Assembly: GCA_951406725.2 (NCBI GenBank)
Contig: OX597828.1
Span: 46,004,001 to 46,068,000 of the forward strand
DNA: 64,000 nucleotides
DNA from: Octopus vulgaris
Taxonomy: Eukaryota
Direction: 5' to 3'
The translations under genes and the position numbers were made by a program. Of the stretch, positions 1-64,000 are shown in pieces. Under the pieces are notes generated by a model. It saw only the letters and a list, made by a program, of their open reading frames with translations. It ran no database searches and was not told where the DNA came from. Position 1 is the first letter of the stretch. The number at the start of each line of letters is the position of its first letter.

Positions 1-376
1 AAATTAGAAAACATTTAGTTATCGAGGAAACTAAAGGACACAATGCTTGCTTGCAGTATTCCTTCCAGCACTTGACGCGTTGAGTTTAAATCACATCCAA
101 CTCAACATTATCTATCATCTCTCCGGCCTCAATAAGATAAGCTGAGTCAAGCACAGGAACCGTTGACATCGACTAGCTCCACCCTCATCTCAAAACTTTT
201 GTTTGCGTACCTAAATTAGAAAATATAACTAATATATTACGGAGATGTAGTTGCATAGCCAGTGACTTGATCTGAGATCGTGTGCTGGAACGAAAACAAT
301 TGCAGCGTGGAAGGTGTTTATAAACCATTTAAGAAACATACAAAATCGTTAGATTCACTTCAACATTTAAATTTAA

Positions 377-421
377 TTTGTCAAAATATTTTCGTCGCTT
401 TCAGACCTGTTCACTGACAAA
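377..421 (-). ncRNA. Minimal type-I hammerhead ribozyme motif, G3:C8 core variant
   Basis: Minus strand reads TTTGTCA-GTGAACA-G-GTC(TGAAAGC)GAC-GAA-AATATT-T-TGACAAA: 7-bp helix I, core GUGAACA, 3-bp helix II, GAAA, palindromic helix III. Confidence 0.6.
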
Positions 422-440
422 ACTTCGTGCAGCACGAAGC

Positions 441-491
441 TTTCTCAGTGAACAGGTTGCGGTCTCAAAGCGACGAAAATAGTTTGACAAA
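441..491 (+). ncRNA. Second hammerhead ribozyme motif (G3:C8 variant), partly mutated
   Basis: TTTCTCA-GTGAACA-G-GTTGC(GGTCTCAAA)GCGAC-GAAAATAGTT-TGACAAA: 5-bp helix II, with one mismatch each in helix I and helix III. Confidence 0.5.
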
Positions 492-1380
492 TTAAATTTA
501 AATGTTGAAGTGAATCTAACGGTTTTGTGTGTTTCTTAAATGGCTTATAAACACCTTCCACGCTGCAACTAATATATTCTTGTTTTGAAATGTTGGTGTC
601 CAATTGTCATTACAAGTCTTATTTCCAGATGTTATATTTAATCCTTTACTTCCAACATTATTTTACTCTTCCCGTCTGGAGTATCCACTTGCTGACAGGA
701 TTCAAATCTTGATTTAGCAACTAGGATACATTTTCTTCAACTCACATTCAGCTGCTCTACATATGTTCTTCAGTTGTCTAAAAGGCTTTTGTTTTCCTTC
801 TGGTATCCATCTTAATGCCATCTTTGGTATCTTTGGTACTTTGTCCGTGACCATTCTGAATGGTACCAAACTTAAAATAGAATAAGTACTGAGGTGGATT
901 TGTTCGACTAAACCGTTCATACCAGTGCTCCAGCATAGACATAGTCCAATGACTGAAACAATTAAAAGAATAAAATAAATATTCTTGAACTCTAAAAAAT
1001 ACCCAATTACATTCTAAGCTCAAATTCTACTAAAATCAACTTCCGCTTTCATCCTTAACATCCTTAAATCTTAATCTATTGATTTATGCTTAAACCGAAC
1101 AAACCAGTGAAGATGCGTTCACGCGATTGCTCATCAGTTTGGAAATAACAGCCACGCTGTGTAGAGACCTACTCTACCATTTCAAAACAAGAACAATACA
1201 ACAGCTAATTTACAAGTTCTTCATAAAAGATAAGACGTAAGATTGGGGAACCCGTTTCAGCGAAAATCACTTCATCACTGTGGACTCGTGTCTAACTTCA
1301 ACAACAATAGCAACAATAAGAACAACATGATATTTTGATAGAGTGAACCACTCGTACAGAGACGCCTATACTAAATTGTT

Positions 1381-1762
1381 GGAAGCACTCCGTCGGTTAC
1401 GACGATGAGGGTTCCGATTGATCCGAATCAACGGAACAGCCTGCTCGTAAAATTAACGTGTAAGTGGCTGAGCACTCCACAGGCACGTGTGCCCTTAACG
1501 TAGTTCTCAGGGATATTCAGCGTGACACAGAGAGTGACAAGGCCGGCCCCTTGAAATACAGGTACAACAGAAACAGGAAGTAAGAGTGAGAGAAAGTTGT
1601 GGTGAGAGAGTACAGCAGGGATCACCACCACCCCCTGCAGGAGCCTTGTGAAACTTTAGATGTTTTTGCTCAATAAACACTCACAATGCCCGGTCTGGGC
1701 ATCGAAACCGCGATCCTACGACCGCGAGTCCGCTGCCCTGACCACTGGGCCATTGCGCCTCC
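1381..1762 (-). mobile_element. tRNA(Arg)-derived SINE (family B), full length
   Basis: Head GGAGGCGCAATGGCCCAGTGG with A/B boxes and TCG anticodon context. Same family at 27079, 28908 and 58553. Flanked by a 71-bp direct repeat. Confidence 0.9.
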
Positions 1763-2190
1763 ACAATAGCAACAATAAGAACAACATGATATTTTGATAG
1801 AGTGAACCACTCGTACAGAAACGCCTATACTAACTAAACATGTCGTGATTAACCTTCAAGAGTCCCTTTTGATCGCTCAGCCTGCTAGAAACAGTAGCCT
1901 ATTTTCCTATAAATTAAACTCCCCTTCAGTAAAATAGAAAGGAGAACATATTTAATTTTTAGTCCTAGATACCTTGATGTTGAATTAAGTTGGAATGGTC
2001 ATGGAATGGTCGTTCAAAGTCTTTGTTGGTTTGTCAAATCAGATCCGATTAAGAATAAAAAAGGATAAGAACAACATGAACCATAACTACAAAAAAAAAA
2101 AAAAAAAAGAACAGCAACGATAGCTGCAACAGTAACAATATAACAAAATATATAGAAAAAAATGTAAAATTATATAAAATTATATATATA

Positions 2191-2362
2191 GGCGCAGGAG
2201 TGGCTGTGTGGTAAGTAGCTTGCTTACCAACCACATGGTTCCGGGTTCAGTCCCACTGCGTGGCATCTTGGGCAAGTGTCTTCTGCTTATAGGCCCGCGC
2301 CGACCAATGCCTTGTGAGTGGATTTGGGAGACGGGAACTGAAAGAAGCCTGTCGTATATATG

Positions 2363-2408
<46 letters not shown>

Positions 2409-2638
2409 TATGTGTGTGTATATGTTTGTTGTCTGTGTTTGTCCCCCTAGCATTGCTTGACAACCGATGCTGGTGTGTTTACGTCCCCGTCACTTAGCGG
2501 TTCGGCAAAATAGACCGATAGAATAAGTACTGGGCTTACAAAGAATAAGTCCCGGGGACTTAGATTTGCTCGACTAAAGGCGGTGCTCCAGCATGGCCGC
2601 AGTCAAATGACTGAAACAAGTAAAAGAGTAAAAGAGTA
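2191..2638 (+). mobile_element. tRNA-derived SINE (family A) with CORE-like segment, internal (TA)n(TG)n and (GTAAAAGA)n tail
   Basis: GGCGCAGGAGTGGCTGTGTGGTAAG head, B-box GGTTCAGTCCC, CTTGGGCAAGTG segment; about 10 near-complete copies in the window. Confidence 0.9.
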
Positions 2639-3285
2639 TATCAAATTATATAAAATTTAATTGAAATGATAAATATCATGTAGCAAACGTATTTTTTCTC
2701 ATAACATGACTGCATAATTTACAGTAATTAGGTCATATATTTCAGGATTAATATTGTTTGGTGAAAAAAGAATACGTTTTTTTTAAAATTTTATTTTTTA
2801 AAAATGTCTATGTCCTATTTGAATGATAGTTTATCAATTAAAAGCTGAGCAGAATGCTAAATTACGCATTAGATTTAATTAAATAGGATAGAATGACACT
2901 AGAAAATATATTAATGCGTATCAACATCTATGTTCAGTAATACGGCCGTCCGTATTTTCTTATCGGTAGGGGTCGTTTGGGTATGTCCTTCAAAGAAAGT
3001 GAAGCAGTCAATGCTCTTCAAATGGAAGCATATGCAGTAACCTGTAAGTTGAGTCGCCTGATTTACAAACAACATAACGTGCTTATGATATAATTATTGC
3101 TTTGCCTTGGTTTATTTTATTGCGTGTTTTTCACTGAATCACAGAGCGCAGCTTTGTGTGCCTCGGATACCTGCAGTATATTTATTTTATCGTTAGAATT
3201 TACAGTTTTTTTTTACTTCCTGGGTCTGTAGGAAATGGCAATGATTATGGTCTTTGCAATACAAAACCACAAACTCTTGAGCTGA

Positions 3286-3716
3286 TACTCTTTACTCTCT
3301 CTTTTACTCTTTTACTTGTTTCAGTCATTTGACTGCCACCATGCTGGAGCACCGCCTTTAGTCGAGCAACTCGACCCCGGGACTTATTCTTTTTGTAAGC
3401 CCAGTACTTATTCTATCAGTCTCTTTTTGCCGAACCGCTAAGTGACGGGGACGTAAACACACCAGCATCGGTTGTCAAGCAATGCTAGGGGAACAAACAC
3501 AGACACAGAAACACACACACATACACACATATATATATATACATACATATATACGACAGGCTACTTTCAGTTTCCGTCTACCAAATCCACTCACAAAGCA
3601 TTGGTCGGCCCGGGGCTATAGCAGAAGACACTTGCCCAAGATGCCACGCAGTGCGACTGAACCCGGAACCATGTGGTTGGTTAGCAAGCTACTTACCACA
3701 CAGCCAGTCCTGCACC
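3286..3716 (-). mobile_element. SINE family A
   Basis: Reverse complement of the 2191-2638 copy. Confidence 0.9.
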
Positions 3717-3730
3717 CTGTTAAAGTTCCG

Positions 3731-3968
3731 TTTATACCTATTTCTTTATTACCCACAAGGGGCTAAACACAGAGGGGACAAACAAGGACAGACATAGGTA
3801 TTAAGTCGATTATATCGACCCCAGTGCATAACTGGTACTTAATTTATCGACCCCGAAAGGATGAAAGGCAAAGTCGACCTCGGCGGAATTTGAACTCACA
3901 ACGTAACGCAGACGAAATACCGTAAAGCTTTTCGCCCGGCGCGCTAACGGTTCTGCCAGCTCGCCGCC
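3731..3968 (-). mobile_element. SINE family C (Meta-domain-like)
   Basis: GGCGGCGAGCTGGCAGAA head and central GCCTTTCATCCTTTCGGGGTCGATAAATTAAGTACCAG, which resembles the MetaSINE domain. Confidence 0.85.
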
Positions 3969-3989
3969 AATAATTTATACCGTAGCAAG

Positions 3990-4480
3990 TTATGACCTAC
4001 AATAGACTTAAATAGGGAGATGTTTGAAGAAGAGAGGATTGGACCCAATCGGAGCCTGGTGACAAGGTGTGGAGAGGCAAATAGGCTGGGTGAAGCTGGG
4101 ATATGGAGGTACAAGACAAGCCTGCTCCGAGAATAAGGAACTTTTATAGTACAATAGTAATGGGAGCTAGAGAAAATAGCATATCTATGAACTACACGTC
4201 GATATGTGTCTACTGTTGATTGAATGTCAGTCAAACGAGTATCTCTTTTGAGTGCGATACTGGATGTTTGTGATCATGGCAGCATATCGTCCCAAATATG
4301 GACACACTAATCTGTTGAGGGCCTTACGTAAACCTTGTCTTTTTCAAATTGTTTTGAAATTTAGCTGCATTATACATGTGCAGTGCCTGCTGGTGATTTT
4401 TCTTCACGAACTTGTATATCCTGAGAGACCTTACGGTAAGCAATCAAGCTCTATGCATGGCACTCATATAAACGCATCTT
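3990..4480 (-). mobile_element. Decayed LINE fragment, possibly I-group
   Basis: Translation LVTRLRLG resembles the C-terminal TRLRIGH motif of I/Nimb ORF2; heavily degraded. Confidence 0.3.
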
Positions 4481-4489
4481 AGGGGATGC

Positions 4490-5478
4490 AGAAATAAACA
4501 TACCGCAATATGTTGTCAAACGCTCAGATAGAAAAGCGAGGAGTTTATGGTACAGTTGCTGTGTACATCCGAGATGACCTCCCGCCCCAGGTCCTGTTGT
4601 TATATTCGAACTCAGAAGTATTAGAGATTTAATTTTTATTTTTTAATAATTGTAATATCTTCACTACATTATATTTTACTTGTTTCAGTCATTAGACTGC
4701 GCTCATTCTGGAGCATCACATTGTACTTATTTTTAAAGTCTGGTACACATAAGACAACTGAATATCGTCATATGTACTATATATTGCCCACCGGATACCC
4801 CAAACCACACAGGCATGTTTGAAGACTGCCTAACAAAAATAGAAGTTCTCATCAACCTGGAATAACACAGCAGTGTATTATTCATGGGTGCCTTTAACTT
4901 CCCCAATGTCGAATGGCCTGGAGGTAAGATGATACCAGGGATGACACACCATCAGCAAGCACAGGCAGAGTCCCTGCTCCACCTCACAAATGCCTCTTTC
5001 ATTGAGCAAATTGTGCTGCAACCAACCAGGGCAAATAATATACTGGATCTCTGCTTTACAAACAATATGCACATTATCCATAATGTTAAAGTGATGCCGA
5101 CATTGGTCTCGGATTACAACATAATAGAGCTCTCTATGTATGGACCAAAATCCCCCCTCAGACGCAATGCTAAAAATTATAGGCCTATCTATCTGACCTC
5201 ACACATCAGCAAAAGTCATGGAACGAATAGTCTGCAATAAACTAATCATGTTCCTTGAAGAAAATGACTTGCTGACTGACACCCAACTTGGATTTCGACC
5301 AGGTAGAAGCTGTTTAACACAGCTCCTGAAACACTATGACTGGGTGTTAAAACAGCTACAAAATGGCTCAAGTGTGAATGTGATATATTGATATATCTCG
5401 ACTTTGCAAAAGCCTTTGATAAAGTCGACCATGGTATGATCTGTCACAAACTGCGTGGTTTCGGCATAGGCGGAAAAA
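4490..5478 (+). mobile_element. CR1-group LINE ORF2 relic (APE endonuclease plus RT, internally deleted)
   Basis: Motifs VAVYIRDD, GAFNFP, PTRANNILDL, NYRPI, GFRPGRSCLTQLL and YLDFAKAFDKVDH, with frameshifts. Confidence 0.85.
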
Positions 5479-5479
5479 T

Positions 5480-5893
5480 GTTTTCTGGAGCTGTGCTAGA
5501 CTGGATTTTATGTCTAATTCCTCTTATCATCAGTTCAAATCTTTCCGTAGTCTCTCTAATTCAGTGGCTAGGTCCTGGTACTGTTCTAATTTGTCTATAT
5601 ATCTCTCATATTCGTTTTTACTTCATTTAGGGCTGTAAAGTCAATTATCTGGCACTTTCTATTTTCTTTATCTACTTCTACTAAATCAGGACTTTTAGCT
5701 CCAATTACGCTCTCAGTCTGAATGTTAAAATAGCACATCTTCTATGTCTTACTTTCTAGTACTTTACTAGGTCCATCTTCATACCATTTGTTAGTATGTT
5801 CAAATCCTAGCAGTCTACATAACTTCCAGTGGATTACTCTCCCGAGGTTCTCATGTCTTTCCTTTACCCGCACCTTCCATAGTCTCTGTAATT

Positions 5894-5895
<2 letters not shown>
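5480..5895 (-). mobile_element. R4/Dong-like RLE retrotransposon 3' fragment
   Basis: RHENLGRVIHWKLC...KWYE and a PD nuclease remnant, abutting the (TAT)n array at 5894-5981. Confidence 0.7.
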
Positions 5896-7003
<1,108 letters not shown>

Positions 7004-7012
7004 GACGGCGGC

Positions 7013-7235
7013 GGCGGCGAGCTGGCAGAAACGTTAGCACAGCGGGCGAAATGCTTAGGAGTATTTCGTCTGCGTTACGTTCTGAGTTCAAATTCCGCCG
7101 AGGTCGACTTTGCCTTCCACCCTTTCGGGGTCGATAAATTAAGTACCAGTTACGCACTGGAGTTGATGTAATCTTCTTAGTTCCTTCCCTCAAATTTGAA
7201 GCCTTGTGCTTCCAGTAAAAAGGGTTATCATTATT
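7013..7235 (+). mobile_element. SINE family C
   Basis: GGCGGCGAGCTGGCAGAAACG head plus Meta-like domain. Confidence 0.85.
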
Positions 7236-7269
7236 ATTGTTTTTGTTGTTGTTGTTATTGTTATTATTA

Positions 7270-7480
7270 TTGCCTTTACACAGCTTCTAACGCTGGAGAT
7301 GTACTACGGTGACATCTGTTCACTACTGTGAACTAAAGTAACCCCTCTTATTTTTCGAATGGTTCCAAGCAGTGCTGTTTTCTGCAAGTGCTCCACCCTT
7401 ATTGAAGCCCCTATTTGTTCCGTGTACTTCTCAAGATTTTTACTCACTGTTCCCAGGGCTCCCACAATTATCGGTACTAC
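7270..7480 (-). mobile_element. R4/Dong-like 3' terminal fragment
   Basis: PIIVGALGTV...LQKTALLG C-terminus and 3' UTR ending at (TAA)n. Confidence 0.75.
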
Positions 7481-7538
7481 TACTAACGTTTTTCATCGAC
7501 CACAACGGATTATTATTATTATTAATATTATTATTATT

Positions 7539-7571
<33 letters not shown>

Positions 7572-9535
7572 TGAGTGTCGTTAAAAGTACTTAGCAATAT
7601 TTCTTTCGGCTCTTTCGTTGGATTCACTTCTCCTATCGATTATTTTGTCTTTCATCCTCGCAGGTCAGTAAAATATAACCCCAGTCAATTACTGAAATAT
7701 ATTTTATAGGGTATCTTCTACTTTTAAAACCCGATAGATTTGTATCCAAGATTAGAAACCCAGAATTGTGCATCATTTCAAAAATGTTTGTAAATTCTAG
7801 AAAGGAAGAAAATTTATCGATTTATGCATCACCCAAAAGTGGAATAGGTTTATTCATTTATCTAGCTCAAATATCTTGCGGTATATACTCCAAATTTTAT
7901 ATTCTCAGCTCAAATCCTGCTCACGACATCTTTAACTTTCATCGCTACCGGATCCAACAAAATTGTGTATTACTGCTCACGTTGTATGATTTAAATCCTC
8001 CATTCAGTATTACTAGTGTTGCGCCTAAATTTAAAACCGTTCTTCTTATTGCAGTTGCTGTTATCAATGTTGTTATTTGTAGTAATATGTCTTAATGTGT
8101 GACCCACATTTAAACCATGTGCAATGGACATCTTGCATAATTTTGCTTAATGATAGTTCGATACGTTTAAATGGCGGCATCCTTCACTTACGGTCGAAAA
8201 TAAGTTTGTCTTTGAGCGGCTTTATATTTTAAACTTTTCAATAAATAAATAAATAAATAAATAAATAAAATTGCTATTAGAAATTCAAGAGGGCTTCTCC
8301 TTATGAAGGAGCGCGAACAGGCGTTAGTCACAGTGGGGATACACTTATGTAAACAGATACGCCCTCAAGTACTCGAACGAAGACAAACACAATTTTACAG
8401 AGAGTGAACAGAAAATAAAAAAATGAAAACAAATTTAATCACAAAGCAGAACGTAAACACTTCTCATAGAAAAAATTACTTTTTTGACAGAAAACAGTAA
8501 TATGAACTCGAACATTAAAAAAAAGAAGGTAAGCAACTACAAAACCAAGAGGCAACATAGATACATCCCACATTTCTCAAATGAACAATACAGGCAAAAC
8601 AAAAAAATATTTTTTATTTTGACCATAAGTCGACTGGTCGAAAAGAAAACAGCTTGGCAGAGTTGTTGAAGAAAAAGTGGTGCATCATTTCCATCATGCT
8701 TCTAAATTCTAGAAAGCAAGAAAATTTAGCGATTTATGCATCATACAAAAGCGGAACAAGTTTATTCATACATTCTAGCTCAAGTGATTTATTATAGATA
8801 GTCCTGGTTCATATGTGAAGTGTTATATCTTCTATCTGTCAAAGGAGGAATTACGGAACCATGTGCCTTGCTTTGAAAACTGCTAACAGAGTGCAGAGTC
8901 ATGCTGAGATAATGTGATATTCATCTACCAAGACGCGAGTGATGGAGAACAATGTCAAGATCGATGGCGTTAACTGTCAGGTCGTCGGCAAGATGCGATA
9001 TGCTTTTCAGTGGAGTCCCAATGGAAATACAATGCCAAATGACTCCTGAAGGTTACATGACAGTATTGGAATGGCCTTCCGATTAGGATGACTATGAGAT
9101 GGCTTAACTTCACGGACTTAAGTGCTCATATGGTAGTAAGGGATAGAATTGTTTTGTACTGAGGGATCTGGAGAAACAGACAGAGGGAGCCGAACAGATA
9201 GGGAGAGATATGGACAGAGAAGGAGAGAGACATAAAAAGAAGGAAGGACGGAAAGAAGGAAGGAAGGAAGGAAGGAAAAAAAGGAAGGAAGGAAAGAAGG
9301 AAGGAGGGAAGTACAGCAACAACACCTCTAACGGAATTGTTTTTCAACAAAACGGTCCTTCTTTAAAGTCAATGGATTTGTTAGCCCGCCGAAAAAATTG
9401 CTGGTTTGCTTTCGTCTGCTTTTACGATCTGAGTTGAAATTCCAACGTGATAACGTTGCTTGAACACTAGCAACGATGTAATGGACTTAGCTGCAACTTC
9501 CCCGAAAATGCTGGCCATCCACCAGAGTTTTATTA

Positions 9536-9641
<106 letters not shown>

Positions 9642-9673
9642 TACTATTATTATTATTATTACTATTACTATTA

Positions 9674-9728
<55 letters not shown>

Positions 9729-10196
9729 CATTCAGTAGTTTTATGTTTTATAGCGTGCTTTCACTTCACTACCGAGCGCAGCTCTGTGTGCCTTGGGTAT
9801 GTGCTGTGATTTGTTGTGATGCTCTGATGGTTATTGTATGGAAAGTGTTCTGCGTAGGATGTGTGCAGTGCCTAGTAGTGCAATTTTCTGTATGTTATAT
9901 GTGTTTGTAAGTCCTGGTGTTTTTGTTATGTATTTGTCTGAATATTTTTTTATCATGCCTAATGCACCTACTATGATAGGAATTATTTCTGTTTTTAGAT
10001 TCCACATTCTGGTTACCTCTATTTCCAGGTCTTTGTATTTTGAGAGTTTCTCCATTTCTTTTAGAGACACGTTGTCATCTGCCGGTATTGATACATCAAT
10101 TAGAAAGCTTTTTTTTTTCATGCTCCCTGACAACTACATCTGGTCTGTTGGCCTTCATTTCTCTATCTGTGTGTATCGGCATATCCCAGAGTATGA
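9729..10196 (-). mobile_element. R4/Dong-like RLE retrotransposon, 5'-truncated (subfamily 1)
   Basis: LIDVSIPADDN...KLSKYKDLEIE...IPIIVGALG. TAA arrays on both sides. Near-identical to 16006-16625. Confidence 0.9.
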
Positions 10197-10924
10197 GATA
10201 TTATCATTATTATTATTACCATTATTATTATTTTTTGTTTAATGATTAATTAATTTATTTATTCAGTTGATGAAAACTCTCAACTTATTTTGCAGGGTAT
10301 GATAGGAAGTGTCAACTGTAGACTAAGGTAACACTTGTTTACTGATGATCATGCTTCATAATCACGGTTCATGAACCCACAGTTCCAAACAGTAATGATA
10401 TTTTAGGTGTCCTGTGTTTACATTTGTACCTTTGTTTTCGACCTACGTTGGTAGTTGAGTGATAATTATTATCATTTTTTAAAAAAGAAAATATTTTCTT
10501 TCATATCGGTTAGATAACAAAATACGTGCCGAGCGACAACCATATCATAGGGACGTCAATGCAGAGTAATATTACAGTTCGACGTAGCTTCCGGTCTTAT
10601 TAAGTTAAAAAAATAAACACCAAGAAACAAAAAGATATTTAGATTACAAGGACAAGAATTTGCGTCGAGTGTGAGTGAGCTCCATTGTTTAGCAAAGAAT
10701 TTAGTGGATACGTGAGACGCATTGCTTATTCTTATTGTTATTCTTATATTTACTCTTCTTATTATTATTATTATCATTATCCTCATCATCATCCTTAACA
10801 TCCTCCTCCTCCTCCTCCTCCTCATCATCATCATCATTATAATAATAATTATTGTTATGATTATAATTATTATTTTCATTATTATTATTATTATCTCATC
10901 ATCATCATCATCATCATAATAATG

Positions 10925-10991
<67 letters not shown>

Positions 10992-10997
10992 TAACAA

Positions 10998-11031
<34 letters not shown>

Positions 11032-11040
11032 CAAACAATA

Positions 11041-11598
11041 TGCGGCTCTCATATCATGCAGACAGTGGCTCTCATGGCTTCTGATCTTAACTGATTGGAA
11101 GTTTTATCTCCTACATGTTTTGTCTTTGTGTAAAAGATGAGCTACAGCAAATATTCTGCCCAATACCACAGATTTGCTTGTCAGTTGTTCGACCTTAACC
11201 AGTTGAGCATGTCCCTTAGTGGCTGACGATATGTGCATCTCTAATCACAAGCATAAGTAGTGGGGGAGCATCATAGCCATGTGTTGAAAGGAATCCTTTA
11301 GAATTTGGATAATTCACCATTGAAACATGGGTGTTTTGTTCATCATCCTTAATCACCCCTTATTCAGGGACCTTCTGAGCGTGATGGGCAACTCGACCAG
11401 AAGAAAATTCTAAGTGGGCCCCACCTGCAAAGTCATGCGCTGTTTATCTTGATATGAAATCACCGCGTCGCGCACAAACGGCTGTGATGTATGTGCCTGG
11501 CGTACCCTTATCAGAGGGGTAGTCATGATGAGTATACTGGGGTTCGTATATTTTACCCCTGTGTCACTTTGATGTCATGGACTGCTCTCTTGCTCAAT
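11041..11598 (+). mobile_element. ~550-bp non-autonomous element in TAA/CTA arrays (copy 1)
   Basis: Homologous to 16696-17625 and 19085-19641. No intact ORF; microsatellite on both sides. Confidence 0.8.
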
Positions 11599-11602
11599 AC
11601 TT

Positions 11603-11782
<180 letters not shown>

Positions 11783-11850
11783 ATAATAATATTAATAATA
11801 ATAATAATAATAATAATGATAATAATAATAATAATAATAATAATGATAAT

Positions 11851-12774
11851 AAGAGAGCGAATAATGCAGATATTGACAAAGCCCTGACCCATCAATGGCT
11901 AATGGCCTCTGGCTTAAAATCTGAAACAGAAGGGTTTATTATAGCAGCTCAAGATCAATGCCTACCAACAAGAAACTACCAGGCCAACATTTTAAAGAAC
12001 GGTAGTAGCCCAACATGTCGTGCATGCCGACAACAAAATGAAACCATTGATCATGTTGTCTCCAAGTGCAGTCTTCTAGCGCCTACAGAGTACCTCAGTA
12101 GGCATGATAGAGCTGCACAATATATTCACTGGGTAATTTGCAAAAACCTGGATTTGCCCCAAAACTGGTGGGAACACAATCCACCTTCAGTGTTTGAAAA
12201 TGACCACATCTCACTCCTCTGGAACTTCAGCATTCAAACTGACAGAAAGATAGATGCAAACAGGCCAGATATCATATTGAAAAACTTCAGACAAAGAACA
12301 TGCCTCCTCATTGATATGACTGTCCCAATCGATATAAAAGTATCTGTCAAGACCTACCAAAAACTGAGCAAATATAAAGATCTTGAAATAGAAATCAGCA
12401 AAAAGTGGAACCTGAAGACTAAAACAATACCTGTTGTCATAGGTGCCCTGGGAATGATAGCGAAAGGGGCTGATTGCTACCTAACTCAGATACCAGGAAA
12501 CCCCAAGATGGCAGAAATTCAAAAGATAGTGCTCATGGGAACTGCTCATATCCTCAGCAAAATACTCTCTATGTAATCTCAAGGTTCAAAACAATTTTTT
12601 TTTCTTTTTTAAATTTATTTATTAGACATTCACTAGTACAACACCAACCTCCCCCCCCCCCAAATATACGGCACACTAGGCATAACAACAACGTGAACTT
12701 CCAACCTGTTGTCACTTGAGGTCTCTGGGTGAGACTTGGAGCCAATTTGTACAAACATAAAGCAAAAGTCAAAC

Positions 12775-12777
<3 letters not shown>
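11851..12777 (+). mobile_element. R4/Dong-like RLE retrotransposon, 5'-truncated (subfamily 2)
   Basis: Open to the stop at 12576: AAQDQ, CCHC knuckle CRAC..ETIDH...C, RHD, RPD..D..KY RLE. (TAA)n at both ends. Confidence 0.95.
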
Positions 12778-12871
<94 letters not shown>

Positions 12872-12881
12872 TATAATAATG

Positions 12882-12913
<32 letters not shown>

Positions 12914-12914
<1 letters not shown>

Positions 12915-13600
12915 TGGTCGGCAAACGAACCACCAAAACAAAAGGAGTATCAGAATAACAAACTCAGCATCTGAACAACTTTGGACCCCCATAACAACCG
13001 AAGAGGTCACCCAGGCACTGCAAAGACTAAGCAACTGGAAGGCACCTGGGCATGACAAGATCCCCAACTTCTGGTTGAAATATCTAACAGGAATGCACAA
13101 AAAGCTGGCTGAAAACTTTAACAAAGTACTAGCAGAGCCAGAGACAATGCCTGAATGTCTCACGAAGGGCAAAACCATCTTAATTCCCAAATCAAATGAA
13201 ACAGAAAAACCAGAGAACTACAGACCAATAACCTGCCTCCCTACTATGTTCAAGGCATTTACTGCAGTGATATCACAAAGGCTGAACAAGCACCTAGACG
13301 AAAACAAACTGTTCCCAGAAGAGCAGAAAGGATGCCGCAAAGGCTCATATGGCTGTAAAGATCAACTAATGATTAATAAAGCCATAACTGAAGACAGCCA
13401 CAGAAAGAAGAAAGGCCTCAGTATGGCCTGGATTGACTACAAAAAGGCGTTTGATAGCATCCCCCACACATGGATCCTCGAAACACTAGCCATTAACAAA
13501 GTAGCACCAACAATCATAAAATTCATAGAGCACTCTATGAATAAATGGCAAACAGTCCTACACCTCCAAACAAAAGAGGGACTCATGAAAACCAAAGACA
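12914..13600 (+). mobile_element. R4/Dong-like reverse transcriptase N-terminal fragment
   Basis: NWKAPGHD, NYRPITCLPT, EEQKGC, WIDYKKAFDSIPH. Starts at (TAA)n and is cut off by a SINE at 13601. Confidence 0.95.
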
Positions 13601-13862
13601 TCCGGCAGGGGATGGTGGCGATCCCTGCTGTACTCTTTCACCACAACTTCCTCTCACTCTTACTTCTTGTTTCTGTTGTACCTGTATCTCAAAGGGCCGG
13701 CCTTGTCACTCTCTGTGTTACGCTGAATATCCCCGAGAACTACGTTAAGGGTACACGTGTCTGTGGAGTGCTCAGCCACTTACACGTTAATTTCACGAGC
13801 AGGCTGTTCCGTTGATTCGGATCAACCGGAACCCTCGTCGTCATAACCGACGGAGTGCTTCC
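13601..13862 (+). mobile_element. SINE family B, 5'-truncated
   Basis: Matches the 3' two-thirds of 27079-27460. Confidence 0.9.
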
Positions 13863-14880
13863 ATCCAGTTTAACGCATTGAAATTGTAAATAACAACCGG
13901 AACTGGTAAGGAATTTATAGCTAACACCTTATTACATGCATTTAACTCGGATTTCGAGACTGCTCGAATTCTCCTGTAACATGCTTTCCTGATCTTCTCT
14001 TTCATATTTGCATGGTAAATGCCAGAGCCTTCGTTTATTCCGAGGTATTTAAGTAGGTTTCTTCCTGCTCCAGTTCATTTATGACTGTGTCAACATCCAA
14101 CACCACTAGATGTGAGGTCTTTAGTTTCACTTTCTGGCACATTTATCAAGACTAAATTCCATCCCGATGTCATCAGTGAATGCTTTCACAGTATGTAGCA
14201 GTCCTTCCAGGTCGTTATCGTCTTTGCCATAGAGTTTTAAATCATTCATATAAAATAGATGAATTATTTTCTTGTCGCCAATTTTATATCCAAACTCTGT
14301 TCTGGTAAGTTCAGGGCTACTGGCAGAGAGTGAAGGGTTTATCTTGTCTGCCCAAGATCAGAGCTTATTGATTCGGAACTATCAAGCCAGTGTGATGAAA
14401 AATGGTGTAGACCCAAAGTGCCGACACTGCAATGATGGGATAGAAACCCCTGGATGTAAGGTTTTATTATCTCTAGAGTATGAATCAAGACATAACAAAG
14501 TTGGCCAATATCTACACTGGATAATATATTCGCATTATAAAATCAAAGCTGCTGACAAATGGTACAAGCACCACTCTGTTGTGAAAGACCAAACAATAAA
14601 GTCTGTTTATTGATTGACATGAGCATACCCTGAGACCTTAATACTTCGGCAAAAGAATTTGATAAGCTCAGAAAATATAATGATTTCATGAAAATCGAAA
14701 ATATTTGGCATCACAAGACGGTTGTAATACCAGTGATTATAGAATCACTTGGAATTATCAAAAAAGGTACTGAAAATTATTTAAGAATAACCCCTGTCGT
14801 ACCATCCACACAGGAAGTGCAAAAGACTGTTTTAACCGGTACATCACCCGTATTGAGAAGAGCATTGCCACTGTGAATGT
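13863..14880. mobile_element. R4/Dong-like element with inverted 5' segment
   Basis: 13863-14306 on the minus strand encodes RT HLFYMNDLKLY...YLGI. 14307-14876 on the plus strand encodes SGL.AESEGFILSAQDQ through the RLE C-terminus. Confidence 0.85.
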
Positions 14881-15303
14881 TCTTTCCATTTTTCCCCTTT
14901 ATATTCTTTGTTTACATTTTTTATTCTATATTTTTATTTGTTCTCTCTCTTTCTTCCCCTCTTTCTCAATCACATGACCTTGTAAATAGACAATTTGGTG
15001 AGTTTAATTTAATGGCCTATCAACGTATCTGAATATACTAGAAATAAATATGTATGCTGTAACTGACAGTGCACTAACGTGCATTGTCTGTGAATGTGCG
15101 TGTGATTGTCTATTAGTGTGTGTTTGCGCGTGCGTGCGAGCGTGTGTGCATGAGCGTGTGCGGGTGAGTGTGTGCATGTGCGTGTGAGTGTGAGACTATA
15201 TGTTATACATCTTTGAATATTACTAAATAATTCCCCAAACAGTTACAATGACATTATTTCTGTATTCAACTGTATTCAGATTTTGAATACCTTTATTTCC
15301 AGA

Positions 15304-15401
<98 letters not shown>

Positions 15402-15534
15402 AAAAATACGAACTGGGACAAGAACGCAAAACATTTAGAAGACGAGTGTGTGTGTGTGTGTTTATGTAACTATGCATGTATGTGTGTATACTTGTGTATA
15501 TATATACTCATATACATATGTATATATGCATGCG

Positions 15535-15572
<38 letters not shown>

Positions 15573-15922
15573 TAAATTATATAAGTGTGTGTGTATATAT
15601 ATACATGTATATATATGCTACATATGTATGTATATGTGTGTGTATCTGCATGTAGGCATGTATTCATGCATGTATGTATGTCTGTACGTATATAAGCATG
15701 CATACATGTATATTACCGTCTTTAGGGAAGGATAACTGATTCAAAGGCGTTTCATTTCTTTTGTCGTTAACAAAAAACAATGACAGATCGAATTACTTTG
15801 ATCTATGATTCTGTGTGGTTTGGTAAAGCCCACACTATTAGCACATTTTGATTCTCTATAACCTTCTCTTTCTTCTTCTTCTTCTTCTTCTTCTTCTTCT
15901 TCTTCTTCTTCTTCTTCTTCTT

Positions 15923-16005
<83 letters not shown>

Positions 16006-16012
<7 letters not shown>

Positions 16013-16624
16013 TATTATTATTTTTATAGCGTGCTTTCACTTCACTACCGAGCGCAGCTCTGTGTGCCTTGGGTATGTGCTGTGATTTGTTGTGATGCTC
16101 TGATGATTATTGTATGGAAAGTGTTCTGCGTAGGATGTGTGCAGTGCCTAGTAGTGCAATTTTCTGTATGTTATATGTGTTTGTAAGTCCTGGTGTTTTT
16201 GTTATGTATTTGTCTGAATATTTTTTTATCATGCCTAATGCACCTACTATGATAGGAATTGTTTCTGTTTTCAGATTCCACATTCTAGTTACCTCTATTT
16301 CCAGGTCTTTGTATTTTGAGAGTTTCTCCATTTCTTTTAGAGACACGTTGTCATCTGCCGGTACTGATACATCAATTAGAAAGCATTTTTTTTCTTCATG
16401 GTCTCTGACAACTATATCTGGTCTGTTGGCCTTAATTTTTCTATCTGTATGTATCGGCATATCCCAGAGTATGGTTGCTTTCTCGTTTTCTGTGACCTTT
16501 TCTGGTGTGTGCCTATACCATCTTTTTTCTATTGTTATTCCATAATGTTGGCATAGCTTCCAATGTATGTAAGTTCCAACTCTGTCATGTCTGTGAATAT
16601 ATTCCTTCTTAGCCAGGACTGGGC

Positions 16625-16625
<1 letters not shown>
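16006..16625 (-). mobile_element. R4/Dong-like RLE retrotransposon, 5'-truncated (subfamily 1)
   Basis: RHD, WDMPIHTDRKIKANRPDIVV...KYKDL...VGALG; TAA arrays at both ends. Confidence 0.95.
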
Positions 16626-16686
<61 letters not shown>

Positions 16687-16695
16687 GTTGTTGTT

Positions 16696-17625
16696 GTGAA
16701 AGGATAGACCAGCGCATGCCATCAAGTGACACTGTAGTACAAACATACGAAACACACTATACCCATCGTAACTACTCGTTTGATAAGGGTAGACCAGCCA
16801 CATGCATTATAACCATATATGAGCGACATGATGACGTCATATCAAGATAAATAGTGGATGACGTTGCAGGAGAGGTTTCAGTTAGAATTTTCTTGAAGTC
16901 GGGTAGCCCATCATGCTCAAAAGTTCCCTGGATAATGATTGTTTAAGAATGATGAACGAAAACCCCTTGTTTCCAGAGGTGAATTATTCAAACTCTACAT
17001 AATTCCTCTCAATACATGGCTATGATTTGTCCCTAACATATGTCGTACAAGCACATATCGTCAACCAAAAAGGGATATGCTCAACTGTTTAAGGTTAAGA
17101 ATCTGACGAGCAAATCAGTGGTGCTTAGCAGTATATTTACTGTAGCCCATTTCTTACACCGAGACAAAACCTTTATATGATAACAGTTAAGATCAAGGAG
17201 TGGCTGTGTGGTAAGTAGCTTGCTTACCAACCACATGGTTCCGGGTTCAGTCCAACTGCGTGGCATCTTGGGCAAGTGTCTTCTACTATAGCCTCGGGCC
17301 GACCAAAGCCTTGAGAGTGGATTTGGTAGACGGAAACTGAAAGAAGCCTGTCGTATATGTGTATATATATGTATATATGTGTGTGCGTGTATGTTTGTGT
17401 TAGTCCCCCTAGCATTGCCTGACAACCGATGCTGGTGTGTTTATGTCCCCGTCACTTAGCGGTTCGGCAAAAGAGACCGATAGAATAAGTACTGGGCTTA
17501 CAAAGAATAAGTCCCGAGTTGCTCGATTAAAGGCGGTGCTCCAGCATGGCCGTAGTCAAATGACTGAAACAAGTAAAAGAGAGTAAGAGAGACATGATCC
17601 ACAACCTGGTACGGCGTCAGGGCAT
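16696..17625 (-). mobile_element. Non-autonomous TAA-array element (copy 2), interrupted by a SINE
   Basis: 16696-17195 plus 17591-17625 align to 19085-19641. Confidence 0.75.
17196..17590 (+). mobile_element. SINE family A
   Basis: Family consensus head, body and tail. Confidence 0.9.
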
Positions 17626-17932
17626 CTATTACAATCATACTTACAATCAATTTAATAAAACATAGCAACACAATATACAATAAATATTATTATCAATTAT
17701 TATTAAAAACAATAAAATTAGATAATTTATTTTATACTCAAATATAATTTAAATATACATCTCATTAAGCACTTATTATTTTTATGATATTTAAATAATA
17801 TTTACATATTAAACAAAACACTAAAAAAGGAATTAATATATATATACCCTGAGTTTTCCTCCTTTAAGGGTCCGTAAAGTAAGTTCCAGTCGAACATTGG
17901 TGTCAATGTAATCGATGTACGACCAGCAACAA

Positions 17933-17980
<48 letters not shown>

Positions 17981-18038
17981 TAGTTACAATAATAATAATA
18001 ATAATAACAATATCAATAATAAAAATAATAATAACAAT

Positions 18039-18082
<44 letters not shown>

Positions 18083-18119
18083 TAATAATAATAATAATTA
18101 TGATGATAATGATGATGAT

Positions 18120-19010
18120 AATTGGGTATGTGCTGTTGTTTTTTGTGATGCTCTTATTTTTACTGTATTGAAAGTGTTTTACGTAGTATGCGTGCGGTGC
18201 CTAGTAGTGCTATTTATGTATATTATATATACTTGTTAGTCTTGGTGTTTTTGCTATGTATTTGTCTAAATATATTTTTTTATCATACCTAATGCACTTA
18301 CAATGATAGAAATTCTTTCTGATTTTAAACTTCCCTTTCGAGTTACCTCTATTGCCAGATCTTTGTATTTTGAAAGATCTTCCGTTTCTTCTAGAGAAAT
18401 ATTGTCCTCTATTGGTATTGATACACCAATAAAAAAGATTTTTTCTTGGTGATCTCTGACAACTATATCTGGCTTATTGGCCTTAATTTCTCTATGTGTG
18501 TATTAGCATATCCCGGAGTATTGTTGCTTTCTCATTTTCTGTGACCTTTTCTGATTTGAGCCTATCTTTTTTTCTGTTGCTATTCCATAATGTTAGCATA
18601 GCTTCCAGTGTATATAGGTCCCAACTCTGTCGTTTCTGCGAATATATTCCTTCTTAGTCAGAGCTGGGCAGCCAGAGACAGTATGATTTATTGTTTCTTC
18701 TCTATCTTAACATATTCTGTAGTAACTTGTATTTCATTTCATTACATATTTTTGGTAACTTCTGGTGGGAAGGCTTTGAGTTTGTGCTGCAATTAAAAAT
18801 CCCTCAGTCTCTGCTTTGAGTTCTGAGCTTCTCAACTATTGTTTTGCTTAGTCTATTTCTTTACTGTTTAGTATTACCCAATATTTGCAATGAAGAGGCT
18901 TTTCTTACCATTGTTTTATCATGATCTGTTACTGCTTCAGGTATAATTTGGATTTCAGTTGTTTTACAACTTTTGTTGTTTCTTCTTTTTCTTCATAGTT
19001 GTTAGGTGAT
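18120..19010 (-). mobile_element. Older degraded R4/Dong-like copy (subfamily 1-related)
   Basis: Diverged match to 16006-16625, extending further 5'; stops and frameshifts. Confidence 0.8.
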
Positions 19011-19030
19011 GACATTAATATTACTAATAC

Positions 19031-19084
<54 letters not shown>

Positions 19085-19085
<1 letters not shown>

Positions 19086-19641
19086 GAGTGAGAGAGTAGT
19101 GCATGCCATGAAAGTGACACTGGGGTAAAATATATGAAGCCCAGTATACCCATCATGACTACCCGTCTGATAAGGGTACACTAGGCACATACATCACAAT
19201 CATATGTGCGCGACATGGTGATCTCATATCAAGATAAACATCACATGACCTTGCAGATAGGGCCCACTTAGAATTTTCTTCTGGTTGGGTAGCGCATCCC
19301 ACTCAAAAAGTCCATGAATAAGGATTGTTTAAGGAAGTTGAATGAAACACCCATGTTTCCAAATTTGAATTATCCAAACCCCAAAGAATTCCTCTCAACA
19401 CTTGGCTGTGATGCTCCCCCACTATTTCTGCTCATGATCAGAGATGCACATATCGTCAGCCACTAAGGGAGATGCTCCACTGGTTAAGGTCAAACAACTG
19501 ACAAGCAAATCTGTGGTATTGAGCAGAATATTTGCTGTTAGTCCATCTTTTATACCAGGACAAAACAATGTACATGATAACACTTCCAATCAGTTAAGAT
19601 CAGAAGCTACGAGGGCCACTGCCTTGTACTGCATCAGGGCA
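19085..19641 (-). mobile_element. Non-autonomous TAA-array element (copy 3)
   Basis: Precisely bounded by (TAT)n on both sides; homologous to copies 1 and 2. Confidence 0.85.
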
Positions 19642-19665
19642 TTATTATTATTATTATTATTATTA

Positions 19666-20878
19666 CTTTTTTTTCTTCTTCTTTCAAATTTGCTTCCATT
19701 TCTTGCCGAGTGTCTTCCCGACTCCTAGGGCAAAGAAACTCATAGTATACATTGGTAGGCCATTAAACCAAACTCAATAGTTCGTTCATTTTTTTTTTTT
19801 TTAAGTTAAATTAAAATACATGAGCAGCAACAATTCTCACATCGACAATGCTCTTCTCAATACATGTGATGTACCAGTTAAGACAATCTTTTGCACTTCT
19901 TGCAGGGATGGTAAGCCAGGGATCATTCTCATATAATTTTCGGTTCCCTTCTTGATCATTCCTAGTGCTCCTACGATCACTGGTATTGTAACCGCCTTGA
20001 GATGCCACATTTTCTCAATTTCAATGAGTAGGTCTTTATATTTTCTGAGCTTGTCAAACTCTTTCGCTGAGATATTATGATCACAGGGGATGCTCATGTC
20101 GATCAATAAGCAAACTTTATTCTTTTGGTCTTTCACAACAATATCTGGTTTATTGGCCTTGATGGTTCGGTCTGTATGTACTGGAAAGTCCCACAGAATG
20201 GATACATTTTCTCCTTCAGTTACAGCCTCAGGGTGGTGATTATACCACTTGTCGGCAGTTTTGATATTGTAATGCCGACTTATTAGCCAGTGTAGATATT
20301 GGCCAACTCTGTCATGTCTTAATTTATACTCCACTGGTGCTAAGACTTTACATCCAGAGATTAGATGGTCCACTGTTTCAATCATGTCGTTGCAGAATCG
20401 GCATTTTGGGTCTGCTCCATTTGTCATCACATTGGCCTGGTAGTTCCGGGTTAATAGGCTTTGATCTTGAGCAGCCAGGATGAAACCTTCGCTCTCTGCT
20501 TTTAGCACTGAGCTCCGTAGCCACTGGTGGGTTTGCTTCTGGTTAACATCAGCTTGTTTGCTGCGGGTCACATATTTGCCGTGCAGAGGTTTCTCCTCCC
20601 ACCTATCAGCCAATTGCTCGTGCGCTTTTTTCGTTGACATCATTTTCACCTTCTTTGCAACAATAGTTGCCGTACTTCCCTCGGGTTGTTCAGTTTGGGT
20701 ATCCTGCACGAGATCAATAGCAAATTTTTTGCTTTCCTTTATGATAGAATGAAGCTTATTTCGCCTCTCGTGATTTTCCACGAGCTTTAGCATCCAGTCA
20801 TTCGATATTTCGAGATATTTGGCCAGTCCAATTGTGGTTGTTTTGTAAGCTAGTTCAAATTGGATCAGGCCTCGACCT
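19666..20878 (-). mobile_element. R4/Dong-like RLE retrotransposon, 5'-truncated (subfamily 3)
   Basis: 318-aa ORF 19837-20793: KPLHGKY, AAQDQ, CRFC..ETVDH..C, RHD, KPD..D..KY. 3' UTR ends at (TAA)n. Confidence 0.95.
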
Positions 20879-23339
<2,461 letters not shown>

Positions 23340-23340
<1 letters not shown>

Positions 23341-24030
23341 ATAACCTTATTCTCATTGCGTAGATTGTTTTCACAACCAGAACGCCACGGAAGGCTTTGA
23401 GCAAGTGCAACGTGTCTTGTTTTCTATGATATTTGAAAGTACTTCGCTTAAAATGTGTGCAATTCCCTGAAGTACTTGATTGTATATGATGTGTATATTT
23501 GTATGAACTGGTGTTTTGATTATGTATTTTTATTTGTGTATGTATTTATTTATCGCACTTTTTTTTTAATCACTCCCAAAGCACCTATTAATATAATATA
23601 GTGTTTCTGCTTTCAGGCCCCACAATCTGGATTTCTTAAGTTCTAGGCTTCTAAATTTCTCAATTTCTAGGTTAATATATATTTCGATAATTTTTCCATT
23701 TGCTTTGGTCGACATGAACTATCGTCTGTCGAGATTCAATCCTTTGATAAGGAAGTACTTTCGTTTCTGGTGGTCCTTAACTGGAAAATTCTATCAATCG
23801 ACTTTTTTTCTTCCTGTCTGTTTGAAATAACCTAAATCAAACTATGTATAATTCTGTTCTGTGTATATTTCTGTGTATATCTATGCCATATATTTTCTGT
23901 GAATGTTCATGCTGCTAACATGACGTCCAGTTCATGAAGACCCCAATATTCTCTTAACTGTAGCTGTATTCTTTCTTTGCCATAACTAGGTTATGTAATT
24001 AATTCTTTTCCTCAAAGTTCACAAATTCTG
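23340..24030 (-). mobile_element. Highly degraded R4/Dong-like 3' fragment
   Basis: Residual IIIGALG and RLE-like translation, with the 3' end at the TAA array. Confidence 0.5.
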
Positions 24031-24042
24031 CAGCATTTAATA

Positions 24043-24891
24043 TACGAAGCAGTATCCCTGACTAGTTAAGTTTAATAAGAAAAAAATAACTTATTTACCT
24101 AAGTTTCAACATCTTCTTCAACATGGTCACCCCTGCAATATTACACCGGTTCCAGCGTTCCTGCCACTTTTCTAATACGACCTGGAAGTTGTTTTCCGTA
24201 AGCGGGTCGAGAACCTTCTGCGATTTGCTCTTGATTTCGACAACGGTGACCTTTGAGTTACATTTTAGTATTTGGGAAGTGACGGAAGTTCACATGGGCT
24301 AAATCTGGCGAATAGGGCGGGTGCAGAAGCGAGTGAGGATAGCTCGGTGAAGAATCCAATAATTCGCCTTTCACATACATATCCGGTCAGGTTCATGGAA
24401 TGTCCTCCCTCAAACGTGTCAAAACGTCGCAGCAGAACTCTCTTCTGACGGTCTGGCCCCGGGGGACGATTTCTCGATCCACAATAACACATTTCTAGAG
24501 TTAACTCTCGCGAAAGGTTTTCCGGATCATTCATCGTCTTCCAGGAACGTTCTTGCGCTTTTGAAGCGTCCGTGCCACTCGAAACATTACGTACGACGCA
24601 TTGCCGTAAGCTTGTCAAAGAATGCTCAATGTCTCTCTAGCAGACTTCCTAATATTTAACGCATAATTTTCCGCTGTCTCTTTGTTCCTGTCCTTGATTA
24701 AAACTCGCAGACTTCAGCATACCCGTTATTACAAAAACAAATTTCAAAACTTGCTAAGTAAAAACTGCGATGGTATTCGGTACACTGCCTCAAGAAGGTC
24801 ACTACTAGATCTCACTGCGCACGCAACCATGTGCTGCCATCTGTTAGTGCGCTACAGACCTAGTCCGGAAACGTTTTGATACCACCTCGTA
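24043..24891 (-). mobile_element. Mariner DNA transposon, internally deleted
   Basis: TIR TACGAGGTGGTATC...CCGGACTAG on the right and degenerate TACGAAGCAGTATC..CCTGACTAG on the left. Transposase remnants CFEWH.RFK and KWQERWNRC...GD.VE. Confidence 0.8.
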
Positions 24892-24920
24892 TTCTGTTTC
24901 ATTACATGCTTCAGTTGGAT

Positions 24921-25312
24921 GGAGTGGCTGAGTGGTAAGTAGCTTGCTTACCGACCACATGGTTCCGGGTTCAGTCCCACTGCATGGCATCTTGGGCAAG
25001 TGTCTTCTACTATAGCCTCGGGCCGACCAATGCCTTGTGAGTGGATTTGGTAGACGGAAACTGAAAGAAGTCCGTCGTATATATGTATGTATATATATAT
25101 GTGTGTTTGTGTGTATGTTTGTCCCCCTAGCATTGCTTGACAACCGATGATGGTGTGTTTACGTCCCCGTCACTTAGCGGTTCGGCAAAATAGACCGATA
25201 GAATAAGTACTGGACTTACAAAGAATAAGTTCTGGGATCGATTTGCTCGACTAAAGGCGGTGCTCCAGCATGGCCGCAGTCAAATGCCTGAAACAAGTAA
25301 AAGAGTAAAGAG
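24921..25312 (+). mobile_element. SINE family A
   Basis: Family consensus. Confidence 0.9.
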
Positions 25313-26539
25313 AGAATGCAGAGCTGCAATCAAGCATCCTTTCTCAGCATTGAGCTCTACGCCAACGTACAAATCCTATCATATTCTTTTAGTATTTGGA
25401 CCCTTTTCGCACTCCCAGATACTCACCATGTAATGGTAACCCTTTTTATACATTTAGTTCGGAATTCTCGTTACCCATTCTTGGTTTAATTTGTAACATT
25501 TTCTCAATTCGTGTTGTCTCCTCACAAGTATTTGTACAATAATTTTAATTTTATTTTAGTTTAGTCTAGGAAAACAGAACGTTGTTTGTTCACGTATACA
25601 ATTATTTGTATTAGGTTTCCATTATTGGTCTAAAGCTAATATCCTTCTCTGAATATTGTATAGTCGCTTGCTAATTACATATGTTCTCCATCTCTGCATA
25701 ATAGCGCTAAATATGATTATTATGAATCAGATTTTCGGATGGTGAAAGCTTCGTAATCAAGGCTTGCTAATTCGTTTATCGCCCCGTGGAGAATATTACC
25801 CTTACGAATTAACAGAAAGACAGCCAGGATATTGATGTATTACGTTAATTTTCATTTATCTCTTTCAAATCAGTGGTTCACGTACAGGGTCCATATGTTC
25901 CTTAGAAGTCAACATAAGATTTTGTTGGTAAAATTTACTTGCAATAAAATCAGTTATACTTCTACAATACAGAAAATATAATAAGAAATTGTTAATCCAA
26001 TTCCCAATAACATTTATGAAAATATAACAGGGTTTTTTAAACATCAAATGGCAATGGGAACAAGGGTTGAGAAAAGTAAGATAGGAACGAAAGTTCTCCA
26101 TTAAAGTAACCCTTTTCTTTGATATGAGTGTTGTACCCTTTCAAGTTCATTGGTTTCGAAGTACTTGAAAGCCGTTATTTAGTGCAAGGTACTTAAGTCT
26201 GTTTCTCTTCATAATATTAGACTAATCGTCCCAGATAATTTTCCTCTTTTTCGGGTTGACTCGTATTTTATCTAATAAGAATATCGTAAATTTTTTAAGT
26301 AAATTCTTTTGATATCTACATTAGAACTTTTTAAAGTGGTTGGAACCTGCTCCCGCCACCATTGGCGCTGGAACATTTTAATTGGACGCCATAGATGAAA
26401 GGGGACGAAAGTGGTTGATAGATGGCTATTTGCGGAGCTTAAAGTCATTAAGTTGTTTCCAAAGATAGCTTTCAAATTTTGGCACAAGACCAGCAATTTC
26501 GCCGAGTACCGCCTTGAATATTTTTAGTCCAACGAATCG

Positions 26540-26900
26540 ACTTCAGTACTTATTTATTTTATACGATCTAGTACATATTCTTTCGGTTCTCTTTTACCGA
26601 GGCACTAAGTTACGTGGATGTCAACACACCAACACCGATTGTCAAGCGGTGGTGAAGAACAAACACACACATACACCCATATACATAGACACTCGCAGAA
26701 ACACACATACACACACACACAACAAAAACCCCCCCCACACACACACACACATATATATATATGTATATGCTACGGGCTTCTTTCAGTTCCCGTCTACCAA
26801 ATCCACCCAAAAGACTTTAGTCGGGCTGAGGCAATGGTAAAAGACACTTGCCCAAGATTCCACGCAGTGGGACTGAACCTGGAACTATGTGGTCGAGAAG
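26540..26900 (-). mobile_element. SINE family A, diverged
   Basis: Degenerate match to the family body. Confidence 0.75.
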
Positions 26901-27078
26901 AAAACTGTTAGATCATTAATATCTGGTAACCGTTGGCCAAAGGACTCTCAACTCAATGAAGATAGGTTAGAACTATCTTCATCATTAACTCAGTACAAAT
27001 TTTGCTCTCAGCCCTTCCCTTGATGAAGCGATCGCATGCCGAATGTAATTAGTCCTGTTACTATTAATGCTCAAAATA

Positions 27079-27460
27079 GGAGGCGCAATGGCCCAGTGGT
27101 TAGGGCAGCGGACTCGCGGTCATAGGATCGCGGTTTCGATTCCCAGACCGAGCGTTGTGAGTGTTTATTGAGCGAAAACACCTAAAGCTCCACGAGGCTC
27201 CGGCAGGGGATGGTGGTGATCCCTGCTGTACTCTTTCACCACAACTTTCTCTCACTCTTACTTCCTGTTTCTGTTGTACCTGTATTTCAAAGGGCCGGCC
27301 TTCTCACTCTCTGTGTCACGCTGAATATCCCCGAGAACTACGTTAAGAGTACACGTGTCTGTGGAGTGCTCAGCCACTTACACGTTAATTTCACGAGCAG
27401 GCTGTTCCGTTGATTCGGATCAACCGGAACCCTCATCGTCGTAACCGACGGAGTGCTTCC
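27079..27460 (+). mobile_element. SINE family B, full length
   Basis: tRNA-like head; 13-bp TSD AATGCT(C/T)AAAATA at 27066-27078 and 27463-27475. Confidence 0.92.
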
Positions 27461-28255
27461 CCAATGCTTAAAATAATGTTAGGTTTCTAAAATAATTATT
27501 GCTTACTGGATGTGTCGTGCTCAAAATTGAATCAGTTTACTGTTCGTAAATATGTACTTGTTTTCGTTTGAATGTATTTTTTTTTTATGTGGAGGCAGTT
27601 TGCGCATGCAAAAGTTGAAGCCAACATGCTACTTGTTTCGAATAGAAAAAAAGCATTCTTCGTAAATTTTATTTCATTTTTCTCATACGAGGAAAAATCA
27701 GGACAGGCAATTAAATATCTACCTTAAATCGTATTGTTTGGGATTCTCATTAACAAATTATTTTGACACTTAATTCAAGTTTCTTAATACTTACATTATT
27801 GAGAAATAATAGCGAAATACGCCATCGCATTTTCAGATACCAATAACTGATATTTTAATATATTTTAAGGAGCACGGATTTTGTTAAGCTTAAAATAATT
27901 TCTTTGATCTCTAATCAGTGAAAGGGATTGCTTGTTTTATTTTATGAATTATTAATATTGCCGATTGTATTGATAGCCTAGTTAAGAGTAAAAAGCGTGA
28001 AAAATGTTCCTATCAACTGATCTGCTTGGTTTGTTAACTATTAACTTATGGTTTTTAAGTGAGAATGTTTTGTCATGCTTTTCAGCTAGAATCCATAGAA
28101 AGTATTCAGTGTAGAACTGAGAAAGTTGCACATGAATGACAAATCCTAGAAGAAAGCGAATCAAAATGAAGATAAACACGTGAAAGAGAAATCCCCATAC
28201 AGAGAAACAGCAATACATATATTCATTAGTTCATCCATATATCCACCCTTCCAAA

Positions 28256-28625
28256 CACACATACATACATACATACATGCATGCATACATACATACATAC
28301 AAACATACATACATACATACATACATACATACATACATACATACATACATACATACATACATACATACATACATACGTACATACGCACATACATACATAC
28401 ATACTTACATACATACATACATATGCACATACATACATACGTACATATATACATACATGCATACATACATACAAACATACAAACATACATACGCACATAC
28501 ATACATACATACATACATACATACACACACACATACATACATACATACATACATACATACATACATACATACATACATACATACATACATACATACATAC
28601 ATACATGCATACATACATACATACA
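28256..28625. repeat. (TACA)n microsatellite
   Basis: Seen directly; a second array lies at 29492-29935. Confidence 0.95.
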
Positions 28626-29489
28626 TGTAAGATAAATATCAGTGAAAACGAGAATACCTACGCTGAACTATTGAGAAATCTGCAGTTACTCTATCCAGAT
28701 TACATGTTCAGGTTTATACTTGTAATTATTGGGGCACTGGGATATGTAACACACTGCCTAAATATCAATCTTGAGATATTAGGCTTCTCAAAACTAGAAA
28801 GGAGAAAGTTGATTCGAAGACTACTGATTCAATCCAGCGCTGGAACTGTAAAGATCTGTAATACGTTCCAGAAGGTTATCATTTAAGTATATATGAGCAT
28901 GTCTAGTGGAGGCGCAATGGCCTAGTGGTTAGGGCAGCGGACTCGCGGTCATAGGATCGCGGTTTCGATTCCCAGACCGGGCATTGTGAATGTTTATTGA
29001 GCGAAAACACCTAAAGCTCCACGAGGCTCCGGCAGGGGATGGTGGTGATCCCTGCTGTACTCTTTCACCACAACTTTCTCTCACTCTTACTTCCTGTTTC
29101 TGTTGTACCTGTATTTCAAAAGGCCGCCCTTGTCACTCTCTGTGTCACGCTGAATATCCCCGAGAACTACGTTAAGAGTACACGTGTCTGTGGAGAGCTC
29201 AGCCACTTACACGTTAATTTCACGAGCAGGCTCTTCCGTTGATTCGGATCAACCGGAACCCTCGTCGTCGTAACCGACGGAGTGCTTCAATGAGCATGTC
29301 TAGGTTGGCAAGTATATGCATGAGAAGGCATACGTAAAACAAAACATACAAATATGCACATATACATACATAAATACAAACAAAAATATCCAGTTGTTGA
29401 TGCTGAAATTCCAACGAAGAGGCGTTGGATCTAGGTTAGAAACCGGTTCTCTCTCTATTGGTAAGAAATCTTGAAATAAAATGAATAAT
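28626..29489 (+). mobile_element. RLE-type non-LTR retrotransposon 3' end inserted in (TACA)n
   Basis: ENTYAELLRNLQLLYPDY...VIIGALG...KICNTF C-terminus and a 3' UTR with AATAAA. TACA arrays on both sides; a SINE is nested in the UTR. Confidence 0.8.
28908..29288 (+). mobile_element. SINE family B, nested
   Basis: 14-bp TSD ATGAGCATGTCTAG at 28893-28906 and 29290-29303. Confidence 0.92.
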
Positions 29490-29937
29490 GCCATACAATC
29501 ACACATACATGCATACATACATACATACATACATACATACATGCATACACACACACACATACATACATACATACATACATACATACATACATACATACAT
29601 GCATACATACACACACGCATACATACATACATACACACACACACGAATACATACATACATACATACATACACGAATACATACATACATACATACATACAT
29701 ACATACATACATACATACATACATACATACACACGCATACATACATACATACATACACACACGAATACATACATATATACATACACACGCATACATACAT
29801 ACACACGCATATATACATACATACACACGCATACATACATACATACATACATACATGCATGCATACACACACGCATACATACATACATACACACGCATAC
29901 ACACATGCATACACACATACATACAATCATACATACA

Positions 29938-30155
29938 CTACTTCAAAGGCTCCAGATACTATATCCAGATTATAAATTCCCATTTATCCCAAGAACAATT
30001 CGTGTACTTAATTTTGTGAATAAAATCCTAAGTGAAAGTTTGGATAAGATTGAGCTTTCAGAAACAGAAATCAACCAACTGATTCGCATATTACAAATAT
30101 AATCTGAATGCGATACACTAAACATAAGCAAGACTTTTCTCAAATTTAAAATGTG
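29938..30155 (+). mobile_element. Second, diverged TACA-associated RLE 3' fragment
   Basis: LLQRLQILYPDYKFPFIP...ISKTFLKF, directly after (TACA)n. Confidence 0.7.
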
Positions 30156-32299
30156 ACAATTATTTCGTTATCTACATTCCAATGATGGAACTCCGTACCT
30201 TTGTTAGAACCCAGATCCTTCTTCAGAGGAAGAATTTAAATAATTCAAACAGAAGATGGCATGTATTCATTCGTACATGGTTACATATCCCATACACCAT
30301 AGAATATGGACAACATTGACAAGAATAGCAGATTCTCCTGAATATGTAACTGATGCAACACTTGTTACTTGGAATTATACACTTTTGCCATCCATAAACA
30401 AGGGATTAGCTTCTGAATATGTGATCAACGAAAGAGATAAGGATCCCTCTCACAACCCTAGAATCTGCAGTGCCTTATCCCAACCCTAAAATATGCTTTC
30501 TTTTTCTTCTTTTCTTAAACTTACTTCTCTAATACTTTCCTACAATATTCTGAAGCCATTATTCTCATTATACCAACTTCAAAATATTGCCAAAAGATAA
30601 TAAGTTGCAAACAGGAAATCTATGTTTTTATGATCGTGTAAGACTGGCACACCGTCGGCTAAGATGACAAAGATTCAAGTTGATCCAGTCAACGGAAGAG
30701 TCTGCTCGTGAAATTAACTCCACTGAGCACTCCGCAGACACACTTGCCCTTAAGATAAATGCCAGGGGGATTCGGTTTGACAATGTGACAAGGCTTTGAA
30801 ATACAGGTATATCACATTTTTGCCAGCTGGAGCGTCGTGGCATAAATTGTCTTGCCTAAGGGCAGAACTCTCTGCCGGGAATAGATGTAAAAAGCTCACT
30901 ATCGTGGGCTGAATACTCTAAGAACTACCTCAATCATACGCCTTCACTTATAATGCATAATACAAAGTATGATAGAGAGTATGATATGATCATGCCTAAC
31001 ACAAATTAAGTCTTTTGCTAGAGACAAGTTGCTGTTTCATGCCAAATTATGAGACATGTCATATGACCATACGAACCTCTGGACTAAGCCTCCACCCATC
31101 CTTGTTCTCCTCTTCACTACTCTTCTTTGTTCTCGGAGTAACATTACTTGCTCTGTTTATTACTAATTATTCGTGTTTCTCATTGAAGTAAGAAGTTGTG
31201 AGCGAGTTGTTTGTGACGACCTCGATTTTATCGTTTACGTACGATCGTTGAGTGCGTAGCTGCAGCCATGCAAACAAATAAACATTTGAGTTTTATTAAA
31301 GTCATTCATTAAAAATTTCAATAAATGAAGGCGCAATATTCGTTGATTACAGACAGGTAATGAAAGAGCAATGACGATTTGTTCAGTACTGTTATCTTCT
31401 ATTAAGATAGCGGTATTTGATGTTATTTAGTAGTTTAGGTATGTACTACCGTGGGTATCATAGCAATTATTCCTGTTCCATATTTGGCTGATATGTTGAG
31501 TTTAAGATTTATTGTAATATCAACTATAGGTCTGACAGACTTATCATGTTTATTTTCATATTCTTTGAATCTCTCTTTTTAATTTTTATGTTGTTATTAA
31601 ACTAATGAAATAACGGCGATTTATGTCCAACCAAATATTTCTCGTTCATTTCAAGACGTAATTTCATTAAAAATTCAATAAATTTACCGAGAATCATTGC
31701 AATAAGAACATAAACCTCCCGCTACGTAATTTCTTGGCTTACGTAGCTTGAAGTGTTCGTATGATCTATGCAAGCGATATTTTGGAAGCCCGCTGCAGAA
31801 AGCCTCTAAGAGGTAGATTGTCTATCTAGATATAGTAGCTAAATCTCAGTTAGATGCTACCCAGTGGTCTTAAGGAATAGAATAGGAAGAACGCGTTCGA
31901 TATTTCTACAATTCTGGATATATCAAAAAAAAAAAAAGAAAGAATGAAAATAGATGATCGTTTTTATAATAGATTTGCTAGATCAAATATGATCATGGAA
32001 TAAAGAAGCAAACCGTATCCCACAGATATTTACACGTGAATGTATATAATAGTTTAATTTTAGAGACGAACAAAAATGCGCGCGAGCGTTTGTGTTCGTG
32101 CGCACGCGCTCGCGTATGTGTGTTGTGTGGAAGTGTGTGGAAGTGAATGTGCACGTGTGTGCATGTGAGTGCTCGTATATGCATATGTGTATTTGTTTAT
32201 ATTTAGATATGCATACAAATGCAGTCTTCTATCTTTTAACAAATGAATAGTAATGGATTTTCTGATAAATTAGATATCACTTTGATCATCTTGACCAAC

Positions 32300-32680
32300 C
32301 AGTCCGTCGGGCGTCCATTTGACACCGCAGGTCACAGCACGCTGTCCACTCCTCTCTGAATCGCGCCTTTCTCATTCACGTGATCCCAATCGTCCTTCTG
32401 AAATCGTAACTCCACCGTTGTGGAGGCCTTCCGAGTGGTCGTTTCTGCTCGTGCGGGTACCACTCGACAACTGCGCGGGTCCACCGATTATCGGTGAGCC
32501 GGGTGACGCGTCCAGCCCATCTTGCTGCGCGTATACTCTGCGATGACATCCCTCACGCCGGACTTCTTTCTGATGGCCTCGCTACTGATGTGCTCTCTCA
32601 ACGAGATACAAAGCATTGAACTTTCCATGGCTCTTTGAGCCGTTACCAGTCCCTGCTCTTCTCTCTTTGTTGTAGCCCAT
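32300..32680 (-). mobile_element. RTE-clade LINE 3' fragment
   Basis: AQRAMESSMLCISLREHI..EAIRKKSGVRDVI, followed by EWYP and RPPQRW remnants. Confidence 0.8.
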
Positions 32681-32779
32681 GTGTGTGTGTGTGTGTGTGT
32701 GTAAGTGTTCACATGTATGCCTGTGCGTGTGTCTGTATGTGTGAAGAGTGAAAAAATGAGTGACCCGCTTCGGTCGTGA

Positions 32780-33090
32780 ATGACTATTGCATTGAAACCT
32801 AGAAAGTTTCCCTCAGAATCACAAGTCCGAGCAAAGTTGATTATGGAAGGCCAGCAGTCACCCATGCATACCAGCGTCCCCTTACCATGCCAGCGATGTT
32901 ACCCAAGGGAAAGGTGAAGACCGATAGAGCTTGACATCAGTGACATCACTACTCACTTCTACAGCTGGGTGAAATAGAGCAACGTGAAATAAAGTGTTTT
33001 GCTCAAGACACAACACGCAGCCCGGTTCGGGAATCGGGCTCATAACCTCGTGATCGTAAGCTCGATGCTCTTACCACTGAGCCATGCGCC
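32780..33090 (-). mobile_element. Another tRNA-headed SINE, diverged
   Basis: AGGCGCATGGCTCAGTGGTAAGAGC A-box head and GTGTTGTGTCTTGAGCAAAACACTT body. Confidence 0.65.
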
Positions 33091-33479
33091 TGTCTGTGTA
33101 TGTATGAATACGAACAAAACGCCCCCCGTCCAATGGACGGTGCTGAGTTGTCAAACATTTAAACCAAATTTTCTCAAAACAACTTGTCCGACCGTCCCAT
33201 AGGCCTCCCCTTTGAGAAACACTGATTTAACCTAAATTTGAGACACCATCAAAAGAAGAAATAGCGATAGACATTTTTTACTATTCCAAAGAAAAACGAT
33301 TTTATTCACACAAATATGCAACCGAACAGTTTAAAGTACCAGTAATGATAAGGCTGTTGACTGGGAGAACACAAACATGGTTTAAACAGTAAGTTTGGCA
33401 GGAAAGAAATGTGCCTTTAAGCAGGAGAAAAACAACAAAAAATGGAAGGTGTAGTTATGTACATGTTGACGGAAGAAAA

Positions 33480-33665
33480 GTAGGAGAAAAACGGCTTTAT
33501 CGATCGCATTCACACCTGGAATCGATTTTTGTAATTTTTTCAAGACTTATACACGCCCTGATACCGTTGGTATCTACATATCAAATTTGAGCGCAATCGG
33601 ATGGAGGATGCCTGAGATCCGAGTAGACACACATACACACACAGAACGGATTTTATATAACAGAT
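33480..33665 (+). mobile_element. Possible Helitron/Helentron-associated non-autonomous element end
   Basis: AAATTTGAGCGCAATCGG...ACACATACACACACAGA..TTTTATATA resembles DINE-1/Lep1-type ends. Confidence 0.35.
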
Positions 33666-33970
33666 ATGTAATTATCATGTATGTATGCGTATATCATCGT
33701 TTCGAGGACAATACATACAAGTTAGACACGGGGGTCAATGATTTCGACTTACGCCTACCAACAAAACTGCTGACCTTGTACTAAAATTGGAAACCATTAT
33801 TCTTATTACTGATTTGACTCAGGTTCTGTGTTATTCCTGGTAGATTTTATGTGGGTAGCGGAAACTTATAACCTTAAGTATCTACTAGCTTTCAATAGTC
33901 TTCCAAGTGCTTAGAACACTCCTGATATTCTTTCGTGTCCCTAAGAGGCAAAATTTCTGCAGAAGTTCTA

Positions 33971-34380
33971 GGCGCAGGAGTGGCTGTGTGGTAAGTAGCT
34001 TGTTTACCAACCACATGGTTCCGGGTTCAGTGCCACTGCGTGGCACCTTGGGCAAGTGTCTTCTGCTATAGCCTCGGGCCGACCAAAGCCTTGTGAGTGG
34101 ATTTGGTAGACGGAAACTGAAAGAAGCCTGTCGTATATATGCATATATATTTATATATGTGTGTGCGTGTATGTCTGTGTTTGTCCCCCTAGCATTGCTT
34201 GACAACCGATGCTGGTGTGTTTATGTCCCCGTCACTTAGCGGTTCGGCAAAAGAGACCGATAGAATAAGTACTGGGCTTACAAACGAATAAGTCCCGGGG
34301 TCGAGTTGCTCGATGAAAGGCGGTGCTCCAGCATGGCCGCAGTCAAATGACTGAAACAAGTAAAAGAGTAAAGAGTAAAG
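33971..34380 (+). mobile_element. SINE family A
   Basis: Family consensus, full length. Confidence 0.92.
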
Positions 34381-34387
34381 AGAGAGA

Positions 34388-34745
34388 ACATTCTATTCCA
34401 ATCTTCTTCAACCATTCTCCTTCAACCATATCTTTGCTTACAGATCCCAATGCACCAACTATTATAAGCACAACCTTTACAATTTTTTCATATTCCGAAA
34501 TCTTGCAATTTCAGATGTTCAAAGAATTGTATTTTGTTTTTGTTTATTTTTTTTTCATCTTCTTTCTTTTAAGATTCTGGAATGAAAGGGACGCGATGGA
34601 TCAATTGTTAAGCAACTTCTCATTTCCTTGTCTGTTATTGTTATGTCTAGTTTATTATTTTCTAGCTTTCAACAGGAAAAGGAACAGCCTACAAAATTAT
34701 ATATTTCTCTCACTGCAACTCTCTTTCGACCCAATGACCAGATGT
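34388..34745 (-). mobile_element. Degraded R4/Dong-like RLE fragment
   Basis: VVLIIVGALGSVSK remnant adjacent to the (TAT)n array at 34750-35066. Confidence 0.55.
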
Positions 34746-34762
34746 TCGTATCATCATCATCA

Positions 34763-34850
<88 letters not shown>

Positions 34851-34870
34851 CATTATTATTATTATTATTA

Positions 34871-34918
<48 letters not shown>

Positions 34919-34944
34919 TATTATTATTCTTATTGTTATTATCT

Positions 34945-34996
<52 letters not shown>

Positions 34997-35019
34997 CATT
35001 ATTATTATTATCATTATTA

Positions 35020-35056
<37 letters not shown>

Positions 35057-35067
35057 CATTATTATTA

Positions 35068-35275
35068 AGGTGCTGAACTGGCAGAATCGTTAGTACGCCG
35101 GGCGAAATGCTTAGCGTTATTTCGTCTGTCGCTACGTTCTGAGTTCAAATTCCGTCTTGGCTGACTTTGCTTTTCATCCTTTTGGGGTCGATAAATTAAG
35201 TACTAGCAAAACACTAGGGGGTTGATGAAATCCCCGCCCCTAAATTTCAGGTCTTGTGCCTACAGTAGAAATGAT
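35068..35275 (+). mobile_element. SINE family C, diverged
   Basis: Head and Meta-like domain. Confidence 0.75.
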
Positions 35276-36506
35276 TTTTATTATTATTATTATTTTTATT
35301 TTTATGCATGTTAGTTTCTATAAGGAAAATAGATATATGCACATATGTGAATTCACACATACATACACACATGCACATACATACATACATTCCTGCATGC
35401 ATGAATACATACAGACATACATGTGTGCGATTATATTAAATCATCACAGCTTTAACTTTATTTTTTAAAAGACAAATAAAGAAACGATTACTATACGTGG
35501 CACAAAAGGTTTTTACGCTTAATTTTCTAACCTAGATGTCATTTTTTTTTCCACTTTTGAGAAAATTCAAATTTTATATCCCCAGTGTCATATAAATTTA
35601 CTTTTGTCAAAATCATAAAATATATTGCAATAAATCGTTATTAACACCTTTTTTTATATGTATTATTTGTTCAAGATAATTTTTGAATGCCAAATAACCA
35701 TAACAGTATGAGTGAAGCTAGGAAAAAAAATGAGCTAAAATGATGTAACTTATATGAAAACAAAGCATAAAAAAAACTGTAATATAAATGAAAAAAAAAG
35801 AAGGAATAAAATAAAAAATAAAATAGCACGCTGAAAAGAAAGAAATAAAATGTTTCTGTCTGAAATTTATTCACTTGACTGTCTGAAATTTGACAAATCG
35901 GTCAAATGTCCCAAAAGTAGGTCTTTTTCTCTTTTCTACCTTGAATCGGTTTTCTATAATTTCAAATATCGTGTTACATTGGAAATCTCCACAGTTAATT
36001 GATTTGTAAGTTTTGCTACGTATTTCAAACGAAATCATTGTATTTTCGTCTTAGTTACACAGCACATTGGTTAGCTCTGGCGCATGATCTTTTATCTTCT
36101 CCGTCATAATGGCGGTGCCCCAGCATGGCCACAGCTCGTGAGCTGAAACTAGAATCAATCATTCAAAAAATACCATTGAACTATAGCCATGCTTTACGTT
36201 TATTAATCAAACTTTAGTTCTATTCAACGCAGCCCTTAGGCAAAAATTGTTGGATGTTAGACGACAGTATCTTTCAGTACCTATTTATCCCAGCATTCTG
36301 AGATCAATTCCTCCGAAGTTTGATTTTTATCTCTCTATTTTAAAATCAAGGCTGCTTTAAAGTATGATCCCTTAGCATCGGTGGAATAGGCGGAACATCG
36401 AGCTGGATGTCTTGTTGCTTTTATTTCGGCTGTTGGTGTTCTCGGCTCAAATCCCAACATGGATTATTTGGGTAATAGACTTAATCCGTTAATCGGTTTA
36501 ACGCTA

Positions 36507-36638
36507 TTAGCTAATCCTTGGGTACTTTTTGCGGAGGCTGCTCTGTTTGCAAATGTTTGAACCACACCTCACATCTGTGGATCCCTTTCTCCCGCATTCC
36601 CACCAGAAAGAGATTATGGGCTCTGTTACACCTCCAGA
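36507..36638 (-). CDS. Candidate terminal exon, unknown product
   Basis: Acceptor ttttttattccttag; phase-0 reading SGGVTEPIISFWWECG...YPRIS* is compatible with the 38236-38485 candidate. No homology recognised. Confidence 0.25.
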   Translation of the reverse strand, partial: SGGVTEPIISFWWECGRKGSTDVRCGSNICKQSSLRKKYPRIS

Positions 36639-38235
36639 CTAAGGAATAAAAAATTAAAAAGAGATATTTTATAGCAGAATATGTATCTCGAATCAGTTGT
36701 AACCTCAGTACATTTGAGGAGTTAATGTTATCCAACATGCACTCTAGATGAATTTGAAGTTGCGCTTGTGAAATTCACGTTAGAGTCTCCATAAAAAGAA
36801 AAAAAAACTAATTAAAAATTAATATTTATCCTCGCAGATAATTATCTCGCGCTAACGATATAAACGTGAGCGCTTACATGCACCACAAGTCCATATTGCA
36901 GATCATCTCATGATAAACGATGCAGTATTCTGGGGTCTAACACAACATCCACTTTTAAGTGAGGATAAATATCACATTTTGCTTGCAGTAGTGCTTCTTT
37001 TGCAATTAACTATTAATTATCAATTAAAAACTATTTAAACGATTGCCAGTCAATGAAATAGAATTGCCTTTCATCCTTTCGGGGTCGATATATTAAGTAT
37101 CAGTTGCGTACTGGGGTCGATCTAATCGACTGGCTCCTTCCCCGCAAATTTCAGGCCTTGTGTCTAGAGTAGAAAAGAATTGATTTCAAATTGATTTCAA
37201 ATATGATTCGAATGTTGGGTTCAACGAAGAGGCAAATGCATCGTTTGTGATGGAGAATATATTAAGTATTCGCTTTAGAAAACAAAGCAAAAAACCCCCC
37301 CGAAAAACAAGAAAAAGATATTACTCTACCAGCTTGTGCAGTTTGAGCGACCTATGTCAGTTAATAAAAAGTTATGCGCTATTTTGCATTGCTTTCAGTA
37401 AAGCTCTCGTATATCCAGCTATGTTATGTTAACCGCTGTAGATAGCTTAATTTGATTCTAAACGTAGTATACATTACCTCAATTTAGCCCCGCTGTTCGT
37501 CGTCTAAACTACACATTATTCTAACAGTTTTAACTCAGCGCTGTAGTTCCTGTAAAATAAACCCACCAGTTTTTTTTTAATAACTGCATCAACAGATTCT
37601 CCAGCAGGTGAATACTATGAGCTAATTAATGCAACATGCTGCTAGGCGCTAAAACGAGCATAATTCTACCAAAAGCATCAACTTCACATTAATGATATAT
37701 TTTTAATCCTATCACGGAAATATCATCAAGAGTTGAAGGATGTGTTTTTAATGTTGACCTTGACAACGTTTAGCAGCCAACATCTCAAACGTATTTCAAT
37801 CGTCTGTTCTTCCATAAAAAAAAAATGTATTCTCGCAAATCCGCTGCGTATTAGTTTAAGCAAAACAGCTCTTCCAATAGATATCTACATATCCATGTCT
37901 TAAACATACACACACACACAGAGACACACACACAATGTGTAATGAAGATCCATATTGAAACTGTGTGAGTATGTGTGTAGTATGCATAAGTTTATATACA
38001 GGTGTGTGTGTGTGTGTTGGTGTATGTGTGTATAAATATAGATCTATATCTGCATCTATATATCATATACATATAATCTTCTATGTATGTCTGTGCACCT
38101 GAGTGTATATGCGTGTGCGTGCATGTGTATGTAATGTACCTACATATATACATACATTCATAGCTGCACATCTTCATGCATGTATGCATTATATCAATTT
38201 CTTTATCTTATAATTCAACGCAGAATCTCTCTTAC

Positions 38236-38485
38236 CGTTGATATGATCAATTTCAATACGCGAATCTTCCTACAACCCAGGCAGTTATCGCCCAAACAAG
38301 ACCCCCATATAACACCATCTACCCTGTCTGACCCGATACTACCTCCAGTTGCTATGTCTGAAACAATTATCTTCAAAATGTTAGACGAGAAGGTGGTGGC
38401 GTCCATAACCTTTATAGATATTTCCAGACTGTTGAAATCGGTGTTATTGCCGCTTAGTTCCGTTTGAAGACTTGCAGGTCGTTGT
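38236..38485 (-). CDS. Candidate internal exon, unknown product
   Basis: Unique, relatively GC-richer island bounded by ttttattataag and gtaaga. One frame is open for 83 codons (QRPASLQTELSG...KLIIST). Confidence 0.3.
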
Positions 38486-40764
38486 CTTATAATAAAATGA
38501 ATAATGTGTGAGGTGGGGACTAGCAAAGGATTAAATAACTGGGGAGAGAATTGTAGATAGATATTTATTGCGATTAATTAAAGGTAGAAGTAGAAGTTAA
38601 GTGAGGCAAAGTAAAATGAAATAGCGAAGCTCAGGTAACATAAGTAGCTAGCCTAAAGGAGTAGGATCGTGAATGGGATTCAAATTTTGGCATAGAGAAA
38701 GAGAGTGCGGAGTAAGGGGTAAGTCGATTACATCGATCTCGGTTTTCAACTGATACTTATTTTATCGATCCCGAGAGGATTAACGGCAAATTTGACCTCG
38801 GCAGAATTTGAACTCAGAACGTAAGAAGCTCAGATAATACAGCTCGACGCCTTACCAAGAGATCAAAATTATCAAGCATTTGAACTTGACTTTATTCTTG
38901 ATGTTAACCATAGATTCGTCCTCTTGGAATGGTCTATGATCAAAGACGTTCCAACATTAATCATCCTACTTTTTAAAGCCAAAGTGGATAAGTGTTCCAA
39001 GGACTATCTCATCAAGTGCGTCGGCTTGGGTATTGCTTGAGGGTATATAATCTGGTGAGTATTCCATTTCAGACCAAAAAATGGTGTATGGAACTTATCG
39101 CTGAGCTTTGTATTCGTAATGTGTGAGAGTGAACACTTGCCATTCGTGCGTTAGCTATTTTGTATACAGTATCAGCAACATCTCAAATCAGCATTAATCA
39201 AATCTAGGTTATTCTTTCAGAATCACACATACATCAGCACTATTCGAATGTTGTGGTGTTGCCTTTTTATTAGAGATCGATCAGCGCTAATTGAATCTGA
39301 GTTTTCTTCTATATTTCATTCAGTTCGAGCAGCACCATTTGGACGCGAGCCTTTCTTTATACACTTCAAATTCAAAAACTTAAAAAACTGGAACGTCAGT
39401 TTTTCTTTATATTTTATATCGATGATCAGCATTATTCGAAAGAGGATTTTACTTTATATTCGAATGGGATTTTTTCCTTTACAGTCTCAGATATATCTGC
39501 GCTATTCGAATGTTTTAGGGTTTTCGAAGCTCTTCGATCCACCATCGCTAAAGCATATTGGAAGTGTGGAAATGTGAAAATCAAAATCCTGTACAGGGAT
39601 CATCACAAAAAAAGATGATTGGCTTTAAGAAAGAAACCAACGTGAAAATTGCAAATCAGACAATGCCATCTTACTTAGTAAATAAAAATGTCACACTTCA
39701 TAATAAAGAAGAACTGAAGTCGCTGAGGTTACGATAAAAGAGACATGAACAAAACAAGTAATAACACTAAGCTATTTAGTGTGTTGGTGAGTGGAGGTCA
39801 ATATTATATTCTTATATTTATGTTGTTTTTTTTTGTATTAAGGTGGGGAGGATTAACTCATCTCTAGAGGGCAGTAGACGAAGTGGCAGTATTATATTTA
39901 CAACGATTCAGTTAAATGTACCACTTACATGCGAAAATTATGTTGTAGCTTATTTATAAGAATTTCAGTGTTTACAATTTTCATTGAAGAAACAAAGCTT
40001 CCCATATAAGATGACAACTAGCTAAATAGGTTCTTATATCAAAGTGTACACACGGCTGATCTCACCATAGAATGTCTGTGTGTTTGGAACTTGTTCGACT
40101 TTTCCGGCAAACTTTTATTAGTTCTATTTGATTTGTTTAACTTTTATTTTTACATATTACAAATTTCAAAAGTGGCTTTTCAAAAAAAAAAAAAAAAAGA
40201 TCCGTCTGGGCCACATCGGTTATCTAAATAAAAGGATTCTACATTTTCATTGGTCTTAATATATACTGAATTCCCCGTTAAGTTTATGCTTAATTGAGAG
40301 CTAACTGAAGTGTTTGGGATTCATGTAATATTTAAGAGTCACAAAGTAGGTTCCGTATTTCGTACACAAACACACATTGGTAGATTTACATAAGCACACA
40401 GTCACACACACAGACACACACATATTCACGCACATGGGTATTCATACAATAAAACCAGTTGCTAAATACATCTTTAACAAGAAGATATAACTGTCAAAAT
40501 GTAGTCAACTAATATTTATCGACCACCATTTGATACTTTTCAGTAATTAGATTGTGAACGCATTTCATCACAGAGAGACGAGCTGCTATTAAAGAGATTT
40601 TATCTCTTGTATTTCTGAAGACACGAAGTCCATATCATACCATTGCGGGACTAATAAAACAGTGTAGAACTCAGTATACGTATGTGCCCGAACGAAGTGT
40701 TAGCTGGTTGATTGTTTGAAATGGTGTACAAATTTAATGTATTAAAAACAAGCCGTATTATGCA

Positions 40765-41718
40765 GGCGGGGAGTATCCCTCTGAAGCTGGTAAACCTCAT
40801 ACAGGGTTACTAACGTTCAACGAGGGCTCGTGTGAGGGTCCATGGCTGGGAGACGGAGTCATTTGATGTCACTACCGGTGTTCGAAAGGGTTGTGCGCTC
40901 TCACCAACCCTATTCAATTACTCCATCGATTACATTCTCAACACTGCGCTTCGGGACTACCCGGGCGTAGAGGCTGGGAGAGGAGTCGCGGTGACGGACC
41001 TGGCCTATGCAGATGACATCGCGCTCTTGGCCTCTAACCGGGCAGATGTCCAAGATGCTTTCGAAAGGGCACAAGCGGCGGCGGCAGCTGTCGGTCTTCG
41101 GATCAATGCTGGCAAAACCAAAGTGATGACGTCTCTGGTCGCAGCAGATGAATGGCAGCCAATCGTCCTCGAGGGCGTGGAGCTGGAGGATGTGGAGTCC
41201 TTCGTCTACATGGGTTCAACGGTGGTTCCAACGGGCCAGGGCGCAACCGAGGTCGAGCGTCGCATAGCTGTTGGCGGCTCCACATTCGTGTGCCTCCAGC
41301 GGTGCCTGTAGGACAGAAGAGAGATCTCCTCGGTGACCAAAGGGCGAATTTACCAGGCCGTCATTCGTACTATCCTCCTCTATGGTTGCGAAACATGGCC
41401 TATGAGGGTAGTCGATCAGCGAAGGCTGGAGATGTTCGACAACGACTGCGTCCGCCGCATTCTTCGCTGCCAACGCATTGATCGGGTTCCTGTAGCCGGT
41501 CTTCGTCATCGCCTGAGTCTCCGGACCCTCCTTTCGGTGCTTCTACAACGGCGCTTAACGTGGTTCGGTCATGCGGCCCGGCGTCCAGAGGGTGAGCTGA
41601 TTTGCGATGTCCTCCTCCCACCTCCACTTCCCAGCTGGCGCAAACACACGGGCGGACAGCTGAAGACCTGGGCAACGACGATTAAGGAGGACCTCTCCGA
41701 ACTATCAGGTCCGCAACC
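40765..41718 (+). mobile_element. RTE-clade LINE reverse transcriptase fragment (GC-rich)
   Basis: GVRKGCALSPTLF, LAYADD, INAGKTK, LLYGCETW, WFGHAAR; isolated in-frame stops. Confidence 0.92.
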
Positions 41719-41759
41719 TAGTGCAAGAATTTGAAACCAATATTATATTAATGACTTCA

Positions 41760-42006
41760 GCTAGGCACACAGACCTTTTTTGGAATATGCATAGAGCCTG
41801 AAATTTTTTTGAGTGGGGTCTATTCGATTACATCGAGTCCAGTGCTCAACTGGTACTTATTTTATCGACCCTAAGAGGATTGAAAGGCAAAGCTGACCCC
41901 TGTGGCATTTGAACCCAGAACGGTGGAATTCAGTTTGAGAACGTAAAGCAGGAAGAAATTTCACTGAACACTTTGTCTGGCGTCGTAACTATTCAGCCAC
42001 GCCGCC
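41760..42006 (-). mobile_element. SINE family C, diverged
   Basis: Meta-like domain on the minus strand. Confidence 0.65.
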
Positions 42007-42362
42007 TCTTTAGCTTGATACGTAATGTTTGAACAACAAATAACAAAAGGGGGATACTGTGATTTTAAAACATTTCACCGTGTATTTCCTGGATCAGAAC
42101 TGAAGGGAGATTAAACAAGATTTGGTGATAGGAAATGCTACATTGAACAAGGATTGAACAACACTCAGTGAGAGCGATTGCTGGGGTGATTGCAATGAAG
42201 GATTAAGTGGTCAGTCTGACAAAAATTACATAAGAAAGAGCAGCATGTTTGCTAGTCTGAATACAATCTAAATTAAGCCTTGATACATGCAATGCTGTCA
42301 TGCCTAGATCATTAAATAGCTGTGTTGATGTGCAAAGTTCTCGCTCTGCTTTCCCCCTCACT

Positions 42363-42409
<47 letters not shown>

Positions 42410-42470
42410 ATTCATATTGTGTCTGTATATTATGTGCGTGTATGCGGTTAGAAATTTATATTTGATATAA

Positions 42471-42895
42471 GCGTAGGAGTGGCTGTGTGGTAAGTAGCTT
42501 GCTTACCAAACCACATGGTTCCGAGTTCAGTCCCACTACGTGGGATCTTGAGCAAGTGTCTTCTACTATAGCCTCGGGTCCATCAAAGCCTTCTGAGTGG
42601 ATTTGGTAGATGGAAACTGGAAGAATCCCGTCGTATATATATATATATGTATATGTATTTATATATGTATGTATGTATGTATGTATATATGTTTGTGTCT
42701 GTGTTTGTCCCCCAACATCTCTTAACTGATGCTGGTGTGTTTATGCCCCCGTAACTTAACGGTTCAGCAAAAGATTCCGATAGAATAAGTACTAGGCTTA
42801 CAAAGAATAAGTCCTGTGGTCGCATTGCTCGACTAAAGGCGGTGCTCCAGTATGGCCTCAATCAAATGACTGAAACAAGTAAATGAGTAAAGAAT
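42471..42895 (+). mobile_element. SINE family A
   Basis: Family consensus. Confidence 0.88.
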
Positions 42896-43217
42896 ACACT
42901 AATATACGATACATAAATTTGTGGCTGTGTACATACGCAAACATGTGTTGAGAAACAGAGACATATTATCTATTAACATACTGAATGCAATAAGAAAAAA
43001 AACTCCTACTCGATTTGTTAAGAACTCAGTGTTTTAGATTGGTGTGAGTATATATACTTAATGTATATTTATATAAGCATATGCGTACATATATTTCATC
43101 TTTTACTTGTTTCATTCATGAGATATCAACCATGATGAGCCACAGCATTGAAGGGAAACAAACGGTAAAACAAAGGCATGCACTGATAAACACACCTATA
43201 CAAACATACATACGTTG

Positions 43218-43272
<55 letters not shown>

Positions 43273-43444
43273 GTTGGCTTGTTTAGGTTCCCGCCTATCA
43301 AATTCATTCACAAGACTAGGGCCGTCTTAGATCTATAGTAGAATATACCTGCTCAAGTTGCCACGCAGTGGGACTGAACCTAGAACGTTATGTACTTAAA
43401 TAATGACATATAACCTGGTGCTTACCTCTTCTAAGCCAATGCTT

Positions 43445-43513
<69 letters not shown>

Positions 43514-43547
43514 TGAGAGAGAGAGACACACACACACACATACACAT

Positions 43548-43594
<47 letters not shown>

Positions 43595-44007
43595 GACATA
43601 CAGACATTTGTGTGTGCATTTTTATGTATTCATATATGTATATTTTTGAAAGCTGAACACGTCGTACGACCATAAACAATCCTGTTTCCTATAGTCACAA
43701 GGCCTGAAATTCTGGGGCAGGGGGCTAATCGATTACATCGACTCCAGTATACAACTGGTACTTAAATTATCGATCCGAAAAGATGAAAGACAAAGTCGAC
43801 CTCGGTGGAATTTTGAACTCAGGAAGCTCGCCGCCTGGTGGTACATACGCATATATATATATATATATATTCTTTATATTTGTTTCAGTCATTTGACTGC
43901 GGCCATGCTGGAGCACCACATTTAGTCGAGAAAATCGATCCCAGGACTTATTCTTTGTAAGCCTAGTTGAGAAAACGCTAACTGACCTGGAGAACAGAAA
44001 GCCTTAA

Positions 44008-44445
44008 AATATTCATTTCTACTCAAGGCGCAAGGCCAAAATTTTGGGGGAGGGGGTCAGTCGATTATATAGATCCCGGTACGCAACTGGTACTTAATTT
44101 ATCGCCGCCAAAAGAATGAAAGGCAAGTCAACCTCGGCGGAATTTGAACTTAGAACATAAAGACAGACAGACGAAACACCGCGAAGCATTTCGCCTGGCG
44201 TGCTAACGTTTCTTATTTATTTATTGCCCACAAGGGGCTAAACACAGAGGGGACAAACAAGGACAGACAAACGGATTAAGTTGATTATATCGACCCCAGT
44301 GCGTAACTCGTACTTAATTTATCGCCCCCGAAAGAATGAAAGGCAAAGTCGACCTCGGCGGAATTTGAACTCAGAACGTAGCAGCAGACGAAACAGCGCG
44401 AAACATTTCGCCTGGCGTGCTAACGCTTCTGCCAGCTCACCGCAT
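44008..44445 (-). mobile_element. SINE family C, two-body composite
   Basis: Head at about 44445 followed by two tandem Meta-like bodies with different 3' ends. A further fragment lies at 43685-43835. Confidence 0.8.
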
Positions 44446-44657
44446 TAAGCCATTAAAATATTGAAAAACAGATATCTGCATCATGATGGCTTGAGTCGGG
44501 TGTCAAATTTCCAACACTTTGACTACTACTGAATGCTCTATAAACATTGTGGTGACTGTTAGATGTGGCTTGGACATCAATGGATTTTGTGCCAGACGCT
44601 CTAACCGCTGAGCCATGCACCATCATACACACCACACATACATACACACACACATAA

Positions 44658-44719
<62 letters not shown>

Positions 44720-44735
44720 GATAGATAGATAGATT

Positions 44736-44781
<46 letters not shown>

Positions 44782-44833
44782 CAAACAGACAGACAGATAC
44801 ATACATAGATAGATAGATAGATACATACATACA

Positions 44834-44864
<31 letters not shown>

Positions 44865-45207
44865 GCGCAGGTACATAGATTTCATAAGGAACTTGTGTGA
44901 TGGGGAGGCGCTTGTTATTCTGTTCTGTATGTGTGTGTATGTGGGGCGTTATGTGTGAGTGCTTTCTCCCCTCGTAAGGGAGAAACTGGGTTAAATTTGT
45001 TACTGGTAACCACTTTATTTTCCCGTTCCACAAGAGCTGAGCTTAAGAATTGGAAATTTCCTTCGCAGTTAAGATATGAATTTAATACGTAAAATGAGCT
45101 GTCTGCTTATTTCAGTTCACATCAATAAATCTCTACTCTCGGTAGATTTGTGTGCGCATGTGTCAGTGTATATGTGTGCAAATATATGTATATGTCTCTG
45201 TGTATAC

Positions 45208-45244
<37 letters not shown>

Positions 45245-45281
45245 TATAAATATATATATGCATATATATATGTACATATAC

Positions 45282-45354
<73 letters not shown>

Positions 45355-45799
45355 AGAAGAGAGACAAAGAGAGAGAGAGGTTTTGTATGTATGAGTGTTT
45401 CTAATAAACACATTCAAGTCAGACTAACACAGAACCATATAAATTTTAGTATACATAAAATCTACACAGGCGAAAAATAGTTTAGGACTGATGATGTCAG
45501 TTCTATTCCTTCATTAATATATTTTTAACAAAACTGTATAAAATCATTTTACTTTTTACAGTTTATATAGAATTTTTTCTCTTTTTCAAATGATATAGGC
45601 GTTATATATCTTTCTACAATTCGAATAATTTTAATGCGCAATTGATTCAAATGATTAAAAATTGTTGGCAAAATAAGTTTAAGACCATACCAGGATTATG
45701 CAAATTAATAAACCAAATGTGTAGTCATATGGCTGGTCGTACTGCGCTGTTTTGTTTAATAAGTGAGCCTTGTTATACATTAATTCGCAAAGGGAAATC

Positions 45800-47050
45800 G
45801 TCGTAGTATCTGCCCAGTTACTAGATTAAAGATCGTGTTACTTCATCAGCAAAATGTTTCCTTCATGAACATTAGCAAGCAATTAGCATGCAGCAAAATG
45901 ACTTGTGTTCAAGCTTGGAAGCTTTACCAATACGAAGATCGGCAATGAACGGGCGCTTCGACAAAAATAACAACACAAATCGATCGGCGATTTCATAGGT
46001 TCTCTGAAGTTAATCGAATGCTAACAGCACTGGACATTTGCAAGCAATTATCTGATGAAAATAACATCAGCTTTCACCAAAAGAATTCGTGCTGTTCGGC
46101 CGGATCTCTCGAAAGAAGCCGATAATTTCTGAGACGAACCGGCGGAAGCGGATCAAGTTTGCTAAAAGCCATGTTGAATGGAAGGCCGAAGACTCGTCAA
46201 AAGTTCTTTGGAGTGACGAATCCCGCTTCTGCGTCTTTGGATCAGACGGAAAAGTTTATGTCAGATGCCGTCCAACTGAAGAATTCCATCCTAAGTGTGT
46301 CAAGAAAACGGTACAAGCGTCAGGTGGGGGTAATGAGGTGGGCCGCGTTCAGCAGCTTAGGTGTAGTCCAACACTATTTGCAAATGGTAAATGAAAATGT
46401 GCTACCATATTCAGATAATCAGATGCCACCGAAATCTATTTCGAGCAGGACAATTGCCCCGTTTATAACGCTAGGAAAGTTTTGCAATATTTTGTGCGCA
46501 ATAAGGCGGCGAGCTGGCACATACGTTAGCACGTCGAATGAAACGCTTGGAAGTATTTCGTCTGCCGCTACGTTCTGAGTTCAAATTGCACCGAGTCGAC
46601 TTTACCTTTCATTTCGGGGTCGATAAACTAAGTACCAGTTATGTACTGGGGGTCGATGTAATCGACTTAATCCGTTTGTACTCTCTGTGTTTAGCTCCTT
46701 GTGGGTAGTAAAGAAATAGGTATTTCGTCTGTCATATTGTTCTGAGTTCAAACTTCGCCGAGGTCGACTTTGCCTTTCAACCTTTTGCGTACGGGAGTCG
46801 ATCGAATCGACTAGCCACCTCCCTAAATATTTCGGGCTTTGTGCCTAGCGTAGAAAAGAATATTTTATGCGCAATAATATGAGGGTTGTTCTGTGGCCTC
46901 CGCAGAGTCCGAATTTGATTCCGATAGAAAATTTATGGAATTATATTTCTAAAAGGGTTCGTGCTAAAAAAAAACAACAAATTTGTTCCGCTTATATAGT
47001 TTTATTGACGAAACATGGCACAACATTCCAAGTGATTTTTGTGGTCATTT
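45800..47050 (+). mobile_element. Tc1-family transposase relic (DD34E)
   Basis: RKKPIIS..NRRKR..FAK, WSDESRF, FEQDN, WPPQSPNLIPIENLW; frameshifted and split by a SINE. Confidence 0.9.
46505..46858 (+). mobile_element. SINE family C two-body composite inside Tc1
   Basis: 19-bp TSD AATATTTT(G/A)TGCGCAATAA at 46486-46504 and 46859-46877. Confidence 0.9.
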
Positions 47051-47069
47051 GTATATATATATATATATA

Positions 47070-48639
47070 CAGGGTGCGTAAGATATTTGAGGACATAGCT
47101 CTTTTTGGTCATTAATACATTTTTTGCTGACTCTATGCAATCTTTGTTTCAGAAAATAATAATGGCAGACCCTCAGCTTACTAAAGAAATCGAGAGGCAT
47201 ACTGTTATCGTGGCTGTACAGGCCGAGTATAATGATTTAGAAATATCTCGATTTTTGAACGTCGCTAGATCTTTCGTCTACAAAACTCCTAAGGAGTTAG
47301 AGACCGAAGATGGAAACGTATCACCAGTATCAAAGTGTAAAAAGCATTCTAAACGCTTCCAAATCATCAGAACACCTGAATTTATCCAGCAAGTTCCACA
47401 AAGCATAGATTACAATCCCAGAAATTCCATGGGGTCAATTACAGAAGATCGCCATGTGTCAGAAAGAACAATCAAATACATTATTCACGAAGATATCAGA
47501 TATAAGTCTAATATGATGAAGAAAGGTCAATTTATGTCAGAAAAAAGCGAAAGAAAATCGCGACAGAAGATCTAAAAGGCTCTTAAACAAACCGAAAATC
47601 CAGCTGCAGAAGATTTGATTTGGTTTATCTCGGACGAGAAAAACTTCGAAAAGTTAACAGAAGAAATGACAATTGGTTGTGTGCAGACCCTTCTGAAGTT
47701 CCAAGGGTGTGCATGCATAATTTCCTGCACCTGTCATGGTTTAAGGATTGTAGGCAATGATGGACAAGTGATGCCTCCTTACGTCTTTCTACAAGGTTTC
47801 GGAGTTAACAATGTCACCTACATTGAGGTCCTGGAAACAGCTGTTAAACCATAGAGAGACAGTGTACGCAATGGGATGCCACACGTGTTTCAGCAAACCA
47901 CTGTACTGTCACACAAGACTGAAGTAATGCAGGAATGGATAACTAAAAAATGTTCATGATCACATTACCCGAAATATTTAGCCTCCCAATTCACCAGATC
48001 TTAATCCATTGGATTATTACGTGTGGAGCGTCATTAAGACAGGTCAAAATGCCCATAACACTAAGGATTCTTTCAAAGCCGCCATACTCCAAAATGAACC
48101 AGGACCACTTGATTCAAACGTGTAGACGACTTAGGTCTTGTATAGAAGCGGTTATTGAAGCTGAACGAGGATTTATTGAATATCATTATAGAAAAGGTTT
48201 ATTTTTATATTGATTGATTGATTGATTGATTCTAGTTTCAGCTGACGAGCTGTGGCCATGCTGGGGCACCGCCATTTGGTGTTGCTACATGGTTTTACTT
48301 CACGAATGCTTTTTAGCAACTGCAATTTGGTGCATGAGAGAGTTCGATGCAGCTGCCCTCATCTGCACCTCCTGCCGTGAAGCTGGTTCATCTGGGATAC
48401 CTGACAAGAAGAGATCCAGTTTCATTTTAAAGACATCTGCATCCACCCCATGCAGGTCTCTTAGGTTCTTCGGGAGGATATTGAAGAGCTGTGGGCCTCG
48501 GAAGCCCAGGCTATCACAGTAACTTGTCCTACATATTGATGGTAAAATTTTTGACAACATTTTTAAAATTAAAGTTATTAACTTTTATTATATGTTTTTC
48601 TATAAGCATAAATCTGTTCTGAATATCTTACGCAATTTT
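47070..48639 (+). mobile_element. maT (DD37D-type) Tc1/mariner transposon relic
   Basis: TIR CAGGGTGCGTAAGATATT after TA and a matching AATATCTTACGCA at 48622-48634. Motifs SDEKNF, VMPP, FQQ and PPNSPDLNPLDYYVW. Confidence 0.85.
48215..48532 (-). mobile_element. CR1-group LINE 3' end with (TCAA)n tail
   Basis: GPQLFNILP...FKMKLDLFL..IPDEP...RAAASNSL C-terminus; TSD ATATTGAT at 48207-48214 and 48533-48540. The same tail occurs at about 36108-36163. Confidence 0.85.
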
Positions 48640-48868
48640 ATAGTCAGTTGGTACAGGAGAACTCAGTATAATTATAATTCACAGATTCCTCTGTCTTCCT
48701 CCATTGCGGACTTTTACAAGAAGCAGAAGATATGTACTGGGAGTAATATTAATTAATAAATCATAAATGTCAAGCAAACATGAGTTACGTAAACAACTTC
48801 ATTTTCGTTACATGACTCTTTTTAATTCTCTGTCATTTATTTAATACGTGTTTGCGTGTGACTCTGTA

Positions 48869-49281
48869 TACTCTTACTCTTTTACTCTTTTACTTGTTTC
48901 AGTCATTTGACTGCCGCCATGCTGGAGCACCGCCTTTAGTCGAGCAAATCGACCCCGGGACTTATTCTTTGTAAGCCCAGTACTTATTCTATCGGTCTCT
49001 TTTTGCCGAACCGCTAACTGACGAGGACGTAAACACACCAGCATCGGTTGTCAAGCAATGCTAGGGGTACAAACACAGACACACAAACACACAAACACAT
49101 ACATATATATACATATATATGACAGGCTTCTTTCAGTTTCCGTCTACCAAATCCACTTACAAGGCATTGGTCGGCCCTGGCTATAGCAGAAAACACTTGC
49201 CCAAGATGCCACGCAGTGGGATTGAACCCGGAACCATGTGGTTGGTAAGCAAGCTACTTACCACACAGCCACTCCTGCGCC
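48869..49281 (-). mobile_element. SINE family A
   Basis: Family consensus, full length. Confidence 0.92.
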
Positions 49282-49743
49282 TATGTATGTGTATGTAAGT
49301 AATATATTTCCTTTAGATTCGTCACGTTTTTATCCACACAACAGGAAATAAATCCTCAACACGAATCTAGAATAAAGTTTTACATGATTTTAAAATGATT
49401 TGAAAAAAGTACAATTTGCAAGTCTGACAAAACTAATATTGATAATGAATGAAGACGAATATAAGAAATTTACTCAAAGTGAAAAACTCAGTTACACGTA
49501 TTTAGAGAGTAAATATGGCTGAATTATAATTTTTTTCTTTTTCTTTGTAACATAAGACGTTCGCTGGATGATGCAATGCTCATAGCCTCCGCACGACTTG
49601 CCGGACTGGTGAGATTGATAAAGAGATTAACGTTCTTTTTAAACTGCTCCAAACCAGTGTCTGTTTCGAAAACATGATCATGGAAAGAAAAGTCCAGAGG
49701 GAATGTTCTATGGAGGAATACCTGTATGTGTAGTAGTCCGAGA

Positions 49744-51083
49744 TGAGCAGATAGTTCAGTACTAAGAGCTGAGCAGGGAGTCAGTACTAAAAGCTGCGCA
49801 GGGAGTTCAGTACAAAGAGCTGAGCAGGGAGTTCAGTACTAAGAGCTGAGCTGGAAGTTCAGTGCTAAGAGCTAAGCAGGGAGTTCAGTACTAAGAGCTG
49901 AGCTGGAAGTTCAGTGCTAAGAGCTGAGCAGGGAGTTGAGTACTAGGAGCTGAGCAGGGAGTTCAGTGCTAAGAGCTGAGCAGAGAGTCAGTACAAGGAG
50001 CTGGGTAGGGAGTTCAGTACTAAGAGCTGAGCAGGGAGTTCAGTACTAAGAGCTGAGCAGGGAGTTCAGTACTAAGAGCTGAGCTGGAAGTTCAGTGCTA
50101 AGAGCTGAGCAGGGAGTTCAGTGCTAAGAGCTGAGCAGGGAGTTCAGTACTAAAAGCTGAGCAGGGAGTTCAGTACAAAGAGCTGAGCAGGGAGTTCAGT
50201 ACTAAGAGCTGAGCTGGAAGTTCAGTACAAAGAGCTGAGCAGGGAGTTGAGTACTAAGAGCTGATCTGGAAGTTCAGTGCTAAGAGCTGAGCAGGGAGTT
50301 CAGTACTAAGAGCTGAGCAGGGAGTTCAGTACTAAGATCTGAGCTGGAAGTTCAGTGTTAAGAGCTGAGCAGGGAGTTCAGTGCTAAGAGCTGAGCAGGG
50401 AGTTCAGTACTAAGAGCTGAGCAGGGAGTTCAGTACTAAGATCTGAGCTGGAAGTTCAGTGCTAAGAGCTGAGCTGGAAGTTCAGTGCTAAGAGCTGAGC
50501 AGGGAGTTCAGTGCTAAGAGCTGAGCAGGGAGTTCAGTACTAAGAGCTGAGCAGGGAGTTCAGTGCTAAGAGCTGAGCAGGGAGTTCAGTACGAAAAGCT
50601 GAGCAGGGAGTCAGTACTAAAAGTTGAGCAGGGGGTTCAGTAAGAATAGCTGAGCAGAGAGTACAGTGCTAAGAGCTGTGCAGGGAGTTCAATACTAAGA
50701 GCTGAGAAGGGAGTGAGTACTAAAAGCTGAGTAGGGAGTTTAGTACTAAGAGCTGAGCAGGACGTTCAGTACTAAGAGCTGATCAGGGAGTATAGTACTA
50801 AGAGCTGAACAGGGAGTTCAGTATTAAGATCTGAGCAGAGAGTCAGTACTAAGAGTTGAGCAGGGAGTTCAGTAAGAAGAGCTGAGCAGGGAGTCAGTAC
50901 TAAGAGTTGAGCAGGGAGTTGACTACTAAGAGCTGAGCAAGGAGTTGAGTACTAAGAACTGAGCAGGGTGTACAGTAGTAAGAGCTGAGCAGGGAGTCAG
51001 TACTAAGAGCTGAGCAGGGAGTTCACTACTAAGAGCTGGACAGGGAGTTCAATGCGAAGAGCTGAGCAAGGAGTCAGTACTAA
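49744..51083. repeat. 26-bp minisatellite, about 51 units
   Basis: Unit AGTTCAGTACTAAGAGCTGAGCAGGG, with variants (CTGGA for CAGGG, GTGCT for GTACT) and no spacers. Confidence 0.97.
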
Positions 51084-51205
51084 GCCTTTCATCTTTGCGG
51101 AGTCGATAACTAAGTACCATTTGTGTACTAGGATCAATGTAGTCCCCTCCCTCAAATTTCAGCCCTTTTGCCTATAGTGGAAAGAATTATTAATAAGAAT
51201 TAATA

Positions 51206-51547
51206 GGCGAAGGAGTACCTGTGTGGTAAGTAGATTGCTTACGAACCACATGGTTCCGGGTTCAGTTCCCCGGCGTGACACCTTAGGCAAGTGTCTTCTA
51301 CTATAGCCTCGTGCCGACTAAAGCCTTGTGAGTGGATTTGGTAGACGGAAACTGAAAGAAGCCCGTCGTATATATGTATATATGCATGTGTGTGTGTGTG
51401 TGTTTGTGTGTGTGTGTATGTTTGGGTGTCTGTGTTTGTCTCCCCAACGTCGCTTGACAACTGATGCTGGTGTGTTTACGTCCCCGTAACTTAGCGGTTC
51501 GGCAAAAGACACCGGTAGAATAAGTACTGGGCTTACAAAGTTCGTCG

Positions 51548-51622
<75 letters not shown>

Positions 51623-51835
51623 GGGAGTATTGTGTGTGTGTGTTTCTATGTCTTGACAATCGATGCTGGTGTGTTTACGTCCCCGTCACTTAGCGGTTCG
51701 GCAAAAGACACCGGTAGAAAAAGTACTGGGCTTACAAAGAATAAGTCCTGGGGGATCGATTTGATCGACTAAAGGCAGTGCTCCAAACATAGCCACAATC
51801 AAATGGCTGAAACAAGTAAAAGAGTAAAAGAGTAA
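51206..51835 (+). mobile_element. SINE family A with internal tandem duplication
   Basis: The segment CGTCG(TA)n...GGGCTTACAAAG occurs twice (about 51364-51540 and 51543-51739). Confidence 0.88.
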
Positions 51836-52581
51836 GAAGAAAGAACGAAAATATGACAGTATGGAAGGAACCAAAGGCTTGAAGATTCTAATCTGATCAC
51901 TCGCAAGTTGTTTGCTGTTGCATTTTCCTATTTTAAATCGTGCACTCAATCTAGATTCAAGTTAAGCCCTGTTGTAAAGTAAGAATAATTGGCCGCTTTA
52001 AGCGGGAGTGGCTGCTCTGTAAAATGAACAAGAGTTTTCGTTGGTGTGTGTAATGTCGGGTTCAGCTAGTGCTACAAGTTTGTGGAATATAAAGAGAAAT
52101 CACTCCTTTTTAGAGAGACTTTCGAGAATACTATGTCAGTCGTGTTTGTCGTTCGATGTAAGCAGACGTCTATAAACAACGTTAAGAGGATTCTCTAGGA
52201 AAAACTGAGACTGCAGGTAACAATAATTATAGAGCTCGTGGATATATATATGTATACAAACAATCATAAAAGTACATACGTGTCAGTACCCGTGAGTGGG
52301 TGTGTACATATGTGTGTGTGTATATATGTGCGGGTGTGTGTATACAGAGAGGGAGCGAGAGAGGGAAGGAGAGAGATAGAGTCAGACAGATAGGTAGACA
52401 AATAAATTGATACCCAGTAAAAGATACATTAAAATATATATATATATATATGTATTATATGATGTGTGTGTGTGTGTATCTATCTGTCTCTCTACGTTTA
52501 CAAACACATACCACACATGACTATATGCATACATATTCAAGTGTACACACACACACACACACATATATTGTAGGAGTGGCA

Positions 52582-52752
52582 GGCGCAGGAGTGGCTGTGT
52601 GGTAAGTAGCTTGCTAACCAACCACATGGTTCCGGGTTCAGTCCCACTGCGTGGCATCTTGGGCAAGTGTCTTCTGCTATAGCCCCGGGCCGACCAATGC
52701 CTTGTGAGTGGATTTGATAGACGGAAACTGAAAGAAGCCTGTCGTATATATG

Positions 52753-52787
<35 letters not shown>

Positions 52788-52998
52788 TTGTGTGTCTGTG
52801 TTTGTTCCCCTAGCATTGCTTGACAACCGATGCTGGTGTGTTTACGTCCCCGTCACTTAGCGGCTCGGCAAAAAGAGACCGATAGAATAAGTACTGGGCT
52901 TACAAAAGAATAAGACCCGGGGTCGAGTTGCTCGACTAAAGGCGGTGCTCCAGCATGGCCGCAGTCAAATGACTGAAACAAGTAAAAGAGTAAAGAGT
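52582..52998 (+). mobile_element. SINE family A
   Basis: Family consensus, full length. Confidence 0.92.
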
Positions 52999-53107
52999 AT
53001 ATCTCTGTATTTATGTGTGTGTGAGTGTGTGTGTGTGTGTGTATGGGTTTGCATAGCAAAGTATCACGTACCTACATATATGTAATATATATGTATGTGT
53101 GTGTGTA

Positions 53108-53165
<58 letters not shown>

Positions 53166-53417
53166 TGCGTATACACATGTATATGTATATAGATACGTAT
53201 CATCATCATTATTATCATCAATTCTACCACCAACACTCACTACCAGCATCATTATCATTATTGCTGTCACATGACGTCGGTTTCGTAAGTTTACGTGAGT
53301 AGGCCGGTTCGACAGGGAAGCAGTTGAAGCTACGGGGCTGCGTCGACCCAAAATATCGTGCTTGGTATGGATTCTAGGCATCATTTTCAGTATATAAGAT
53401 ATGATATATATACATAT

Positions 53418-53486
<69 letters not shown>

Positions 53487-53508
53487 CAGTGTATATATAC
53501 ATATAAAT

Positions 53509-53667
<159 letters not shown>

Positions 53668-53984
53668 ATACATATATATATATTCAAATATATATGAAGT
53701 CATGACTTCAAGTGTGTGTATTTATATCACTGCGCCTCTTTGTGAGTGTGTGTATGTGTGTGAGTATGCATGTGTGCGTACGTGTGTGTGCGCGTGTGCA
53801 TATGTGTGTGTGTGTGTGTCTGTGTGTGTGCGTGCATCACGTCTACCACAAGATTCTCTGAATAAAACCTGTCTTTTGTATATTGATTTTTAAAAGGTTT
53901 TCTTTTTTTTAAAGATTGTAAAGCCAAGAGTGACTTTTAATCTGACAAAATGCAAACTCATTCCGTTTCAAGTTAACACATTTG

Positions 53985-54093
53985 TTGTTGTTGTTGCTGT
54001 TGTTGTTGGTGGTGGTGGTGGTAGAATAGCCACAGCAGTAGTAGCAGCAGCAGCAACAACAGTAGTAGCGGCAGCAGCGGCAGCAGCAGCAGC

Positions 54094-54176
<83 letters not shown>

Positions 54177-54208
54177 CAGCAACAGCAGTAGTAGCTGTAG
54201 TAGTAGCT

Positions 54209-54239
<31 letters not shown>

Positions 54240-54275
54240 AAATTATTGTTGTTGGTTCTGTTGTTTTTGTTGTTG
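53985..54275. repeat. Compound (GTT)(GGT)(GCA)(GTA) trinucleotide repeat
   Basis: Seen directly. Confidence 0.9.
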
Positions 54276-54359
54276 TTTTACCACACACAAACACGATTTA
54301 ACACAGATCTTGGATTTGTGTTTATGTCTTTCCTTCGTTTTTTCTTTCCTTCTTTCCAT

Positions 54360-54432
<73 letters not shown>

Positions 54433-54455
54433 AGTATATATACGTACATACAAAT

Positions 54456-54536
<81 letters not shown>

Positions 54537-54731
54537 CATATATATATGTATATATCTATACATGCATGCTCATATATACATATAGATATAGTTATACATA
54601 TATATCATATATAAATACATATATATGTATGTACGTATATGTACATAAAAATGTATGTATGTATATGTATGTATATATATATTTATATATGGTATATATA
54701 TATGTATATATTTATATATATATGTATATAC

Positions 54732-54783
<52 letters not shown>

Positions 54784-54892
54784 GTGTATATACATATATT
54801 TGTTTGTTTGTTTTCTCTACTTCTTTATTTAAGAATACATGGTGGATAAGCAGTTTTTCACACGCCCGATTTTTGTCTGAAACAAATAAAGG

Positions 54893-54931
<39 letters not shown>

Positions 54932-54950
54932 ACACGCACACACATACACG

Positions 54951-54989
<39 letters not shown>

Positions 54990-55283
54990 GCATATACACA
55001 CACGCCGCACAAAATAAAGGAAGAAAAAGAAAATCTACAAAATTACACAAAATAAGAAATAAACAAAAACAATTAGATGAAATAAAATAAAGAAGAAAAA
55101 AATATATACAAATGAAAATATATAAAAATGAAAGAATGCGATGTTGCGAGAAAAATTTACATGCATTTCTATATAAGCATTTATAATATATGTGTATGTA
55201 TACACATACGTGCGTGTAAGTGTGTGTAAGTGTGTGTATGTGTGTATCTACATATGTATGTGAGTATATGAATTTTATTTTTC

Positions 55284-55366
<83 letters not shown>

Positions 55367-55620
55367 ATATATATATATAAATATTTATATATCTATGTAT
55401 ATATTTTAGTCTTAAATATATTCACGATTAAGTCACTATATATCGTATGTGTTAATATTTTTGCCTTTATCCGTATACCACAAGTGTCTCTGCTATCACA
55501 TATATAAACAAGCAATAGACTCTTTCGGTTCAGTTTGCTGTACCGCAAACAATTAGGTCACGTGATAATACGCGTCTGCTTGCATCTCTTCTTCCAGAAA
55601 AAAAAAATTGCTCTCTCCTG

Positions 55621-55671
<51 letters not shown>

Positions 55672-55672
<1 letters not shown>

Positions 55673-56078
55673 AATTCTTTATTGCCCACAAGGGGCTAGA
55701 CATAGAGGTGACAAACAAGGACAGACAAACGGATTAAGTTGATTATATCGACCCCCAGTGCGTAACTGGCACTTATTTAATCGACCCCGAATGGATAAAA
55801 AGCAAAGTCGACCTCGGCGGAATTTGAACTCAGAACGTAGCGGCAGACGAAGTACCTATTTCTTTACTACCCACAAAGGGCTAAACACAGAGAGGACAAA
55901 CAAGGACAGACAAACGGATTAAGTCGATTGTATAGACCCTAGTGCGTAGCTGGTACTTAATTTATCGACCCCGAAAGGATGAAAGGCAAAGTCGACCTCG
56001 GCGGAATTTGAACTCAGAACGCAACGGGAGACGAAATACGGCTACGCACTCCGCCCGGCGTGCTGACGTTTCTGCCTG
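55672..56078 (-). mobile_element. SINE family C, tandem two-body copy
   Basis: Two consecutive ~185-bp bodies behind one head. Confidence 0.85.
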
Positions 56079-56094
56079 CTATATACATATATAC

Positions 56095-56478
56095 AGGTAG
56101 TGAGTAGCGATTTTCTTCACTACTTCTCCGGCTGACAGTACCTGTTATGGGCCCTTATCCAGGGTTATGGAAAGTAGACAAGCTTCAAAGAAATCCAGGG
56201 TGGAGCGCCGTAGGCGGTTTAATGTTCGAGTCGACACTCTTCCGGCAGCTCCTGCAACCAAACTGGTGCCAAACGTAATGCTCTGCACTCATTTGGACTA
56301 CGTCAGCAATGGCGAGAGAGGAAGCCTGACGATTGGGCTACCCAGGATTTCCTTACATCTAGCCTAGGCCTGTGCAAAACTGAAGAGGAAACTGGAGAGA
56401 CATAGAATCTAAAAACCAGACAGGATTAGTTTATGCGCAACTCCATTGTCTCCCGAGGCAAATGGATGCCAGCAACAA
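56095..56478 (+). mobile_element. Putative non-autonomous RTE-derived element
   Basis: GCTCCTGCAACCAAACTGGTGCCAAACG resembles RTE 5' UTRs. Its 3' end TTTATGCGCAACTCCATTGTCTCCCGAG recurs at 6029-6056. Confidence 0.45.
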
Positions 56479-56506
56479 TATATATACACACACACAAACA
56501 CACACA

Positions 56507-56567
<61 letters not shown>

Positions 56568-56571
<4 letters not shown>

Positions 56572-58093
56572 TATTAGGCGCATAAAGTGGCTAAAAGCAG
56601 ATTTCAAATCTGTGACCGAGGTGTTAGCGAAGATGCTGGTACTTGTCGAGGGATCGCTTGGTGATACTCAAACATGTGCCGTTTCAAGCAGAATAATCTA
56701 GGGCATCCTCCACAAATAGGGGATATATCATAGAGCGAGGGTGAGTGAAGAAAGTAGAATGGGTAGGACCAAGAGGATTTTGGATTAATTACAAGCCTTC
56801 GGTAACTTCGACCACTAACGCTTGACGGCTATTCTCACAGTCGCAGCTGGATTGCAACATTGCATCGAGATGTCTACCTGCACAGTAGTTCAAATGAAAG
56901 GTTATCTATCGGGACATTCAGTATCAGGCGCTAGGTCCCCCAAGGTTGTCTTTCTCGTCTCTTCTCTATGTACTTACTCTAGAGTCAATAACGTCGGAAA
57001 TTGGAGACGTCGAGGGACATATCGTGCGAACTAGGATGTGGAGAACCGTGTTGGCATACGCGGAAGAGGTCACCGTCATAATGTAGGACACCAAGCACAT
57101 AGACCTGATCGGCACTGCTGTAATGGAGCAAGAAGTGGTGACAGGGGTGAAAAACATTGAAGTAAAGTCAGTTGACCTGGAGACCGAGGGAGGGTCCGGT
57201 TAAATTACACGTTAAATCACACATTTTGAAACTTTTGTTACATTTTTGCTTACTCGCCCTCATGAAACCTCACAACATATTGTATAATATATTTTATTGC
57301 ATAGGCCTGTACCGCCTTCCACTTTCTCTATTAGTATTATTAATATCTTTATTTTTTTTTTCTAAGGCGGTGAGCGTGAAGAGTAGTTAACGCGCCGGAC
57401 AAAGTGGTTACGGGCATTACGTCCGTCTTTACGCTTTGAATTGAAATTCACCGGAGGTCGACTTCCCCCTTCATTATTTAGGGGTCGATAAAACGAGTAC
57501 CGGTTGAACACAACACTGGGGTCGATGTAATCAACTTACCTTCTGCCCCAAATTTGCTGACATCGTGTCAAACATTTGAATATTACAACGCCTCATTGCC
57601 TGGTATATAATTTTAATTTAAACGGTAAAGAGGAGTTACCTAAAAGACAAGAAAATGAAATATTAATGAAGAAGACTATTTGTGGGGTGACAGCCAACAG
57701 AAACAATTTCAGAAATATGAAACAAAGAGGTACGAAGATCATAGAAAATGGCTCAGAAGTTGACAGAGCATGGCATGAACGGAATTATTTTTTGTGAATT
57801 TAAAGGATTTTCACTGGAATTTGATTTCTAAGTAATTACCATTTGTTATTGATAATAGTATAAAGGTGTCGAAGGAGGAGAATGATGAAGGCATCGGAGT
57901 AGATATGTTGCAGCATTTTACCTGCCCTTTGCGTCTCGCCGATGTCAGCTTTGCATTTCCTCCCTCCAGAGTCTTATATATTAAAGTACATATGAAGTAC
58001 TGCAGACGACAGTAAACCATTTAACTGCCTAACTTAACTATTAAAAGTAAACGTCTATCGTAACTTGTAAAAGCATCTGCGCCTACTCTACTC
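56568..58093 (+). repeat. Inverted duplication, left (derived) copy, 1526 bp
   Basis: Reverse complement of 60632-62157. Mirrored ORF-track peptides are identical except one K/T difference. Confidence 0.97.
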
Positions 58094-58445
58094 TACACAT
58101 ACATTTATATATGTGTATATATCTGTGTAAATATATATACATATGCGTATATATCTATACACTTATTTGTATACACACAGATACACACATACCTATATAT
58201 GATATCTTTTGTTGCTTAACTTTCCATTAAAGCAGTACTCAATACGAAGGTAGTCTATTAGCTATTTCAGTGTCCTTTTCGCGAAAGCACATTGCTTAGT
58301 GGTCAAGGTGTTGGACATATGAGAATAAGATTGTGGTGTCTGGCGATGTGTTGTGTTCTTCAACCAAATATTTCCATTTCAACTTGCTCCAGTCCACACG
58401 GCTGTCAAAAATGACCATTCCTGCGACTGCTTCTTTTCCCGTTCA

Positions 58446-59296
58446 CGAAATTTTCTTCCCACGTGTGTTCCAGACCCTAGTTATGGCCTCATTTGCATAC
58501 GGCCAATCAGAGCTCAACTACCAAACTGATTTATGTGCACGTAACAAGTTATGGAATGGATGAGGGTTCCGGTTGATCCGAATCAACGGAACAGCCTGCT
58601 CGTGAAAATAACGTGTAAGTGGCTGAGCACTCCACAGACACGTGCACCCTTAACGTAGTTCTCGGTGATATTCAGCGTGACACAGAGAGTGACAAGGCTG
58701 ACCCCTTGAAATACAGGTACAACAGAAACAGGAAGTAAGAGTGAGAGAAAGTTGTGGTGAAAGAGTACAGCAGGGATCACCACCATCCCCTGCCGGAGCC
58801 TCGTGGAGCTTTAAGTGTTTTCGCTCAATAAACACTCACAACGCCCGGTCTGGGAATCGAAACCGCAATCCTATGACCGCGAGTCCGCTGCCCTAACCAC
58901 TGGGCCATTGCGCCTCCGTAACAAGTTATAGGCGATAAGATAAGGTTATTTGAGTTAGATATGGCCATGCTTCTTTACCCTTTTGCTAATGCTTGAGTTC
59001 TTGTTCGTGTCTCAACCATGGCTGCTTCTGAGTAGTGTCTTGTGTTGCTGTTTACTTTCTATGGGGCCCTAGCAAAACCCGATAATAGGTATAAATGCAA
59101 ATCTATCTAATTACTTGTCTCCTCCTAAAATCAGGCATAACTTGACGATCGGTCGACTTACAACACCGTTCTTCGTCTGGAGTTTACTTGACAGAGTTTG
59201 TTAACTTGACAACAAGGTCAAGGTGAGCTCTGATTGGCTGTATGCAAATGAGTTCATTACTTAGGTCCGGAACTCTCGTGGGAAAAAAAAAGTTCG
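58446..59296. mobile_element. Non-autonomous TIR element (possibly Mutator-like)
   Basis: ~75-bp imperfect TIRs (58446-58519 and 59221-59296). Flanking TTCCC(G/A)TTCA direct repeat at 58436-58445 and 59298-59307. Inserted in an old SINE. Confidence 0.65.
58553..58917 (-). mobile_element. SINE family B nested in the TIR element
   Basis: 12-bp TSD GTAACAAGTTAT at 58541-58552 and 58918-58929; 3' end shortened. Confidence 0.92.
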
Positions 59297-59526
59297 CTTC
59301 CCATTCAGCGCGGTTATATATATGCCAAAGAAACCGAAAAACCTGTCTTATGAGCCTCGAGAAGAAGTTTTATTCTTGTAATGTTCTGGTACTCTGAAAT
59401 TTCCTCAGCGCACTTCTTCAAACCAATCATATATATTTTATATATATATTCTTTTTATTTTATCATTACCATTTCCGATTTATTTTCGAAAATTATATTG
59501 ATCATTTCTATTTATTGCTTTGCACA

Positions 59527-59557
<31 letters not shown>

Positions 59558-59568
59558 CGTGTGTGTGC

Positions 59569-59605
<37 letters not shown>

Positions 59606-59774
59606 TCTGTGTGTGTGTGTGTGTTACAGTATAATTACTAAACATTTGTTCACATAATCATTTTAATAGCTAATTTCTTTAAGTAAATTTTAAATTTAAT
59701 TTTAATTTCGATTCCGGTAGTTTGAGGAAACTCACACATTTTTTTTATATAAAAAATTTTTTATATTAATATAC

Positions 59775-59986
59775 TTGACATTCCAGCTGCTTCCGTATAT
59801 CCCAGGGATCGACGTAGCGCTGTAAATGACCCGTAACGTATAACACACACAGACACACACACACACACACATTCCCACGCAGATATATACAAACATACAC
59901 ACACAGAGACACGCAAGATTTACACTGACGGAGTCATCACGTGATCGTAGATATTTCAATGGACGTCTGACATCCAGAGACGCCAT
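59775..59986 (-). CDS. Candidate first two small exons (59924-59986 and 59775-59819), unknown product
   Basis: ATG..AGT|gtaaat, a (TG)n intron, then tcatttacag|CGC..CAA|gtatat, giving in-frame MASLDVRRPLKYLRSRDDSVS-RYVDPWDIRKQLECQ. Confidence 0.2.
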
Positions 59987-60479
59987 ATGTTCGTAGAATA
60001 TATATAGATATATAAATATATATATAGATATATAAGCTTACATTCATGTGTGTGTGTTTGTGTGTCTGTATGCGTGAGTATGTATGTATGTGTGTTTATG
60101 TGTGAGAGTGTATGTGTGAGAGTGTATGTGTGTGAGTCTGTGTGTATGTTTCTCTGTATGTATGTATGAACACTCAAACCACACATATGCACATATGTAT
60201 ATATGCATATATATATGGATGAGTAAAGTTCTTAACATTTTGAAATGTCTCTTCGCATTAGCCATTACTTGTTACCCATTCTGCATATATTTTCGTTGTA
60301 AATCCCATTCTTCTCCTCTCACTAAAACAAATCTCTAATTGATTCCCAGATTCTCACACACTCACACCTACATTTATAAACATACATACGCACATCCATG
60401 CATTCATACACAGATTTTAAACTATATAAATATATATTCCATGTGCACTCACACTCACGCACACATTTATATGCGTGTA

Positions 60480-60660
60480 TATGTAATTATTCAGTTTTAT
60501 CTCTAGATATCTTGCCAATGGAGAAACAGCCGGTTTCTAACCTAGATCCAAGTCTCCTTCTTTGGATTTCAACAATATTTGCTTATTCTTGTGCCCCAAT
60601 AATTATTGGTGTAATTCTGTACTTGTAATCCGAGTAGAGTAGGCGCAGATGCTTTTACAA
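60480..60660 (-). mobile_element. Third TACA-family RLE 3' fragment, internally deleted
   Basis: HLRLLYSDYKYRITPIIIGA plus UTR TTGGATCTAGGTTAGAAACCGG shared with 29425-29446. Confidence 0.75.
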
Positions 60661-62157
60661 GTTACGATAGACGTTTACTTTTAATAGTTAAGTTAGGCAG
60701 TTAAATGGTTTACTGTCGTCTGCAGTACTTCATATGTACTTTAATATATAAGACTCTGGAGGGAGGAAATGCAAAGCTGACATCGGCGAGACGCAAAGGG
60801 CAGGTAAAATGCTGCAACATATCTACTCCGATGCCTTCATCATTCTCCTCCTTCGACACCTTTATACTATTATCAATAACAAATGGTAATTACTTAGAAA
60901 TCAAATTCCAGTGAAAATCCTTTAAATTCACAAAAAATAATTCCGTTCATGCCATGCTCTGTCAACTTCTGAGCCATTTTCTATGATCTTCGTACCTCTT
61001 TGTTTCATATTTCTGAAATTGTTTCTGTTGGCTGTCACCCCACAAATAGTCTTCTTCATTAATATTTCATTTTCTTGTCTTTTAGGTAACTCCTCTTTAC
61101 CGTTTAAATTAAAATTATATACCAGGCAATGAGGCGTTGTAATATTCAAATGTTTGACACGATGTCAGCAAATTTGGGGCAGAAGGTAAGTTGATTACAT
61201 CGACCCCAGTGTTGTGTTCAACCGGTACTCGTTTTATCGACCCCTAAATAATGAAGGGGGAAGTCGACCTCCGGTGAATTTCAATTCAAAGCGTAAAGAC
61301 GGACGTAATGCCCGTAACCACTTTGTCCGGCGCGTTAACTACTCTTCACGCTCACCGCCTTAGAAAAAAAAAATAAAGATATTAATAATACTAATAGAGA
61401 AAGTGGAAGGCGGTACAGGCCTATGCAATAAAATATATTATACAATATGTTGTGAGGTTTCATGAGGGCGAGTAAGCAAAAATGTAACAAAAGTTTCAAA
61501 ATGTGTGATTTAACGTGTAATTTAACCGGACCCTCCCTCGGTCTCCAGGTCAACTGACTTTACTTCAATGTTTTTCACCCCTGTCACCACTTCTTGCTCC
61601 ATTACAGCAGTGCCGATCAGGTCTATGTGCTTGGTGTCCTACATTATGACGGTGACCTCTTCCGCGTATGCCAACACGGTTCTCCACATCCTAGTTCGCA
61701 CGATATGTCCCTCGACGTCTCCAATTTCCGACGTTATTGACTCTAGAGTAAGTACATAGAGAAGAGACGAGAAAGACAACCTTGGGGGACCTAGCGCCTG
61801 ATACTGAATGTCCCGATAGATAACCTGTCATTTGAACTACTGTGCAGGTAGACATCTCGATGCAATGTTGCAATCCAGCTGCGACTGTGAGAATAGCCGT
61901 CAAGCGTTAGTGGTCGAAGTTACCGAAGGCTTGTAATTAATCCAAAATCCTCTTGGTCCTACCCATTCTACTTTCTTCACTCACCCTCGCTCTATGATAT
62001 ATCCCCTATTTGTGGAGGATGCCCTAGATTATTCTGCTTGAAACGGCACATGTTTGAGTATCACCAAGCGATCCCTCGACAAGTACCAGCATCTTCGCTA
62101 ACACCTCGGTCACAGATTTGAAATCTGCTTTTAGCCACTTTATGCGCCTAATAATAT
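60632..62157 (-). repeat. Inverted duplication, right (donor) copy, 1526 bp
   Basis: Both ends run on seamlessly into flanking retroelement relics. Confidence 0.95.
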
Positions 62158-62930
62158 ATATATGTGTTCCCTCTTTGTTTGGGTACTTTCTCAGCAGTTC
62201 CACCGATCGTCGACTAAAAGGACTAGGAATAATCCCGTGCAGCTGCAAGTTGTGATTAATATTTGTATGTGACATGCCTCCAAATAGTCCTCGTATTCAA
62301 AAATAATGGTCGCAGGGTACATAATCCAGACGATTTGAACGTACAATAAATCATCACTTTTCTTATCTTCGCAAATGTTATTAGCTTTTTGTAACACTCA
62401 ACCTCCCTTGCCGAGATTCGCGGTAAGACCTTCCAGGTAAGTATTAAAGTCCATCCTACGTTCCGGTTCAAAACAATCGCTGGAAGTGCTTCTGAAATAC
62501 GGTACATGTCTTTTCAGGTTCAAGTACCATGCACGGATTATGGTCCGCAAAAGACTGAATTAAGGATCTTTTCCATTTTGTGCCTCCGTCACTTGAGCCT
62601 CTGACGCGTCTTAAAATACGTACCTTACCTCTGACAATGCAACCTCCGTGCAATGCGCTGAAGGATTGGTCGGGGGCCCATCTCACCACGAACACTCCAG
62701 CTGCGATGCCTTTCCTATGAACCTCTTCTAAGTTTGTAAGATTCTAAGATGCCTTATATTATTTCTCCTTTTAGCGTTACGCTCCTAATAAATTTATTTG
62801 ATTCTGCTCCAATCACTTATAGCAAACCATCATTTGCTGCTGACGATTAAGTCTGTCAACGTCCGTTTAACAAATTCGCTAATACGCTCTAAATATACTC
62901 AGTGCGCCAGCAATGTTTCGCTCAGTTTTT
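61570..62930 (-). mobile_element. Degraded Tx1/L1-clade LINE ORF2 (RT region)
   Basis: Decayed motifs FQKHFQRLF, LLRKYPNK, ADFK...VLAK, QTCAV, QGC....LYVLTLE and LAYAEEVTV (from AYADDVTV). Confidence 0.75.
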
Positions 62931-62947
62931 ATTAACCGTGTATATAT

Positions 62948-63353
62948 TACTCTTTTACTCTTTTACTTGTTTCAGTCATTTGACTGCGGCCATGCTGGAG
63001 CACCACCTTTAGTCGAGCAAATCGACCCCGGAACTTAATCTTTGTAAGCCCAGTACTTATTCTATCGGTCTCTTTTGCCGAACCGCTAAGTGTCGGGGAC
63101 GTAATCACACCAGCATCGGTTGTCAAGCAATGCTAGGGGGTCAAACACAGACACACAAACATATACACACACATACATATATATATATATATACATATAT
63201 ACGACGGGCTTCTTTCAGTTTCCGTCTACCAAATCCACTCACAAGGCTTTGGTCGGCCCGAGGCTATAGTAGAAGACACTTGCCCAAGATGTCACGCAGT
63301 GGGACTGAACCCGGAACCATGTGGTTGGTAAGCAAGCTACTTACCACACAGCC
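62948..63353 (-). mobile_element. SINE family A
   Basis: Family consensus, slightly 5'-truncated. Confidence 0.9.
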
Positions 63354-63424
63354 AAAACTGTCTGATGAACGGCAACGAGAAACTCAGAGTAACAGATTTT
63401 GTTGAATTTTCTGCTGCTTAAAAT

Positions 63425-63528
<104 letters not shown>

Positions 63529-63537
63529 TGTGTGTGT

Positions 63538-64000
63538 CCTTGGATACTCTGAGTATTGACTTTGCCAACTCTTTCCCTTTGATTATATTGGGTAGTCCCA
63601 CTCATGCTCCGTCATTAGCGACACGTACGAACGTAGGCACTACAGAAAAGTCAGTCCTTGGGAGACTCCCACTGCTCTGCCAAAGGAACATATGAACCAC
63701 CTATTTGTCAAATCCAGTTTATTTGTCATTATTGTATTTTTTCTGATTTTTTTAATATGCCTAGTCTTCATACAGGGATCCTGCCCGCAAGATCCCCATA
63801 CTGGGAGCTAATCTCTCAGAATATTGTATGTCTGGATCATGGCCGTCTTGCTGAGTAGTCTTCGGAATGACTTATCCTTAATACCCAAGGCATCTAGCGC
63901 CGCACTCGCAGGCCGGCACCAGGCACCACAGGCACCGATTAGGAGTCCATGCACCTCTACCGGCCGGTCAAATTCCTCCAAAAGCAATGGTATGAGCGGT
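63538..64000 (-). mobile_element. R2/NeSL-like RLE retrotransposon 3' end (continues beyond the window)
   Basis: Open frame 63999-63808 reads VEVHGLLIGACGAW...LDALGIKDKSFRRLLSKTAMIQTYNILRD*. A putative 3' UTR runs to (CA)n(TA)n. Confidence 0.6.

What the first reader, a model, noticed from the sequence alone, without database searches (positions are those of the whole stretch)
239..566. Penelope-type palindrome carrying two divergent minimal hammerhead ribozymes with a swapped G3:C8 core
Seen: a 269-bp palindrome (300-568), a one-sided 60-bp tail and a 12-bp flanking duplication. Each arm has helix I (TTTGTCA/TGACAAA), core GUGAACA, helix II, GAAA and a short palindromic helix III (AATATT). 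Established: Penelope-like elements carry minimal type-I hammerheads in their pseudo-LTRs, often insert as inverted LTR pairs, and positions 3 and 8 of CUGANGA form a Watson-Crick pair. Inference: GUGAACA is a compensatory C3G/G8C variant with one extra nucleotide after A9, which canonical CUGANGA searches would miss. It probably works as a dimer via helix III and may mark an unannotated ribozyme-bearing PLE or retrozyme-like family.
Basis: partly seen in the sequence, partly recalled or inferred. Interest (0 to 1): 0.78.

Follow-up and report, generated by a model that had tools for sequence, protein, structure and literature searches.

The report
Penelope hammerhead with swapped core pair
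This palindrome is a decayed insertion made of two back-to-back front ends of a Penelope-like jumping gene, and its family carries a hammerhead-ribozyme motif with two paired core letters swapped (G3:C8) in thousands of copies and in an older sister lineage, so it is likely a natural variant of this self-cutting RNA, though cutting is untested.

Summary
The palindrome (300-568), one-sided 60-bp tail and 12-bp duplication are real. They are two head-to-head 5' ends of a Penelope-like element (PLE; about 1,070-aa RT plus C-terminal GIY-YIG, Nematis-type linker). The motif lies about 1 kb behind the endonuclease in 29 of 30 loci, and the tail is codons 10-30 of the ORF. It is not a retrozyme. The family is large (5,645 exact 21-mer matches). 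GUGAACA is the hammerhead core: sister PLE families in this genome share the same helix framework with C3:G8 or U3.G8. An older lineage keeps G3:C8 while loop II, N7, the helix III palindrome and the flanks changed (32/33 versus 52/70 identical, p=0.003). The extra base after A9 is a known PLE feature. Both arms at this locus are damaged, lie on opposite strands and would fold into one hairpin, so this copy is probably inactive. Cleavage is not shown, and sampled copies derive from uncleaved RNA. I found no natural G3:C8 in print, but could not read Lunse 2017. The scan has two unchecked G3-C8 notes from other genomes. Verdict: new variant of a known kind.

The parts
227..238 (.). Left target-site duplication (AT-rich; 2-3 nt shared with the element end)
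   Evidence: (D11)
239..299 (-). PLE 'tail' = codons ~10-30 of the element's ORF; ends at the distal of two recurrent 3' ends
   Evidence: ORF continues past it in L145/L146; tblastn of the ORF start hits window 328->188; end positions
239..430 (-). Left arm: 5' end of the PLE transcript (leader, hammerhead motif, ATG at 328-326, 30 codons)
377..421 (-). Minimal type-I hammerhead motif, G3 (414) : C8 (409), extra G (407); helix II cut to 3 bp by a 6-nt deletion; predicted scissile bond 384/383
428..568 (+). Right arm: same 5' end without tail (ATG at 540-542, ends at codon ~10)
441..491 (+). Second hammerhead motif, G3 (448) : C8 (453); mismatch in helix I (444), wobble in helix II (458), broken helix III palindrome (482); predicted scissile bond 484/485
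567..578 (.). Right target-site duplication
   Evidence: (D11)

Best explanation
Window 239-568 is a decayed insertion of two head-to-head copies of the 5' end of a Penelope-like retrotransposon, and that end carries a minimal hammerhead motif whose 3:8 core pair is G3:C8, which is likely a selected and probably still weakly self-cleaving natural variant in the source element. How the insertion arose (inferred): the element's GIY-YIG endonuclease nicks both strands of an AT-rich target about 12 bp apart. Its RT primes at two internal sites of the element's own RNA, near codon 10 and codon 30 of the ORF, and copies each towards the 5' end. The two cDNAs join at their ends, giving a palindrome with a one-sided 60-bp tail. 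What the ribozyme does (inferred): it lies about 15 nt behind the probable capped start, so cleavage after U17 would cut off the cap and a ~45-nt leader, or cut tandem read-through RNA into units. It would work only as a dimer through the palindromic helix III or with help from the PLE protein, acting as a slow processing or down-regulating step; uncleaved RNA is the template for insertion. The two arms in this window are probably inactive. Odds: PLE origin 0.97; hammerhead homology with swapped pair 0.93; under selection in the source lineage 0.8; measurable cleavage 0.55.
For: PLE link: 29 of 30 loci picked by the endonuclease carry the motif ~1 kb downstream on the same strand. The ORF has RT motifs (seen by eye) and a GIY-YIG hit above the Pfam cut-off (25.4 vs 22.6 bits), and starts ~90 nt behind G3. 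No such ORF lies in the window or the 8 kb before it. Two 3' ends: of 48 arms in 30 loci, 19 end at the short site and 26 at the tail site; all 18 inverted pairs (17 distinct) have one long and one short arm. This matches two internal RT start sites in anole Poseidon (PMC11167929). Homology: sister families with the same helix I/II framework have C3:G8 in 60 of 92 and U3.G8 in 11 of 92 listed non-family matches, G3:C8 in none (by eye). On 19 hand-picked copies the 3:8 pair forms in 18 (GC 10, UG 4, CG 3, UA 1) and helix II has a G-C/A-U swap; slid controls fall from 90% paired to 17-47%. Fixation: 89 of the first 100 core-blind matches keep G3 and C8, none has C3:G8 (by eye). Selection: consensus of an older lineage (17.7% vs 6.6% copy divergence) is identical at 32 of 33 core/helix positions versus 52 of 70 free positions, p=0.003; its helix III changed from AATATT to AATT, still a palindrome. 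Engineered C3G/G8C partly restores cleavage in a PLE hammerhead (PMC11167929). Probable cap mark: 24 of 38 distinct copies starting at the fixed 5' end have G where the element has C/T.
Against: No cleavage data. 5' ends of 170 arms show no peak at the predicted cut site (1 within 2 nt; sample enriched for intact cores, whose printed cut index of 57 is wrong, the site is at about +45 to +47, where 2 ends lie). About 71% of 279 G8-type matches are mispaired G3.G8 family copies (first 100), several times more than the reverse G3>C change. They do not form one clade, so the excess is unexplained. The helix III duplex is barely stable (-0.2 kcal/mol) and cofolding gives no helix III dimer. No loop I-loop II contact was identified. 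Minimal PLE hammerheads cleave poorly even with a canonical core, and hammerhead mutants do not impair insertion in vitro. The conserved stem could be kept as promoter or protein-binding sequence. The p value rests on one pair of consensus sequences, with 14 of 29 older copies hand-picked for having the 5' part.
Confidence: 0.75

Rival explanations
1. A catalytically dead hammerhead relic kept for another job. The G3:C8 motif is preserved as a fold or sequence for the PLE protein or the internal promoter just behind the start site, and no longer cleaves.
For: Sampled copies contain the uncut 5' part and show no 5'-end peak at the cut site. About 200 G3.G8 copies are estimated. A young sister family with many intact 1,312-aa frames has C at position 9. 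Hammerhead mutants do not affect insertion in vitro; Naiad PLEs spread without canonical hammerheads.
Against: Every catalytic position, the 3:8 complementarity and a helix III palindrome were kept across lineages while N7, the one free core position, changed. A promoter or binding role does not predict that pattern.
Confidence: 0.2
2. Neutral founder effect: two chance mutations in one source copy, amplified without selection.
For: Copies within a family share ancestry, so 5,645 matches are not independent; the shuffle control does not correct for relatedness.
Against: G3:C8 persists in a much older lineage whose free positions differ at 18 of 70 plus 11 gap columns, and across subfamilies whose changes cluster in loop II and 5' of helix I.
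Confidence: 0.04
3. An independent retrozyme or MITE-like palindromic element.
For: Most copies are about 200 bp, non-coding, and often palindromic.
Against: The same sequence is the pLTR end and ORF start of RT+GIY-YIG elements. Arm lengths vary and many copies are single arms. No tandem monomer arrays were seen in the loci examined.
Confidence: 0.01

Closest known systems
Minimal type-I hammerheads of metazoan PLEs (Cervera & de la Pena 2014, PMC4209133; parts 1-2 of 4 of the text read, supplement passages seen, one supplement file not searchable)
   Same: In the pLTR; short helix I; extra nucleotide between A9 and G10.1; G10.1-C11.1; palindromic helix III; opposite-strand pairs and solo copies.
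   Different: G3:C8 instead of C3:G8 (they report only U3:A8 as covariation); the extra base is G whereas their consensus has H.
Poseidon of Anolis carolinensis, PAc (Frangieh et al. 2024, PMC11167929; parts 1-2 of 4 read)
   Same: Tail = start of the ORF between two RT start sites; AT-rich targets; uncleaved RNA as template; engineered C3G/G8C partly active.
   Different: PAc has natural C3:G8 and its hammerhead overlaps the start codon; here it lies wholly in the leader. Different PLE clade; tail 60 bp rather than 30-40.
Nematis-clade PLEs (Craig et al. 2021, PMC8557442; passages and supplementary Fig. S1-S2 text seen)
   Same: RT followed by a short CxxxCxxC linker and C-terminal GIY-YIG; (TA)n-rich targets; inverted pLTRs with a tail at one end.
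   Different: Clade assigned by eye from the linker only; no tree with reference PLEs was built.
Natural hammerhead core variants (Perreault et al. 2011, PMC3088659; section 8 and passages read)
   Same: Natural covariation of the 3:8 pair.
   Different: The text reports U3:A8, not G3:C8; figures and supplements not seen.

Membership tests
EN+ Penelope-like element | ORF with RT and C-terminal GIY-YIG linked to the repeat | tested here: met
   29 of 30 EN loci carry the motif downstream
EN+ Penelope-like element | pLTR, inverted 5'-truncated copy, one-sided tail | tested here: met
   L099
Nematis clade | Short Cys linker before GIY-YIG | tested here: met
   by eye against Fig. S2 of PMC8557442
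Nematis clade | Groups with Nematis in an RT tree | not tested
   no reference PLE set at hand
Minimal type-I hammerhead | Core NUGANNA / GAAA / UH with Watson-Crick 3:8 pair | tested here: met
   (as G3:C8)
Minimal type-I hammerhead | Literal CUGANGA consensus | tested here: not met
   0 of first 100 core-blind matches; no Rfam hammerhead hit
Minimal type-I hammerhead | Helices I and II with covariation; extra base after 9; palindromic helix III | tested here: met
   family level; damaged in both window arms
Minimal type-I hammerhead | Dimer formation through helix III | tested here: inconclusive
   duplex -0.2 kcal/mol, not seen in cofold
Minimal type-I hammerhead | Self-cleavage after position 17 | not testable with these tools
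   only assembled contigs were available; no 5'-end peak in copies
Non-LTR retrozyme | Non-coding tandem monomers independent of an ORF | tested here: not met
   sequence runs into the PLE ORF; copies are solo or inverted

The most novel reading that the evidence does not exclude
This PLE lineage has fixed an active G3:C8 hammerhead, the first natural one on record, as a tuned-down, protein-gated switch that uncaps its own mRNA. Related PLEs in the same genome use C3:G8, U3.G8, U3:A8 and an A9C core, so PLEs explore the whole 3:8 pair space and consensus-based ribozyme censuses miss entire families.
Probability: 0.3. Interest if true: 0.7.

Novelty: new variant of a known kind. Interest (0 to 1): 0.48.

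Why it matters
Why PLEs carry hammerheads is open, since cleavage is weak and not needed for insertion in vitro. A lineage that kept the lab's classic rescue mutant (G3:C8) across a deep split is natural evidence that the catalytic fold is selected. One genome offers matched elements with four 3:8 pairings for side-by-side assays. It also shows that CUGANGA descriptors and Rfam miss thousands of motifs. The locus itself is an ordinary dead insertion.

Tried and rejected
Rfam on the window region and on an intact copy: no hammerhead; the MIR6140 hit is the hairpin only. The first GIY-YIG family search returned other PLE families, mainly a Neptune-like one, not this one; the link came through L099. 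Metagenome scan for the G3:C8 motif: 0. Sequencing runs: no RNA holder listed; contigs of 4 runs showed presence but no splice joint or ends; a second laying gave no result, so conservation in other organisms is open. An intron 3' splice site before the fixed 5' end was considered (branch-point-like CTAAC and pyrimidine tract). It is less favoured because nothing beyond one G is conserved upstream and no GAG|GT donor exists in the pLTR, but it is not excluded. G3.G8 as the evolutionary intermediate was rejected: the older outgroup already has G3:C8 and G3.G8 copies are scattered; that tree is confounded by flanks in short copies and its group table is uninformative. About six older-lineage copies appear to start near the cut site, but their breakpoints are too decayed to count. 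One search used a mis-indexed helix II; one search replaces it. Literature searches for a natural G3:C8 found only engineered cases. Lunse et al. 2017 and Przybilski & Hammann 2007 were not held, so absence from print is not established.

Full report
Observation. The inverted repeat spans 300-568, with a 12-nt direct repeat at 227-238 and 567-578 and an unpaired stretch 239-299. Both arms hold GTGAACA, an extra G, helix II and GAAA. Against an intact copy, the left arm lacks 6 nt of helix II and its loop. The right arm has changes in helix I, helix II and the helix III palindrome. The motifs are on opposite strands, so one transcript carries only one in sense, and it would fold into a hairpin of -197.5 kcal/mol.

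Family. The 2.8-Gb genome gave 2,307 candidates for 239-430 (40 scored) and 5,645 exact matches to a 21-nt core pattern, with 0 for the reversed control. Named protein relatives are from Octopus vulgaris and a sea cucumber, so the host is probably a cephalopod (inference).

It is a Penelope-like element. Locus L099 shows an inverted tail-less pLTR, a truncated ORF ending in a GIY-YIG domain, then a pLTR with tail. Of 30 loci chosen by that domain (one is the query), 29 carry the motif about 1 kb downstream. A 1,025-aa frame has RT motifs by eye and passes the Pfam GIY-YIG cut-off. In L145 and L146 the sequence runs on into the ORF, which starts about 90 nt after G3; estimated length 1,067 aa. 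The short cysteine linker resembles Nematis rather than Neptune in Fig. S2 of PMC8557442 (by eye). No such ORF lies in the window or the 8 kb before it.

How the palindrome formed. In 30 loci chosen by sequence flanking the ribozyme, 48 arms end at two sites 60 nt apart: 19 at the short site, 26 at the tail end, 3 elsewhere. All 18 inverted pairs (17 distinct) combine one long and one short arm. The sites fall near codons 10 and 30. PMC11167929 showed that a PLE RT starts at two sites inside the ORF and that the tail is the sequence between them. I infer priming on both nicked strands and head-to-head joining. Of 170 arms, 90 start within 10 nt of one fixed point, 41 run further into the pLTR and 39 are scattered truncations. 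Of 39 copies starting exactly there (38 distinct), 25 (24) have a G where the element has C or T, with nothing conserved further up (p about 1e-9 against 18% G; some are inversion junctions). A reverse-transcribed cap explains this best (cap-G signature recalled, not from a call). A splice junction is the rival.

GUGAACA is the hammerhead core. Patterns blind to positions 3-9 found sister families with the same helix I and II framework. Of 92 listed matches not from this family, 60 have C3:G8, 11 U3.G8 and none G3:C8 (first 100 of 267, by eye). Their downstream ORF starts resemble this one. On 19 hand-picked copies, including both window arms, 90% of cells pair, the 3:8 pair forms in 18 with four pair types, and helix II swaps G-C for A-U. 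Slid controls give 17-47%. The shuffle control ignores relatedness.

G3:C8 is fixed and old. Of the first 100 of 3,474 core-blind family matches, 84 read GTGAACA, 89 keep G3 and C8, and none has C3:G8 (by eye). An older lineage has C8 in 14 of 14 and G3 in 10 of 14 pattern-found copies (one family-A row dropped). Among 14 of 29 copies found by 3' flank alone and retaining the 5' part, G3 is 9 and C8 11. Copy divergence is 17.7% against 6.6% for the young family. The two consensus sequences match at 32 of 33 core and helix positions (the exception is a CpG wobble) versus 52 of 70 free positions plus 11 gaps, Fisher p=0.003. N7 changed, loop II was replaced, and helix III went from AATT to AATATT, both palindromes.

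Against activity. No cleavage is shown. There is no 5'-end peak at the predicted cut, about 45-47 nt from the fixed start (2 of 170 ends there, biased sample; the index 57 printed by that script is an error). G3.G8 copies are in unexplained excess (71 of the first 100 of 279, versus few G3>C changes) but do not form one clade. The helix III duplex is marginal. Published minimal PLE hammerheads cleave weakly. In PAc, cleavage needs the protein and is dispensable for insertion, while C3G/G8C partly rescues it.

Known versus new. The extra base after A9, the palindromic helix III, opposite-strand pairs and U3:A8 are all published. G3:C8 appeared only as an engineered mutant in seven searches (passages). 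Two key papers were unavailable, and the 2026 preprint on animal retrozymes was seen as abstract only. A 2026 Octopus vulgaris repeat annotation does not mention ribozymes in its main text. The scan holds two unchecked notes of G3-C8 motifs behind PLE RTs in other genomes, and none for this genome or sequence.

Verdict. The locus is an ordinary dead PLE insertion. The family carries a comparatively well-supported natural core variant: new variant of a known kind, interest 0.48.

Noticed in passing
L158-L173 (e.g. L164:1140-1187): Young sister PLE family with many intact ~1,312-aa frames; its hammerhead has C3:G8 but C at the normally invariant A9 (an older copy, L183, has A9).
   Followed up: partly
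L038, L040, L041, L044, L049, L062, L065: Neptune-like PLE family (781-aa RT-EN frame overlapping an upstream ORF) with a U3:A8 hammerhead, no extra base, and a palindromic helix III.
   Followed up: partly
L226, L230, L246, L247, L249, L252, L261, L262, L346: Old sister family in which U3.G8 wobble looks like the majority core, a possible step between 3:8 pair types.
   Followed up: partly
L224-L253: Excess of mispaired G3.G8 copies within the family, not one clade; unexplained.
   Followed up: partly
L319-L347: Sister family with canonical core but an apparently imperfect first pair of helix I after the cleavage site.
   Followed up: no
L194-L223: Every inverted pair joins one long and one short arm (17 of 17 distinct), suggesting coupled use of the two RT start sites, unlike the strand-indifferent use reported in vitro.
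   Followed up: partly
window 28522-28627 and 29551-29809: 76-79% matches to the upstream, microsatellite-rich part of this family's pLTR.
   Followed up: no
window 1304-1374 and 1763-1833: 71-bp direct repeat (99%) around a ~390-bp insert, an unusually long duplication for a SINE-like insertion.
   Followed up: no
window 2180-2350 and 4866-5630: SINE-like repeat (identity recalled, not from a call) and broken LINE-like endonuclease/RT fragments.
   Followed up: no
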